Source: Myxococcota bacterium
GTDB lineage: Bacteria; Myxococcota_A; Polyangia; Nannocystales; Nannocystaceae
Reading direction: 5' to 3'
DNA length: 64,000 nt
NCBI GenBank assembly: GCA_039028615.1
Contig: JBCCHT010000001.1
Span: forward strand, 352,001-416,000
A program made the translations under genes and the position numbers. Shown here in pieces: positions 1 to 64,000 of this stretch (positions within the stretch are counted from its first letter, which is position 1; each line of letters begins with the position of its first letter). A model generated the notes under the pieces. That model saw only the letters and a list, made by a program, of their open reading frames with translations, did not search any database and had not been told where the DNA came from.

Positions 1-66
1 CCGTGCGGGGGGTGACCACAGCGCCTCGTTCGAGCGATTGTCGAAGCATCGCCCCGAGGGGGCGCG

Positions 67-1734
67 ATGTCGATGGCGGATGACGAGAGCACGGGGCACC
101 GACTCGACCACGACTCCCTGCGGAGCGAGCTCGAGCAGGAAGTCGTGGCGATGAGCCTGTACCTCACCGGGGGCGGAGAGTCGCTGCCTCCCGAGGTCCT
201 GCCCATCCTGCGAGCGCTGGACGACGGTGCGAAGGTCGTGCCCTTCTCGCACCTCGCCCCCGCCCACTCGGCCCTGGCCAACCTCGCTGCGCCCGCTTCT
301 CCTCGCGCCCTCGTCGTCCTCAATCGCCACGGGGCCTTCGAGGGTCGACGCACCTACCGGCTGCTGCCGCTGTCGCGGGCCATGATGGCGGTGGCCGTCA
401 TCTCGATGCTCGGCCTGGTGTTGGTCGGCACCTCTCCGCTCGTCGGGCCCGATCCGACCCTCGCCAACCCCACGCTGTCCTCGGGGCTGCCGCTGCTGGT
501 CAATCAAGTCTTCTTCATGTTCGCGTCGGCGCTCGGCGCCGCCTTCCACGGCCTGTTCAGCCTCAACCGACACATCACCGAGGCCACCTACGACCCTCGC
601 TACGACTCCAGCTACTGGACCCGGCTCGTCCTCGGCATCATCGCGGGCACCATCTTGTGTCTGGTGGTCAAGGTCCCCCCCGACAGCTCGCTGTACGGCG
701 TCGGGCGTCACATCATCGCGCTCCTCGGCGGGTTCTCGGCCGGCCTCGTCCATCGCGTCCTCAATCGTCTCGTCTCCACCGTCGAAGGGTTGTTCGAGTC
801 CGATCCAAAGAGCGCCCGACGAAAGAGCGAGGCCGTGGCCGGCATCGCGCAGCGAAACGCCCGCGACGAGCAACGGATCCAAGCCGCGTCGACGTTGCTG
901 GACCTCCAGTCGAAGATCAGCGACGGAACGAGCGCCTCCGAGTTACGGGCTGAGCTGGGCAGAGCCGCCAATGCTCTCCGAGCGGGGTTCCCCTCTCCGC
1001 GCCCCCACCATGACGAGGGGAGCTCCGCGGACTCGCGCTCGGGTGAGCCCGACGAAACAGAGCCGAGCGCCTCACCCTCGGCACCGACGGATGACTCGAG
1101 CGCCGAGAGTGCCGACGCGCCCGTTGCCCCCGCTCCCGCCGCGGCCTCCCCAGCGGCACCCGTCGAGCCCGATCCGCCGGCCGCTCCCGCTTCGACCGCA
1201 CAGACTCACGCTCCCGCACCAGCCGCCCCTGCCCCTGCTGCACCCGTCTCTCCGCCTGCTCCCACGGCGCCCGTCGTCGCTCCCGCTCCCGCTCCTGCGG
1301 CCCCTGCTCCCGCTCCTGCGGCCCCTGCTCCCGCTCCTGCGGCCCCTCCCGTCGCTGCGCACGTTCCTGCGCCTGCGCCTGCTCCTGCTCCACCTCCCGT
1401 CGCTGCCCCCGTTCCTGCGCCTGCTCCTGCTCCACCTCCCGTCGCTGCCCCCGTTCCCGCGCCTGCGCCTGCGCCTACTGCACCTCCCGTCGCTGCGCCC
1501 GTTCCTGCGCCTGCGCCTGCTGCACCTCCTGTCGCTGCCCCCGTTCCCGCGCCTGCGCCTGCGCCTGCTGCACCTCCCGTCGCTGCGCCCGTTCCTGCTC
1601 CACCTCCCGTCGCTGCGCCCGTTCCTGCTCCGGCTGCACCTGCTGTCGCCGCCCCCGTTCCCGCGCCAACCGTTCAACCTGCTCCCGCTCCCGCCCCGAC
1701 CGCGGCCCCTGCTCCCACTCCTCACCAAACCTGA
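67..1734 (+). CDS. Multi-pass membrane protein with long Pro/Ala-rich C-terminal tail
   Basis: About 4 hydrophobic segments (AMMAVAVISMLGLVLVG, FFMFASALGAAF, LVLGIIAGTILCLVV, IIALLGGFSAGLV), then ~200 aa of PAPAPPPVAAPV repeats. Confidence 0.75.
   Translation: MSMADDESTGHRLDHDSLRSELEQEVVAMSLYLTGGGESLPPEVLPILRALDDGAKVVPFSHLAPAHSALANLAAPASPRALVVLNRHGAFEGRRTYRLLPLSRAMMAVAVISMLGLVLVGTSPLVGPDPTLANPTLSSGLPLLVNQVFFMFASALGAAFHGLFSLNRHITEATYDPRYDSSYWTRLVLGIIAGTILCLVVKVPPDSSLYGVGRHIIALLGGFSAGLVHRVLNRLVSTVEGLFESDPKSARRKSEAVAGIAQRNARDEQRIQAASTLLDLQSKISDGTSASELRAELGRAANALRAGFPSPRPHHDEGSSADSRSGEPDETEPSASPSAPTDDSSAESADAPVAPAPAAASPAAPVEPDPPAAPASTAQTHAPAPAAPAPAAPVSPPAPTAPVVAPAPAPAAPAPAPAAPAPAPAAPPVAAHVPAPAPAPAPPPVAAPVPAPAPAPPPVAAPVPAPAPAPTAPPVAAPVPAPAPAAPPVAAPVPAPAPAPAAPPVAAPVPAPPPVAAPVPAPAAPAVAAPVPAPTVQPAPAPAPTAAPAPTPHQT
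1213..1722 (+). repeat. Coding tandem repeats (PAPA / PPVAAPV units)
   Basis: Recurring cctcccgtcgctgc(g/c)cccgttcctgc units. Confidence 0.85.
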
Positions 1735-1847
1735 ACCGTCGAGCGGTCTCGGGGCCCGAGACGTCGCGAGGCACGGCCTCGCGTCACAGCGGAACGAGAG
1801 CCCGAGTTGACGGCCCAACACCGCCACTGCGAACGTAGTAGGTGCCC

Positions 1848-2519
1848 ATGTCGATCCGTAGACAGCTCGAGAAGACGCTCCGCCAACACCTCGGGTTCGC
1901 GGAGGTCACGTGGCCGACGTTCGGCATGCAAGTCAAAGTAGGCGACGCCGCCCGCTCTGGACGCGACGGGTTCGAGTTCTCCGGCCTCGGGAACCTGCTC
2001 CAGCGCTACGACCTCGATCCCGAGCGCTACCAGCCCATGGAGGAGGCACCGAGCATCGACATCGAGTTCAGCCATCAGGTGAGTCGAAGCTCGAGCCTCG
2101 CGGCCCAGTACCGCGCCGGCCAGACCGACGTGAAGGTCGACCTGCACTTCGAAACCGACACCGCGTTCTATCTGTTCGTGCCCAAGGCTCGCATTCGAAG
2201 CCTGCGAGACGTCGACTCGCTGGCATCCGACCTCCACCGGGCCTCTCAATCGCAGGGGAACCGAGTCCGCCTTCGTGAGCGCATCGTCTACAAGACCATC
2301 GAAGCAGAAGGACCCGGAACTCTGCTGATGTCGCAAGGCCGCAACACTCGAGCGCAGCTGGGCGCCGACCTCGGGAAGAAAGGCGGCGTGCTCCAGCTCA
2401 GCGGAGCCTCGGGCAACGTCACGCAGCTCAACGTCGAGGGGCCCTCATCGGTCTTCGCCTTCGGCGTCTTCCGACTCGCCGTCGGCCGGCGACACTACGT
2501 CCTCGACCCCGTCGACTGA
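1848..2519 (+). CDS. Putative bacterial gasdermin-like pore-forming protein
   Basis: Motif order resembles bacterial gasdermins by eye: LGFxxVxWP, LGNLL, VKVDLHF, IVYKTIEA, EGPSSVFAFGVFRL. ATG 1848, alternative GTG 1842. Confidence 0.55.
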   Translation: MSIRRQLEKTLRQHLGFAEVTWPTFGMQVKVGDAARSGRDGFEFSGLGNLLQRYDLDPERYQPMEEAPSIDIEFSHQVSRSSSLAAQYRAGQTDVKVDLHFETDTAFYLFVPKARIRSLRDVDSLASDLHRASQSQGNRVRLRERIVYKTIEAEGPGTLLMSQGRNTRAQLGADLGKKGGVLQLSGASGNVTQLNVEGPSSVFAFGVFRLAVGRRHYVLDPVD

Positions 2520-3899
2520 CGGGGGCCGCGGGTCGACGGTCCGCCCGGGCATCGAGCTGAACGCCACCTGGTCCGCCTCGTCGTCGATGAGATAAGCGTA
2601 GGGCGTCGCGTCGATGTCGGCATAGACCGCCCGCAACCGCTCGCTCTGCTCCACCGTCGGCATGGCTTCGATCCGCTGCCGCCCGGTGCCGAAGTCGAAC
2701 ACGTAGCGATAGCGCTGGTAGTAGGCTCGCCGGGGCGTTCGCATCTCCACCGACCGCAGGCTCTCGCGCATGCACTCGTCGGTCGCGGCATCGCCGATGG
2801 TGTCCTCGGTGACCGAGACGTCGTCGAACACCATCGCGACATCGGGTTCCCCGACCAGCGTCCCTTCGAGCACCAGGCGTCCCTCGTCGCGCCCGCCCAG
2901 CGAGACGAGGCAATCGTTGAACACCTCCAGCTCTTCGGCGATCTGTCGGTTGGTGTCGACAATGAGCTCGAGCATGGCCGCCGCATCGGGATTACTCGGT
3001 ATGGGCAGCCCATAGCGAGCGAGCATCGCCCCGGGCTCGGGCTCGGGCTCGGACGACGCGGCCTTCGACTGGACGGCACGAGCCTCGACCCCACGCGCTC
3101 CCGAGACCTTCGCGGACGGAGGAGCAGCAGCCGAAGCGTCGACAGGATGGGGTGTTCCGGCCGTAGGCGGCGGAGTGGCGGCGCCATCCTCAGGCCCCGC
3201 AGCCGTGGTCGTGGCCGCGGACGACTCGTCCGCCGAGGAGTAGGTCCAGGCGATGGTGGTCGCAACGATGGCAGCGGCAGCGAGGCCGAGCTTGGCAGAG
3301 TTCATGGTGATGCTCGCAGTCTTCAGCGGAGAGGGCAGCCACCCCAGGGGCAGCCATGCGGACAAGCGTTCGAAGAGCGGCTCGGCCTCCACACCGAGCT
3401 CGCGACGAAGCCGAGCGACCGCGCGCGACAGCCGAGTCCGAGCCGTCGAGGGTCGCAGCCCCAGCTCGGCGGCCAGCTCCGGCGCGCTGCGTTCCTCGTA
3501 GTAGCGCCCCACCACCAGTCGCCGATCGGTCGGATCGAGGGCCCTCAGGGCCGCGGCCAGGCGCTGCAGCTGCTGCTCGAGCTGGGCGCGGGCCTCTGGA
3601 GTCGACACCGAACCCGACTCGGCCACTGCCTGCTCCCGTCGTCGCCGACGCTCTCGGCTGCGCCACCGAGAGACGGCCCGGTTGCGCATCACCCCTGCGA
3701 TCCACGAGCGGGGTGCACGAGCGTCGTCACCCGCCCGCCACGCGGCAATGCGTGCCTCCTGCACCAGATCATCGACATCGAACGCCCCGGGGGCGATCTG
3801 GTGCGCCATGCGGCGCAGGTCGCTCGTAGAAACCTCGGACTGCATCTGCGGCTTCGTCACCTCCTGGTCGTCACCACCGAGCCGAGTGTCCCACGCCAT
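2445..3899 (-). CDS. ECF sigma factor fused to a TM helix and extracytoplasmic domain
   Basis: Region 2 (DDLVQEARIAAW, SWIAGVMRN), region 4 (ELAAELGLRPSTARTRLSRA), TM LGLAAAAIVATTIAW; start uncertain. Confidence 0.8.
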   Translation of the reverse strand: MAWDTRLGGDDQEVTKPQMQSEVSTSDLRRMAHQIAPGAFDVDDLVQEARIAAWRAGDDARAPRSWIAGVMRNRAVSRWRSRERRRRREQAVAESGSVSTPEARAQLEQQLQRLAAALRALDPTDRRLVVGRYYEERSAPELAAELGLRPSTARTRLSRAVARLRRELGVEAEPLFERLSAWLPLGWLPSPLKTASITMNSAKLGLAAAAIVATTIAWTYSSADESSAATTTAAGPEDGAATPPPTAGTPHPVDASAAAPPSAKVSGARGVEARAVQSKAASSEPEPEPGAMLARYGLPIPSNPDAAAMLELIVDTNRQIAEELEVFNDCLVSLGGRDEGRLVLEGTLVGEPDVAMVFDDVSVTEDTIGDAATDECMRESLRSVEMRTPRRAYYQRYRYVFDFGTGRQRIEAMPTVEQSERLRAVYADIDATPYAYLIDDEADQVAFSSMPGRTVDPRPPSVDGVEDVVSPADGESEDAEGEDR

Positions 3900-3971
3900 C
3901 GAAAAAAAGATCGACAAGCGCCACCCCGGAAGTCCGGGATGGCGCCCATGACGCGCTCTTCGCGTCCAGGC

Positions 3972-5417
3972 TCAGCCCACGCTGGCCGATGCGCCCTCTA
4001 CCGCGCCCGCGTCCATCGGGCTGCACTCGCTCGGTGCATGGCAACACCGAGGCGACGCGGGGACCACGATGCCGCGCTCGCACATCGACGTGAAGTCGTT
4101 GCGCACCGCCTGCGCCAAAAAGTGCGACGAATCCCCGAACGGCACGAAGGACTCCGGCACCTCGATCGTCGTCGTGGACAGGATCCAGTTGTGAGGCTGC
4201 TTGGCCCACCGCTCCGGGGCCCCCGTGGGGTACATCGATGCGACGGGCCGTCCCGCTTGCTCGAACAGATCGAGCCACGCCTTCTGCCCCTCGCTGCCCA
4301 GCGTGATGATGGTGTTGGCGAGCACCAGCTCTGCGGACTGGACCACGCGAGCGAGGAAGCCCGGCTCGCTGAGCAGCGGCGGAGGCTCGGGCACGCCGGT
4401 GAAGACGTCGAGGAGCACGAAGTCGTAGTGCTGCCCTCCCGACTCGAACACGTCGCGTGCGTCCGCCTGCACGATCTCCAGCCGCCCTTGCCGACGCAGT
4501 CGAGCCAGCCGCGGAAAGTACTTCTGCGCCATGTCGATGAGTGCGCCGTCGATCTCGACCACACGCAGGGTCATCTCGGGGAAGTTGCTCAACAACGAGA
4601 TCGCTCCCGCGCCGCTGCCCAAGCCGAGCATCAAGCCGTGCCCCTTCGGGTGACGACACCCCGCGAGCAACCACCCGGTCGTGAAGGGGCTGTAGGCGAA
4701 GGGGCCCGGCTGGGGCTGGTCGTCGTCGGAGCTCAGGTACATCGCCCCCTGGCACTGCTTGCCGATGAACAGGGCCCGCATGTCCTCGTCCTCGAGCACC
4801 CGCAGCACGTCGAAGGTCCCTTCCGCCTTGCACAGCTCGCGCGCCACCGATCCCGGCGGCGCATTGTCTCCCCCCGACTGACGCAGGCGCGCCATGCAAA
4901 AGCGCGCCTCCTCGTGCCGACCGAACTTGCGCAGCAGCAGCCCTCGGTTGAGCCACGCGTTGGCCAGCTGAGGATGCACCGCCAGCGCGCGCTCGTAGTG
5001 CTCCAGGGCCTCGCTCGCGTCCCCCATGCGCTGACGGGCATAGCCGGCATTGAAGTGGCACTCCGGGCGATCGGGATAGCTCCTCGCGAGCGCTTCGGCC
5101 GAGATCACCGCTTCCGCGTCGTCGCCCCGGTGCAGCAGGCACAGCGTGTGCGAGAGCCCCTGCTCGAGCTCGGGCGGCGGCAGCAGGGTCTCGACCTCAC
5201 TGAGCGCCTGTACGGCCGGCATGCACTCGTGGTCCGCCTCGCGCAGCAGATCGTTGAGCACCACGAAGATCGGCATCGACAGGCCACACGAGCACGTGTG
5301 AGCGACCGTCGAGTACACCAAGGGCCCCAGCTCGTGACCGACCGGTCCCTCCTTCCAGCGACTCGCGAATCCGTCATCGATCCGCCCGCACGCCGGACAG
5401 GTATGATGCACCAGCAT
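3972..5417 (-). CDS. Zn-ribbon + TPR + spermidine-synthase-like SAM methyltransferase fusion
   Basis: CPACG..CSCG; TPR (EALEHYERALAVHPQLANAWLNRG); LMLGLGSGAG, VVEID, DA, YDFVLLDVF; ORF is open to 5543. Confidence 0.75.
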   Translation of the reverse strand: MLVHHTCPACGRIDDGFASRWKEGPVGHELGPLVYSTVAHTCSCGLSMPIFVVLNDLLREADHECMPAVQALSEVETLLPPPELEQGLSHTLCLLHRGDDAEAVISAEALARSYPDRPECHFNAGYARQRMGDASEALEHYERALAVHPQLANAWLNRGLLLRKFGRHEEARFCMARLRQSGGDNAPPGSVARELCKAEGTFDVLRVLEDEDMRALFIGKQCQGAMYLSSDDDQPQPGPFAYSPFTTGWLLAGCRHPKGHGLMLGLGSGAGAISLLSNFPEMTLRVVEIDGALIDMAQKYFPRLARLRRQGRLEIVQADARDVFESGGQHYDFVLLDVFTGVPEPPPLLSEPGFLARVVQSAELVLANTIITLGSEGQKAWLDLFEQAGRPVASMYPTGAPERWAKQPHNWILSTTTIEVPESFVPFGDSSHFLAQAVRNDFTSMCERGIVVPASPRCCHAPSECSPMDAGAVEGASASVG

Positions 5418-5555
5418 CTCCGCCAGCTGCTGCGAAGACGACGGCTGATAGGCCCCACGTAGGGAATAGCCCTGATCGATGGGGCGCGACTCGAGGATGG
5501 AATCGGACCACTTCACGTTGGATCGACGCGCAACGGCCCTCATCGTGAAGGTTCT

Positions 5556-5579
5556 TCACAGCACCCGTGCCGGGTCGTC
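5556..5579 (+). promoter_or_regulatory. Putative ECF promoter TCACA-N15-CGTC upstream of the LuxR gene
   Basis: tcaca gcacccgtgccgggt cgtc, 14 nt before ATG 5594. Confidence 0.6.
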
Positions 5580-5593
5580 CCTTGGAATGCACG

Positions 5594-5932
5594 ATGCCCA
5601 ACGACGGCGAAGACGTCTGCGTCCTTCCGCAGACCGAGATGATGCATCCCGACGAGTCGGATCTCCCGCGGAGGTTCGTATCGAGCGACGAGTTCTTCGG
5701 CTGGCTGCGCGACCATCTCGTGGAGGAAGGTCGCCTCACCGAGGCCGAGGAGGAGACCTGCGAGCTGCTGCTCCTGGGCCGCAACTACCTCGAGATCGCC
5801 GCCGCACGCCGCGTCTCCATCGAGACCATCAAGTGGCACGTCAAACGAATCCTGCGCAAGCTCGGCGTGGGCTCCACCCGAGAGCTTCTGTGGGTGGTCG
5901 GCTACCGAATCGACCGCAAGAGCCTGTCGTAG
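5594..5932 (+). CDS. LuxR-family HTH transcriptional regulator (no sensor domain)
   Basis: LTEAEEETCELLLLGRNYLEIAAARRVSIETIKWHVKRILRKLGV. Confidence 0.85.
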   Translation: MPNDGEDVCVLPQTEMMHPDESDLPRRFVSSDEFFGWLRDHLVEEGRLTEAEEETCELLLLGRNYLEIAAARRVSIETIKWHVKRILRKLGVGSTRELLWVVGYRIDRKSLS

Positions 5933-6074
5933 GGCCGGCGACGGAGAACTCGAGGCACGACGACGCCGCGGGAGCAAAGCGCTCGACCGCGGCGTCGATG
6001 ATGGATCCACGAAAACGCCGGCCAACGGGAGGCGCGACGTTCCACGGATGGAAGCGAGGCCTGGCGATGGCCAG

Positions 6075-6587
6075 CTACTCTTGCGGGGCTGGTGCTGGCG
6101 CGGGTGCAGGAGCCGGCGCGGGTGCAGGTGCTGGCGCGGGTGCAGGGGCTGGCGCCGGTGCAGGGGCTGGCGCGGGTGCAGGAGCTGGCGCGGGTGCAGG
6201 AGCTGGCGCGGGTGCAGGAGCCGGCGCGGGTGCAGGGGCGGGCGCGGGTGCGGGTGCGGGTGCGGGCTCCGGCTCGACCGGCGAGAGGGTCAAGATGCCC
6301 TCGACCTGGATCTTCGTGCAGCAACAGCACTGCGGATTGACGTAGAGTTCCGCCATCGCCACCCGATCGGTGGCCGTGGTGGTGGAGTAGTAGATCGCCT
6401 GCGCAAGGCTGAAGATGCCGTCTTCCACCGCCAGCGAGTCGTCTTCGTCGCTGTTGCGCGACCGCGGGTACACCACTTCGGCGGTCGTGCCATCGTCGTT
6501 GACGACGTTGAACTGGAGGCGGTTGTAGCGTCGGGCGCTCGCGATCAGGCCGGTGATCTGGATCTTCTTCGTGACCATGTCGTGCAT
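6075..6587 (-). CDS. Hypothetical protein with CCCC motif and (PA)30 tail
   Basis: ~105-aa globular N-terminus with QCCCCT, then a pure Pro-Ala dipeptide tail; gagg before the start. Confidence 0.75.
   Translation of the reverse strand: MHDMVTKKIQITGLIASARRYNRLQFNVVNDDGTTAEVVYPRSRNSDEDDSLAVEDGIFSLAQAIYYSTTTATDRVAMAELYVNPQCCCCTKIQVEGILTLSPVEPEPAPAPAPAPAPAPAPAPAPAPAPAPAPAPAPAPAPAPAPAPAPAPAPAPAPAPAPAPAPAPQE
6084..6268 (-). repeat. Coding hexamer/18-mer repeat for (PA)n
   Basis: ggagctggcgcgggtgca-type units. Confidence 0.9.
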
Positions 6588-6656
6588 CCTCGCGAGGGCT
6601 CCGCGACCCTACCGTGGGTCCTGCGGGCGCCTCGTGCTCGTCCACCATCGTACTTG

Positions 6657-6733
6657 GATGCGCACGATCAGCAGCCCCCCCTTTACGGGGGCTCGTGCGC
6701 ATCTTCGCTGGGCCCCCCTTGTGAGGGGTGGCC
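6657..6733. promoter_or_regulatory. Nested inverted repeats; possible regulator boxes or hairpin
   Basis: gatgcgcacga...tcgtgcgcatc encloses ccccccctttacggggg; a second box ccccccttgtgagggg follows. Confidence 0.4.
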
Positions 6734-6757
6734 CCCTGACTCGTCGTCGCTACGATT

Positions 6758-7294
6758 TCATTCGGCGTCGGTATCGTCGGCAGCCGGTTTCGGCTGCATG
6801 CCGGGGAACTGCAGCGCGGGATAGCCGTTCAGGATGTGATCGGCCGCCCGGGTGATCATGCGGCGAGCCGGCCGATACCCGAACTCGGGATCGATCATGT
6901 CCTCAATGTACTCGTCGACCGCCGATGGTTCCGGCAACTTCGGTGCGCTCATCGTCCGCAGCGGCCCCAACGCGGTCAACAGGACCATCAGGTCCGCGCT
7001 CGACTCCAGCGAGAGCTCGGCGAGCTGTTTCTCGCGCGTTGCCACCTTCTCGAGCAGCGCGGTGAGTTCCGCCGCCAACCGCCGTAGCTCCTCGAGCTCG
7101 GCGATTTCGGCCGCGGTCACCCCCCCTGGCTCCACGGCCTCGGCGACCGTTCGGGCCGCCTCTGCGACCCGACTCCCCCCCGTCGTGCCGTCATCGGCCG
7201 TGGTGCCTTCGTCCGTGGCACTCGTATCGGCCTCGGCCGTCGAGTCGGTCGAATCCGTTTGCGGGGAACGGGATCTGTTGCGGGGTCGGGCCAC
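6758..7294 (-). CDS. Hypothetical coiled-coil protein
   Basis: Acidic N-terminus, helical EIAELEELRRLAAELTALLEK; GTG 7294 directly follows a promoter motif. Confidence 0.6.
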   Translation of the reverse strand: MARPRNRSRSPQTDSTDSTAEADTSATDEGTTADDGTTGGSRVAEAARTVAEAVEPGGVTAAEIAELEELRRLAAELTALLEKVATREKQLAELSLESSADLMVLLTALGPLRTMSAPKLPEPSAVDEYIEDMIDPEFGYRPARRMITRAADHILNGYPALQFPGMQPKPAADDTDAE

Positions 7295-7302
7295 AAAACC
7301 CT

Positions 7303-7326
7303 GACGACGGTCTCCGCGGTTTGTGA
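7303..7326 (-). promoter_or_regulatory. Putative ECF promoter TCACA-N15-CGTC
   Basis: Minus strand tcaca aaccgcggagaccgt cgtc, 8 nt before GTG 7294. Confidence 0.6.
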
Positions 7327-7336
7327 AGGAGTTGTG

Positions 7337-7753
7337 ATGGCTGATTTCGATTTCACCAAGATCCCCGAGATCGTCGCCGAGCGCCTGAACACCGTGGCGG
7401 CCGATTGTCAGCAGCGCGGGCAGGACATGTTCGAGAAGGCCCTCGCCGACCAGCGCACGCTGCTCGGTGAACTCGCCACCCCCGCACAACCGCTCATGAC
7501 CGCCACCGGGACGTTCGTGACCCGGTTGGCGAATCCGCCACCCAAGCCCAAGCCCAAGCCCGGTCAGGGCGGTGACGAACCCGGGCCCGAGCCTGCGCCA
7601 GCGCCCGCGCCCGCCCCAGCTCCCGCGCCAGCTCCCGCGCCCGAACCCGAGCCGGCACCTGCGCCCGCCCCAGCGCCCGAACCCGAGCCGGCACCTGCGC
7701 CCGCGCCCGCCCCAGCTCCCGAACCTGCGCCCGCGCCCGCGCCCGAAGGCTGA
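7337..7753 (+). CDS. Small helical protein with PAPEPE/PA tail
   Basis: aaggag RBS then ATG 7337 (MADFDFTKIPEIVAERL...). Confidence 0.75.
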   Translation: MADFDFTKIPEIVAERLNTVAADCQQRGQDMFEKALADQRTLLGELATPAQPLMTATGTFVTRLANPPPKPKPKPGQGGDEPGPEPAPAPAPAPAPAPAPAPEPEPAPAPAPAPEPEPAPAPAPAPAPEPAPAPAPEG

Positions 7754-7764
7754 ACGAGTCCGGC

Positions 7765-7944
7765 ATGGCCAGCTGGAAACTCGTCGATGTTCCCGACTCC
7801 GCCTCCGAGTACGTGGGCGAGATCCTCGAAGACTCGGGCAAGGTCGCCAAGTCGAATCTCACCAAGGAAGCGTCTCGGATCAATGAAGTCGCGGACACCG
7901 CCAAGGCGGTGATCATCATCCAGATCCTCGAGGCGGCGGGATGA
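7765..7944 (+). CDS. 59-aa hypothetical protein (absent from ORF track)
   Basis: MASWKLVDVPDSASEYVGEILEDSGKVAKSNLTKEASRINEVADTAKAVIIIQILEAAG; high GC3; TGA overlaps next ATG (ATGA). Confidence 0.7.
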   Translation: MASWKLVDVPDSASEYVGEILEDSGKVAKSNLTKEASRINEVADTAKAVIIIQILEAAG

Positions 7945-8198
7945 GTGCCAAGACCACCGTCTCGCAATACGTGGTGACGCCCGCCAACGTGCAGGCGAAC
8001 ATCGACGCCGCGCTGTACGTCGCCAACCAGACCGAGATTCTGACGACGGCGTCCACGGTTGCCGCGGCCCTGCTCGCCGCCGGGGAACCTCAGGGTGCTC
8101 CGGTCCTGGCGATCGTGCCGGTGATCCAGAGCCAGGTGGCCGAGTTTCCGGCCGAGCTCGCGGCAGCAACGGCGATCGCCCAGGCTCCCTTCGCCTGA
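7941..8198 (+). CDS. 85-aa Ala/Thr/Gln-rich hypothetical protein
   Basis: Translationally coupled by ATGA overlap; gaggcgg RBS. Confidence 0.7.
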   Translation: MSAKTTVSQYVVTPANVQANIDAALYVANQTEILTTASTVAAALLAAGEPQGAPVLAIVPVIQSQVAEFPAELAAATAIAQAPFA

Positions 8199-8225
8199 GG
8201 CGAGGGGCGGCGATTTCGGCCGCGG

Positions 8226-8888
8226 TTAGTTTCCGTCCTTCGCCATCGCCTCGGCAAGCAGCTCTCGCTGCCTCGCCTGGACTTGGTTGAGCGCGACGAG
8301 TTCGAGCGTTCGTTTGGCAACGAGCACTCCGCGTTCGCCCTGGCTCGCACAATAGCGCTTCTGTTGGTTCGTAAGCGGCAGGCCATTAAGAGCCAACCGA
8401 GAGACAGCGTCGAGCAACTCGGTTTCGAGCAAGCTCTCGTACGATACCAATTCACGCCGTAGGTGTGCCGGGGGATCCCCTTCGCCGCGATACGCATCGA
8501 CATCGAAGCAGTTCCTCGCTTCCCCGCTCTGAAATACCTGGACTCGATAGCGAACCCGTCCGCCGTCCGGTACGAGTTTGAAATCGGCCAAGTGCGTCCA
8601 GCCATCGTCGTCGCGCTCCGTCGGTACGAGCACGAACCCAGACACCGCATACTCGTCCTTTCCCGGCAATGCGGGCGTAACCCTCACAGAGAGAGTAGCG
8701 TCGCCCCCTCGAACGTAGACCATGGGAACGACGCGGAACCCGGGCTCCACGTTGCCTAAATCTTCGGGGACCACTACGGAGCCTTCCTTCTCACACGCGA
8801 CCGAGGTCCACTTCCCCGCCTCATCGAGACACCAAAGGGCGCCGGCTTCCGCGTCGTACAGATGCCGAACGATAGCAAGGTCGCTCAC
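8226..8888 (-). CDS. Hypothetical protein
   Basis: 220-aa ORF, 4-nt overlap with upstream gene, ggagg RBS, lower GC. Confidence 0.65.
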   Translation of the reverse strand: MSDLAIVRHLYDAEAGALWCLDEAGKWTSVACEKEGSVVVPEDLGNVEPGFRVVPMVYVRGGDATLSVRVTPALPGKDEYAVSGFVLVPTERDDDGWTHLADFKLVPDGGRVRYRVQVFQSGEARNCFDVDAYRGEGDPPAHLRRELVSYESLLETELLDAVSRLALNGLPLTNQQKRYCASQGERGVLVAKRTLELVALNQVQARQRELLAEAMAKDGN

Positions 8889-9538
8889 AGCGCACCTCCA
8901 AAATCTGCCATCCTCGACAGATTGCCGAGAACTCTATCTCCATCGCGACCTAATATCCTAAGGCGCCTAGCCAACAGATTTCCCGCCGGCTCCGGCGTTG
9001 CAGCAACGCGAAAATCCTCACCGACCCCCCCGGTGTCGGGCTCCACGACGGGCTCGGGCTCTTCCTCAATTAGAGTCCCCGGCAAACCCGCATGTGCATT
9101 TGACGAAGTCTCACGCAGACCCAAGAGGTGCGGATCCGCGAACAGGTTCTCTACATTCGCGTTTTCACCCAGAGAGCCATCGGGAAGCCCCTCAATACTC
9201 TCGACCGAGCGAAAGAGAACCTCGAACGTCCGATCGCCGATCGCGATTCTCACCGAGACCCCCTCATCCACGAAGCTGACTTCGATGTTGCCAAGCGATG
9301 GTGGCATTGCTGCGCTCGACATGCTCCAGGCTGTCGCGAATTCGCTCGAGGTCATACCGGTTGCCGGTAGGAAAGCTAGGTCGACATTGCCTCCCGTGAG
9401 TGAGTTGGGTAGCGGCGCTGGAACGTCGACGCTATTGGTTTGCGTAGTAGAGAAGGGTTCAAACCCCTCCCCCATTTGACCGAGAATGAGCCCGTTTTCG
9501 TCTACGCCCACAAACAGATCGTATTTCAACATCACCAT
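8885..9538 (-). CDS. Hypothetical protein
   Basis: 217-aa ORF directly downstream of the kinase; low GC. Confidence 0.6.
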   Translation of the reverse strand: MVMLKYDLFVGVDENGLILGQMGEGFEPFSTTQTNSVDVPAPLPNSLTGGNVDLAFLPATGMTSSEFATAWSMSSAAMPPSLGNIEVSFVDEGVSVRIAIGDRTFEVLFRSVESIEGLPDGSLGENANVENLFADPHLLGLRETSSNAHAGLPGTLIEEEPEPVVEPDTGGVGEDFRVAATPEPAGNLLARRLRILGRDGDRVLGNLSRMADFGGAL

Positions 9539-9555
9539 CGCATCTCACCGAGTCC

Positions 9556-12228
9556 TTACTTTCTCTGAGGTTGTTTCGTCATCGCTCTCAAATTCTGGAG
9601 ACTCTGCATCCGCCCCGACTTCTCGAACCACGACGCTGCATGGTCGAGCTCGGAACGACACTCCGTCGCCCGACCCAACTCGAGGAGCACACGGCATCGG
9701 GCGCTCGTGTTGTAAGCCAAGTTAGCCTCGTTCCCCGGGCTCATCTCAAGTAGCAGTTCGTGCTCGCGCCCGAGCTGCACCAGTGCCTCTTCGTAGCGTC
9801 CTACGCCCATCAATGCGAACCCGTAGTAGCGCCGCATGGACTGCCGTGCCCCTCGCTGCTGTCGGTCATGGGGTAGTTCACGAAGTGCTGCCCCCGCTCT
9901 TTCGCAGTAAGGCAACGCCGACGCATAGTCCCCCTTTCGCACGACGATTTCGCACTGTCGCCCCAGTGAGAACGCAGCGATCCGTGAGAAACGAATATCC
10001 CCGACTTGTGGAACCGCGAGTTCCTCGACCTTTCGATACTGGGCCATTGCGGGCTCCAAACGACCCGATTTCAAATACACCCGCCCCAGGCGGAGTTCGT
10101 CATGAACAGTGCTCGAGTGTTTGGGTCCATAGGTCCGATGCCTCAGCTCCAGGTTGTGCAAATACGAAGCGATCGCGTCATCGTACCGTTTCAAGTCGCA
10201 TAGCGCCGCGGCGTGATTGGACCGTGCGATAAGGGCCGCCAAGCTCTGATGTCCCTGACGAACGGAGAGCAACTCGTAGGCCCTTTGGGCGTGCCCGGCC
10301 GCCGCCTCTAAGTTCCGAAGTCGGAACTCCAGGTTCGACATCGCGGAGTGGTACTGCCCGGCGACCTCGCTGTACACCGCCCCCGCCCGCTGGAGCTTGA
10401 CCCTCCCCATCTTCCCGTAGCGCACGGCATCGTCGAGCTCGCCCCACATCAAGGTCACAACATCGATCAGTTCGGCGTAGGCCTCGGCCGCCAGCAGGTC
10501 ATCCCCGAGACGCTCGGCGAGCAGTGCAGACTCCTCGAGATGTTTCACCGCCGCTTCGGGGTCGTTGAAGAGAATCTCGAGCTTGCCGATCGAGAACGAG
10601 ACCTGAGCTGCAACGACGACATCCGAGGCTTTCTCCGCCCGCCCCCGCAGCGCCCGCGCTCGCGTCAGCGCCCGCTCGTCATCGCCTTCGAGCTGCAGCC
10701 GCCGCACCGCTTCGAGTTCCTCGATGAGCTCCGCGCTGGCCGAGCCGAACACGGGCCGCCCTTGCGGAGCGACGCACAGCTGCGGCGGGTGCAGGTTCCC
10801 AAAGGCTCCCTCGAGACCCTCCGCAGACTCCCGGCTCCGCACCACCTCGGCCGTCGTGTTGAACTCTCTGGCCCCCTGCCCCAAGCATGCGAGCGCCTGA
10901 GTGTGAGCGGCTCCAACGCTCTCGCCTCGTTGGGCAGCGCGGCAAAGCCCCTCGACCGTCTGTGTCCACGATTCGCTGTACCGCGCAGCGTTGTCGTCGA
11001 CGATGCTCCACGGGCTGACGGAAACGGCCGCGGCGGACTCGGGGGCACGAGGCGTCCACGCCTCGGGCGACCACCGGATCGCTAGCTCCTGCCCGGGCTC
11101 CAAACACGGGTCGACGGGAACCTCGACTTCGATCTTCTGCGCGCTCGCCACGAACGCCCAGGTGATGGCCGCGAGACTCACCGCGCTCGCCGTCAACCAG
11201 GGCCACCATGGCCGACGCGGCGTCAACTGAGCGATGAGTTCGTCCATCGCCCCGAAGCGATCGGAGGGCTGCAACGACAGCCCGCGGACGAGCGCGGCGA
11301 AGACCCGCGCCGAGCCCTTGAAGTTGGCCGGGCGACTGCCGAGCCCCACCGCGACGCGCTGTTGGTACTCGTCCGCGTCGCGACTCGCACCGAAGGGCAG
11401 GGTCCCCGTCAGCGCCTCGAACAGCGCCACGCAAAAGGAGAACTGATCGCTCTTCGCGGTGGTCGCCTTGCCGCGTAGTTGCTCGGGCGCGCAGTAGCCG
11501 GGAGTCAGGCCGACCGTGGCGCTACCTTCAATGGTCATCCCCACCATACGCCTCGGAGCGGTGGTCACCTGATCCAAGGCTTCTTTGGCCGCCGAGTCCA
11601 TCTCCTCCGCCTGCGCGAGGGCCAAACCGAAGTCCGCGACCTTGACCTCTCCCTCGCGACCGAGCAACACGTTGTGGGGCTTGAAGTCACGATGCACGAT
11701 GCCTTCGCGATGTGCCGCACCGAGGCCTCGCGCCGCATCGACGTATCGGGTGACGATCTCGTCGGCGCTCCGCTCGACCTTCCGCTGCCATTGCATGAAC
11801 GTCGAGCCTTCGACGTACTCCATGACCACGAAGGCCTGCGATCCGCCCATGCCCAGATCCACATCGTGGACCTGCACCACGTTCGGATGGGAGAGACGGG
11901 CGAGCGCAACCCCCTCTCGCACGAGGCGACGGCGCTGGCGAGGACTGGGCACGTTGACGATCTTCAGAGCGACCTGCCGCTCGAGCCAAGTATCCCGTGC
12001 CTCGAGTACGGTCCCCATCGCTCCGCGACCAGCGTGCCGAACGACCTCGTACCGATCGAGAAAGCGTTGCGGCGCCCCCTCCGTGGTGACTTCCTCACCG
12101 TGGACCTGTCGCTGCACCGCGGCCTGGACCTGCTCGAGCGCAAGCAGATCTGCCGCGTGATGCGGTAGTTCGCAGCCACGCGCGTCCGCGGAAGCCGGCT
12201 CCGACTCCCAAGTTGATTCGGTATTCAT
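9556..12228 (-). CDS. Ser/Thr protein kinase with TM helix and TPR domain
   Basis: GRGAMGTV, VALK, HRDFKPHN, DFG, APE; TM WWPWLTASAVSLAAITWAFVA; TPRs. Confidence 0.92.
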   Translation of the reverse strand: MNTESTWESEPASADARGCELPHHAADLLALEQVQAAVQRQVHGEEVTTEGAPQRFLDRYEVVRHAGRGAMGTVLEARDTWLERQVALKIVNVPSPRQRRRLVREGVALARLSHPNVVQVHDVDLGMGGSQAFVVMEYVEGSTFMQWQRKVERSADEIVTRYVDAARGLGAAHREGIVHRDFKPHNVLLGREGEVKVADFGLALAQAEEMDSAAKEALDQVTTAPRRMVGMTIEGSATVGLTPGYCAPEQLRGKATTAKSDQFSFCVALFEALTGTLPFGASRDADEYQQRVAVGLGSRPANFKGSARVFAALVRGLSLQPSDRFGAMDELIAQLTPRRPWWPWLTASAVSLAAITWAFVASAQKIEVEVPVDPCLEPGQELAIRWSPEAWTPRAPESAAAVSVSPWSIVDDNAARYSESWTQTVEGLCRAAQRGESVGAAHTQALACLGQGAREFNTTAEVVRSRESAEGLEGAFGNLHPPQLCVAPQGRPVFGSASAELIEELEAVRRLQLEGDDERALTRARALRGRAEKASDVVVAAQVSFSIGKLEILFNDPEAAVKHLEESALLAERLGDDLLAAEAYAELIDVVTLMWGELDDAVRYGKMGRVKLQRAGAVYSEVAGQYHSAMSNLEFRLRNLEAAAGHAQRAYELLSVRQGHQSLAALIARSNHAAALCDLKRYDDAIASYLHNLELRHRTYGPKHSSTVHDELRLGRVYLKSGRLEPAMAQYRKVEELAVPQVGDIRFSRIAAFSLGRQCEIVVRKGDYASALPYCERAGAALRELPHDRQQRGARQSMRRYYGFALMGVGRYEEALVQLGREHELLLEMSPGNEANLAYNTSARCRVLLELGRATECRSELDHAASWFEKSGRMQSLQNLRAMTKQPQRK

Positions 12229-12242
12229 CAGAGGGTCTCAGG

Positions 12243-12914
12243 TCAAAGAAGTCGACGTGCCATGGTCGACAACAACTCGGCTAGCTCGTCGTCGCTGGCA
12301 ATTTCCCGACGCTTGGACGTCTCGCGCTCGCTGACGTTGCCGTAGGCGACCACGAGCTTCTTCTTGGCCATGCGAAGACGACTGGAAATGGTGCCCAAAG
12401 GCGCCCCCATGGCATCAGCAACCTCTTCTTGGCGCATGCCCTGCCAATACTTGAGCTGAATGACAGTCTGCTGGTCGATGGAAAGCTCGTCCATGGCTAG
12501 CAGCAAGATGTCGACGTGTTCCTGCATCTTGATCAAGGTGGAGGGGCCGGGGGAGAGGTCGGCCAGGGGTACGGATGCGATGTCTTCGACATCGCAGAAC
12601 GCCGATTTCCGCCGATAGAACCCGACCAGCATGTAACGAGCAATGCCGAATAGATAGGCGGCGAAACTTGCGACGTGGTCGAGGCCACGCCCTCGTCGTT
12701 GCTCCGCACACGCGACATAGGTCGCTTGCACGAGGTCTTGGACGTCGTGCTCGGAGGAGAGCTTGGACCGAAAATATCTCTGCAATGGTAGGAAGTGTCG
12801 CTTCATCAGCACATTGCCCGCCACGACGTCACCATTGCGCCACAGTGACAGCAACTCCTCGTCAGCAAGGGCCGTCTGTGCCTCCCCTCTTCCCATGTTC
12901 ACCGCCGATACCAC
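12243..12914 (-). CDS. ECF sigma factor (kinase-associated)
   Basis: DVQDLVQATY, SFAAYLFGIARY, EVADAMGAPLGTISSRLRMAK. Confidence 0.9.
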   Translation of the reverse strand: MVSAVNMGRGEAQTALADEELLSLWRNGDVVAGNVLMKRHFLPLQRYFRSKLSSEHDVQDLVQATYVACAEQRRGRGLDHVASFAAYLFGIARYMLVGFYRRKSAFCDVEDIASVPLADLSPGPSTLIKMQEHVDILLLAMDELSIDQQTVIQLKYWQGMRQEEVADAMGAPLGTISSRLRMAKKKLVVAYGNVSERETSKRREIASDDELAELLSTMARRLL

Positions 12915-13147
12915 GCGAGCAGGCTAGCATGATGGTCATCGACCGCTCGATCGTGAACATCGTTCGTCGTGAAGTTTATGCGAAATAAAAATTTGTCAGA
13001 CAGGACTACGCGGCGGCGTACATGCCACGCAGACCAATGTCGAAAGAGACACCAACTGCACTCGCGCCGACGATGGTTCGGGCGAGAGCCTCCGGTCGAC
13101 CCGGGACAGCCGAATCGACCGGAGTCAGTGCGACGTTGCGTCACACG

Positions 13148-13552
13148 CTACGAAATGGGCATGAACTCGAGCCATACCAACCTCGCCTCGATCCACTGCC
13201 AATCGGGACCCGAGGCCTGATCGTACTCGTAGCTGTATCCGTCTTCCATGCGGACGTCGGAGATGACGAGGTCGGCGGTCTCGCCCGAGTCGAGCCAGAC
13301 GGTGACCAGCAGATCACCCTCGAAGGGCTCGGACTCCACGTAGTGGACCCCGATACGGGCTTCGTCGGTGTTGTTGGCGTTCGAGGTCTCGACCGTACGT
13401 ACACCACACGTGGTGCAGATGGGGTCGGGATACTCGGGGTCGTCGTCCGGGCCGACGACCTCGGTGGGAATGGGGTCCGACGCTTGGGCAGTGCCCGGCG
13501 TCATGAGACCGAGGGGCAGCATCAGCAGCCCCGCAAGGGACTTCAGTTCCAT
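13148..13552 (-). CDS. Small secreted protein
   Basis: Signal peptide MELKSLAGLLMLPLGLMTPGTAQA; CTTC motif. Confidence 0.7.
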   Translation of the reverse strand: MELKSLAGLLMLPLGLMTPGTAQASDPIPTEVVGPDDDPEYPDPICTTCGVRTVETSNANNTDEARIGVHYVESEPFEGDLLVTVWLDSGETADLVISDVRMEDGYSYEYDQASGPDWQWIEARLVWLEFMPIS

Positions 13553-13767
13553 CGCGATGTTCCAGTCGATGCGCAAACGGGAAGACCCGGGGGCCATCGA
13601 TGCGCAGGTCGACGAACCGGGTGGAAGCCGAGCAACGTGACTTCCACTCGGTTAGTGGGCAGGGCGCGGAAACAATTTGATCTCGGGATGACTTTCGTCG
13701 GGCGCGGCCGAGGCTCGATGTGTCATCCTCGGCCAGCGAGTTCACGACCCGCGCCGCGCCCCCAACG

Positions 13768-14523
13768 ATGACCAAGCGAACGCAGCCACGAAGCTGGGTG
13801 GAGCTTCCCCCCAAGACCATCGAGCGCGCACTCGATGGCGATCGAGCCGCATTCGAGGAGGTCTACACGCACTACTCGGGCATCGTCCGGGGTGCGGTCG
13901 CGTCCCGGATTCGCCGCTGGCCATCACTCTCGTCTCAGATGGAAGACATCCTGAGCGACATCTGGGTGCAGCTGCTCGCCGACGACCGCAAGGTCCTGCG
14001 CTACTACGATCCCGACCGCGGACCCTTCGGCTACTTCATCCGGCTCGTCGCGGCTACCAAGGTCTCCACCGTCTTGCGTCGGCAGGCTCGTCGAAGCGGA
14101 GCCGCAGCCACGATCGTCGATCTTCCCGTGGAATACGACGAAGAGATCGAGCGAGTGCTGATGCAGCGCGACTTCATCGAAGCGCTATGGGCCGAGGCCC
14201 AAACCACGCTCAAGGACGTCGACCAACAGCTGCTCACCCAAGTGCTCGTGCTCGGGCGGGAGACCAAGGAAGTCGCGGCCGAGCTCGGGCTCAAGCGAGA
14301 CGCCGCGTACCAGCGCATCAACCGACTTCGGCGTCGCCTCACGCAGATCGCTGAGCGGCTGCTGGCCGACGGCAGTGGCACCCGACGCTCGAGCCCCGAC
14401 TTCGCGGCGGCCGTGCTGATGCAGGCGCTCGTGGTCCTACCCACCCTCACCCTCGGCGCCCCTGGATCCACTGTCGGACGTTGTTTTAATCCCGACGTCA
14501 GCTCCGTGTCCCCGAAGGGCTAA
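13768..14523 (+). CDS. ECF sigma factor
   Basis: GDRAAFEEVY, EDILSDIWVQL, YDPDRGPF, KEVAAELGLKRDAAYQRINRLR. Confidence 0.88.
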   Translation: MTKRTQPRSWVELPPKTIERALDGDRAAFEEVYTHYSGIVRGAVASRIRRWPSLSSQMEDILSDIWVQLLADDRKVLRYYDPDRGPFGYFIRLVAATKVSTVLRRQARRSGAAATIVDLPVEYDEEIERVLMQRDFIEALWAEAQTTLKDVDQQLLTQVLVLGRETKEVAAELGLKRDAAYQRINRLRRRLTQIAERLLADGSGTRRSSPDFAAAVLMQALVVLPTLTLGAPGSTVGRCFNPDVSSVSPKG

Positions 14524-14532
14524 ATACGATCG

Positions 14533-15282
14533 ATGGTGCCCACCGACATTCTCGACGTCCTGGCCGCTCGCCAGACCTTGGCCACGACGCCGCGCGCGTG
14601 GTTCGATGCGGCCGAAGGGGAGATATCGATCGAGCGCGCCAGGGAGCTGGTGGCCGACCGGGAAGACCCTGCGCTCATCGAGCGCTCCGCGGCCCTGTTT
14701 CGCCCGGGAGACCCTCGGATCGAGCAACGACGGCTGCGCATGCTCGTGGGCGAGCACTTCCCCGTCCGTCGTCGTTCGTGGCGACAGCCGCTGCTCATCG
14801 GCGTGAGCCTGGCCGCCGCGCTGCTGTTGGTGCTGAACCTCGGCGATCCAGCCTCACGGGGCCCCGGCTCCGTCGCGTTGGCGCAGTACTCCATCGAGCT
14901 CGAACGCAGCGCCAAGACCCTGCGCGGGGACGAGCCCCCGTCCGTCGCGGTCTTTTTCGCCGACCGTCGGCTCCGAGCCACGCTGCGCCCGTGGACCGCA
15001 ATCACGACCCCCGTCGAAGCGGCGGCGTACGTCTGCGAGGCCGACGGCAGCCTGCGCCCCCTTCCCCTCCAGCCGCGAGCCTCCCACGACGGGGTGATCG
15101 TGGTCGACGACGCGATCGCCGATCTCGGCCTCGGGCTCGGGCTGGTCGATCTGGTGTTCGTCGTCGGCCCTCGCGGCGAGCTCCCCGTCCCCGAAGACTG
15201 CCGCGGCGACGCCCTGTTGCCCTCCCAAGACCATGCTCGAACGATTCGCACCCGCATCGAGATCCAGCCGCCGCCGGGCTAG
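14533..15282 (+). CDS. Putative anti-sigma-like membrane protein
   Basis: Directly after the ECF gene; single TM LLIGVSLAAALLLVL. Confidence 0.6.
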   Translation: MVPTDILDVLAARQTLATTPRAWFDAAEGEISIERARELVADREDPALIERSAALFRPGDPRIEQRRLRMLVGEHFPVRRRSWRQPLLIGVSLAAALLLVLNLGDPASRGPGSVALAQYSIELERSAKTLRGDEPPSVAVFFADRRLRATLRPWTAITTPVEAAAYVCEADGSLRPLPLQPRASHDGVIVVDDAIADLGLGLGLVDLVFVVGPRGELPVPEDCRGDALLPSQDHARTIRTRIEIQPPPG

Positions 15283-17944
15283 CGCTGCGCTGGTCTGCGC
15301 GCTCGTAGCGAGCTGCAGCGGGGCCGAGAGCCCCGAGGCGGGGCCGCGCGCGGTCGACTCGCTCGAAGTCGACTATGGGCACTGCCTGGCCGTTCGCCAC
15401 GCCGAGGTTCCCACCTGCGTGCTCGAGAGCGACTCGCTGCGCCTGTGGCTGCGTCACCCCGATGCGGAGCATGCCACCGTCTACGTCGATGGCGTCGACA
15501 TCGAGCCCTCTCAGTTTCGTCACGAAGAACTCGTGGGTCTGGGCCTTCGGCTCACCCTCCCGGAGTCCGCTCGACACCTCAAGGTCGAAATCGACACCGC
15601 CAGCGGTGCACCCACGGCGTGGGAGCTCGAGCTGTCGCACGACGACCCGAACCCGTTGTTCGCCTCCGTCCGCACCGCCATCGACAAAGACCTCCAAAAG
15701 GGCGACACCGCGGCGGCCATCGCTCGACTCGACGACGTTCGCATCGCCTACCCCAACACCACCGAGACGCTCGATGTCGCGTTCGCGGCCGTGTTCTGGC
15801 TGGCCCGCGACGTCAATGCTCTCCCCCTGGCCGAGACCCTCCTCGACGACTACGCCCCGCTCGCCCGAAAGTCGCCCCAGGGGCGCGCGGAGCTGGCCAT
15901 CAATCGCGGCCTGCTGCACTGGTATCGCGGACGCCTCGACCAGGCCGCCATGGCCTACCGCGAGGCGGCTCAATACGCGCTCCGCTCCGAGGACTCGTAC
16001 CGCCAGATGGCCACGATTCCGATGTACGCCGACATGCTGGCGGAGCTCGGCTATCTCGGCGCAGCGATGCACTGGGTTCGACACACCGAGCGTCGGCTCG
16101 ACAAAGGCTCCAATTCGCCGGAGGTCATCGGGTCCGTGTCCCGCACCTTGGGCTGGATCGGCCTGCTCCTGAACGCCGCCGGTCGCGACGAGTCCGATCC
16201 CGGGCCCCACCTGTACGAAGCACTCGAGATCTTCGGTCCACGGGGCGCGGCACCCCGGCCCAAGAAAGTCGGCGGCGTGCGACTGGGGCTCGCCCGGCTC
16301 GCGCTCGATCGAGCTCGGCCTGGCGAAGCGCTCGCGCAGCTGGAGCAGATCGACCCCAAGAAGATCACGCCCGACGAGTACTCCCACGCCGTCGAGCTCG
16401 AGATTCGGGCGCGGCTCGAAGGCGGCGAGAGCACGCCCGAAATCGAGGCGCTCATCGAAGAATACGAAGACATCGCCTCTCGCTCGCATACCCCTCAGGT
16501 CGCGTGGACGGCCGCCGTCATCCGGGGGCGCCTCGCGGAAGTGGAAGGTCGGGTCGACGACGCGATCGAGCACTATCGCGACGCCGAAGCGCTGCGGGAC
16601 GAGGTCCTCACCCTCACTGTGTTCGGGGCGGGACGAAGCAATGCCGGCGCGCTCGATCCAGAAGCCACGGAGCGCTTGGTCACCCTGCTGCTCGATCGGG
16701 GCCGAGCCGAGGAAGCCCTGTGCACCGCCCGACTCGCCCAGGCGCGCACGGTGCAGACCCTCGTCATGCCCAGCTCGCTCAGCCGAGGCGAGCGGCGCGA
16801 CATCGAGGAGCAGACCCTCGCCTATATCGGGTTGGGCCAGCAGATCCACGACCTGGAGCGCTCCGGCCGTGAGCGCTCCGGCGAGCGGCTCGAGCGAGTG
16901 CGGCGAGAAGCGACCCAGCTGCGCCGAGAGCTCCAGCGCCAGGCCACCGCGCTCACGCTCGCGCGCGCCCAGCTCTCCGGTGGCCTCGAGTGCAGCGACC
17001 TGACGCCGCGGCAGCCGGGCGAGCTCATCGTGGCTCTTTATCCGCAGGGCCCCGACTGGGTGATGTTCGTGCTCGACGACGGCGCGCTGACGGTCCACCC
17101 GCTGGCCACCTCCGGGCGACTGTCGTCGCTGCCCACCGAACAACAGGCTGCGCTGCTCGTCGATCCCATCGCCGACCGTCTGCGAGCCGCCTCCCGGGTC
17201 CGCGTGCTCGCCACGGGCGATGCCAACCACGTCGACGTGCATGCGCTAGGGCTCGACGGCCAGCCCCTGGTCGCTCGCCTCCCCGTGCACTACGCAGCCG
17301 AGCTGCCCTCGAGCACGGCGTCCTCCGCTGTGTCCTCCGATCGACGACACGCGCTGCTGCTGGCCGATCCCACGCGCTCGCTGTGGGCGGCATCGAGCGA
17401 GGTTCGCACCGCGGGCGGGCTGCTGAGCGAAGCGGGGTGGTCGACCTCGCAGCCGAGCGACCCGGGCTCGCTCCTGCAGGTCATCGAAGAGCTCGAGACG
17501 GCCGACCTGTTCCACCACGCCGGACATGCGGACGCCGCCACCCCGACGAACGTGGCGAGCCTGTGGCCTCCCTACCAAGGAGGTGCGCCCGGCTGGCCCT
17601 CGTATCTGCAGCTCGAGCCCCCCGTACAGCTCGCGGTGCACGAGATCCTGCTGCTGTCCCACGCACCCCGCCACGTGGTGCTCAACGCGTGCCGTAGCGG
17701 GGTCGTCGACGTGCAGCACGCGGGCACGAGCCTCGCATTGGCGTTCCTGGCCGCGGGCAGCGAACAGGTCTTGGCCTCGCCCGAAGCCACCGAAGACCTG
17801 CTCGACGCCGAGCTCGGGCAGCGGCTGTACGAAGGCCTGACTCCCGGCGAGCCCCTCGACCTCGCCGTCCAGCTGCACCGGCTCATGGCACGACGCGTCG
17901 CGGCGGGCGACAGTGTGGGGCGACTACGGGTCTGGAGCCGTTGA
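15233..17944 (+). CDS. TPR + CHAT (caspase-like) protease, lipoprotein-like N-terminus
   Basis: Catalytic motifs FHHAGHA and VVLNACRSG; LALAFLAAGSEQV; LVASC. Confidence 0.85.
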   Translation: MLERFAPASRSSRRRASAALVCALVASCSGAESPEAGPRAVDSLEVDYGHCLAVRHAEVPTCVLESDSLRLWLRHPDAEHATVYVDGVDIEPSQFRHEELVGLGLRLTLPESARHLKVEIDTASGAPTAWELELSHDDPNPLFASVRTAIDKDLQKGDTAAAIARLDDVRIAYPNTTETLDVAFAAVFWLARDVNALPLAETLLDDYAPLARKSPQGRAELAINRGLLHWYRGRLDQAAMAYREAAQYALRSEDSYRQMATIPMYADMLAELGYLGAAMHWVRHTERRLDKGSNSPEVIGSVSRTLGWIGLLLNAAGRDESDPGPHLYEALEIFGPRGAAPRPKKVGGVRLGLARLALDRARPGEALAQLEQIDPKKITPDEYSHAVELEIRARLEGGESTPEIEALIEEYEDIASRSHTPQVAWTAAVIRGRLAEVEGRVDDAIEHYRDAEALRDEVLTLTVFGAGRSNAGALDPEATERLVTLLLDRGRAEEALCTARLAQARTVQTLVMPSSLSRGERRDIEEQTLAYIGLGQQIHDLERSGRERSGERLERVRREATQLRRELQRQATALTLARAQLSGGLECSDLTPRQPGELIVALYPQGPDWVMFVLDDGALTVHPLATSGRLSSLPTEQQAALLVDPIADRLRAASRVRVLATGDANHVDVHALGLDGQPLVARLPVHYAAELPSSTASSAVSSDRRHALLLADPTRSLWAASSEVRTAGGLLSEAGWSTSQPSDPGSLLQVIEELETADLFHHAGHADAATPTNVASLWPPYQGGAPGWPSYLQLEPPVQLAVHEILLLSHAPRHVVLNACRSGVVDVQHAGTSLALAFLAAGSEQVLASPEATEDLLDAELGQRLYEGLTPGEPLDLAVQLHRLMARRVAAGDSVGRLRVWSR

Positions 17945-19357
17945 CCGGCTCGACGACGGGCAGTCGTCGCATCCACAGTCACCGATCCCCCGACAACGCC
18001 CCTGCTCGCTGCCCGCCAATACCGCCTCGCGGCGCTGCTCGGCGCCCGGGTGGGTGGGTCCCGCCTCGTCCGAGCCCTGGGCCAGCAAGTCCAAGAGCGG
18101 ATCGAGCGAAGCCCCGAGCGCAGCCACGATCCTCCCCGCGCTGCGGTCGGCCCTCAGCTCGCGCTCGTGACTGGTCTGTGTGCCCGCACCAGACTCCGGC
18201 TCGTCTCGGATGTGACCCCACTCGTGACCGGCGATCCCGCGGATCAGGTCGCGCTGGCAATCCTCGTCGCCGCCACAGATCGCGTCGCTCGCCCGCTGCA
18301 TCCACGCCGGATTGACCAGGACGACGCTGCCCTCCCCTTCGACGTCGCCGACCCCGACGTTCGGCACCTGGTGGCTCTCGAGCACTCGCGGCGCCGGTTT
18401 ACCCTCGAGCACGGCGATGGCCGCGAACTCCCGGGCGAACCGTTCGCCCCAACTCTCGGGCGTGGGCGAGTGGGTCGTGCTCGGCACCTCCACGGACCAG
18501 CCCGGCACGGGCTCCTGCAGCACGGCCGGGCGGAGGCGATGGACTTCACCACGCGATGACAGACCCCATCGAGGTGACGGAGGGCCATCGCAACCCTCCA
18601 CCGTGACGGCATGCCGAGACGGCTGCTCGTGGGCGAAGACCGGCTCGGCCTCGACCATGGCCGGCACCACGATCAGCACCACATCGGGCGACGTCGTCGG
18701 CTCCACTCCGAGCGGATCGAGGTCGAGGTCCGCCTCCACCCACCCATCGATCGGCATTCGAGGTGGAGTCACGACCGGCTCCTCTTCTTCGATCTCCAGG
18801 ATCGCATGCGGCGAGATCGCGACCACCGTCTCGATCGGCGAGTCGGTCGGGACCTCGTCGACGTTCGAGCCCTGCTCCGCTCCAGCCTCTTCGCACCGCG
18901 GGGGGCTCGGAGCCACGACGAGCACCACCTGCGGCCGTACGTACTCGAGCTCCGGCCGAAGCCGAGGCGGCCGGGCCCGGCGATCGGGCGTGCGATCGGA
19001 GCATCGATCCACCGAACGACCTCGCCGATCACTGCCGCGCCGCGGCACCTCCACCACCAGCAGTCGAACCTCGGGAGGCGGCGCCCGGTCGTTGCGCGGC
19101 CGCGACGACACCCGCGGCGTAGTGGCCTCGTCGTTCGCTCGATCGGCCGCGAACGGAGGCTCACGGGGCTCCTCGTCGGCCTTCGGTTCGGTCTCGGTGG
19201 GCTCCTCGGGCTCTTCGGGCTCCACCGGTTCCCGCTCGGCCTCGTCCTTCGACGACGAAGCGGGCGCAACGACACCACGCCCTCGCCGATGCTCCCGGAT
19301 CTGTCGCCGCATTTCGACGATCAGACCGATGACCTCTGGCGACCACGCCTCCCCCAC
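17924..19357 (-). CDS. Protein with C-terminal M48-like zinc peptidase domain
   Basis: AGHEWGH, ELRADRSAG, THPGAEQR; long low-complexity N-terminus, start uncertain. Confidence 0.6.
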   Translation of the reverse strand: MGEAWSPEVIGLIVEMRRQIREHRRGRGVVAPASSSKDEAEREPVEPEEPEEPTETEPKADEEPREPPFAADRANDEATTPRVSSRPRNDRAPPPEVRLLVVEVPRRGSDRRGRSVDRCSDRTPDRRARPPRLRPELEYVRPQVVLVVAPSPPRCEEAGAEQGSNVDEVPTDSPIETVVAISPHAILEIEEEEPVVTPPRMPIDGWVEADLDLDPLGVEPTTSPDVVLIVVPAMVEAEPVFAHEQPSRHAVTVEGCDGPPSPRWGLSSRGEVHRLRPAVLQEPVPGWSVEVPSTTHSPTPESWGERFAREFAAIAVLEGKPAPRVLESHQVPNVGVGDVEGEGSVVLVNPAWMQRASDAICGGDEDCQRDLIRGIAGHEWGHIRDEPESGAGTQTSHERELRADRSAGRIVAALGASLDPLLDLLAQGSDEAGPTHPGAEQRREAVLAGSEQGRCRGIGDCGCDDCPSSSRSTAPDP

Positions 19358-19445
19358 CGCTCAGCCCCTCCGGGCGGCCTGATTCGGTCCGACCGGCGAC
19401 GGCATCACGCGGTGGCATTGCGAACCCACCCGGGTCCCCTGTCGA

Positions 19446-19640
19446 TCACGATCCACCTTGGAGATCGTCGATCGTCACGTTGGGCACAAAAACGACCGGA
19501 TTGCCCGGTACGACGATGCGAAACAACATCCCGCCGGGCACGGGCAGCACAAAGACCGCCGGGTCGATGCTCGCGACCGGGTTGCTGGACACCAGCTGGT
19601 TCCAAACGACATCAACCTTGATTTCCGGCTCGTTGATCAT
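19446..19640 (-). CDS. 64-aa hypothetical protein divergent from the reb cluster
   Basis: VLPVPGGMLFRIVV..PVVFVPNV; preceded by a promoter motif. Confidence 0.6.
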   Translation of the reverse strand: MINEPEIKVDVVWNQLVSSNPVASIDPAVFVLPVPGGMLFRIVVPGNPVVFVPNVTIDDLQGGS

Positions 19641-19649
19641 CCCCTACCC

Positions 19650-19675
19650 ATGACGAACCGGGCCCGCCCTTGTGA
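19650..19675 (-). promoter_or_regulatory. Putative ECF promoter TCACA-N15-CGTCAT
   Basis: Minus strand tcaca agggcgggcccggtt cgtcat. Confidence 0.65.
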
Positions 19676-19689
19676 TGCGGGTCGGGGAT

Positions 19690-19715
19690 TCACAACTGGC
19701 GCCCTCCGCCGTCAT
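19690..19715 (+). promoter_or_regulatory. Putative ECF promoter TCACA-N15-CGTCAT for the reb operon
   Basis: tcaca actggcgccctccgc cgtcat. Confidence 0.65.
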
Positions 19716-19793
19716 ACCCTCGTGCCGCCACGGGGCGGGCGAACTCTCCGGCTGCGCAAGGGCGTGCCGGGCCCTCAAGGGAGATAAGTCGCG

Positions 19794-20621
19794 ATGGCCG
19801 ATTCCTATGACCATGCTGCCCACCAACACTCGATCCAAGAACGGAAAGACGCCCTGAGTATAGGGGTAGACCTGGGCGCAGAAGAATCCGAGCAAGTACG
19901 CCGCCGGCTGAACGAAATCGCGCTGGGCGTGTCGGAAATCAACTCGGAGCTCCAAGAAGTCCGCGACCGACTGCCGCGGGATCGACTCCGCGCCCCGACC
20001 AGCCGACCCCGCACGGACCTCGGCCAAGCCCTCGCGGAGGGTCTCCGTCGAGACGCCGGAGTGCCCGAGTCCGATGCCAACTCCGCCGGCCGCAATGCGG
20101 CCGACCGCATCAAGGACTTCGCCCGCGACAACGACTCGGACATGACCGACCGGGAGCTGGCCAATGTGGTGCGAGGGATCGATCCGGACGGGATCAACAA
20201 CTCCGATGACTATGGCGACGCGGTCTACAACGCGGTGAAGGACGCGGTCCTGGAACCGGGCCGAGACCTGCCCCACCACATGCGCAACCTCGAGGAGGCC
20301 CGAGACATCCTCGCGGCCGCCGGCTCACCCAGCGGGGGCCGAAGAAGCTCCCCGTGCGACAAGCCGAACGAGCCCGATCTGCCGACCCTGGCCGCCCCTC
20401 CCCCCTCGGGTGCCAGCAGCGAGGTCCTGCGCGACGTCAGCCACCTGACCACGCTCCTGCTCGGCTCGAGCCCCGCCTTCGCCGAGGCCATGCGCTTCCA
20501 GAGCGACGCGGTCGCCTACTCGCTGGCCGCCCTCAACAAGGTGAGCGACATGCAGCGCCAAGACGCGCTCGGCCTCGCCATCACCGCCCGCGCGGCGGCG
20601 ACCAAGTTCGAGAATTCATAA
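19794..20621 (+). CDS. Protein with divergent C-terminal Reb-like domain
   Basis: C-terminal DVSHLTTLLLGSSPAFAEAMRFQSDAVAYSLAALNKVSDMQRQ aligns by eye with DSVTQVNTKILGDAPAQAMATLYQ..SGIALQNAVHAQNNQ. Confidence 0.6.
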   Translation: MADSYDHAAHQHSIQERKDALSIGVDLGAEESEQVRRRLNEIALGVSEINSELQEVRDRLPRDRLRAPTSRPRTDLGQALAEGLRRDAGVPESDANSAGRNAADRIKDFARDNDSDMTDRELANVVRGIDPDGINNSDDYGDAVYNAVKDAVLEPGRDLPHHMRNLEEARDILAAAGSPSGGRRSSPCDKPNEPDLPTLAAPPPSGASSEVLRDVSHLTTLLLGSSPAFAEAMRFQSDAVAYSLAALNKVSDMQRQDALGLAITARAAATKFENS

Positions 20622-20674
20622 ACCCGTAACATCCACCCCTTCTCGATCCACATCCCAGCATTGAAAGCAGACCG

Positions 20675-21001
20675 ATGGCAGACTCCGTGAATCCTAAGGT
20701 CACCGACAGTGTCTCAGAGGTCAATACGCTGGTCCTCGGTGACGCCCCCGCCCAGGCGATGGCGACACTGTTCCAGACATCGGCCGCTTCGGCGGGGATT
20801 GCAATGCAAAATGCCGTCCACGCCCAGAGCAACCAACACGCCATCAACGTCGCGGCTACGGCGGAGGCGATTGCATTGTTGTTCAACAGCCCAACGGCCG
20901 CCTCGGCCCAGGCTGCCACCAAACTCGACGGAGCGCAGCTCCAGGTATTGGAACGGCTCACCTCGATCATCGAGGGCATGAACAACACGAATTCCCGCTA
21001 G
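20675..21001 (+). CDS. reb: RebB-family R-body protein
   Basis: VNPKVTDSVSEVNTLVLGDAPAQAMATLFQ...MQNAV. Confidence 0.9.
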   Translation: MADSVNPKVTDSVSEVNTLVLGDAPAQAMATLFQTSAASAGIAMQNAVHAQSNQHAINVAATAEAIALLFNSPTAASAQAATKLDGAQLQVLERLTSIIEGMNNTNSR

Positions 21002-21126
21002 ACCCTCACAGTAATATTCGCGCCATTGCAACGAGGGTATTTGGATCTTCTTCGAGTCATCGCCTTGGGTGATATCCAAGACGGCGATCTTTGCTAGGCG
21101 CAATCAACGAGACAAGGAACGAAACA

Positions 21127-21453
21127 ATGGCAGATACCGTAGCACCGATGATCACCGACTCCATCACTCAGGTCAATACGAAGGTCCTGGGAGACGCCCC
21201 CGCGCAGGCGATGGGCACGCTATTCCAGACCGCCGGCGCCACTTCCGGCATCGCGCTGCAGAATGCCGTCCACGCCCAGAACAACCAGTATGCGCTGAAC
21301 AACGCGACCACCACCGAGGGTGTGAACCTGCTGTTCACCTCGCCCACGGCCGCGTCGGCCCAGGCCGCGACGAAGATCGACGCGGGCTTCGAGGGCGTCA
21401 TGTCGCGCCTCGACGGTCTCATCCTGAACTTTCGCAGCGTTTCTGGCCGATAG
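21127..21453 (+). CDS. reb: RebB-family R-body protein
   Basis: ITDSITQVNTKVLGDAPAQAMGTLFQ; aagga RBS. Confidence 0.92.
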   Translation: MADTVAPMITDSITQVNTKVLGDAPAQAMGTLFQTAGATSGIALQNAVHAQNNQYALNNATTTEGVNLLFTSPTAASAQAATKIDAGFEGVMSRLDGLILNFRSVSGR

Positions 21454-21625
21454 GCAGGATCCTCGCCGGGTTCCCTTCCTGGGGCCCCTATTGGCCGCTG
21501 CCTTGGTCATCGAGGCAGCGGCTCCCACCGGAGCCACCGGGCTCCACACTCGGGCGTGAACTCGAGCGGCACGGACCGTGTCCTCGTCACCTCCCTGAAC
21601 CACTGAACGAGAAAAGGACGAGACG

Positions 21626-21952
21626 ATGGCAGACACCGTTGCACCCATGATCACGGACTCGATTACCCAGGTCAACACGAAGATCCTGGGAGACGCCCCC
21701 GCCCAAGCGATGGGCACGCTATTCCAGACCGCGGCCGCGACCTCGGGCATCGCGTTGCAGAACGCGGTCCATGCTCAAAACAACCAGTACTCGATCAACA
21801 ACGCGGCAACCGTCGAAGGTGTGAACTTGCTGTTCACCTCGGCCACCGCGGCGTCGGCTCAGGCCGCGACCAAACTCGACGCCGGATTCGAGGGCGTGAT
21901 GGCCCGCATCACCGGCTTGGTCCAGAACTTCCAAACCGTCTCCGGTCGATAG
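21626..21952 (+). CDS. reb: RebB-family R-body protein
   Basis: Near-identical paralog; aaagga RBS. Confidence 0.92.
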   Translation: MADTVAPMITDSITQVNTKILGDAPAQAMGTLFQTAAATSGIALQNAVHAQNNQYSINNAATVEGVNLLFTSATAASAQAATKLDAGFEGVMARITGLVQNFQTVSGR

Positions 21953-22131
21953 CGGGGACACTCATCGGGCTCCGATCGCCGAGCCCTTCCAGGCCGCCGC
22001 TTCGATGGTCGGAGCGTCGGTCGCCAGGGGAGCCCTCGGGCTCCACATGGTCGTGAACAACCAGCGATAGGGGGCGCAATCTCTGCCCTCGCCGTTGACT
22101 CGCTCAACCCAACAAACGAAAAGGACAGACG

Positions 22132-22461
22132 ATGGCAGACACCGTTGCACCCATGATCACCGACTCGGTCACCCAGGTGAATACCAAGATCCTCGGTGAC
22201 GCGCCCGCTCAGGCGATGGCGACCCTCTATCAGACCGCCGCCGCCACCTCGGGCATCGCGCTCCAGAACGCGGTCCACGCTCAGAACAACCAGTACGCGC
22301 TCAACAACGCGGCGACCACCGAAGGCGTCAACCTGCTCTACACCTCGCCCACGGCCGCTTCGGCCGCCGCGGCGACGAAGATCGACGCCGGCTTCGAGGG
22401 CGTGATGGCCCGCCTCGACGGGCTCATCATCAACGCTCGAACCGTCGGCGGACGCCAGTAG
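22132..22461 (+). CDS. reb: RebB-family R-body protein
   Basis: ITDSVTQVNTKILGDAPAQAMATLYQ. Confidence 0.92.
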   Translation: MADTVAPMITDSVTQVNTKILGDAPAQAMATLYQTAAATSGIALQNAVHAQNNQYALNNAATTEGVNLLYTSPTAASAAAATKIDAGFEGVMARLDGLIINARTVGGRQ

Positions 22462-22577
22462 TCCGCTCGACCGTGGCGCGGGAGCCCGCAAGGAGCTCCC
22501 CGCCACCGCCATGGCGACCAGGGCCTCCCTGGTCGCCGACCCAAGTTTCAGGCTAGGCACGCGACGGAACCAACGAC

Positions 22578-22808
22578 ATGGCCGATAGTCCGACGACGGT
22601 GAACCCGCAAATTACCGATGCGGTCACCCAGGCCAACACCAAGGTGTTGGCAGAAGCGCCCGCGATGTCGGTCGCGCTCGTCTATCAGATGTTCGCGCAG
22701 AGCGTCGGCCTAGCCATCCAGAACTCGACCTCGAACCAACAGAACATGCAGGCCGTCGCCGGTGCGGCCACGGCGAAAGCCATCGAGAAGATCGCCTCGA
22801 TCTCGTGA
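22578..22808 (+). CDS. reb: Short RebB-family R-body protein
   Basis: PTTVNPQITDAVTQANTKVLAEAPAMSVALVYQ, canonical Reb N-terminal motif. Confidence 0.92.
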   Translation: MADSPTTVNPQITDAVTQANTKVLAEAPAMSVALVYQMFAQSVGLAIQNSTSNQQNMQAVAGAATAKAIEKIASIS

Positions 22809-22824
22809 ACGATAGGAGCGCAGC

Positions 22825-23178
22825 GTGTCCGACGTAGTGAACCCGCAAGTCATGGATGCGGTGACGCAGGCCCAGCAGTTCGTCATCACCAACACCTCGA
22901 CCGGCTACGCGAATCAGGTCGTCCAGTCCAACGTCACGCACTCGGTCGGCCTGGCCATCGTCGATGCGACCGACTACGTCCGCAACGTGACCGCCGTGAG
23001 CACGGCCATCACCGGTGTCGCGCTCCGCAAGATGCTCGAGGACGTGAGCAACGTGCCCCAGGCGACCGCAGCGTTGACCGCCGCGATGACGGCGGTGGAG
23101 AACGCGACCAAGAATCTCGAATCAGTGGGCAAAGCCGCAGGCCAGGTGCTGTCGGCGTGGCCCGCGGGCGACGGTTGA
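22825..23178 (+). CDS. Divergent Reb-like / R-body-associated protein
   Basis: VVNPQVMDAVTQ N-terminus, SVGLAIVDATDYVRN; aggag RBS. Confidence 0.7.
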   Translation: MSDVVNPQVMDAVTQAQQFVITNTSTGYANQVVQSNVTHSVGLAIVDATDYVRNVTAVSTAITGVALRKMLEDVSNVPQATAALTAAMTAVENATKNLESVGKAAGQVLSAWPAGDG

Positions 23179-23206
23179 GGAGGCCGCATTCGCCCGCATC
23201 CACCCC

Positions 23207-23296
23207 ATGCCCGCCTGCGGGGCGGGTTCGGTGTGGCGATGGGAACGGGAAACCAGCCATACCGAACCCGCCCCCCTCCCTCGCGGGCAGGGCATC
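23207..23296 (+). terminator. Large stem-loop after the last reb gene
   Basis: ggggcgggttcggtgtggc (23219-23237) pairs with gccataccgaacccgcccc (23256-23274), plus an outer stem; no U-tract. Confidence 0.5.
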
Positions 23297-23460
23297 GACG
23301 TTCTCGGCGACCAAAACGGAGTTCATCCCCCGAAGCCGAACGGCCCCGCGAGCACGATCGAGGGTCGCATCGTGGCGGTGAAGGTACGCGATGATGACAC
23401 TCGTCGCGCGGGCGACCAACGAGTCCGCGCGAGCCAAGTGTTAGTGTCGAGACTCGCGTT

Positions 23461-26220
23461 TTGGATGATCTGCCAACGATTGCGGGAGTCGAGCCGCCCG
23501 AGTTCGAACCCCTGAGTGCTTCGGCGGCTGAACTCACCAGCGGGCAATCCATCGGCCGCTACGTGCTGATCAAGCAGGTCGGCTCGGGGGGCATGGGCGT
23601 CGTGTACTCGGCATACGACAGCGACCTCGATCGCAAGGTCGCCATCAAGCTCCTCCAGCAGCAGCCCGGACTCGGAGTCGAGCAGCCCTACGCTCGCATG
23701 GTCCGCGAGGCCCAAGCACTGGCACGCCTCGCTCATCCGAACGTGGTCGCGGTGTTCGAGGTGGGCGAATGGACGGGGGGACCCTACGTGGTGATGGAGT
23801 TCATCGACGGCCCCACCTTGGGTGCGTGGTGCAGCACCGGCCAGCGTTCGTGGCGAAAGACGCTCGAGATCTGCGTGCAGGCGGGTCGGGGCCTGGCCGC
23901 CGCCCATCGCCGAGACATCATCCATCGCGACTTCAAGCCTCACAACGTGCTCATCGGGGCCGAAGGTCGAGCACGGGTGGTGGATTTCGGGCTCGCGCGG
24001 GCACTGGGCGACCCGCCCGATCGCGCCCACGAAGGCACCGAGACGCCCGATCCCATCGTCTCGACCCGCCTGACCCAAACCGGCGTCATCGCCGGGACGC
24101 CGCCCTACTTGGCGCCTGAGCAGTTCTGGGGCGAGGCCCCCGATCCACGCACGGACCAGTACGCATTTTGCGTCACCGTGTGGGAAGCCCTCTACGGGCA
24201 GCGCCCCTTCCACGGTGACACGTACGACGAGCTCGAGACCAACGTCTGCGCGGGAGACATCGTGGAGCCACCCCGTCGTGACGTGCCCGCTCATCTGCAG
24301 CGAGTGCTCCGTCGAGGCTTCGCCCGCGACCGGGAGCGACGCTTCCCCTCGATGGATGCCTTGCTCGATGCCATCGAGCGCGACCCGTGGCGCGTCCGTC
24401 GTCGCTACATGGCAGGCGGCGCCGCGATTGCGAGCGTCGCAGCGTTGTCGGCCGCATTGGCGCGACAAGCCGAGACGCCGGCAGAAGCGGTCGATCCCTG
24501 CGACGACGGGCCGCAGCTGCTTGCCTCGGCCTGGGACGAGGAACGCGAGCAGTCCGTTCGAGCCGCGTTCGGCCGCATCGAAGCAGAGTTCGCTGCGACC
24601 AGCCTGCGCACGGTCACGCTGGGCCTGGACGACTACACCCAGCGTTGGCTGACCGAGTACCGCGACGCCTGCGAAGCCACTCGAGTCGACCACGAACAAT
24701 CGGAAGCCCTGCTCGAGCTCCGCATGGCTTGTCTCGAACGCAAGCGGGGCGCGCTCGAGGCGATGACCTCGTTGATGACCGACGCGGATCGCGACGTGGT
24801 GGCTCGCTCGATCCCCGCCGTACTCGCCCTCCCCTCTCCTGCAGACTGCGCTCGGACCCAGACCCTGCTGGCCCGCAACGCGGTCGAGGCCCCCGACGCT
24901 TCGAGGCTCGACCAGATCGAGCAGCACCACGAGCAACTCGAACGCGCACGCGCGCTCGGGCTCACCGGACAGGCCGACGAAGGCCTGACCATGGCGCAGG
25001 AGGTCTACGCGAGCGCGAACGCCATGGAGCACGGCCCGCTGAAGGCCGAGGCCGCGCTCATGGTCGGCATCCTGGCGGAGGAAGCGGGGCAGCCCCAGCT
25101 CGCCGCCGATCAGCTCGCCACCGCGGTCGAAGAGGCCATCGCCTCGGGCCACGACGAGGTCCTGGCATCGGCCACCGTTCGCCTGATCCGCCAGGTCGGC
25201 GTCCGCTTGTCTCGCTACGACGATGCAGAGCAGTGGGGGCGGCTCGCCACCGCGGCCGTACGACGCGTGGGAGGCGACTGTGACGACGCACTCGAGCTCG
25301 AGGCCAATCTCTGCTCCATGCGAAGCGACCGGGCGGACTGGACCTCGGCCATGCCCCACTGCAACGAGATGCTCGCCATGGCCACCGAACGCCACGGGCC
25401 GGAGCACCCCACCACCGCGCGGGCGAACCGGTTGCTGTCGCAGGTCATGCTCCGAGCGGGCGACTACGAACGCGCAGACGTGCTGGCCCGGCGTGCGCTC
25501 GAGTCGTTCCGTGCCTCCCACGGCATCGACCACCCTGACTATCCAATCATGCTCAGCGCGGTCGCGGTCGCATGTCATAACCGAGGGCGGGGAGCGGCCT
25601 GCATCCCCATGTTCGAAGAGACGGTGGATGCCATCCGCGTGTCCCGGGGGCCCGACCACCCCACCCTCGCAGACGCGATCAACAACCTGGCCATCCTGAT
25701 GCTCGAGCACGATCGACTCGACGAGGCGGAGAAGCACGCGTCGGAGTCGCTGCGGCTACGCCGGGCTCGCAGCGGCGACGACCACCCCGGCGTCGGGGCG
25801 GCTCATCGGGTCTTGGCCAGCATCGCGCTCGCCCGCGGCCACCTGGACGACGCCCTCGCGCACTCCGATCAGGCGGTGGTGATCACTCGAGCCACCCGCG
25901 GCGGAGACCACCCCGATCTGGTGGATGCGCTGAAGTCCCGGGCCGAGATTGCGCTCGCGCTGGAACGATTCGAACAGAGCATTGCGGATCTCCGGGCCGC
26001 CCACGACATGGGTATTCGCCTGAACATACCGAGCAGCGGTCGCGCGACGTTGGCCTTCGAGCTGGCCAAAGTCCTCGCCGCACACGAGCCCGGAGCGCTG
26101 GACCAGGCCCGGTCGTTGGCCCGACAGGCGCGAGGCAATGCCGAGTCCGCCGGACCGGATTCCCCCTTGCTCCCGAAGATCGTGGCCTGGCTGCAGGAGC
26201 ATCCTCCGAGCCGACCGTGA
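23461..26220 (+). CDS. Ser/Thr protein kinase with TPR domain
   Basis: GSGGMGVV, VAIK, HRDFKPHN, DFG, APE; GPDHP-type TPRs. Confidence 0.92.
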   Translation: MDDLPTIAGVEPPEFEPLSASAAELTSGQSIGRYVLIKQVGSGGMGVVYSAYDSDLDRKVAIKLLQQQPGLGVEQPYARMVREAQALARLAHPNVVAVFEVGEWTGGPYVVMEFIDGPTLGAWCSTGQRSWRKTLEICVQAGRGLAAAHRRDIIHRDFKPHNVLIGAEGRARVVDFGLARALGDPPDRAHEGTETPDPIVSTRLTQTGVIAGTPPYLAPEQFWGEAPDPRTDQYAFCVTVWEALYGQRPFHGDTYDELETNVCAGDIVEPPRRDVPAHLQRVLRRGFARDRERRFPSMDALLDAIERDPWRVRRRYMAGGAAIASVAALSAALARQAETPAEAVDPCDDGPQLLASAWDEEREQSVRAAFGRIEAEFAATSLRTVTLGLDDYTQRWLTEYRDACEATRVDHEQSEALLELRMACLERKRGALEAMTSLMTDADRDVVARSIPAVLALPSPADCARTQTLLARNAVEAPDASRLDQIEQHHEQLERARALGLTGQADEGLTMAQEVYASANAMEHGPLKAEAALMVGILAEEAGQPQLAADQLATAVEEAIASGHDEVLASATVRLIRQVGVRLSRYDDAEQWGRLATAAVRRVGGDCDDALELEANLCSMRSDRADWTSAMPHCNEMLAMATERHGPEHPTTARANRLLSQVMLRAGDYERADVLARRALESFRASHGIDHPDYPIMLSAVAVACHNRGRGAACIPMFEETVDAIRVSRGPDHPTLADAINNLAILMLEHDRLDEAEKHASESLRLRRARSGDDHPGVGAAHRVLASIALARGHLDDALAHSDQAVVITRATRGGDHPDLVDALKSRAEIALALERFEQSIADLRAAHDMGIRLNIPSSGRATLAFELAKVLAAHEPGALDQARSLARQARGNAESAGPDSPLLPKIVAWLQEHPPSRP

Positions 26221-26461
26221 TCCCGACTGCGCACCGAAGGCCACCTGCGCCAGCCGTGCGCAAGAGTCCGAGCCGAAATTCGTCGGTCATCGGGGAACGG
26301 CGACGCGCTGCCGATGCTGCATTCGAGTCGGCGAGATCATGCATTTTCGTCCAGAAACGAGCCGGCCGAATTGCACATGACACTGCGACTTCGGCATCGG
26401 CCTCCTCAGTTGGAACATATGCATGAGACGACGTTGAACGCCGCAGTGTCTGTGTCACGGT

Positions 26462-27490
26462 ATGCAGATGCGAGCGTTGAACCTAGTATCGGTTGGTCTG
26501 CTCGTGGTTGGCTGCACCCGAGCCAACCCCCTGTATGACATGGGCATCGACACGGCGGGCGACGGCTCGTCCGACACGGGCACGCCGGATATGGACTCCT
26601 CCGGTGTCGCGTCCGAAGACTCGTCGACCTCCATCGACCCCGATCCCTCCGCATCCTCGGGATTCCCGGACGACGGCGGCGATGGCGATGACGATGACGG
26701 AGGTGTCGAGCCCCTCGATGCGGGGACGGGCGCCCCTGCGGCGGGGCCCTGCGACCGCCTGGAGCTGCTATTCGTGGTCGATACCCACGGCTCGTCGGGC
26801 GCAGGACGCATGATGCTCAACCAGACCCTCGGCACGCTCGAGAACGTATTCTTGCGCAACCCGGCCCAGCCCTGGCACGACGACTTCCGCGTGGGCGTGG
26901 TGCGGGCCAGCGACCTCGCCTCCGAGGGACCGTGCGCGAACTTTGGCCTCCACACCATGGAGGTCCGCGACGGTGAGCCCTGCGGCAGCGCCGTGAGTCC
27001 GTGGGTCAGCCAGGCCGACGGAGACATAGCCAGTACCCTGTCGTGCCTGGTCACCACCGCCGATGCGCCAGCGTCCTCAGCCCCGCCTCCCGTCGCGCTC
27101 TCGGCTGCACGCGGGCTCGGGCTCGAGGTCCCCAGCGACCGCCTGAGCTCCGACCAGCTGGCGGTCTGCAACGATGGCTTCGTCCGCGAGTCGAGCCTCA
27201 AGGTGGTGGTCATCCTGAGCGCTCGCGACGAGGCGGCAGGCGACACCGGCTCCCCGGGCACCCCCGAGCAGTGGGCCGAGTGGTTCAATGACCTCCAAGT
27301 GCCGGCCGATGGCAGCCGCGTCGTGCTCGTGCCCATCGTGCCGCTCGGCGAGGGCCTCAACTGTGTGCAGAGCACGATCGTCCTCGACTGGGCGGAGCGC
27401 CTCAGTCACGACGTGCCGATCGATCTCTGTTCCCTCGATGAAGGCTGGGTCGAGCAGCTCAGCGCGGGCGTCGAAGCGGCCTGCGAGTGA
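26462..27490 (+). CDS. Lipoprotein with vWA-like domain
   Basis: LLVVGC lipobox, acidic linker, LELLFVVDTHGS, LKVVVILS. Confidence 0.7.
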   Translation: MQMRALNLVSVGLLVVGCTRANPLYDMGIDTAGDGSSDTGTPDMDSSGVASEDSSTSIDPDPSASSGFPDDGGDGDDDDGGVEPLDAGTGAPAAGPCDRLELLFVVDTHGSSGAGRMMLNQTLGTLENVFLRNPAQPWHDDFRVGVVRASDLASEGPCANFGLHTMEVRDGEPCGSAVSPWVSQADGDIASTLSCLVTTADAPASSAPPPVALSAARGLGLEVPSDRLSSDQLAVCNDGFVRESSLKVVVILSARDEAAGDTGSPGTPEQWAEWFNDLQVPADGSRVVLVPIVPLGEGLNCVQSTIVLDWAERLSHDVPIDLCSLDEGWVEQLSAGVEAACE

Positions 27491-29069
27491 CGCCGAGGAC
27501 CAGCAACATCAGCCCCCACGCCGCAGCCCCGGGCGATCCGCTCGCCCGACACTCGCAGATTCCGCCGCTGTTGCCGTCGTCCTGTGCGGGCTCGGTGGTC
27601 GTAGCGTCGGTGGTGCCGCCAGTCCCCTGGCCCTCGTCGACGCCATCGAGCGAGGTATCGAAGCCGTCGGCATGGGTCCCGCCGTCGTCGGGGGGCGTGC
27701 CCGTCTCGTCGGACCCCGTGTCCTCGCCGCCCGTCTCCCCGCCGCCGTCGTCTTTGGGGAACTCCTTGAACTCCGCCGCGATCGACCACCCCGGGTTGCC
27801 CGCGGGATCGAAGCCGTAGGCCCCAGCATCGACCATCGCGCCTCGGGACAGCGTGTTGAAGTCGTCATCCACGACGTGGGCCGGGTCGCCGGCATCCACC
27901 AGGCTGCCTCCCGCCGCCGGAAACACGTCGATCGGAGGCGCACCGCCGAAGTGACCGTCGATGAAGTCGGCGACCAGGTCTCCGTCGACGTAGCCGCTGC
28001 CGTCACCACCCGCTAGCCCACCCTGCCCCACGTTGCCGGCCAGCGTCAGCTCGCTGGCGTCGCCGCCTCGGATGAAGATGGCGCTGCCCGTCTCGGCATA
28101 GACCGCATTGTTGGCGATGGTCACCGGACCCACCTGGTCGCGCAGCGAGATGCCGTCGTTGGTCGCCTGCACGATGGTGTTGTGCACCACCACCAGCCCA
28201 TCGGGCGCCCCGCTCTGATGGGACTGCATCGCGATGCCGTTTTGGTTCGCCGACAGGATGATGTTGTTGCGAATCACCGCGTCCGCCGACGACTGGATCC
28301 CGTGATCGCCACAGTTCCACATCACGTTGCGCTCGACGACGTTGGCGGGGCCGTTGCCCACCGCGCTATAGGTCAGGATGCACGGGTAGTTGGTGTCGTG
28401 AATGACGTTGTCGGCGATGACGTTGCCGTAGCTGCCCTCCTTGAGCTCGATGCCATCGCCCTGCGTGATGGTGGCGGGGTTGTTGGTGTGGTGCACGTAG
28501 TTGCGCTCGATGACGCTATTGGCCACCTGGCAGCCGTTGTCGTTGCACCCGAGGTACATGCCCTCGCCCGTATTGTTCGTGTCGTGGATGTGGTTGCCCA
28601 CGATGTGCAGCGCCTCGTAGAGCACCCCGCCGTCGTTGGCCCGTAGCGCGACGTCGTTGGTGTCGTGGATCTCGCAGTCGGCGATGGTGAGATGATCGGC
28701 CGCCGCGATGCGCACCCCGGCCGAGCCCCCGGAAAACTCGATGCCTCGCACCTCCACCCAGGAGGCACCATCGATGTCCATGATGTTCTCCGACGCGTTG
28801 GGCCGATGCAGGTGCGGCACCGCCCCGTCGGCGGCCCGAATGATGATGGGCTCGGCCTCGGTCCCCGCAATATCGAAGCTGAAGCGCTCCTTCAGCACGT
28901 ACATGCCGTCGGCCAGCACGATCTCGTCCCCCGGCTGCGCCCCATTGATGACCGACTCGACGTCGTCCGCCGGGCCCACCTCGATCACCTCGGCCGCGGC
29001 GGAGCGCGACAGCCCCACCGCCAGTATCCCCACAAAAAACCCAAGCGTCCGCACCATGGCCAAGACCAT
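27459..29069 (-). CDS. Secreted right-handed beta-helix protein with MYXO-CTERM-like tail
   Basis: Signal peptide, AQPGDEIVLADG, N(H/V)IHDT repeats, C-terminal CECRAS + TM + RR. Confidence 0.8.
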   Translation of the reverse strand: MVLAMVRTLGFFVGILAVGLSRSAAAEVIEVGPADDVESVINGAQPGDEIVLADGMYVLKERFSFDIAGTEAEPIIIRAADGAVPHLHRPNASENIMDIDGASWVEVRGIEFSGGSAGVRIAAADHLTIADCEIHDTNDVALRANDGGVLYEALHIVGNHIHDTNNTGEGMYLGCNDNGCQVANSVIERNYVHHTNNPATITQGDGIELKEGSYGNVIADNVIHDTNYPCILTYSAVGNGPANVVERNVMWNCGDHGIQSSADAVIRNNIILSANQNGIAMQSHQSGAPDGLVVVHNTIVQATNDGISLRDQVGPVTIANNAVYAETGSAIFIRGGDASELTLAGNVGQGGLAGGDGSGYVDGDLVADFIDGHFGGAPPIDVFPAAGGSLVDAGDPAHVVDDDFNTLSRGAMVDAGAYGFDPAGNPGWSIAAEFKEFPKDDGGGETGGEDTGSDETGTPPDDGGTHADGFDTSLDGVDEGQGTGGTTDATTTEPAQDDGNSGGICECRASGSPGAAAWGLMLLVLGVTRRPLRRPR

Positions 29070-29092
29070 AGCGCTTCTGCGGGCCAGGCGGG

Positions 29093-30673
29093 CTACTTCA
29101 GCATGGCCCGCAGCGCGCCGCGATCGATCTTGCCGTTGTCGTTGAGCGGAAAACGCTCCACGACCCGAACCTCGCGCGGAACCATGTACTTGGGCAGACG
29201 CTCGGCGACGCGGTCGAGCAGCGCGTTGGCGTCGAGCTCACCGTTGTCGATGAAAGCCACCACCGCCTCCGCGCCGCCGCTGGCCGCTGGGGGCCAGCCG
29301 AGACACACGGCCTGATCCAAGCCACCTTCTTGCCGGAGCACGGCCTCGATCTCGCCCAGCTCCACCCGGTAGCCCCGCAGCTTGATCTGGGTATCGATGC
29401 GCCCCAAGAACAAAAGCGGCTCGTCACCGACCGGCCGTCGCACGAGATCACCCGTGCGATAGAACATCTCGGTCTCCCCCGGCAGCACCACGAACGCAGC
29501 CGCGGTGCGCTCGGGGTCTTGCCAGTAGCCCAGCGCGCGCTGAGGCCCGGTGAGGGTGAGCTCGCCGGACTCACCGGGCGCAACCTCGGCGAGCTGATCG
29601 TCGACCACCTTGACCCGCATGCCGGGGAACGGCCCGCCGATCGGCACGATGTCGCCCTTCGTCTGCGCGCGAGCCTCCTCGTCCCAGCGATAGGTCGTAC
29701 ACGCCAGGGTCAGCTCGGTCGGGCCGTAGAGGTTCTCGACCGTGGCCGAGGAGGCAGCCGCCCCGAACGCATCGGCGACGGGCACGGGCAGCGCCTCGCC
29801 GCAGAACAGCGCCCAACGCAGCCCCGGGAACGAGTCGGGCTCGAGGGTTCGGGTCTCCTTCATCAGCAGCGCCGTCGAGGGAACGGAGAACCACACGGTG
29901 AGCTTGGAGTCGACGACGTACTGCGCGGGCAACAAGCGCTGTCGCATGGTCGGGCAGCACAGGCACCCGCCCACCTTCCACGCCGCGAACAAGTCGAAGA
30001 CCGACAGGTCGAAGGTCACGTCGAACAGGTGCGAGAAGCGGTCCTCGGGGCCCAGCTGGTAGCGCTCGACCACCACGTCCAAGAAGCGGCAGATGTTGCG
30101 GTGCGCCACCATCACGCCCTTGGGCTGCCCCGTGCTGCCCGACGTGAACAGCAGGTACGCGATGTCGTCGGCGCTGACCTTCGGCGCCTCCCACTTCGAG
30201 GCCTCGAGCAGAGCGTCGGGGCCGAGCAGCGTGTGGCGCGGGGCTCCGGCCGCGAGCTGCTCGTCGACCTCGGCATCGAGCAACAGCACGGTCAGCGACT
30301 GCGGCACCGCCTCGAGCACCTCGGGCAAGCTCCGCATCCCCCCGCGGTCCACCACCAGCGTGCGGGCCTGCGAGCGCTCGAGCATCAGCGCAATCCGGGC
30401 GGGGGGGAATGAGGGCAGCATGGGCACGTAGCCGTGCCCGGCCAGCAGCGCCCCGAGGATCCCCGCGAAGCCCGACGCGGTGCGCTGCCCCAGCACCGCC
30501 GTCAGCGGAGGCCCCTGGTCATCATGGTGGGCGAGCACCGTCGCCGCGATCGAAGCCGCGCGCGCGTGCAGCTGCGTGTAGCTCAGCGTCTCGTTGCCGA
30601 GAACCAGCGCCGGGCGCTCGGGATGAGCGGCCACGGCATCGATGAAGACCTGGGGAAGGCTGGGCGTGCTCAT
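29093..30673 (-). CDS. Stand-alone amino-acid adenylation enzyme (DltA-like)
   Basis: YLLFTSGSTGQPKG, FDLSVFD, FCGE, NLYGPTE, YRTGD, NGKIDR. Confidence 0.88.
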   Translation of the reverse strand: MSTPSLPQVFIDAVAAHPERPALVLGNETLSYTQLHARAASIAATVLAHHDDQGPPLTAVLGQRTASGFAGILGALLAGHGYVPMLPSFPPARIALMLERSQARTLVVDRGGMRSLPEVLEAVPQSLTVLLLDAEVDEQLAAGAPRHTLLGPDALLEASKWEAPKVSADDIAYLLFTSGSTGQPKGVMVAHRNICRFLDVVVERYQLGPEDRFSHLFDVTFDLSVFDLFAAWKVGGCLCCPTMRQRLLPAQYVVDSKLTVWFSVPSTALLMKETRTLEPDSFPGLRWALFCGEALPVPVADAFGAAASSATVENLYGPTELTLACTTYRWDEEARAQTKGDIVPIGGPFPGMRVKVVDDQLAEVAPGESGELTLTGPQRALGYWQDPERTAAAFVVLPGETEMFYRTGDLVRRPVGDEPLLFLGRIDTQIKLRGYRVELGEIEAVLRQEGGLDQAVCLGWPPAASGGAEAVVAFIDNGELDANALLDRVAERLPKYMVPREVRVVERFPLNDNGKIDRGALRAMLK

Positions 30674-30687
30674 GCGATGGCGAGACG

Positions 30688-32256
30688 TTACCCGTTTGCG
30701 CGGCGGTAGGCGACGTAGGCCTCCATGAGCGCTCGGTAGAACATCTCGCCAATCACGATCTGGCCGCTGTGGGTCACGTGGCTGAGATCGCCGCTGACCA
30801 AGCGCGGGTTCTTCTTGTACCAGCGGCCCGCGGATCCCTCGCCGCCCATGGCCATGAAGGTGTCGAAGAATGCGCATCCTTCGGCCTTGGCGGCCTCTCG
30901 CTGCGCCTGGACCATCCGCGGCACCACGGGCAGGGACTCGATACGCACGCCCTTGCGCTGGCCGTGGTCGAGGGGCGACATCACCAGGCAATCCATGTCG
31001 GGACGCGCCGTTCGGACCCGTTGGATGACCTCGCGATACTCCTTGGTGTAGGTCGCCATGGTCACGTCCCGGATCATGTCGTTCCCGCCGAACATGAACA
31101 CGGCGAGCTGAGGCTGCCGCCGCTCCAGCTGAGCCTTCAGGTGCTCGGGGTCGAACTCGAGCAAGCGCCGCGTGAACGCACCGACCAGCGCCAGACCGTC
31201 CCAGACCACGCCGGGACCGTCGCGCTCGAGCGCCACCCCGAACACGCGCACCCGGCCGCCGCCCGACGCCCGCACGGTGAGTTCGTGGTACCCGTCTTCG
31301 ACCTCGATGGCGTGGAAGCGGTCTTCGAGGGTCTCGGACGCGGTGTCGATGTAGATCGGCTCCTGATCGTCGACGACCAGCTTGAGCTTGCCGCCCCGGG
31401 GCCGCGCCGCGTAGTACAGATCGAAGCGCGAGACGTGGCCGGAGCTGTGCTTTTTGTCGGGCGCGAAGGAACTCTGCGCCCCGCCCGACGAGTAGGTATT
31501 GGCCCCCGACAGCCCGTAGTGCCCGTCGCTACGGCACTTCTGGATGATGAAGCACAGACCCCAGTTGTCGTTGTGGTCGAACTCGACGCCCTTGTGGCGG
31601 TACGAGGTGTTGGGGGGCGCCATGGCGTGGAAGCCATGCCCGGCGTCGCCGAAGCGTGCTTGCAAGCGCTTGCGGATGGCCCCTGGGATCCCGTCGACGC
31701 CGATCGCCGAGTCACCCCAGTGCACCACCCGGGTGACCGCCCCTTCGAGCGAGGCATCGCTCCGAGCCAGCGACGCGAAGAAGCGATCGAGTTCCTTGCC
31801 CTCGAACAGCTCCAGCGACTGCTCGACCGTCTTTTCGTCGTCGGGGTGCGGCTCGTAGGCGGGCAGCGCATCGCCGGGCTCGACCTCCACCACCTCGCGC
31901 TCGGCGACGATGACGGGCTCGGGTCCCTCCTGGAGGGCCTCGCGGGCGATGTCGTCGACCCGCTCGACCTTCTCTTCCTTGGCGGCGACGACCGCCTGGT
32001 CTTGGAAGGGCCGCTCGCTGATGTTCCAGAACGGCAGCGGGTCCTCGCTCGTCCACGGCCGCATGAAGGCCAGGTCGGGGACCACGTACACCGCAATGAG
32101 GCACGCCAGCACGGTGAGCATGGCGGGGCCGATTTGTACGAGCATGGAGGCGTGCATGCGCGAGGACTCTTCGTGCTCGCCGAGGGTCACCGTGCCCTCG
32201 CCGCGCCCGTCCTCGTCCATGAGCCCGGTGGGGCCCTTTGGTGCTTCGCTCGCCAT
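30688..32256 (-). CDS. SGNH/GDSL-family protein (PatB/DltD-like acyltransferase)
   Basis: N-terminal TM, HWGDS, FGGND, DLSH. Confidence 0.8.
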   Translation of the reverse strand: MASEAPKGPTGLMDEDGRGEGTVTLGEHEESSRMHASMLVQIGPAMLTVLACLIAVYVVPDLAFMRPWTSEDPLPFWNISERPFQDQAVVAAKEEKVERVDDIAREALQEGPEPVIVAEREVVEVEPGDALPAYEPHPDDEKTVEQSLELFEGKELDRFFASLARSDASLEGAVTRVVHWGDSAIGVDGIPGAIRKRLQARFGDAGHGFHAMAPPNTSYRHKGVEFDHNDNWGLCFIIQKCRSDGHYGLSGANTYSSGGAQSSFAPDKKHSSGHVSRFDLYYAARPRGGKLKLVVDDQEPIYIDTASETLEDRFHAIEVEDGYHELTVRASGGGRVRVFGVALERDGPGVVWDGLALVGAFTRRLLEFDPEHLKAQLERRQPQLAVFMFGGNDMIRDVTMATYTKEYREVIQRVRTARPDMDCLVMSPLDHGQRKGVRIESLPVVPRMVQAQREAAKAEGCAFFDTFMAMGGEGSAGRWYKKNPRLVSGDLSHVTHSGQIVIGEMFYRALMEAYVAYRRANG

Positions 32257-32258
32257 GG

Positions 32259-33905
32259 TCAGAACTGGAAGTAGATGAAGGCCCGCGGCTCGTCCTTCAT
32301 GAGGACCATCAGGCCGTAGATGATGGCGCAGAACACCAGCCCCGCGATGACGCCGGGGGTGCCGCGGAAGAGCCGACACGCGTAGTCATCGACCCACTTC
32401 TTGGGGGTGAAGTGATAGGCGAGGCCCAGGACCAGGGTCAGCCACACCCAGGGCCCGATGAGCCCGTCGCGGATCCCCAGGTTGTCGAACGCGAGCAAGC
32501 CCGAGATGTAGTCGCGCGAGGTCTGCAGGTCGGGCGCGCGGAAGAAGATCCGCGACAGCACCAGCAGGTGGAAGGTGAGCACCACGTGCGCCAGCGTGTT
32601 CAGCGGACCGCCCTGCAGGGGGATGAGGCAGATGAGCAGGGCAAAGCCCACCACGAACGCCGCCAGGATGAGCGCGTAGTCGACGGGCAGGTCCAAGAAC
32701 CGGTAGCCGATGCCGGCCACCACCGCGAAGGCCACCGCGCTGCCCAGCGTCCACAGAAGCAGCCGCTTGATCCACGGCGCCTCGCTGCGACGCATGCGGT
32801 TCCAGCGATTGAAGACCATCGCCCCGGCGTGGATGTTGGCGTAGAACACGAAGTTCCAGCTCGCGCCGTGCCACATGCCGACGAGGAACATCGTCAGCCA
32901 CACCGCGAAGTAGCCCCCCCGCGCGCCCAGGCGGGCCAGCACGGTGAAGAACAGGTAGTCCCGCAGCCAGGTGGACAGCGTCATGTGCCACCGTCGCCAG
33001 TACTCGGCGATGTCGCGGGACTGGTAGGGCCGGTCGAAGTTCTCGGGGATGGTGAAGCCCAGCATCAAGGCCAGGCCGATGGCGATGTCCGAGTAGCCGG
33101 AGAAGTCGGCGTAGATCTGCAGGGTGTAGGCGTACAGCGCCAGCAGCAGCTCGGCCGACGAGAACGTGCCCGGGGCGTCGAAGATGCGATCGGTGAGCTG
33201 GACCGCGATCCAGTCGCCGAGCACCACCTTCTTGGCCAGGCCTTTGACGATGCGGAAGGCGCCGACCTCGAGGTTGACCCGGGAAAACCGCGGCCCCGCG
33301 TGCAGCTGCGGCAGGAACTGCCGTGCGCGGACGATGGGCCCCGCCACCAGCTGCGGGAAGAACACCACGAACACGGCAAAGCGACGGAACGAGGGCTCCG
33401 GGTCGAGCTTGCCGCGCCAGACGTCGAGCGTGTAGCTGAGGCTCTGGAAGGTATAGAAGCTGATGCCCAGGGGCAGGACCACGTCGAGGTGGAAGCCCTG
33501 GACCTGGAAGCCCATGGTGCCGACGATGTCGGAGAAGGCCTCGATGAAGAAGTTGGCGTACTTGAAGTAGCCGAGCAGGCCGAGGTTGCCGACCAGGCTG
33601 GCCAACAGCCACAGGTTCTGGCGTCGCCGGGCGGGACCGCTGACCGCGGCGTCCTTGGACTTGCGCTGCTTGGCCACCGCGTGGATCTGCCGCGCCGCGA
33701 CGAAATCGAGGACGGTCGAGAACAGCAGCAGCCCGGCGAAGTACCAGGGCGCGGGTGGGGGCTCCGTCTTGGGGCCCGCCATGTAGAAGAAGTAGCTGGC
33801 CGCGAGCAGGAACAGGACCCGCGCCACGGGACGACCCGCGAGCGCCCAGAAGCCGACGAGGATCGGCAGGGCGAACAGCAGGAAGTCGAAGGTCGGGAAC
33901 AGCAT
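32259..33905 (-). CDS. MBOAT O-acyltransferase (AlgI/PatA/DltB-like)
   Basis: LPLGISFYTFQ, FSGYSD, WRRWHMTLS, GMWHGA, C-terminal FIYFQF. Confidence 0.92.
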   Translation of the reverse strand: MLFPTFDFLLFALPILVGFWALAGRPVARVLFLLAASYFFYMAGPKTEPPPAPWYFAGLLLFSTVLDFVAARQIHAVAKQRKSKDAAVSGPARRRQNLWLLASLVGNLGLLGYFKYANFFIEAFSDIVGTMGFQVQGFHLDVVLPLGISFYTFQSLSYTLDVWRGKLDPEPSFRRFAVFVVFFPQLVAGPIVRARQFLPQLHAGPRFSRVNLEVGAFRIVKGLAKKVVLGDWIAVQLTDRIFDAPGTFSSAELLLALYAYTLQIYADFSGYSDIAIGLALMLGFTIPENFDRPYQSRDIAEYWRRWHMTLSTWLRDYLFFTVLARLGARGGYFAVWLTMFLVGMWHGASWNFVFYANIHAGAMVFNRWNRMRRSEAPWIKRLLLWTLGSAVAFAVVAGIGYRFLDLPVDYALILAAFVVGFALLICLIPLQGGPLNTLAHVVLTFHLLVLSRIFFRAPDLQTSRDYISGLLAFDNLGIRDGLIGPWVWLTLVLGLAYHFTPKKWVDDYACRLFRGTPGVIAGLVFCAIIYGLMVLMKDEPRAFIYFQF

Positions 33906-34210
33906 GCGCGGAGATCGACCAGGTGAGGACGAGCGGAGCGCAGCTTGTCGTGGTCAGCGAGGGGGTGCGGAGGGTCGACAGAGCCGATCCCGTCGACCCA
34001 CGCCTGCGCGCCATTCCCGGGGCCGGCGGACCATAAATTACCCGAGCGAGCGGGGTCAAATCGGCCCTGGGGGGCCGCCCGAGGGAGATCTCGGGCGGAC
34101 GGCGATGCCGCGTCCACGCCGCGGAAGCCAGCGGACGGGCTCCATTGTCCGGCCGGCCGTTGCGAGCGCAGAGCCGCTCACGGCAAAGTACCGCGGCCGG
34201 ACCCTCGCCC

Positions 34211-35638
34211 ATGTTGCTCGATCATTGGCCCCGACCCCGTGGATTGGCCCGCGGGATGCTGCTCGCCGCGTTCCTCGGTGGGATTGGATGCTCACCGAAC
34301 CCGGAGACCAGCGCCGAGCCCGAGGCGGCGCCGGCCGAAGCGGCCCAGGACGCCCCGGCCGCGAAGGCGGAGCCGGTCGGCGCGGTGGAGCCGGCCGAAG
34401 CCGAGCCCGCGGCGGAGCCCGAGCCCGAGCCCGAGCCCCCTGCCCCCGCCTGGACCCCCCGGCCCGAGGATGTGGTCACGCCGCACGAGCCGCTGGTCAA
34501 TCCCGAGGCCCTGGCCACCTTCTACGATCACCTCGCGGCCATCGACGACGGAGAAGCCAAGGACGTGGTCCGCGTGGTGCACCTGGGCGCATCGATGATC
34601 GGGGCCGACGACCTGCCCGCGATCTTGCGCGCCAAGTTCCAGACGCGCTTCGGCGACGGCGGGGCCGGCTTGGTGCTGCTGCACCGCTACATGGCCAACT
34701 ACCTGCATCGGTGGGTCAAGATCTCGTCGTCGGGTTGGGACTCCTGCTACATCGCCTACAAGTGCAAGAACGACGGCCACTACGGCCTCGGCGGCACCAC
34801 GTTTTGGGCCAAGGACGGCGCCACGTCGACCATCTCCACCCGCAAGGACAAGGAGCTGGGCACCACCGCGTCGCACATCGAGTTCTGGTACCTGGCCCAC
34901 CCCAAGGGCGGTCGCTTCGACTTCCGCGTCGACGGAGGGTCGGTCGAGCAGATCGACACCCGCTCCGACGTGCTCGAAGATCGCTATCACACCGTCGACG
35001 TCGAGCCGGGGCCGCACAAGGTCCGGGTGCGCGCGCTCAAGGGCTACGGCATCGCACGAGGCTACGGCGTGGTGCTCGAGACGGCGGGCCCCGGCCTCGT
35101 GTGGGACCAGTTCAGCATGCTGGGCGCGTTCACGCGGCGCATGCTGCTGTGGGACGAAGGGCACATCGCCGGGCACGTCAAACAGCGGGACCCCGACCTC
35201 TTGGTGTTCACCTACGGGGGCAACGACACGCGGCGGGTCTTCACGGGCAAGCTCACCGAAGAGGGCTACATCGAGGAGTACGTCTCGGCCATCCAGCGCG
35301 TGCGCGCGGGCAAGCCCGAGGCCTCCTGCCTGGTCACCGCGATGACCGACCGCGCCAAGTCGCTGGAGTACAAGCTCCGTAAAAACGAGGTCGAGACCAT
35401 CGCCCATGCCCAGCGCAAAGTGGCCGAGAAGGCCGGCTGTGCGTTCTTCGACTCGTTCGGGGCGATGGGCGGCGCGGGCTCGCTGAAGAAGTGGCGCGCC
35501 AAGGACCCGCCCTTGGCCTCGGCCGACCTCAAGCACCTCAACCACCGCGGGCGGCTGCTGCTCGGCGGCTGGATCTACGACGCGATCATCAACGGCTACG
35601 TGGAGTACCGCAAAGCCAAGGGAGCCCCGGGCCAATGA
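34211..35638 (+). CDS. SGNH/GDSL-family lipoprotein, paralog of 30688-32256
   Basis: GGIGC lipobox, HLGAS, YGGND, DLKH; start uncertain. Confidence 0.78.
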   Translation: MLLDHWPRPRGLARGMLLAAFLGGIGCSPNPETSAEPEAAPAEAAQDAPAAKAEPVGAVEPAEAEPAAEPEPEPEPPAPAWTPRPEDVVTPHEPLVNPEALATFYDHLAAIDDGEAKDVVRVVHLGASMIGADDLPAILRAKFQTRFGDGGAGLVLLHRYMANYLHRWVKISSSGWDSCYIAYKCKNDGHYGLGGTTFWAKDGATSTISTRKDKELGTTASHIEFWYLAHPKGGRFDFRVDGGSVEQIDTRSDVLEDRYHTVDVEPGPHKVRVRALKGYGIARGYGVVLETAGPGLVWDQFSMLGAFTRRMLLWDEGHIAGHVKQRDPDLLVFTYGGNDTRRVFTGKLTEEGYIEEYVSAIQRVRAGKPEASCLVTAMTDRAKSLEYKLRKNEVETIAHAQRKVAEKAGCAFFDSFGAMGGAGSLKKWRAKDPPLASADLKHLNHRGRLLLGGWIYDAIINGYVEYRKAKGAPGQ

Positions 35639-37788
35639 CCGACGAGCAAACGACCCAGCGACTCGGTCGCGTGACCCTGCACCCCGAAGGACCCGTGGTC
35701 GCGGGCGAAATCGGCGAGTGGACCCTGACCTATACGGTGGGCAGCTACGGCATCGACGAGGGCGGCACGCTGAAGATCGCCCGCCGCTTCGCCGGGGACT
35801 GGGAGCGTCCGCAGTTCGACCAGCCGCAGGCCCCCGCCTACTGCACGGTGAAGACCAACGGCGAGGCCAAGCTCGCCGCGCGCTACGACCCCAAGGCGCA
35901 CGTGCGACCGTGGATGAAGTGCATCGTCATCGACGTGTACGACGGGTGCCTCGCGCCCGGCGACGTGGTCACGATTACCCTGGGCGACCGCAGCCAGGGC
36001 TCCCCCGGCATCCGGGCGCAGACCTTCATCGAGTCGGCCCACGAGGTGCGCATGCTGGTCGATCCGACCAACGCCTGCCTCGTCCGCCGCCTGCCCACCT
36101 CTCCCGTCACCCAGATCGTGGCCGGGCCGGCCGTCGCCGTCGTGCCCATCGTGCCCACGCGCGCGGTGCAGGGCGACTCGATCGACGTATTCGTCAAGGG
36201 CGAGGACCGCTGGGGCAACCCCACCCCGCCGCCCGCAGACGTTCAGCTGCGCTGGGAGGGCGAGGGCACGGCGCAGGTCGACGGCACCACGCTGCGCGTC
36301 ACCGCCCCCGGCACGGGCCGCGTCGTCGCCACCTGGAACGGCCAGGCCTTCGAGAGCAACCCGCTGACCATCACCGCCGAGGCCGCCCAGCTCGGGCGCT
36401 ACTGGGCCGACCTGCACGCGCAGTCCGATGCGACCGTGGGCACGGGGACCGAGGTGGAGTACTTCGACTTCGGTCGTCGCCATGCCCATCTCGACGTGAT
36501 GTCGCACCAGGGCAACGACTTCCAGATGACCGACGAGGACTGGTCGCGCCTCAACGACGTGGTCCGCAAGTCGCACGAGGACGGGCGCTTCGTCGTGTTC
36601 CCCGGCTTCGAGTGGTCGGCCAACACCACCGCGGGAGGCGATCGCAACGTGGTGTATCTCGAGGAAGACCTGCCGATCATGCGATCGAGCCATTGGCAGA
36701 TTCCCGAGACCCCCGAGGACGAGCGCAGCCCGGCGCACCCCGCCAGCGACCTCTACGACAAGCTACGCGCCCACGTGGACCCGGCCAAGGTGCTCGTCGC
36801 CGCCCACTGCGGGGGTCGCTATGCCGACATCCGCAAGTACTTCGACCAGCAGCTCACCCCGCTGGTCGAGGTCTCGAGCTGCTGGGGCGTGTTCGAGTGG
36901 CTCCTGTGGGATGCCTACGAAAAGGGCTACCGCGTCGGCGTGATGTGCAACAGCGACGGCCACAAGGGTCGTCCGGGCGCCGAGGGGCCGGGCGCGGGTC
37001 AGTTCGGCATCTACGGCGGCCTCACCTGCATCCTCGCCGAGTCGCTCACCCGGGCCTCGGTGTTCCGCGCGCTCAAGGCCCGCCGCTGCTACGGGACCAC
37101 CGGACCGCGCATCGACCTCGACGTGCGCGTCGGCGACCACCCGATGGGCAGCGAGATTCGGGCCGAGGGCTCCGTGGTGGTGGACGCGAGCGTCCGCGGC
37201 ACCGGGCCCGTCGAAGCGCTGCATGTGTACCGAGGGCGCGACATCGTGCACACCGTGCGACCGCCCGCGTTCGACGACTGCGCCTCGTCGCCGAAGATCC
37301 GCTTGGTCTGGGGTGGAGCGCGGATCCGCGGCCGGGGACGGCGGGCGACCTGGGACGGCCGCATCGAGGTGCAGGGCGCGACGATCGAGCGGGCGGAGAC
37401 CTTCGCCTTCGACTCGCCCGCCGATGGCATCCGGCAGCGCGCCGCCGACTCGATCGAGTTCCGCTCGCGCACCACGGGGGACATCGATGGCATCGACGTG
37501 TGGCTCGACCAGGCGCAGACCGGACGCTTGGTGTTGCGCACGCAGACGGGCGACGTCGAGGTCGACCTCTCCACGCTCGACGCGACCGGGGTCACGCGCC
37601 AATTCGGCGGGCTCGACCTTCACGCCACCGTGGCGCGGTACCCCGCGCAGGTCGACGATCGAACGCTGCGCCTGCGCTACGCGCTGCCCGTGCAGCCCGG
37701 CGAGACCGCGGCGGTGATGGTCAAAGCGGTGCAATGCGACGGACACATGGCGTGGAGCAGCCCCGTGTACGTCGACGGCCCTGCGTAG
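35635..37788 (+). CDS. DUF3604 / PHP-like metallohydrolase
   Basis: YWADLHAQS, PGFEWS, GGDRNV, NSDGHKGRPG, RRCYGTTG, MAWSSPV. Confidence 0.78.
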   Translation: MTDEQTTQRLGRVTLHPEGPVVAGEIGEWTLTYTVGSYGIDEGGTLKIARRFAGDWERPQFDQPQAPAYCTVKTNGEAKLAARYDPKAHVRPWMKCIVIDVYDGCLAPGDVVTITLGDRSQGSPGIRAQTFIESAHEVRMLVDPTNACLVRRLPTSPVTQIVAGPAVAVVPIVPTRAVQGDSIDVFVKGEDRWGNPTPPPADVQLRWEGEGTAQVDGTTLRVTAPGTGRVVATWNGQAFESNPLTITAEAAQLGRYWADLHAQSDATVGTGTEVEYFDFGRRHAHLDVMSHQGNDFQMTDEDWSRLNDVVRKSHEDGRFVVFPGFEWSANTTAGGDRNVVYLEEDLPIMRSSHWQIPETPEDERSPAHPASDLYDKLRAHVDPAKVLVAAHCGGRYADIRKYFDQQLTPLVEVSSCWGVFEWLLWDAYEKGYRVGVMCNSDGHKGRPGAEGPGAGQFGIYGGLTCILAESLTRASVFRALKARRCYGTTGPRIDLDVRVGDHPMGSEIRAEGSVVVDASVRGTGPVEALHVYRGRDIVHTVRPPAFDDCASSPKIRLVWGGARIRGRGRRATWDGRIEVQGATIERAETFAFDSPADGIRQRAADSIEFRSRTTGDIDGIDVWLDQAQTGRLVLRTQTGDVEVDLSTLDATGVTRQFGGLDLHATVARYPAQVDDRTLRLRYALPVQPGETAAVMVKAVQCDGHMAWSSPVYVDGPA

Positions 37789-37906
37789 TCGGACGCGAGG
37801 TCGCGGCGCGCAGCGCTTGCACTACGTGCGCAGCATCGAGCCGGGCGAGACTGCACCGTCGCGGTGGAAGTGGCACGCGGCGGGTGCTGGGGTTAGTCTC
37901 CGCGCC

Positions 37907-38578
37907 ATGGCTTCCTTGAACGACCTCTACTCCCTGGGCACGGTCATCGCGGGCACGCTCTTGCTCGGCGCATGTTTCTCGGTGTCGCCCAGCGACGGTG
38001 AGGGCAGCTCGTCCTCCTCCGACTCGTCGGAGGGCTCGGCGGCGGTCTGCATTCCCGGCGAGACGCAGAACTGCCTGTGCCTCGGTGGCCAAGACGGCGT
38101 CCAGGCCTGCAACGCCAACGGTAGCGGCTTCGAAGCCTGCGAGTGCCCGGACGCGGGCACCACCACCGGTGTCGAGCCCACCACCAGCGATACGGGCGAC
38201 AGCTCCGACGGCGGCGACACGACGGGAAGCGTCGACGGCACGAGCACGGGCGCAGGCTCATCGACGGGCATGGGCCCCGATCACGAGGGACCCTACGGGC
38301 CCTGCCTCGAAGACAACACCTGCGTCTTCATGGGCGAAGGCTGCGCGACCACACCCGAGGGGAACATCTGCGTCTTCGTCGGCTGCCGGACGGACGCCGA
38401 CTGCCCGCCGGCCGAGCAAGGCATGACCGCCCCGCCGGTCTGCGTGGAGATCGACGGCATGGGCACCTTCGGCTGCGTGCTCCCGTGCGCCACCGCCGAA
38501 GACTGCCTGCCGGGTGCCGAGTGTTTTGGCGGAGGTCCAATGTCGCAGGGCATCTGCACGTGGCCCCACAACCGCTGA
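37907..38578 (+). CDS. Cys-rich lipoprotein
   Basis: LLLGAC lipobox, CIPGETQNCLCLGGQDGVQAC, C-terminal Cys module. Confidence 0.8.
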   Translation: MASLNDLYSLGTVIAGTLLLGACFSVSPSDGEGSSSSSDSSEGSAAVCIPGETQNCLCLGGQDGVQACNANGSGFEACECPDAGTTTGVEPTTSDTGDSSDGGDTTGSVDGTSTGAGSSTGMGPDHEGPYGPCLEDNTCVFMGEGCATTPEGNICVFVGCRTDADCPPAEQGMTAPPVCVEIDGMGTFGCVLPCATAEDCLPGAECFGGGPMSQGICTWPHNR

Positions 38579-38736
38579 TCGAGACCACACAACTGCCAAC
38601 CGCAAACCACTGCGTGTGGAACGAGTAGTCCGGTCTACATCGGCATCGACGATCATGATCGCGATGCCGACCGGATCCGATCGGATCCGATCGTTCCCAT
38701 TGGCGCGGCCCGAACGACCCGGTTAGCCTGTTCTGC

Positions 38737-39441
38737 ATGATCTCGCTTAGCCGCCCCTACGCCATGGGAACAGCATTCGCCGGCCTGTTCCTGCTCGGTG
38801 CCTGCTTCTCGCCCGAGCCCATCGACAGCGACGACGGGTCGTCGTCCACGGCGTCGGCGGAGTCCTCCGGCAACCCGGCGCCGCCCGTGTGCATCCCCGG
38901 CGAGACCCAGACTTGCTTGTGCCTCGGCGGCCAAGATGGCGTGCAGGCCTGCAATGCCGGCGGCAACGGTTTCGATGCGTGCGAGTGCCCTGACGGCGGC
39001 AGCACCAGCGGCATCGACCCCGCGACCTCCAGCTCGGGCGGTGACGAAACGACGGGCGCGCTCGAAGGCACGGGCGACAGCAGCAGCGGCGGCGAGAGCT
39101 CGGGAGACACCGGACCCGTCGACGTTCCTCCGCACGAGGGGCCCTACGGCCACTGCTTCGACAGCCCCTGCGACCTCCCCGAAGAAGTCTGCGCGACCAC
39201 GCAGACGATGGACAACAACATCTGCATCCCCCTGGGATGCAAGAGCCCCGCAGACTGCCCACCCATCGAGCAGAACATCGGGGCTCAGATCCAGTGTGTG
39301 GATGTCACGGGCGACGGCACGGGTGACTGCACGCTCACCTGCACGGCCGAAGACGATTGCTTCGACGGTGCGATGTGCTTCGGCCTCAACGAGAAGACGG
39401 GCAAGGGCGGCATCTGTGTCTGGCCCAACCCTCCGGCCTGA
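38737..39441 (+). CDS. Cys-rich lipoprotein (tandem paralog)
   Basis: FLLGAC, CIPGETQTCLCLGGQDGVQAC, HEGPYG. Confidence 0.8.
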   Translation: MISLSRPYAMGTAFAGLFLLGACFSPEPIDSDDGSSSTASAESSGNPAPPVCIPGETQTCLCLGGQDGVQACNAGGNGFDACECPDGGSTSGIDPATSSSGGDETTGALEGTGDSSSGGESSGDTGPVDVPPHEGPYGHCFDSPCDLPEEVCATTQTMDNNICIPLGCKSPADCPPIEQNIGAQIQCVDVTGDGTGDCTLTCTAEDDCFDGAMCFGLNEKTGKGGICVWPNPPA

Positions 39442-39489
39442 CCAGACGGCCCCTTCGAGCTCAGGCCGCGGCCGGGGTCGAGCGGCTGC

Positions 39490-40428
39490 TCAGTGCCCCG
39501 GGCCGGCGTAGCGCCCGACTTCGACCAGCGCCTGCTGCATCACCAGCACGTCCTGAAAACGATGCGCGGGGTCCTTGGCGCAGGCCTTGCTGAAGAACAT
39601 GTCGATCGCCATCGCCTTACGCGGCTCGGTGTTGACCGAAAGATGTCGGCTGGGCGCGTCGGGCTTGCGCTCGCGCTGGCAACGAAGCAGCTCGCGCGGG
39701 TGCTGACCAAACACGTCCTCGAAGGGGTGATGCCCGGTGACCGCCTCGTAAAAGCTCATGCCCAGGGCATAGATGTCGGAGCGAGCATCGACCACGCCTC
39801 GCGGGCGGCTCTGCTCGGGCGGCAAGTACCGTGGATCGCCCAAGATGAGCTTGGGATCCTCGGGGCTCTTGTCGTTGGCATCGAAGGCCACTCCGAAGTC
39901 GAGCAACTTGACGATCCGCAGATCGGGGTCGTGGCCATCCCGGGTGACGAACACGTTCGCCGGCTTGACGTCGCGATGCACGATGCCGCGAAGGTGGATG
40001 TAGCGCAGGGCATCGAGCACCTGCCGAAACACCTCGCACACCACGTGCAGGGGGACGGTGCGGCCCTTTTGCATGGCGCCCGCGATGTCTCGCCCCTCGA
40101 GGAAGTCCATCGCGAACCAGAACAAGCCGTGCTGCTTGGTCGTGCCCACGTCGAGCACCCGCACCAGGTTGGGGTGCGCGAACGAGCCGCAGAGTCGAGC
40201 CTCGCGACGGAAGCGGCGCTGCTCGCCTTCGGGCACATCGGCCTTCATCACCTTGAGGGCGACGTAGCGGTTCATGAGCGGATCGAAGGCCTTGTAGACC
40301 TTGCCCATCCCGCCCTCGCCCAGGTGCTGCAGCACCTGATACTGCTTGCTGAAGTTGAGCGCGGTCCCGGTGGGGATTTCGATGAGCTCGCGCTCATCGG
40401 TGACCAATCGGGGCGTGTCGTCGCTCAT
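39490..40428 (-). CDS. Cytoplasmic Ser/Thr protein kinase
   Basis: GEGGMGKV, VALK, HRDVKPAN, DFG. Confidence 0.9.
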   Translation of the reverse strand: MSDDTPRLVTDERELIEIPTGTALNFSKQYQVLQHLGEGGMGKVYKAFDPLMNRYVALKVMKADVPEGEQRRFRREARLCGSFAHPNLVRVLDVGTTKQHGLFWFAMDFLEGRDIAGAMQKGRTVPLHVVCEVFRQVLDALRYIHLRGIVHRDVKPANVFVTRDGHDPDLRIVKLLDFGVAFDANDKSPEDPKLILGDPRYLPPEQSRPRGVVDARSDIYALGMSFYEAVTGHHPFEDVFGQHPRELLRCQRERKPDAPSRHLSVNTEPRKAMAIDMFFSKACAKDPAHRFQDVLVMQQALVEVGRYAGPGH

Positions 40429-40706
40429 GCCGAAGCCGGACCCGACGGTACCCCAGCCCGCGACGCGGGACAAAGTCGCGCCCCCTCGCCACCGCAGGCG
40501 GATGGGGCGCGGCCCGACCCGGTTCACGCCCCGTGGGCAAGACCGAGCATGCGTTCGATCTCGTCCCCGGGACGGCGTTCACGGTCCGATCTGAGCCGAA
40601 CACGTAAGGCGCTGGTCTCAGTTTACAGGGTGCCCGGGCGACGTCCCGCCCGGGCCTCGCACGAGGGGTCGTAGCGACCCGTCCCCTGTGCGCCGATCAT
40701 CCCGCG

Positions 40707-41135
40707 CTAGCTCGGGCAAGAGCAGTCGTTGCACGACACGAGGCAGTTGGTCCGCCAGGTGTGATTGCAGCGATTGCGCTGCGTGTAGTCGTCGTACCAG
40801 CACGCTTGGTCCTCGCACCACGCGTCACACTCGGCGCCGCTCGAAAACCCAGTGCAGAAGGTCGTGCCCGTACACGTGTCGGGTGGCGGAGGAGGTGGCG
40901 GGGGCGGAGGCGGAGGTGGAGGCGGCGGCCCCGAGTGCCCTCCTCCCCCGCTGCAATCATCGCCTTCGTATTCCTCGTATCGAAATTCCGCGTCCTCGTC
41001 CTCGTCCGAGCCGTCGGAATCGACGGTGAAGGACTCGTCGTCGACGTCCTCCACCGTTACGCATGCGCCCATCGAAAGGCTCATGCTCAAGCCCAGCGCG
41101 AGCCCCATGCTCGCGCGAATTCTCGCCATCTTCAT
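40707..41135 (-). CDS. Lipoprotein with poly-Pro linker and 10-Cys (ShKT-like) C-terminus
   Basis: SMGAC lipobox, ~15 Pro, C-x4-C-x10-C-x7-C-x3-C-x2-C. Confidence 0.7.
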   Translation of the reverse strand: MKMARIRASMGLALGLSMSLSMGACVTVEDVDDESFTVDSDGSDEDEDAEFRYEEYEGDDCSGGGGHSGPPPPPPPPPPPPPPPPDTCTGTTFCTGFSSGAECDAWCEDQACWYDDYTQRNRCNHTWRTNCLVSCNDCSCPS

Positions 41136-41495
41136 CGGTTCATTGCTCCTCTTGCTGCGTTGCTCATCCATGAAGGGCGCGCGCAATGACATCGAAGACC
41201 GACTCACCACATCCATCGAATGCGGTCTTCAGCCGTCATCGACACAACGACCGAAGACTATGAAACACCCACAATTTCATCTGTCGACGTCATAATCGAC
41301 ACCTACGGTAATTCTACCGATGGAACCGCCCGTCCCCCGGACGACGGAGTCATCCCAAACGGCCCCTGCTCGGGCGCTCGGCGGCCCGTTGCCCCGATGC
41401 GAGTGGGACCCGCACCTACGGGCAAATGACGGAAGGCAGGGCCAAAACCGCGCCGCAGAAATCCCCCCGGTACGCCGCCGCGCCGGGCGTCGCGC

Positions 41496-42395
41496 TCACT
41501 CGGAGCGTTGCAGCAACCCGCTACCCGCCACCACGCTCCACTTGCCGCCGGTCGACTCTACGCCGATCGTGCCAGCCTCGGACCCGCGCAGCATCGCTCG
41601 GGTGACGGTGATGGGATTGGGGTTGGTCGTCTTCACCACGATGGGATCGCCGAGCGCCGCTCTGCCCTCGTGCACCAATGTCGACGACACCGTCTGCGCG
41701 TCCTTGCGACGCGTGGGAGGGTTGATCACCAGCTCGAGATCCGGCCCGCTACCATCCGACGAAAGCGCGTAGACCCGCGACTGCACCGCCTTGCCCTTGG
41801 CCGGCTTGTCCGGGTCGGCCAGCACTTCTTCGTAGACGTCGTGCAGGTGGAACACGGTGCCGGGCGCCTCGGTCCGCACCATGCCCGCGGCTGCGATCAC
41901 GGTGTCGATGCGACGCGCGGCATGACTGCCTTCGGGAACCGGTCCGTTCAGGATTTCCACGTCGAGGATCTTGTCCGGCGACATCAACAAGGACACCAGC
42001 AGCCAGCGCTCCGCGGTTCGCGAGCTGAGCTCGGGGAGGTTGCCCTCTTGGTCGGGCAACCAGCGCACGAACACCACCTGGGCCGAGCGCCCGCCGGGGT
42101 CCACATCGACCAACGGCATCACCGCGTCGGTGCCGGGATCACCGACCTGGTGCATGCCCTGTTCGTAGGCCAGGACCAGCGCCCGCTCGAGCTGGTGCAG
42201 GCGCCGCCCTCGGTCGTGAACCTGCACCAGATCCTCGGGTGAGATTGGCCGCATCAGTCCGGGAGGAGGCTCGGAATTGGCATTGGCGATGCCCAGACCG
42301 ACGAATTCGTCCTCGTTGTTGGTCCCCGCACAGGCGGTTGCCACCAAAGACAACCCCAGGCAGAACTCCCGAAACCACCGCGCGCGCCGTCGCAT
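41496..42395 (-). CDS. Hypothetical lipoprotein
   Basis: MRRRARWF..LVATAC. Confidence 0.7.
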   Translation of the reverse strand: MRRRARWFREFCLGLSLVATACAGTNNEDEFVGLGIANANSEPPPGLMRPISPEDLVQVHDRGRRLHQLERALVLAYEQGMHQVGDPGTDAVMPLVDVDPGGRSAQVVFVRWLPDQEGNLPELSSRTAERWLLVSLLMSPDKILDVEILNGPVPEGSHAARRIDTVIAAAGMVRTEAPGTVFHLHDVYEEVLADPDKPAKGKAVQSRVYALSSDGSGPDLELVINPPTRRKDAQTVSSTLVHEGRAALGDPIVVKTTNPNPITVTRAMLRGSEAGTIGVESTGGKWSVVAGSGLLQRSE

Positions 42396-42455
42396 GAAGC
42401 GGCACGATAGCACCTCCCGGCCACCCCGCGCGGCCGGTGCTATGGTCTCGCCGCC

Positions 42456-43187
42456 ATGCGAATCCGTCAGGTCCTCGCCATCCTCGCTGTGGGCTCCGTG
42501 CTCGGCTGCCACGCCAAGACGGCCGACACCCAGGGTCAAGCCGACGCCAAGGCCAAGGGCGCCAACACGCCCGCTGCGGTGAGCCCGGGTGGTGTCCACC
42601 CCGGCCTCCTCGATCCCTCCCAGGCCAACGAGACCGCCCCCGCCACCTACAAGGTGAAGTTCGAGACCACTCAGGGCGACATCGTGATCGAGGTCGACCG
42701 CGCCACCGCCCCCAAGGGTGCCGACCGGTTCTACAACCTCGTCAAGATCGGCTTCCTCAACGACGTCGCCTTCTTCCGCGCCATCAAGGGCTTCATGGTC
42801 CAGTTCGGCCTCAACGGCGATCCCAAGGTCAACGCCGCCTGGAAGAACGCCGTCGTCCAGGACGACCCGGTCAAGGGCTCCAACTCCACCGGAGCCATCA
42901 CCTTCGCCATGCGGGGCCCCAACACCCGCACCACCCAGCTGTTCATCAACCTCGTCGACAACAACGGCAAGGGCACTCGCCCCGTCAACCTCGACAAGAT
43001 GAACTTCGCCTCCTTCGGCAAGGTCGTCGAAGGCATGGACGTCGTCGAGAAGCTCTACACCGGCTACGGCGAGGGCGCGCCCAAGGGCAAGGGCCCCGAC
43101 CAGCGTCGCGTGACCAACGAGGGCAACGCTTACCTCAAGGCCAGCTTCCCGAAGCTCGACTACATCAAGTCGGCCACGCTGCTGTAG
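42456..43187 (+). CDS. ppiA: Cyclophilin-type peptidyl-prolyl isomerase (lipoprotein)
   Basis: FFRAIKGFMVQFG, ITFAM, RTTQLFINL, FGKVVEGMDVV. Confidence 0.92.
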   Translation: MRIRQVLAILAVGSVLGCHAKTADTQGQADAKAKGANTPAAVSPGGVHPGLLDPSQANETAPATYKVKFETTQGDIVIEVDRATAPKGADRFYNLVKIGFLNDVAFFRAIKGFMVQFGLNGDPKVNAAWKNAVVQDDPVKGSNSTGAITFAMRGPNTRTTQLFINLVDNNGKGTRPVNLDKMNFASFGKVVEGMDVVEKLYTGYGEGAPKGKGPDQRRVTNEGNAYLKASFPKLDYIKSATLL

Positions 43188-43205
43188 AGCGCGGGCCTCG
43201 TGCCA

Positions 43206-43237
43206 CCCCGGCCCGTCGCTCGGGTCGGGGCGTTTTC
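43206..43237 (+). terminator. Intrinsic terminator
   Basis: ccccggcccg-tcgct-cgggtcgggg-cgtttt. Confidence 0.6.
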
Positions 43238-43250
43238 ATCGGCGCCCCCC

Positions 43251-43793
43251 TCAGGTACCGAACTTGCGGCCGCGGATTCGGACCCGCTTGAGGCCCTTCT
43301 TCAGCCGCACGTGCGCGGCCTCGAGCTCGGCGCTCTGCGCTTCGTCGTGGGCATCGAGCACGATGGACAGCGCCGCGAACGAGTCGTTGGCCTCGCGGTA
43401 CAGCTTGTCCCAGTCCTCTTTGGTGATGCGCTTGCGGCTGTTGGCGATGGCGTCGACGCGGTCCATCGCGTAGTCGAAGCTGGTGCGCACGCCCTCGATC
43501 TCGAGCTCGCCTCCGGCGTAGGGCACCTCGGGCACAGGCACGGCGGCGGCCGGATCGTCCTCGGGCATCGAGGCGTTCTTGCTGCGGTCGGGCGTCATCA
43601 TGCCGCGCGCGACCATCTCGAGTCGCTCGCGCCGCTCGTCGCGAGCTTCGATGGCCTCTTCATCGGTCCGCGCGTCGACGACGGCGTCCTCGACGACCTG
43701 GTTGACCTCGGCGTCGCCGAGCAGCAACACCCCCGCGTAGCCGACGAGGCCAACGGTGGTCAGGATGCCGAGCGTTCGAATGACTTGGGGCAT
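43251..43793 (-). CDS. Hypothetical membrane-anchored protein
   Basis: N-terminal TM, helical body. Confidence 0.7.
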   Translation of the reverse strand: MPQVIRTLGILTTVGLVGYAGVLLLGDAEVNQVVEDAVVDARTDEEAIEARDERRERLEMVARGMMTPDRSKNASMPEDDPAAAVPVPEVPYAGGELEIEGVRTSFDYAMDRVDAIANSRKRITKEDWDKLYREANDSFAALSIVLDAHDEAQSAELEAAHVRLKKGLKRVRIRGRKFGT

Positions 43794-43867
43794 GGTGGCG
43801 CCTGGACCTCAACGTGCAGCGCACTCGGCGCCAACAGCGTGAACTTCAGCGAGTGTAGGATGAGGGC

Positions 43868-44824
43868 GTGACGACGGCCAATGGCGATGCCGCCGCCACC
43901 GCTGCGGACGAGGTGCAGTCCATCGTGGAGGCGCTGTTTCGAGGGCCTCGCGAGCGCTTCGTGACCGAACGCAATGCGGCTGCCAAGCGCCTCAAGGGCC
44001 TCGGGCGCTCCGAAGATGCGACCCGGGTCAAAGCGCTGAGCAAGCCCAGTGTCTCCGCCGCGGCGGTCAATCGGCTGTGGTGGGAGCGACGAGCGGAGTT
44101 CGAAGCGCTCCTGGATGGAGGCCGGCAGATGGCGGCGGCCATGAGTACGGGCGCGGGTCCGGCTCAGCAGGCCGCGGCCGCGCTCGGCAAGCGGCGAGCG
44201 CTGGAGCGGTTGATCGCACTCGCCGAGGACGATCTGCGAGCGGCGGGCAGCAGCGCGAGCATGGCGGTGATGCGGAAGATCAGCACCACGCTCGAAGCCC
44301 TGGCCGTGCACATCCTGCACGAGGGCGGTCCGCGACCCGGGTGCCTGAGCGCCGACCTGGAGCCACCGGGATTCGATCTGCTGCCGACCCTGGCCGCGGG
44401 CGCGTCGATGATCGCCCCGCCCCCGCCGAAGCCGACCGGCCCCGCGCTGGTCGAGCCCGATGCCCAGGCCGAAGCGGAGGCTCGCATCGCGACGGCCGAG
44501 CGCGCGGAGGCCAAGGCACGCGAGCACGCCCAGGCCGCGGCCCGCACCTTGGATCACCGCACGGCGGAAGCCTCGGAGGCCCAGCTGGCCTCTCGTCGGG
44601 CGGCGCAGATCTTCGAGGATGCCAAGGCGTCCCTGGCCGAGGCGCAGCGCGCTTGCGAGGCGGCGGAGCGCGGGGCCCATCGCACCCGTACCGAGGCCGA
44701 ACGACGGCAAACGCAGGTCGAGGACGCCCGGCGGGCCCTCCAGGGCCTGGGCGAAGCGCTGCAACAGCGGGAGGACGCCCTTCGTGAGGCCCGCGCGCAC
44801 TTGGCGTCGTTGCCCCAGAAGTGA
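43868..44824 (+). CDS. Hypothetical coiled-coil protein
   Basis: FVTERNAAAKRL..VKALSKPSVSAAAVN; Ala/Glu coiled coil. Confidence 0.75.
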   Translation: MTTANGDAAATAADEVQSIVEALFRGPRERFVTERNAAAKRLKGLGRSEDATRVKALSKPSVSAAAVNRLWWERRAEFEALLDGGRQMAAAMSTGAGPAQQAAAALGKRRALERLIALAEDDLRAAGSSASMAVMRKISTTLEALAVHILHEGGPRPGCLSADLEPPGFDLLPTLAAGASMIAPPPPKPTGPALVEPDAQAEAEARIATAERAEAKAREHAQAAARTLDHRTAEASEAQLASRRAAQIFEDAKASLAEAQRACEAAERGAHRTRTEAERRQTQVEDARRALQGLGEALQQREDALREARAHLASLPQK

Positions 44825-44995
44825 GCCGAACGCCATCCTGACGGTGATCACGTGCAGAAACGGGGTCAGGGCTGCTAGAGTCCCGCCGCCGGAAACGTGG
44901 GCGAACCAGCGAGAATTCCAAAGGTCCGATCGCAGGGCGGATGTCTTTCCCCGACGCACAAGCGCCGAGGATCGGGCCGAGCGTTGCACGTGTCG

Positions 44996-47761
44996 ATGAT
45001 CGCCGCCGCGCTCGCCATCGGCGGGACGTCCAGCGCCGCCGCGGCCGAACTCGAGTTCGAGACCGGCCCGGCCGAGACTCAGGATGCGCCAGCCGAGGGC
45101 CTCGTCGCCCCCGTCCTGACCAACACCACGAGCCTCGACTATCCGCCCGAGCTGCTCGAGCAAGAGTCGCCGCCGGCCGGCGACGGGGTGGTCGAGCTGA
45201 CCGTCGGTACCGATGGCGTGCCCAAAGAGCTGAAGGTGGTGCGCGGAGTCGACCCCACGCTCGATGCCCTGGCGCTCGAGGCCGTAGGCCGCCTTCGCTA
45301 CACGCCCGCCACCTACAAGGGGCAGCCGGTCGAGGTCATCCAGCAGCTGACCATCCCCATCGCTCCGCCGCCGCCCGCCGAGCCGCCGCCCGCCGAGGAG
45401 CCCCCCGCTGAAGAGCCCGCGCCCGAGGAAGGCATCGACGAGCCCGAGCCCGCCGCCGAAGGCGACGTGGTCGAGGGCGAAGGCGAAGGTGAACAAGACC
45501 TCGATGCCCTCGAGGGTCCGGTGCGCATCTACGGCACCCTGCTCGAGGCTGGCCAGCGCACGCCGATCCAAGGCGCCCGCGTGGTGGCCGTGCCTGCGCC
45601 GCCCGACACCCCGGTCGGCGAGGTCAAGAAGACCAACTACGAGCAGCCCGGGGCGCCCGATTGGGAAGCCGGGACGCTGACCGACGAAGAGGGTCGCTTC
45701 GAGCTGCGTGGCATCGAGGGCGGCGGCAAGGTCCGCGTCATCGTGCTCGCGCAGGGCTACGACCGCATCGAGTTCGTCGAAGGCCTGGCCGCCGACCAGT
45801 CGATCTCGGTCAAGTACTTCGCGCCACGGCTCGAGACCAACCCCTACCGCACGGTGGTGGTCACCGAGGGCGCGGGCCGCGAAGAGGTCGCGCGCCGCAC
45901 CATCACCGCCGAAGAGATCAGCGTCCTGCCCGGCACCCAGGGCGACGCCCTCAAGGCGATCCAGAACTTCCCCGGCGTCGCCCGGGCGCCCTTCGGCATC
46001 GGCCTCCTGGCCATCCGCGGTACGGGCCCCAACGACTCGGCCGTGTACCTGGGGCACCACCAGATCCCCACCCTCTTCCACTTCGGCGGGCTCACCTCGG
46101 TCTTCAACAGCGACATCCTGTCGAAGATCGACTTCGTGCCCGGCAACTTCGATAGCCGCTACGGCGACGCCATCGGCGGCATCATCGACGTCACGCCGCG
46201 AGCGGGTCGCCGTGACGGCTACCACGGCTACATCGACTCCGACGTGTTCGACACCGGCGTGCTGGTGGAGGGCCCGGTGGGCAAGGGCTCGTTCGCGCTG
46301 TCCGGGCGGCGCTCGTACATCGACGTGCTGCTGCCGGCCTTCATCCCCGATGACGCCGGCCTCGACCTGACCATCGCGCCCCGCTACTACGACTACCAGG
46401 CGCTGTTCGACTACCCGATCGCGGGCGGCAACTTCACCTTCCGCGCCTTCGGGTCCGACGACCGCACCCGCGTGGTCGCGGCCGACCCCAACGAGGTCGA
46501 GCCCGACGACCGCGATGCCTTCGAGACCTCCCAGTTCTTCCACCGTGTCGACCTCGCCTACGAGAAGAAGGAAGGCCCCTGGCGCTTCCTCATCACCCCC
46601 TCGTACCGGCTCGAGTTCATCGAGTTCGGCATCGGCGAGTTCTTCAACTTCAACCTGCGTACCCACAACGTGTCGATGCGCTCCGAGGTCGAGCGCAAGA
46701 TCGGCAAGCGCAGCTCACTACGCGTGGGCACGGAGTACATCGGCGCATGGTTCGAGGTGGACGTGGAGGCCCCGCCCCTACCGACGGGCGACGGAGGCAG
46801 CGGAACCGGGGACATCACCTCGTCGATCGACGACGCCTTCGCCCTGCCCGCGGTCTACTCCACGCTCACCCTGGGCGTGACCGACAAGTTCACGCTCTTC
46901 CCCGGCGTGCGCCTCGGCTACTACACGCAGCCCGACCGCACGAGCTTCTTCGACCCGCGCATGAACTTCGCGTGGGACATCGCCGACAACACCACCATCA
47001 AGGGCGGCACTGGCCTGTACTCGCAGGCACCGCAGCCGGTGGAGACGAGCGAAGAGTTCGGCAACCCGGAGCTCGGCCTGCAGCGCGGCTGGCAGAACAG
47101 CCTCGGCGTCGCCCAGCAGTTCGACTACGGCATCAGCCTCGATGCCACCGGGTTCTTCAACTACATCTGGGATCAGCCCACCGCCTCCGAAAACCTCATC
47201 GTTCGCCAGGACGGCTCGGTGGGCCCGGAGCTGTTTGCCAACACCCAGACCGGGCGCGTCTACGGCCTCGAGCTGCTGCTGCGCAAGCAGCTCACCAATC
47301 GCTTCTTCGGATGGCTGGCCTACACGCTGTCGCGCAGCGAGCGGCGCCCGACCCCCTCCGAGGAGTACCGGGTCTTCGACTTCGACCAGACCCACATCCT
47401 CACCCTCATCGGGGTGGTCAAGCTCCCCAAGGGCTGGCAGGTGGGCGGGCGCTTCCGGCTCGTCTCGGGTAACCCCGATACGCCGGTCATCGGCGCCGTC
47501 TACGACAGCGCGGGCGACTTTTACCTACCGATCAACGGTACGACCAACTCCGACCGCTTCCCCGCCTTCCACCAGCTCGACGTTCGCGTCGACAAGAAGT
47601 GGACCTGGAAGCGGGCGAGCATGACGCTCTACTTGGACATCCAGAACCTCTACAATCGACAGAACACCGAGTTCTGGATCTACAGCTACGATTTCACCGA
47701 CCGCCGCCCCGTCGCCGGCCTCCCCATCATCCCCTCGCTGGGGACCAAGATCGAGTTCTAG
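44996..47761 (+). CDS. TonB-dependent receptor with N-terminal TonB-C domain (myxobacterial type)
   Basis: YPPE..LDALALEAV..YTPA; plug LPGTQGDALKAIQNFPGV; C-terminal F; start uncertain. Confidence 0.88.
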   Translation: MIAAALAIGGTSSAAAAELEFETGPAETQDAPAEGLVAPVLTNTTSLDYPPELLEQESPPAGDGVVELTVGTDGVPKELKVVRGVDPTLDALALEAVGRLRYTPATYKGQPVEVIQQLTIPIAPPPPAEPPPAEEPPAEEPAPEEGIDEPEPAAEGDVVEGEGEGEQDLDALEGPVRIYGTLLEAGQRTPIQGARVVAVPAPPDTPVGEVKKTNYEQPGAPDWEAGTLTDEEGRFELRGIEGGGKVRVIVLAQGYDRIEFVEGLAADQSISVKYFAPRLETNPYRTVVVTEGAGREEVARRTITAEEISVLPGTQGDALKAIQNFPGVARAPFGIGLLAIRGTGPNDSAVYLGHHQIPTLFHFGGLTSVFNSDILSKIDFVPGNFDSRYGDAIGGIIDVTPRAGRRDGYHGYIDSDVFDTGVLVEGPVGKGSFALSGRRSYIDVLLPAFIPDDAGLDLTIAPRYYDYQALFDYPIAGGNFTFRAFGSDDRTRVVAADPNEVEPDDRDAFETSQFFHRVDLAYEKKEGPWRFLITPSYRLEFIEFGIGEFFNFNLRTHNVSMRSEVERKIGKRSSLRVGTEYIGAWFEVDVEAPPLPTGDGGSGTGDITSSIDDAFALPAVYSTLTLGVTDKFTLFPGVRLGYYTQPDRTSFFDPRMNFAWDIADNTTIKGGTGLYSQAPQPVETSEEFGNPELGLQRGWQNSLGVAQQFDYGISLDATGFFNYIWDQPTASENLIVRQDGSVGPELFANTQTGRVYGLELLLRKQLTNRFFGWLAYTLSRSERRPTPSEEYRVFDFDQTHILTLIGVVKLPKGWQVGGRFRLVSGNPDTPVIGAVYDSAGDFYLPINGTTNSDRFPAFHQLDVRVDKKWTWKRASMTLYLDIQNLYNRQNTEFWIYSYDFTDRRPVAGLPIIPSLGTKIEF

Positions 47762-47765
47762 CGCC

Positions 47766-48932
47766 ATGCCGACCTCCCCTCGCCTCGCACTGCGATGTGC
47801 CCTGCCGCTGCTGGCCGGGTTGGGTTCGGCCTGCGCCATGGACCTGCCCATCTCCGAGCGCATCATCAACGAGCGCCCCTTGGCCATGCGGGTCGAGGTC
47901 GTCGACCCCTTCGCCGACCCCGATGCCGCCGTGCGGGCCGAGGCCCTGCCCGTCGAGAGCATCCGCGCGATTCCCTTCATCGTCGACGCCAGCGAGGTCC
48001 TCAGCCCCGAGCGCATCGAGAACGAGCTCGAGCCCGTCTGGCTCGCCTGCCCGCTCCAGCCGCTTCAGGGCATCTTCGCCTGCCTCAGCGCCCAGCTGCC
48101 GCTCACCCTCGACGAGATCGTCGAGTGCCCGCCGGTCGACTTCGCCGCGCTCGAGTCCGACGAGCCGCCGTCCATGCCCGCGCCGTGCCTCGTCACGGGA
48201 GGCACGCCGGCCGAGCCCTCGATGCAGGTGCCCATCGACTTCAACTTCTTCCTCGGTGGCGACATCGAGCTGACGATGATCGCCCACCGCCCCGATGCGG
48301 GCGACACCACACAGTGCGCCAACGACCTGCTCGGGCAGCGCGAGCTGTCGCCCGAGTGCATGTACGCGGTCCAGCGCGCTTCGATCGGACCGGACACGGC
48401 CATCCTGCGGCTCGCGGCCGAGAACGGGCTCGCCGACGAGGAGCTGCTGGGCACCATCCCGTCCGAGGACGAAGTCCCCGACGCCGACCGGCACCCGCGA
48501 ATCCAGACCTTCCGCGTGGTCATCACCGACGAAGTCGACGTGACCCGCGAAGACCTCGAGCGCGTGCTCTCCGAGGGAGAGTCGATCGAGGTCGCCCGAG
48601 GAGACACCGTGGCGGTGCGGGCGGGACAGACCCTGGTCATCGAGACGACGGCGCCCGAGGAGGACCTGCAGACGTATCTCATCCCGACGGACGACGATGC
48701 GTACGAGGAGCGGGACGAGGACTACTCCGGGGACTGGTACCGCACCTGGGGCACGCTGCTGTCCACGAGCAGCGACGACCCGGTCAGCTTCAACACCTGG
48801 ACGATGGTTCCGGGGGAGCAGGACGACTCGCTGACGGAGCTACCGCCCGAGGGGTTTGCGACGCTGTACTACGTGTTGGCGGATTCGCGGCAGGGTGTGG
48901 ACTGGTGGTGGTTCAACGTGCAGGTACAGTAG
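47766..48932 (+). CDS. Lipoprotein cotranscribed with the TBDR
   Basis: LGSAC lipobox; C-terminal DSRQGVDW. Confidence 0.75.
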   Translation: MPTSPRLALRCALPLLAGLGSACAMDLPISERIINERPLAMRVEVVDPFADPDAAVRAEALPVESIRAIPFIVDASEVLSPERIENELEPVWLACPLQPLQGIFACLSAQLPLTLDEIVECPPVDFAALESDEPPSMPAPCLVTGGTPAEPSMQVPIDFNFFLGGDIELTMIAHRPDAGDTTQCANDLLGQRELSPECMYAVQRASIGPDTAILRLAAENGLADEELLGTIPSEDEVPDADRHPRIQTFRVVITDEVDVTREDLERVLSEGESIEVARGDTVAVRAGQTLVIETTAPEEDLQTYLIPTDDDAYEERDEDYSGDWYRTWGTLLSTSSDDPVSFNTWTMVPGEQDDSLTELPPEGFATLYYVLADSRQGVDWWWFNVQVQ

Positions 48933-48935
48933 CGG

Positions 48936-49868
48936 GGTGAGGGTCGTATGAGTTGGTTCGTTGGCTGGCTTGCGTGGAGCTAGGGTGGCAAATGTTCGAG
49001 CAGGCGGCTTGCCTGTTTAACGGATGGAACCCTCCCCGGACGTGCTCGGCGGCCGTTAGAGCCGAGTGGTTCGCGTCGGCTGTCGGCGGCCGCCTCCGCG
49101 CGACCGGGCCCCCTCCATCCTACGCGGCTTCGCTTCAGCCCTCCCCGTGGCACCAGCTTCCGGGCGAACAGCCGTTGGGTATTGCGCCTGCGTCCGTAGG
49201 AGATGAGTTCCGTGGTCAGCGTTTGGGTGTCGTCGATGCAGGGAGCACGTTCACGCGGAGGCTCGTTGAGACTTCTTTTCTCTTCGAGTCAAAGACACCG
49301 AATCTCGAGAACGAACTCTCCCCGATGAACAAGAAATACCCGACGACTGCCCGCTCGGACGTCTGAGCCAAGTCGCAGATCAGCCAGCAGTCCCTTCCGA
49401 CACCAATGCAGAACCCGGCCACCGCCCGATCGGAAATCGAAGGCATTAGCAGGCCAGCCCCCGTTCGAAGATCCAGCAGCCCTACCCGGGCACTCCCCCT
49501 CGACACCAAAACGCAGAACCCGGCCGCTGTTCGCCCGGAAGTCTGAGCCAAGTCGCAGGCGACCCCCCATTCGAAGATCCAGCCGCCCTACCTCCAAGCA
49601 GTCCCTTCCAACGCCAATGCAGGACCCAACCACTGCTCGCCCGGAAGCTGGTGCCACGGGGAGGGCTGAAGCGAAGCCGCGTAGGATGGAGGGGGCCCGG
49701 TCGCGCGGAGGCGGTCGCCGCCAGCCGACGCGAACCACTCGGCTCCAACGGCCGCCGAGCACGTCCGGGGAGGGTTCCATCCGTTAAACAGGCAAGCCGC
49801 CTGCTCGAACATTCGCCACCCTAGCTCCAAGCAAGCCAGCCAACGAACCAACTCATACGGCCCTCACC
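48936..49868. mobile_element. MITE-like element or paired repeat with ~245-bp terminal inverted repeats
   Basis: 48936-~49180 is a near-identical reverse complement of ~49624-49868; internal modular direct repeats; no transposase. Confidence 0.6.
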
Positions 49869-50466
49869 GACGCCGCAAAAACGCGAAATCACGATCCATG
49901 ACCGTCTTACGCCCATCCGCCCGAGCATTGTCGACCGCCTGGCGGCACACATCACGAAGATGGTCCGACAACACCCCGAAGACTCCATCGGACGTGTTGA
50001 CCCCATAACGCTCGCGCACGTGGCTCTTGAAGCGAGAGACCACCACGAGGACTTCGTCGGACTTGGGGTCGTCGACGGCGGGTTTGGGGGCCGAACCCAC
50101 GCGGATGCGTCGGCGGGGAGCCGACGGGTCGCGCTCCTTGGCGCGTGGGCTGGCCGACATCGCGGAGACCTCGGCCGTTGGTCGCTGGGCGGGCTTGCGT
50201 GCGGGCGCTTGCGCCTGCGCCGGCGACTGTGCGTGCTTGGGGGACGTCTCTTCGACGGCCCAGGCCTCGCGGTGGCGCATCATCGGCAGGTGCTCCTCCC
50301 AGCAAGCCACCGAGCAAAAGCGATACGTGGTGCGCTTGCGGTTGCAGGTCGAAACGCTGCACACGTAGAACGTCGAAGCAAAGGCGATGGGGCCGCGGCA
50401 GGTGCTACATCGCTTCCAGGTGTTCTTCTCGTCGATCGAGCTTCCCGTGCTCGCCATCGACTTCAT
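49864..50466 (-). CDS. Bacterial histone-fold protein with N-terminal ZZ-like zinc finger
   Basis: C-terminal EVLVVVSRFK..NTSD..VLS..AVDNARADGRKTVMDRDF; N-terminal CSTC..CSVSTC..FCSVACWEEH..H. Confidence 0.85.
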   Translation of the reverse strand: MKSMASTGSSIDEKNTWKRCSTCRGPIAFASTFYVCSVSTCNRKRTTYRFCSVACWEEHLPMMRHREAWAVEETSPKHAQSPAQAQAPARKPAQRPTAEVSAMSASPRAKERDPSAPRRRIRVGSAPKPAVDDPKSDEVLVVVSRFKSHVRERYGVNTSDGVFGVLSDHLRDVCRQAVDNARADGRKTVMDRDFAFLRRR

Positions 50467-50564
50467 GGTAGCGCGCCCAACGTCATCGGCGACGGAAATT
50501 CGCCTGAAGTCAGCGCCAATACGACCCGCGGACCGGCCTCCGTCGGCGTCGCCGGCTCGTTGGC

Positions 50565-50861
50565 CTACTCTTCGGCGCCGTCGTCGACGCAGGCCTCGGC
50601 GGCGCGGGCCGTCATCTCTTCGCGCGCCTGCGGGCTGCACTCGCCCACGAACTTGCCCTCGGGACCGTAGTCCTCGCAGGTGAACTCGAGCCAGCACTCG
50701 CCGGACTCGAGCACCTCGTCCTGGTTGCGGGAGTCGAAAACCTCGGGCTGCCAGTGGCCCAGGGCCTGGGGAGCCGCCTGATCGGCGATCGCCCGCGGGG
50801 CCTGGACGCCGGACGTCGACAGGAGCAGCACGGTGAACGCATGGAGCAGTGAGAAGGTCAT
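50565..50861 (-). CDS. Small secreted protein
   Basis: Signal peptide, 4 Cys. Confidence 0.55.
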   Translation of the reverse strand: MTFSLLHAFTVLLLSTSGVQAPRAIADQAAPQALGHWQPEVFDSRNQDEVLESGECWLEFTCEDYGPEGKFVGECSPQAREEMTARAAEACVDDGAEE

Positions 50862-51202
50862 GGTCGGAGATCCGCCGTCGAGGTGGGCGCGGAACCTACT
50901 CACCTCGATCGATGGAATCAAGACGTGTTCGCTGCCTCGATCGGGGGTCGAACGATGACATCCCGCACGAGCCTAGATGGCTACAACTGTCGCCACAGGG
51001 CCGTTTACGGACAATTCGATGCACTTCGGTAACGCCGGCCACGAACTTCGGCGCGACCAAGAGGAACGCGGGCAACGGGGTCGAAACGGGCGCCCAAAAA
51101 TGAGCAAGGCGGCTCGAAGTCGAGCCGCCTTCCGCGATCCCGAGGCGATCGCCTCAGGGCCGGAGCGAGGGCACATGGCCTCGCTCCCCTTCAACAGCCC
51201 GC

Positions 51203-52531
51203 TTACTTGCCGGCCGCCGCCTCGAGCTTGCGCTCCCGCCGACTCTTGGTCTTCTTGTTCCACGAGGCGGGGTCGGGCAGTAGATCGCCCTGGAAGCGGA
51301 AGCCGAGCACGATGTAGGGCACGGCCGCGCTGACGTCCTGGCCGCTACGGAAGCGGTGCTTGGCCCACCACTGCAGCAGCAGGATGAGGGTGGGCTTGTT
51401 GAAGCGCTTATCGGGGCGATCGAAGAAGGTGTAGAGCAACGCCGGACCCACACGATGGGTGGGCCCGTTCGGGCGCGACACGGGCTCCGTCGGCTGGAAG
51501 TGGCGCCCCTGGTAGAAGGCGTGGGTCAGCGTGTAGCGAACACCGAGCGTGAGGCCGAAGTCCAGCAGGTAGAGCAGGTCGGCGTCGTTGGTGAGCGTCC
51601 AGCCTCGGTTCGGCTGCGGCAAGTCGAGGGTCTGGTGGTAGTAGACCGTGTCGCCGTCGCGCAGGTCGAAGTCCGCCCAGTAGAACTTGAGGTTGTCGCG
51701 GACGGCGATGTTCTTGACCTTGGCCTGCAGCAGCGCGGACAGGGTCACGAAGTGGCCGGTGGTCGAGTAGTTGACCTCGTCGGGGTCGGTGGAGTCCGCA
51801 CGACGATTGAGTTCGGTGTCCGACCAGTCGTCGGTGGGGCTGCTGAACGACTGCATCAGGCCGAACGACGAGAAGTAGCCGGTGAAGTCGTAGGTGGCCG
51901 ACAGGTTGAGAATGGCCAGCGGCTGGAAGTCGATCTTGGGGCCGATGCGAGCGTAGGCCGGCGTGCCGTAGGTATGCAGCTGCACCGCGATGAAGCTGTC
52001 GTTGAACAGGGCCGAGTCCTTGTCGATCAGCTGGTAGCGGTAGCCGGTGGTGAATTCGTTGACGAGACCCAGGGGGTTGTACCGAGCGGCGGTGAGGTTG
52101 CTGTAGATCCAACGATGGCGCGGGCGCGGGCCGGGGGCTTCCGGCTCCGGCTCCTCGAGCACCTCCTCCGTTTGCACGGGCACGGCGACCGCTTCGGGCT
52201 CCGGCTCCGGCTCGGGTTCGGGCTCCGGCTCGGCTGCTTCCACGGGCGCAGGCTCGGCGGGCGGGTCGTCTTCGCTCCTGACGGGCAGGCCGCCCTCGGG
52301 CGGCTCTTCACCCGCCGGGGCCTCTGCGCCGCCTTCGGCTGGAACTTCGGCGGCCGCGGGTTCGTCCGCCGTCGGCGGGGCCGGGGTATCACCCGTTGCC
52401 TCGGCCGCGGGTTCCTCGGGTGCAAACCCGGAGACCTCGGCTCGAGCCGACCCGGAGGCGAGCCCCACGGCCACCATCAACGAACCAGAAACGATGAATG
52501 AGCTGACCTTCGAGCCTCGACGCGCCGTCAT
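51203..52531 (-). CDS. Putative outer-membrane beta-barrel protein
   Basis: Signal peptide, Pro/Glu linker, amphipathic aromatic strands (IVLGFRFQG). Confidence 0.65.
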   Translation of the reverse strand: MTARRGSKVSSFIVSGSLMVAVGLASGSARAEVSGFAPEEPAAEATGDTPAPPTADEPAAAEVPAEGGAEAPAGEEPPEGGLPVRSEDDPPAEPAPVEAAEPEPEPEPEPEPEAVAVPVQTEEVLEEPEPEAPGPRPRHRWIYSNLTAARYNPLGLVNEFTTGYRYQLIDKDSALFNDSFIAVQLHTYGTPAYARIGPKIDFQPLAILNLSATYDFTGYFSSFGLMQSFSSPTDDWSDTELNRRADSTDPDEVNYSTTGHFVTLSALLQAKVKNIAVRDNLKFYWADFDLRDGDTVYYHQTLDLPQPNRGWTLTNDADLLYLLDFGLTLGVRYTLTHAFYQGRHFQPTEPVSRPNGPTHRVGPALLYTFFDRPDKRFNKPTLILLLQWWAKHRFRSGQDVSAAVPYIVLGFRFQGDLLPDPASWNKKTKSRRERKLEAAAGK

Positions 52532-52576
52532 TGTGTTCGAGCACGATACACCGGGCTTCCGCGCGAGGGCCACCAC

Positions 52577-53368
52577 TTATTCGGTGACACCCACGCGGCG
52601 ACCGTACATGCGGAGGGCATGGGTCCCGATCGCGGTCGCTCGCATCTCGTCGACCAGCGAACGTAGCTCGGCAGACAGAAGGTTCAGCTCGGGCAAGACG
52701 GCACCGTAGCCTTCGTTCCGAGACGGTATGATGGCCGGAGCGAGCATGCACGCGGTGCTGAGGTCGGCTGCGGTAAAGCGATCGCCTACGAGATAGCGTC
52801 GGGAGCCCAGGTGCTCGTCGAGTCGGGCGATCTCCTCGCGGATGACCTGCATCGAGGATTCGACCCGACGCGGGTCGATGCGCAAGACGAGCTTGAGCGC
52901 CGCGGTGAGCAGAGGCCGCAGTACGCGAAACAAAGTGGCCTGGATCCGGCCGACGTTGTCGCGAGCCATGGCCACCATGAGATCGGAGCGCTGCAGTAAG
53001 TGAAAATACGCCACCCGTCGTGCATGCGGGCCGATGCGCTCGCTGACCCGCCGCTCGATCTCCACGATTTCCGCCTCGTGCTCGGGGGGATAGAGCGTGG
53101 TCTCGGCGGTGGAGAAGCGGTCGTCGAGGTAGCGCACGATGAGCGCCGAGTCGCGCAGGTGCTCCCCGTCGTCGGTGATGAGGATCGGGGTCGAGAACCG
53201 GGTGGACGCGCGATCGGCCCGCCCCCCGCCGAGCCCCACCGCCCGGATGACCCCGGGGACGTGGAACATCGGCATGTAGCCCGACTCGCGAAACTCGACG
53301 CCGAAGTGCTGCAGTGCCCAGCGAGCGCGATCGTTGTAGTGCGAAAAAGCGATGGTGACCAAATGCAT
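52577..53368 (-). CDS. Glutathione S-transferase family protein
   Basis: FSHYNDRARWAL, TPIL, DSALIVRYLD, YLVGDRFTAADL. Confidence 0.88.
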   Translation of the reverse strand: MHLVTIAFSHYNDRARWALQHFGVEFRESGYMPMFHVPGVIRAVGLGGGRADRASTRFSTPILITDDGEHLRDSALIVRYLDDRFSTAETTLYPPEHEAEIVEIERRVSERIGPHARRVAYFHLLQRSDLMVAMARDNVGRIQATLFRVLRPLLTAALKLVLRIDPRRVESSMQVIREEIARLDEHLGSRRYLVGDRFTAADLSTACMLAPAIIPSRNEGYGAVLPELNLLSAELRSLVDEMRATAIGTHALRMYGRRVGVTE

Positions 53369-53432
53369 CGGGGCGCGGAGCAAGCATGCGCCGCGCCCCC
53401 GGATGGCGCCACCCCGACGGAGCGAGCAACGA

Positions 53433-55046
53433 TCAGTCGGTGGGCCAGGGCTCGGGCGCGGGTGAGGGCGGAGGCACGGCCGCGCCGCGATTGATGAGGT
53501 TCTGGCCGAACATCTTCACGTAGCGCAGGTCGTCCTCGATGTCGGCGTCCTCGTTTTCGAGCAGCCACGCCTCGACGTTGTCCTCGATGATGTACAGCAG
53601 GTTGAGCGCCGCCGCGTCGTCGCCCACCTCGGCCCGCTCGGACGCGATGCGAAAGCCCATGTAGATGTTCAACGCCACGAAGGCCTTCTCCGTGCCCTCG
53701 GTCTCGAACACCCCCTGCTCGGGGGTCTCGCCCGGCTCGAGCTCGGAGATGACCTCGACCTGCTGGAAGACCTCCTCGTCGGTGCCGGGGACCGAGTACC
53801 GGATCGAGACCCGGCCCACCGAGCCCTCGCCCTGGCCTCCACCGCCGCTGGGCATCAGCTCGGCGATGATGGCCCCGCCGCCGCCGCGCCGGCCTCCGGC
53901 GTTGTCGCTGGTGCTCTCGCGGTGAGCGATGTGCAGGCTGGGAATCTCCATATGCGCCGAGGACAGCCCCACCGTGGCCAGCTTGGTGCCATAGAGCCCG
54001 CGCAGCTCGTAGCCCGCGCCCAGCTCGAGGTCGATCTCCACCTCGCTGGCGAGCGGCAAGAGCACGGCGTTGGCCTCTTCGACGAACACCTCCTCGACCG
54101 CGGCGTCGTCCTCGATGAAGTAAAACGCCCCGCCGCCGCGCTCCGAAAGCCCACGCATCAGCGCGGGATCGAAGTGCAGCCCCATGCCCACCGTCGACAA
54201 GCCGATCCCCTCGATGGCATGAGCCGAGCTCATCTCGAGCAAGCGAGCATCGTTGACGAGGCCGGTCGTCGCCTGCCCGTCCGACAGCAACATGACCCGG
54301 TTTTGCAGCTCGGGATCGGCGTGATCCTGCACGACTTCATACGCGGTGCGGAGCCCGTCGTAGATGTTGGTGGAGCCCTCGGCCTCGAGCGACGCGATGG
54401 CCAGCTGAAGCTCGGCCGAGTCCCCGGCCACCGCCTCGGCCATGACCGTCGCGCCGTCGGCAAAGGCCACGATGCTCACCCGGTCTTCGGGGCGTAGCTC
54501 GTCGGACATGCGGCGCAGGCCCTCTTGCACGTGACGCATGGGCTGGCCCGCCATCGAGCCGCTGGCATCGACCGCGATCGCCAGGTTGAGCGGCGGCCGG
54601 TCGATCTCCGCCGGATCGAGCGGCGTGTTCATGCCCAGCAATACCAGCGTGCAGTTGGAGCCGCTGATCATGTTGCCCATCACGCCCAGGGTTCCGTGCA
54701 CGCACAGGTCGTCGCCGCAGTCGGGCGCCCCGAAGCCGATCTTGTGCTCGTTGAAGAACCCGACGTCGTCGAGGGTCTCGGGCCCGGGGATGTCCCCTCG
54801 CTCGAGGATGGCGCGGAACTGGCCGAAGTCCTGGGCTCCGCCCTGCCCCACGCCGGGGCCGACGGGCGGAGCTCCACCGTCTCCATCGTCGCCGTCGCCT
54901 TCGCCGGGCGCGTCCATGTCCCAGCCGCCATCGGAGGCACCGGGGTCGCCCGCCGCTCCGCTCGAGTCGCCACAGGCTGGGGTGAGGGCCAAGCACGCGG
55001 CCATGGCCAGGCCGCGCGTCCACTGCTCGGAAAATGCAATCTTCAT
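53433..55046 (-). CDS. vWA-domain lipoprotein
   Basis: LTPAC; PLNLAIAVDASGSM, GSTNI, LLSDG. Confidence 0.88.
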   Translation of the reverse strand: MKIAFSEQWTRGLAMAACLALTPACGDSSGAAGDPGASDGGWDMDAPGEGDGDDGDGGAPPVGPGVGQGGAQDFGQFRAILERGDIPGPETLDDVGFFNEHKIGFGAPDCGDDLCVHGTLGVMGNMISGSNCTLVLLGMNTPLDPAEIDRPPLNLAIAVDASGSMAGQPMRHVQEGLRRMSDELRPEDRVSIVAFADGATVMAEAVAGDSAELQLAIASLEAEGSTNIYDGLRTAYEVVQDHADPELQNRVMLLSDGQATTGLVNDARLLEMSSAHAIEGIGLSTVGMGLHFDPALMRGLSERGGGAFYFIEDDAAVEEVFVEEANAVLLPLASEVEIDLELGAGYELRGLYGTKLATVGLSSAHMEIPSLHIAHRESTSDNAGGRRGGGGAIIAELMPSGGGGQGEGSVGRVSIRYSVPGTDEEVFQQVEVISELEPGETPEQGVFETEGTEKAFVALNIYMGFRIASERAEVGDDAAALNLLYIIEDNVEAWLLENEDADIEDDLRYVKMFGQNLINRGAAVPPPSPAPEPWPTD

Positions 55047-55074
55047 CGGTTCGTCTCCACGTAAGTCAGTCGGT

Positions 55075-56712
55075 TCAACCCTCGGTGGCCCACTGGGCGA
55101 CCGCCACCTCGACGTCCAGGCCCCGCGTGTCGGGACCGAGGGCGCAGCTCTGATCCACCAGCGCGCGCTCCTGGGCGTGCATGAGGTTCACTTCGAGGGT
55201 CCGCCCCCCGCCTTCGAGCCGCTGAGGGCCGTCTCCTGCCTGCAGCTCGGCGGCTCCCAGCTCGTCGTTGCCGAGCACGAGCGCCATCGGTCGCTCGACC
55301 GTGCCGCAGGTCGGTTCCGAGTGCATCTCGCAGTCGTACAGCGGCAAGACACCCAGCTCGAGCCCGTCGATCTCGGGCACCGCGGTACCCACCGAGACGG
55401 TGAGCGAAGGCAGCTCCATGGGCTCGCTGTGTTCGTCGAGCGCCACCACGGACACCCCGTCGACCGCTCCCAGCTCACCGGGTGCCGCCGAGATGCTCCG
55501 CAGATCCACGCGGTCACCGACCGCGAAGGGAAAGCTGGACGACGGCACGCACAGGTACCACGAAGGCAACCGCTCGCTGCCCTGCCGCAGGTCGATGGAC
55601 AGACAACCGTCGACGCCCTCGTCCACCGCGAGGATCTCCGAGTGGCCCCAGGGGATGGGTGAGCTGTAGCCGAGTCGATCTCCGTCGGGCTGCGTGGCGC
55701 ACTCGCCTTCACTCGGAGGATCGACCTCCTCGTAGGGATGCACGCTGTCGTCCTGCGCCGAAAGGTGCAGCCCCTCGTGCCCGCCGTCGCTCAGGAGGAC
55801 CTCGCCCTCGTGACCCCAGCGGCCCTGCGCGGGCACATCACGCACACGCACTTCATCGCTGCGCCACACCACGATCGAAGGCGGCAGGTCGTCGGCCTCG
55901 ATCCACGCCGCGAAGCACCAGCGGTCCTGGGTGGGATGGTCGATGAGCGGGACGTTGGTCCCCGGAGGCAGGGTCCAGCTGGTGGCGGGGGCGAACAAGG
56001 ACGAGCGCAGCAGGGTCCCCGGGGACTCCATGATGACCTCGCAGTCGACGCTCATCGGGAAGCGCAGCTCCCGAATGCGCACCACCTGGTCCCGGGTCGT
56101 CGCGTTGTTGAGGTAGTAGTCGGCCTCGATGGGCGGGAGCTCGCCCCAGCCATCATCGTCGGAGGGAACCTCGGGATCGGGCTCGAAGGTGGTCGAGCCC
56201 CAGTCGTCGTCCGGCGGCGGCTCCTCGTCATAGCTGGTGGCCACGCTGGCGGCGAGACCGATCACCGCGGCGCCGCACTGCGCACTGCGTCGGGCATTGG
56301 CGGCCGCGGAGCGCTGCATGGACGGCAACAAACCCCACAGGCTCAGCGCGAGCATGGGCAACGCGAGCAAGTCGGTGGCATCGCGCGTGATCACCCAAGG
56401 AAAACCCACGACGCCCATGGCCATGCTCCAGCCCTCCGCCAGGGGCGCAGACAGCTGGATCCCGGCGAAGACGGCCCCCACCGCGACATTGCAGCCGAGC
56501 CATCCGCGGAAGCCTCGGACGCGCAGCAGCGTCGCCAACAGCAGCGGCGCGACCACCATCCCGGCGAGATCGCTGAGCTTGCCCGTCACCGGGGCGGGCA
56601 GGATGTCGGCGCCCTTGAGGACGTGGTCGTTCAGCACGAGCACCCCCAGGCTGGCCAGCCACAGGGGGTGCAATAGACCCCGTGCAGGGTCGAGACGGTT
56701 CGATGAGGTCAT
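55075..56712 (-). CDS. Membrane protein with Cys-rich extracytoplasmic domain
   Basis: LNDHVLK..TGKLSDLAG..DATDLLAL TM domain. Confidence 0.75.
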   Translation of the reverse strand: MTSSNRLDPARGLLHPLWLASLGVLVLNDHVLKGADILPAPVTGKLSDLAGMVVAPLLLATLLRVRGFRGWLGCNVAVGAVFAGIQLSAPLAEGWSMAMGVVGFPWVITRDATDLLALPMLALSLWGLLPSMQRSAAANARRSAQCGAAVIGLAASVATSYDEEPPPDDDWGSTTFEPDPEVPSDDDGWGELPPIEADYYLNNATTRDQVVRIRELRFPMSVDCEVIMESPGTLLRSSLFAPATSWTLPPGTNVPLIDHPTQDRWCFAAWIEADDLPPSIVVWRSDEVRVRDVPAQGRWGHEGEVLLSDGGHEGLHLSAQDDSVHPYEEVDPPSEGECATQPDGDRLGYSSPIPWGHSEILAVDEGVDGCLSIDLRQGSERLPSWYLCVPSSSFPFAVGDRVDLRSISAAPGELGAVDGVSVVALDEHSEPMELPSLTVSVGTAVPEIDGLELGVLPLYDCEMHSEPTCGTVERPMALVLGNDELGAAELQAGDGPQRLEGGGRTLEVNLMHAQERALVDQSCALGPDTRGLDVEVAVAQWATEG

Positions 56713-56845
56713 GGGGGCGGTCTACTTTCCAAGTTCAGGTCGGTAGTGCCCACGGCCCCCTCAACGATCATGAACGGTAGGAATCGAACCAAAGTCGGCC
56801 TACCGGGCCTTCTCGGCGCGGTGTGGGCTCGCTACGCTGGGGTCG

Positions 56846-57130
56846 ATGACCGTGCGCGACAAGCTGAGCGAGGCCCTGCAGCGGGTCCCCATGACCACGC
56901 TCCAGCTGTCGGGGGAGGTCGGTATCCCGCAGGGCGAGGTCGGCAAGCACCTCGAGCACCTGGCGCGCTCGCTGCCTCATCGCGGGCTCGCGCTCGAGGT
57001 GGAGCCCGCGCGCTGCTTGAAGTGCGAGTTCATCTTTGGTGACCGAGCGCGCTTCAAGCGACCGAGCCGATGCCCCGAGTGTCGCTCCGAGCGGATCCAG
57101 CCCGCGCGGTTCTCCGTGCACGAGACGTGA
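56846..57130 (+). CDS. HTH + Zn-ribbon transcriptional regulator
   Basis: HLEHLARS, CLKCEFIF, PSRCPECRSERI. Confidence 0.8.
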   Translation: MTVRDKLSEALQRVPMTTLQLSGEVGIPQGEVGKHLEHLARSLPHRGLALEVEPARCLKCEFIFGDRARFKRPSRCPECRSERIQPARFSVHET

Positions 57131-57145
57131 GCGAGCCCCGCTCGC

Positions 57146-58396
57146 TCAATTGTCGAACTGCGAGATGGCCAGGCGCAGGCCGTGCTCCGCTCGCTGGTAG
57201 TAGAGCACGAAGCTGGCGTCGTCGATGTCGCGCCAATTGGCGACCTGATAGGTCTGGCCATCGGTGGGACGCGTGAAGGCACCGACGCTGAGCACTCCGG
57301 CTCGGCTCGGACCCAGCTCCACCGGCTGCCCCGCGTGGCTCGAGTAGCGCAGCGGCATGTCCCAGAGATGATCGATGGCGGCCACCGCCAGCTCGCGAAG
57401 CTCGTCGCTCAGCTCGATTTCGGGGAGCTCGATCCGCCCCAGGCGATCGAGCACGGGGTACAGCAGCGTGCCATCGAGCACCGCCTCGCCCTCCCAGCGA
57501 TACGGGGGCTGTCCCGCGGCCGCCCGCTCATCGGCTTCGCTCAGGCCTTCTTCGAAGGTGACCCCCTCGATGGTGGTCAGCAGCGACGATAGCCGGACAC
57601 GACCGGGGAACTCGTCCCAACCGATGATCCGCCCCGCCAGCAGGCGTGCGCCGTCGAGGGTCGCTCCGCTTTCGTCGAGCACCTCGAGATACGCGTCGTC
57701 CCCATCGGTGGTCGCGTACACCACCCACACCGCCTGCTCGCCGATCGGGCCCTGGTGCAGGCTCACCGTGCCGATGTCTCGGGCCTCCACGCGGAAGAAG
57801 GCATCGAACACCGCCAACGCTGCCGCCGGCACGGAGGCACGCTCCGGCTGTCCCTCGCGAGCGTCGATGCGGCGCCCGCCCGGGAGGCTCTGCTGGTGCA
57901 GGCTGCGTCCGAAGTCGTAGTCGTCGAAGAACCCGCGAATGGTGACCGGAGCCTCGGCTGCCGCTCGCTCTGCCCGGGCCCGCTGTGCCGCCCGAGAGGT
58001 CAGATCGCCCAGCCCCCGGTCGATGCGCCGAATCGCCGCGATCTCGTCCAGCGCCAGCCAGCGATGGTCGAGCGACCACTTCGCCGGATTCACCTGCTCC
58101 CAAATCGCGAGCGCATCCGCCATCGCTCGCTCGACCAATGCGTCCACCCGGATCCGCGTGCCCGACCCGCCCTCTTCACGCATCGTCTGCTGCAGGGCGA
58201 ACAGCCACGGGTCCAGGTCACCCGCTTCGTCGAGCGCGATGAGCTGGTTGTCCTCCGCCGCTGCCTCGGCGTTCTCGGTCACGATGGCCCGCAGCGCAGC
58301 CGCCACGGCAGTGGTCTGGATCGGTCGACGTCGCACCCGTCCAGCATACGCCCCCGCACGCGACGACGGGCTCACGAAGGAGCCCGTCTCGTTCAC
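57146..58396 (-). CDS. Hypothetical protein
   Basis: 416-aa ORF, NWRDIDDAS motif; start uncertain. Confidence 0.65.
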   Translation of the reverse strand: MNETGSFVSPSSRAGAYAGRVRRRPIQTTAVAAALRAIVTENAEAAAEDNQLIALDEAGDLDPWLFALQQTMREEGGSGTRIRVDALVERAMADALAIWEQVNPAKWSLDHRWLALDEIAAIRRIDRGLGDLTSRAAQRARAERAAAEAPVTIRGFFDDYDFGRSLHQQSLPGGRRIDAREGQPERASVPAAALAVFDAFFRVEARDIGTVSLHQGPIGEQAVWVVYATTDGDDAYLEVLDESGATLDGARLLAGRIIGWDEFPGRVRLSSLLTTIEGVTFEEGLSEADERAAAGQPPYRWEGEAVLDGTLLYPVLDRLGRIELPEIELSDELRELAVAAIDHLWDMPLRYSSHAGQPVELGPSRAGVLSVGAFTRPTDGQTYQVANWRDIDDASFVLYYQRAEHGLRLAISQFDN

Positions 58397-58414
58397 ATCC
58401 GCGCCGAGTGGTCG

Positions 58415-59728
58415 TCAGCGACGCCGACGAACCGCGCCCAACACCAACAGCAGCGCGAATGCGGACCCCGAGCCGACCGGAGCGCTGGTGCGACAGCCAC
58501 AGCCCTCGGCGTCCCCGTCCGCGCCAGCGGTATCGCCCTCGGTCTCGGCCTCCTCGCCGTCCGTACCGCCGATGGAGACGATGGTGATCGTGATGGGCGA
58601 GCTCGAGCCCTCGTTGCCGTGCTCGTCGACCGCGGTGACCGAGTACGTGTGGTCGCCAGGGGCCGCCCCCGTGATGGGGAAGCCCCAGGGCTCGGCCATG
58701 TCCGTAGCGACCGGGACCCCGTTGTCGAGCAACGTGGCCGACGCGATCAGGCTGTCGTCGTTGATCGTGGCGACCACGTTGAAGTCGGTGCCCTCGTCGT
58801 ACTCCATGCCGTTGAAGGGCGCGGTGATGAGGATCGACGGACCCTCCATGTCGACGATGGCGGGCCCGAACATGGCCAGCAGCTCCGAGTGCGCGTTCTG
58901 GGCCAGGTTGCCCTGGCAAAACTGCATGTGCTGCTCGGCACAGGTCGCCCCGCCCACGATCACGATGCACTCGTCGATGAAGGTCGGGTCACCCCCCGCG
59001 TTGAAGGGGTTCATGATGTCGTTGGGCTCGTCGACGTGCTCGAGCCCGAACGAGTGGGCGACCTCCTGCCCGATGGTGGTCGCGGTGATCGCCGCCGAGG
59101 TGCCGTCGTCGGCGCTGTGGAAGGCGAAGGTCACGTTGCTGTGCGTCTGCTGGTTCCAGCAGTCGACCGGTGCCACGCCCAAGACCCCGCCCCCGAAGGG
59201 GTTGGTGGGGCCGGTCATGTTCATGACGTACTCGCCCTTCTCGGGGCGCGTGTCGACGATGATGAAGTTGTACAGTTCCCAGTCCGCCCGCACCGCCTGC
59301 ATCACCGCGTCGCGCATGGGCCCCTCGCCGTACGCCGCGAAGGGTCCGTCGAGCCCCGGAATCTGGGTCACGTTGTTCTGCGCGCTGTCCATGCCTGCTG
59401 TCAGCGTCTCGCCGTCGAAGTTGACGAAGATGACCCACGGGTCGGGGATGGCCCCGTGCTGGACGGGCGGGTTCATGTTCAGCCGCGGGTACTCGGGCGG
59501 CACCGGGATCGGGTCGCCGCGATATTGACCGAGACCGATCTCGCGGAGCTCCTCCACCGACATGTCCCAAGTCGCCGGGCGCTGGTCGTCGGGCAGGCGC
59601 TCCCCCGCCGTCGCCACCGAGGGCGTCAGCACGCCGGCCGCCATCGCGACCATGCCCGTGGAGCCGACCAGACACAGCCAGGCAGAGGGTTGGGAGGTAC
59701 GGGGGGGACGACGACGAGGCATGGACAT
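58415..59728 (-). CDS. Matrixin-like metalloprotease + Ig-like domain + MYXO-CTERM
   Basis: QEVAHSFGLEH..DIMNP; AVDEHGN; GCGCRT + TM + RRRR. Confidence 0.8.
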   Translation of the reverse strand: MSMPRRRPPRTSQPSAWLCLVGSTGMVAMAAGVLTPSVATAGERLPDDQRPATWDMSVEELREIGLGQYRGDPIPVPPEYPRLNMNPPVQHGAIPDPWVIFVNFDGETLTAGMDSAQNNVTQIPGLDGPFAAYGEGPMRDAVMQAVRADWELYNFIIVDTRPEKGEYVMNMTGPTNPFGGGVLGVAPVDCWNQQTHSNVTFAFHSADDGTSAAITATTIGQEVAHSFGLEHVDEPNDIMNPFNAGGDPTFIDECIVIVGGATCAEQHMQFCQGNLAQNAHSELLAMFGPAIVDMEGPSILITAPFNGMEYDEGTDFNVVATINDDSLIASATLLDNGVPVATDMAEPWGFPITGAAPGDHTYSVTAVDEHGNEGSSSPITITIVSIGGTDGEEAETEGDTAGADGDAEGCGCRTSAPVGSGSAFALLLVLGAVRRRR

Positions 59729-59868
59729 GGGACGTTTTCGAGGCAAGCGCAGGCCCGCCGATGGTACCAGGTCGCCCTGCTCCGCTCGGTGGTCTCCGGG
59801 CTCCCCGCAGCACCTCTCCCTACAGCACAACAATCACGGAGATTCTGCACATGGGGTACCGTCCGGGC

Positions 59869-61077
59869 ATGCGTCGATTTGCTTGGTCTCTATGCCTCGC
59901 GGCCTGCACCACGACCCCGTCCAGCGATGATGGCGGCAGCGAGGGCACCACCGCGGCAGGCGGGGAAACCTCTACGAACGCGAGTACGAGCACCACTACC
60001 GCCGCCACCGGCCTCGACGAGACCAGCGACTCGTCCGACGGCACCACCGCGGAGCCGACCGAGCCCAACTACGAAGAGCGCGGGCCCTACGGGGTCGGGA
60101 TCCAGAGCTTCGACGTGCCGGGCGCCGACGATCGCATGGTGCGAGTGACGGTGTGGTACCCGAGCGACACCGAGGACGGGCCGATCGATCTGCACACGGT
60201 CGTGTCGGAGGCGAACGCACAGACGCTGCAGGAGCTCGTGGCCGCGGCGCCCCCCGAGTGCGTGCGATCGACCCTCATGGGGACCGCCGAGGCGCCGCTG
60301 GCCGAAGGCTCCTTCCCCGCCATCGTGTTCTCCCACTGCCTGTCCTGCCTCGGTGTCTCGTCGAGCTTCATCACCGAGCGCCTCGCCAGCCATGGCTCGA
60401 TCGTCATCGGCGTGACCCATACCGACGACACGCTCTTCGATCAGCTCGAGGGCACCGTCGCACCGCTGGACGGCGACTGGCTCGCGGTGCGGACCCTCGA
60501 CGCCTCGCTCGCGCTCGATGGCGTGCTCGCGATGGCGCCCTACGACACGGCCATCGACCAGAGCCGCCTGGGGATCTTCGGGCACAGCTATGGCGCCACC
60601 ACCACGGGCAAGGTCCTGCAGGACGACGATCGGTTCATCGCGGGCGTGGCCATGGCCGCTCCGGTCGAAAACCCCCTGCTGCCGGGCGTCACCGTCGACG
60701 GCATCGCGGAGCCGATGCTCATGCTGCTCGCCCAGGAGGACAACTCCATCACCGAGGTCGGGAACAACTTCATGCGCACCAACGCAATGACGTTGTCCGG
60801 CGGCAGCTGGCTGGTCGAGGTCGCGGATGCGGGCCATTGGAGCTTTTCCGACCTGTGCGGAATCATCGAGGCCTTCCAGCCCGGCTGCGGTGAGGGCATT
60901 CGACAGACCATGCCCGGAGAGGCGTTCACCTATCTCGACGCCGATCTCGGGCGGCAGATCGCGGCCTCGTACGTGACCGCGTTCTTTGCTCTGCACCTCC
61001 AAGACGATGCCGCGGCCGCCGACTATCTCGACGTGGGCACGCCGAGCGACGTGGTCACGGTCGAGCGCTTTCCCTGA
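59869..61077 (+). CDS. Alpha/beta hydrolase lipoprotein (PAF-AH/dienelactone hydrolase-like)
   Basis: LAAC; GPYGVG, VWYPS, GHSYG, GHWSFSD. Confidence 0.85.
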   Translation: MRRFAWSLCLAACTTTPSSDDGGSEGTTAAGGETSTNASTSTTTAATGLDETSDSSDGTTAEPTEPNYEERGPYGVGIQSFDVPGADDRMVRVTVWYPSDTEDGPIDLHTVVSEANAQTLQELVAAAPPECVRSTLMGTAEAPLAEGSFPAIVFSHCLSCLGVSSSFITERLASHGSIVIGVTHTDDTLFDQLEGTVAPLDGDWLAVRTLDASLALDGVLAMAPYDTAIDQSRLGIFGHSYGATTTGKVLQDDDRFIAGVAMAAPVENPLLPGVTVDGIAEPMLMLLAQEDNSITEVGNNFMRTNAMTLSGGSWLVEVADAGHWSFSDLCGIIEAFQPGCGEGIRQTMPGEAFTYLDADLGRQIAASYVTAFFALHLQDDAAAADYLDVGTPSDVVTVERFP

Positions 61078-61282
61078 TCGCGTATCGGGATTCGTCCTGC
61101 CCGGTCCAACGAGGGCCGGCAGATTTCTGTAGGGTCGGCAGCTCTCGCCGTGCGGGCACGGCAGCTATTGCCGTTCCGAATTTTGTTTCGATTTATTCGG
61201 TCGATCGACTCGAATTCGGCGAAGAAAAACGAAGACTGAACCGACTCCACGGAAGGCGGCCGCGAGGTCGGGAGGACCGGTG

Positions 61283-62491
61283 ATGAAAACAGAGATTCGA
61301 ATTGTACTAGCCAGCGGCTTGCTGCTGGCCGCATGTGGTGACGACGCAGCGAGTGACGACGGGAGCGAGGACACGGGGGCCACCACGGCCTCGACCCCTG
61401 CGACCGGAGACGACACGGACACCCCCGCGACCACGGATACACAGGACACGACGGGCGGAGAGGAAACCGCCGCGGACACGACCAGCGGCAACGACGACGA
61501 CACGGATTCGGAGTCCGAGTCCGACTCCGATACCGACACTGCAGAGGTCTGCGCAGAGGCCCTGGGCCTGTTTGCGGACGACACCTGCGAGACGCTGGCC
61601 GACGGCATCGTCCCCTTCGCCCCCCAGTACATCCTGTGGAGCGATGGCCTGGCCAAGGAGCGCTTCGTGTACCTGCCTCCGGACTCGACCATCGACGTCA
61701 GCGATGCAGACGTCTGGGACTTCCCCGTGGGCACCATCTTCTGGAAGCACTTCATCTCGCAAGAGGGCGTGTTCCTCGAGACCCGGCGCTTCGAGAAGAC
61801 CATCGACACCCGGGGCCCCGACGGCTGGACCTTCGCGACCTATGTGTGGAACGAGGAAGGCGACGACGTCGAGGCGGTGGTCAACGGGGCGGAGAACGTG
61901 CTCGGCTCGGATCACGACATCCCCTCGGTCGCCGACTGCACCCAGTGCCACAGCGGTGGCGCCAGCGGCATGACCATGGGCCCGGGACCCATGCAGGACG
62001 AGCTGACCGACGTCCCGCTGGGCTTCAGCGCGATCCAGCTCAACCACGACGGCAGCGACACCACGCTGAGCAGCCTCGACGCCGATGGCTGGCTCGACGG
62101 CACCGTGTCGACGACCGACGCCGTGATGCCCGGCGATGCCACGGCCACCGAGGCGCTCGGCTACCTGCACGCCAACTGTGGTCACTGCCACGGCGGGTCC
62201 TCGCCCGCGGGCGGCATGACGCTGTGGGTCGACGTCGGCACCGCGACCGTCGAGGAGAGCACGACCTACCAGAACACGGTCGACGTCCCCACCGGCGAAG
62301 CGCCGGGCATGGGGCTCGAGGACCTGCCCGACCTGCGGATCGCCCCGGGAGACCCGGAGAACAGCGCCCTGCCCTGGCGCATGAGCCGACGGACCATGGA
62401 CGATGCGCCCATGCCCCCGCTCGCCACCGAGGTGGTCGACGACGACGGCGTGGACGCGGTCGAGGCCTGGATTACTTCGCTGGGGGGCTAG
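61283..62491 (+). CDS. Diheme c-type cytochrome lipoprotein (SO2930-like)
   Basis: LLAAC; LWSDGLAKER, FPVGT, CTQCH, NCGHCH, MPPL. Confidence 0.82.
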   Translation: MKTEIRIVLASGLLLAACGDDAASDDGSEDTGATTASTPATGDDTDTPATTDTQDTTGGEETAADTTSGNDDDTDSESESDSDTDTAEVCAEALGLFADDTCETLADGIVPFAPQYILWSDGLAKERFVYLPPDSTIDVSDADVWDFPVGTIFWKHFISQEGVFLETRRFEKTIDTRGPDGWTFATYVWNEEGDDVEAVVNGAENVLGSDHDIPSVADCTQCHSGGASGMTMGPGPMQDELTDVPLGFSAIQLNHDGSDTTLSSLDADGWLDGTVSTTDAVMPGDATATEALGYLHANCGHCHGGSSPAGGMTLWVDVGTATVEESTTYQNTVDVPTGEAPGMGLEDLPDLRIAPGDPENSALPWRMSRRTMDDAPMPPLATEVVDDDGVDAVEAWITSLGG

Positions 62492-63539
62492 GCGAAGGCT
62501 CGACCGGACGTGGCCCTTGCAGAGCGAGGGCTGCGGCCGAGGTCGTCGCCCGTACCACGCGGGTGGCGAACTCGGTGTCGAGGCTCTCGATCGAGTCGCG
62601 GCCGCCGTAGCAGTGGTAACGATCGGAGCGAAAGTCCGCGGTGTCGGTGATCATGATCGCGGGATAGCCCTGGTCCCAAAACGGCGCGTGGTCGGAACGC
62701 TGCAGGTCGACCGCGACGTGGGACACCTGCACCAGCCTGGGGATCGCCAGCACGGCGTGCGGCAGGCCCTCGCGCTCGGCCGCCGCCGCCATCTCGCGCG
62801 CCCAGGGCTCCGACGCCGCGTCGGCCACGATGGCGATGAAGTCGGCCCGGAACTCCCGCTCGCGCAGTCGAGCGACCTCGGCGGGAAAGATGAGCGAGAA
62901 GCCGTCGGGGATCTCTTGCGTGCCCGGGCGCGGATCGACAAAGCCGATCGCGTCGAAGTTGAAGTAGACCGCGATGTCCAGCTCGCGCTCGCGGGCGCGG
63001 ACGGCCCATGCCCGCGAACCGATGAGGCCGCGTTCTTCTTCATCCCAACACCCGACCATCAACGAGCGGGGATGGTCGGCCGCCGACAGCACCCGCGCCA
63101 CCTCGAGGGCTCCGGCCACGCCCGTCGCGTTGTCGTCGGCCCCCGCACAGCCGGGGATGTGATCGTAGTGCGCCCCCACCATGACGTACTGGTCGGGCCA
63201 CTGCGTACCGAGACGAGTCCCCACCACGTTGACCCCCGTCTCGTAGACGTGGCGCTCGACCTCGAAGCCGAGCTCGGTGAGGCGGGTGTCGCAGAGGTTC
63301 TGGACCGCTTGCCACCGAGAAGAACCGGGCGGGCGCGGACCGGTGACCCGCACCAGATCGGCATCGAAGCGCTCGCGCTCCACACAGCCAGCGAGCACGG
63401 TGGGGTCGACGCTCTGGCATTCGTCCGACACCGCGGGCGGCCCCTGGGGCTCCACCACCGGGCTACCGCTGCCCGGGGGCGCACAGGCGATGGACAGCGC
63501 TACGAGACAACCGAGACCGCCCAGTCGATGACCCTGCAC
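62472..63539 (-). CDS. M28-family peptidase lipoprotein
   Basis: GAHYD, GADDNATG, DEEERGLIGS, SDHAPF, YH; start uncertain. Confidence 0.88.
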   Translation of the reverse strand: MQGHRLGGLGCLVALSIACAPPGSGSPVVEPQGPPAVSDECQSVDPTVLAGCVERERFDADLVRVTGPRPPGSSRWQAVQNLCDTRLTELGFEVERHVYETGVNVVGTRLGTQWPDQYVMVGAHYDHIPGCAGADDNATGVAGALEVARVLSAADHPRSLMVGCWDEEERGLIGSRAWAVRARERELDIAVYFNFDAIGFVDPRPGTQEIPDGFSLIFPAEVARLREREFRADFIAIVADAASEPWAREMAAAAEREGLPHAVLAIPRLVQVSHVAVDLQRSDHAPFWDQGYPAIMITDTADFRSDRYHCYGGRDSIESLDTEFATRVVRATTSAAALALQGPRPVEPSPSPPAK

Positions 63540-63590
63540 GCGTCGATGATGCCATGAACCGGGCGGCCCAGACCTGCTACCGTCGACCCG

Positions 63591-64000
63591 GTGGACGCCG
63601 AGCGCGAGTGGATCGCCGGGTACACCGAAGGACGTCCGGAGCTGGAGCCCGCGAGCAACCCCGACGGTGAGGCCGACGTGTGGCGCGTGTGCGTCGGTGG
63701 GCGGCCCGTCGCGTTCTTCAAGCGGCACCGAAGCTCGGACAAGTGGCATCGCGAGCGGTGGATGTTGCGACGACTCGCCGATCTGGACACTGCCGTCGCC
63801 ATCCCGACGGTGCTGGCCGATCGAGAGGCACCGCGCTGGCTGCTGCTGAGCGCTTTGCCGGGGGTCGTCGCGAGCACCGCGACCTTCGACCTCGACCAAC
63901 GACGGGCGCTGCACGAGGCGGCGGGTCGCTTCCGCCGTGACCTCGATCGACTGCCGATGGGTGAGCCCGATCCCCTGCCGCTGCCCGAAGCGCTGACCCG
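63591..64000 (+). CDS. APH/choline-kinase-like phosphotransferase, 5' part (truncated by window end)
   Basis: VWRV..FFKRH..E..L..IPTVL..LLLSALPG..AGRF. Confidence 0.55.
   Translation, partial: MDAEREWIAGYTEGRPELEPASNPDGEADVWRVCVGGRPVAFFKRHRSSDKWHRERWMLRRLADLDTAVAIPTVLADREAPRWLLLSALPGVVASTATFDLDQRRALHEAAGRFRRDLDRLPMGEPDPLPLPEALT

Follow-up and report, generated by a model that had tools for sequence, protein, structure and literature searches.

Most bacterial gasdermins carry C-terminal inhibitory tails of 17–67 residues (PMC13475620); that of the Vitiosangium protein comprises 29 residues (PMC10153256), and truncation of the tail makes the Runella, Bradyrhizobium and Vitiosangium gasdermins toxic (10.1101/2021.06.07.447441). 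Cleavage-independent mechanisms have been placed in animals and fungi (10.64898/2026.10.05.756811), and the accessible parts of the literature compared here, including PMC10989679 and PMC13305819, report cleavage-independent gasdermins in these two groups only. The Neurospora proteins RCD-1-1 and RCD-1-2 (PDB codes 8JYX, 8JYY and 8JYZ) consist of the pore domain only, have no inhibitory C-terminus (PMC11760362) and need two allelic forms. The Trichoplax gasdermin (PDB codes 8JYV and 8JYW) is also a cleavage-independent pore domain alone and is held as a disulfide-linked dimer (PMC13475620). The pyroptolysins have a bacterial gasdermin fold and are encoded mostly by solitary genes, not in protease operons; at the C-terminus they have an Ig-like sterol-binding domain (bioRxiv 10.64898/2026.10.05.756811).

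We analysed a window of 64,000 nucleotides from a myxobacterial genome (G000), together with genomes G001, G002 and G003 of the same genus (g1), within a set of 73 genomes of the family; the myxobacterial assignment accords with the labels Nannocystaceae and Deltaproteobacteria on same-genus loci. Positions 1848–2519 (+) of the window hold an open frame for a protein of 223 aa, with the following features.

1848..2519, + strand: gasdermin pore domain alone, 223 aa, without inhibitory tail or Cys (model, structure matches, alignment)
2055..2150, + strand: first predicted membrane-inserting hairpin, residues 70–101, with an alternating hydrophobic pattern (model, hydropathy)
2316..2435, + strand: second predicted hairpin, residues 157–196, with an alternating pattern (model, hydropathy)
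2490..2510, + strand: terminal motif RxYV(L/I)DP, a short strand in the model (invariance, model, alignment to 8SL0)

An in-frame GTG located 6 nt 5' of the start at 1848 offers an alternative start; a Met occupies the position equivalent to 1848 in seven of eight aligned homologues, the eighth being without its N-terminus. No hydrophobic signal or transmembrane segment was found in the 223 aa, the highest 19-residue hydropathy mean being 1.1.

Sequence-based searches with this protein returned nothing significant in Pfam (in a copy without PF26164), PDB sequences, PADLOC or NCBIfam, and the Atlas provided a lead only, with Bact_GSDM on 11–12% of the members of two neighbouring clusters; its first-ranked cluster is a Bacteroidota one of 216 aa. 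The AlphaFold2 model (mean pLDDT 87.0, pTM 0.83, from a 43-row alignment) has the twisted β-sheet fold of a gasdermin N-terminal domain. Foldseek gave 14 matches at E ≤ 0.001, every one of them a gasdermin, and in a structure search against 48,161 chains gasdermins form the top 14 rows among the matches listed. The highest score (Z = 11.0, r.m.s.d. = 3.9, 156 aligned residues) was obtained for the cleaved Vitiosangium gasdermin (PDB code 8SL0), with model residues 2–221 superimposed onto chain residues 6–233; the Trichoplax gasdermin scored Z = 7.8 and the RCD-1 proteins Z = 7.2–7.7. The Vitiosangium, Runella and Bradyrhizobium gasdermins (PDB codes 8SL0, 9A84 and 7N50–7N52) share the fold at 8–14% identity. 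A first-pass annotation, made by eye, had called the protein a gasdermin from five motifs, which are indeed present in the order given. Its motif pattern was confirmed by none of the sequence libraries searched; the call is borne out by structure instead, through the model and Foldseek comparison that it had itself proposed.

Two amphipathic hairpins that could supply four barrel strands are predicted from hydropathy and the modelled strands. Both are shortened. The first (span 74–99) measures 24–26 residues against a median of 31 in tailed relatives, a difference of about 5–6 residues, and the second (span 160–196) measures 37–38 residues against 43 in 34 of 34 tailed rows, without a stretch of 5 residues that forms a helix in the model of a tailed relative. 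These shortened hairpins and the missing lipid anchor would suit a protein that has lost pore formation, and hence its tail and protease, and has since become a scaffold, small channel or decoy. The long stem branch of the clade (1.31 changes per column) is in keeping with this, as is the dN/dS of the gene (0.38–0.55 over 6 pairs, a rough estimate in GC-rich DNA), which indicates faster change than in the neighbouring deacetylase-like gene (0.20–0.29). However, both hairpins keep their alternating hydrophobic pattern across the tail-less clade and the model best matches pore-state structures, and we consider such a non-lytic role unlikely.

The same annotation had described a protein that ends 13 residues after VFRL, contains no Cys and lacks an inhibitory C-terminal peptide, and all three points hold. 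Residue 221 corresponds to residue 233 of 8SL0, with two residues beyond it, and alignment places the terminal motif opposite the final ordered residues of the cleaved Vitiosangium protein. This end column is shared by seven homologues (51–74% identity). In the tailed relative P0027, residue 233 of 8SL0 maps to residue 223 of 255 and 32 more residues follow, modelled as a disordered acidic loop and then a final ten residues of moderate confidence (pLDDT 58–78). At the four loci with DNA, none of the three frames beyond the stop encodes an acidic tail. A sequencing error behind the short end is ruled out, all eight close homologues ending 14 residues past the conserved Arg; a premature stop or frameshift was rejected, since the homologues share the end point and no tail is encoded past the stop. 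A tail supplied in trans was rejected as well, as no tail-like peptide was found in G000 (best 8 bits, whereas 33 of the 34 tails used to build the profile score 13–43). Decay of a pseudogene is contradicted by the dN/dS values, the lack of stops and the conserved form. Because the seven homologues share the end column and dN/dS lies at 0.4–0.55, the form is conserved and not decaying. The pore domain is therefore, by nature, equal to the cleaved, tail-removed form of bacterial gasdermins, and is conserved as such in a small myxobacterial clade. That the protein is both a gasdermin and tail-less we regard as nearly certain.

Within the terminal motif, R215, Y217, V218, D220 and P221 are invariant in all eight sequences, whereas the aligned stretch varies in tailed kin. 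An alignment to the inactive Runella structure reaches chain residue 259, inside the Runella tail, and the invariant last strand could therefore be a minimal brake, with the caveat that this alignment is poor (r.m.s.d. = 9.0, compared to 3.9 for 8SL0). The last strand, or the fingers, may thus hold the gasdermin inactive until a trigger binds, be it a protein partner, a phage protein or, as for fungal RCD-1, the gasdermin of another strain. RCD-1 proteins are likewise without a tail and are inert alone (PMC11760362), and persistence of the gasdermin gene outside the R-body locus in G001 also fits such self-restraint. However, a profile search found one gasdermin among the 93,687 six-frame segments of G000, and no second one was found in G003; a partner for pairing of two forms as in RCD-1 might still come from another strain or be too distant for the profile. 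Cysteines for a disulfide switch of the Trichoplax type are not conserved either: four of the eight clade members have none and the others one each, at three different positions. We view restraint by the protein itself as possible, if somewhat doubtful.

Profile searches yielded 91 distinct gasdermin-like rows, of which 14 have at most 18 residues after the last conserved Arg, 71 have tails of 31–82 residues, 5 have long C-terminal domains and 1 is a fragment. A Cys occurs within the first 12 residues in only one of the 91 rows (four are without a clear N-terminus of their own), and it is absent also from tailed, protease-linked members. Judged from these sequences, absence of the palmitoylated-type N-terminal Cys characterises the family as a whole; the first-pass annotation was right about its absence, which is not special to this protein. 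The nearest sequence relatives (21–26%) are acidic-tailed myxobacterial gasdermins (P0010–P0043 and the family loci), likewise without the N-terminal Cys. They differ from the tail-less protein in keeping a tail of at least 31 residues, usually acidic, and in often adjoining C25-like, CHAT, S8 or trypsin proteases. No description of this acidic-tailed, Cys-less group was found in the literature compared.

In a quick tree of 87 of the 91 rows, which leaves out four fragmentary or doubtful ones, the clade of the tail-less protein is well supported (98) and sits on a long branch. Tail-less forms need three changes on this tree, which is still compatible with a single origin. The tail-less gene itself is present in 3 of the 73 genomes (G000, G001 and G003). 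Recent truncation of the tailed gasdermin beside the G002 locus was rejected, the identity of the two being 24–25%, compared to ~60–70% for the larger neighbouring genes, and their placement in the quick tree separate. A phage origin was rejected too, as no relative was found in viral contigs or a phage collection.

The survey also returned several other architectures. A 1240-aa frame (L102:320-4042, − strand, G474:C105) that starts at a contig end has a P-loop NTPase-like region and helical repeats, with a tail-less gasdermin domain at its end; by eye it resembles an NLR-type sensor–gasdermin fusion, and NCBIfam gave no match. In a 715-aa protein (L029:112-2256, − strand, G469:C128), an acidic linker connects a gasdermin with a peptidoglycan-binding domain (Pfam E 1e-9); another region of this protein is possibly a wall hydrolase. 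In four genomes of genus g4 (L095–L098, e.g. L097:4550-6280, + strand), a gasdermin domain is followed by a hydrophobic segment and an extension of 290–380 residues, and no protease neighbour was seen at these loci. Other tail-less gasdermin-like proteins of 210–230 aa (L014:1492-2211, L099:1405-2076, L103:4172-4966, L104 and P0009) lie among housekeeping genes and on long branches. Similar small proteins of ~105 aa (L048:10059-10373 and L049:8643-9014) are encoded directly beside two tailed gasdermins; the one of them that was scanned had no Pfam match. At L050, a tailed gasdermin is flanked on one side by a trypsin-like protease and on the other by a VgrG-like spike gene (43-2295 and 3540-5039).

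Of 37 tailed loci, 17 have a protease gene no more than ~1.5 kb away, versus none of seven tail-less loci. This contrast is only suggestive: the count leaves out fusions, two doubtful rows and one too-short contig, the kin are not independent, and 20 of the 37 tailed loci likewise show no protease, many of them with short flanks. None was found beside the tail-less gasdermin in G000, G001 or G003. The nearest CHAT protease gene (15233–17944) lies 12.7 kb away, inside an 11-kb kinase/sigma/CHAT insertion that is absent from the locus in G002 and G003, and it is one of 10 homologues in G000. The first-pass annotation had brought the CHAT protease into its proposed check; its place in a non-conserved insertion and its nine other homologues make it a weak candidate. 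It retains His and Cys in catalytic-type motifs, so that hidden proteolysis may be envisaged, this distant enzyme either trimming the final few residues or cutting internally. Given the non-conserved insertion, and a model without a disordered linker like the 22-residue one of the tailed relative, we hold this to be very improbable. The gasdermin fold, the missing tail and the lack of an adjacent protease gene support the cleavage-independence proposed in the first-pass annotation, and the protein is therefore probably cleavage-independent.

Because the three defining features of the protease-activated bacterial systems (tail, N-terminal Cys and adjacent protease) all fail, we do not file the protein with them. 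It also differs from the pyroptolysins in ending at the pore-domain boundary. In being tail-less it appears to come closest to RCD-1 or the Trichoplax gasdermin, with no second form detected and no cysteines. As far as we have searched, a tail-less bacterial gasdermin is undescribed: none was found by title or start of abstract, and supplementary sequence tables may list short forms.

The surroundings of the gene bear on how such a protein could be controlled, and comprise the following features.

67..1734, + strand: membrane protein of a widespread family without a name, with a Pro/Ala tail (three hydrophobic peaks, homologue search)
3972..8198, no strand assigned: conserved block linking the gasdermin site to rebB in genomes of the same genus (synteny)
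19794..23178, + strand: R-body cluster (rebB, PF11747) of five to six rebB genes (family match, synteny)

The locus runs from a GH25 muramidase with a peptidoglycan-binding domain, encoded just upstream of the window, through an ECF sigma factor, a deacetylase-like gene (a label read by eye, with no family match) and the membrane protein to the gasdermin. This five-gene run is co-directional in G000 and G003, with the gasdermin last; its co-transcription is inferred from orientation only, and no promoter was identified for it. A convergent block follows (3972..8198: a TPR/spermidine-synthase-like gene, a LuxR-like gene and small genes), and then the five or six rebB genes, which lie 18 kb from the gasdermin in G000 owing to the 11-kb insertion. 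Gene order is conserved between G000 and G003, and the gasdermin abuts the same downstream gene in L009. The muramidase is in the locus in G000, G001 and G003, the three genomes with the tail-less gene. The G002 locus is without muramidase, membrane protein and tail-less gene; immediately upstream of its ECF gene lies a tailed gasdermin accompanied by a C25-like protease. In G476 the ECF and deacetylase-like genes directly follow the rebB genes. On the opposite strand, a gene at 2445–3917 (−), absent from the G003 locus, encodes an ECF sigma factor that is extended considerably at its C-terminus, and the end of this gene runs over the final 75 bases of the gasdermin gene. Upstream of the window, L001:10517-11539 (−) is metalloprotease-like; its HExxH reads HMTGH, and it is probably inactive. 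Pro/Ala repeat tails occur on several genes of the locus (1140–1730, 6075–6260 and 7570–7750), with similar ones in G003.

The membrane protein at 67–1734 had been put forward in the first-pass annotation as a partner of the gasdermin, and the evidence on this is divided. It lies directly upstream of the gasdermin in two of three genomes (G000 and G003), and within genus g1 the orthologue tracks the gasdermin gene, occurring, among five other genomes, only in the two that have the tail-less gene. On the other hand, the two genes are on different contigs in G001, where an unrelated gene precedes the gasdermin, and around homologues in six genomes of genus g14 no gasdermin was present in the 11–13 kb fetched, five of these genomes having no gasdermin match at all. 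The protein is thus a weak candidate partner, and there is a slim chance that it releases a self-restrained gasdermin, as a minor form of that alternative.

The link to R-bodies is confined to one genus. Matches to rebB occur in 20 of the 73 genomes, in six genera; 13 of these genomes also have a gasdermin match and 7 have none. The two lie at most 20 kb apart only in G000 and G002, G003 adding a third case by synteny across a contig break. All cases fall in genus g1, with no recurrence in unrelated lineages, and the proximity may therefore be a single insertion. The tail-less gasdermin lies inside the conserved rebB locus in G000 and, across the contig break, in G003. In G001 it lies outside, on a separate contig, and the gene found after the gasdermin in G003 has a different neighbour there. 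No literature linking gasdermins with R-bodies was found, at partial coverage, and the accessible main text of two reb surveys of 2026 (PMC13430693 and PMC13689365) has no mention of Myxococc- or Myxoc-. The same surveys suggest that R-body killing involves an unknown toxin, and there is precedent for a gasdermin fold working as an external, lipid-gated toxin harmless to E. coli (10.64898/2026.10.05.756811). Together with the position of the gene in the rebB locus, this raises the alternative that the protein does not act on the producer's own membrane but on a different lipid, being released with R-bodies inside a grazing protist. However, it is without the sterol-binding Ig-like domain, the rebB link is limited as described, and two triterpene cyclase matches in G000 indicate that the producer's own membrane may hold sterols or hopanoids. 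An outward-directed toxin is, in our assessment, distinctly unlikely.

Tail removal kills in bacterial gasdermins, and a natural form without tail and Cys therefore needs another control. The reading we favour, tentatively, is a cleavage-independent bacterial gasdermin under expression control, used for terminal lysis. The tail-less gasdermin would form β-barrel pores without cleavage, and the cell would survive because transcriptional control normally keeps the gene silent. Its likeliest use would be terminal lysis of a subpopulation that switches the R-body locus on; pores breaching the inner membrane could let the muramidase reach the wall, in a holin-like manner. The reb genes of Pseudomonas are expressed stochastically, and their expression depends on a sigma factor of the cluster (PMC8322103). 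This reading is favoured by a protein that spans the cleaved form, by hairpins that stay amphipathic, by the lack of a protease at all seven tail-less loci, by a single gasdermin and no tail-like peptide found in G000, and by the gene order shared between G000 and G003 with the muramidase in the locus in all three genomes that have the tail-less gene. Peptidoglycan-enzyme neighbours or fusions at some further loci of the family (L029, L049 and L109) give mild support to the muramidase role. The gasdermin outside the locus in G001, the rebB link in one genus and the shortening of both hairpins argue against it, as does the palmitoylated Cys that the Vitiosangium gasdermin needs for killing (PMC10153256). 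The more specific proposal, that the R-body locus has recruited a no-cleavage bacterial gasdermin, either as a holin-like pore acting with the muramidase or as the long-sought R-body-released toxin, seems to us quite unlikely.

The survey exposes a family of Cys-less myxobacterial gasdermins with several unusual fusions. If the R-body link is functional, the gasdermin would be a candidate for how R-body makers lyse or kill, which recent papers leave unresolved. In the bacterium studied here, a natural and selected gasdermin without tail and Cys points to control by a means other than cleavage.
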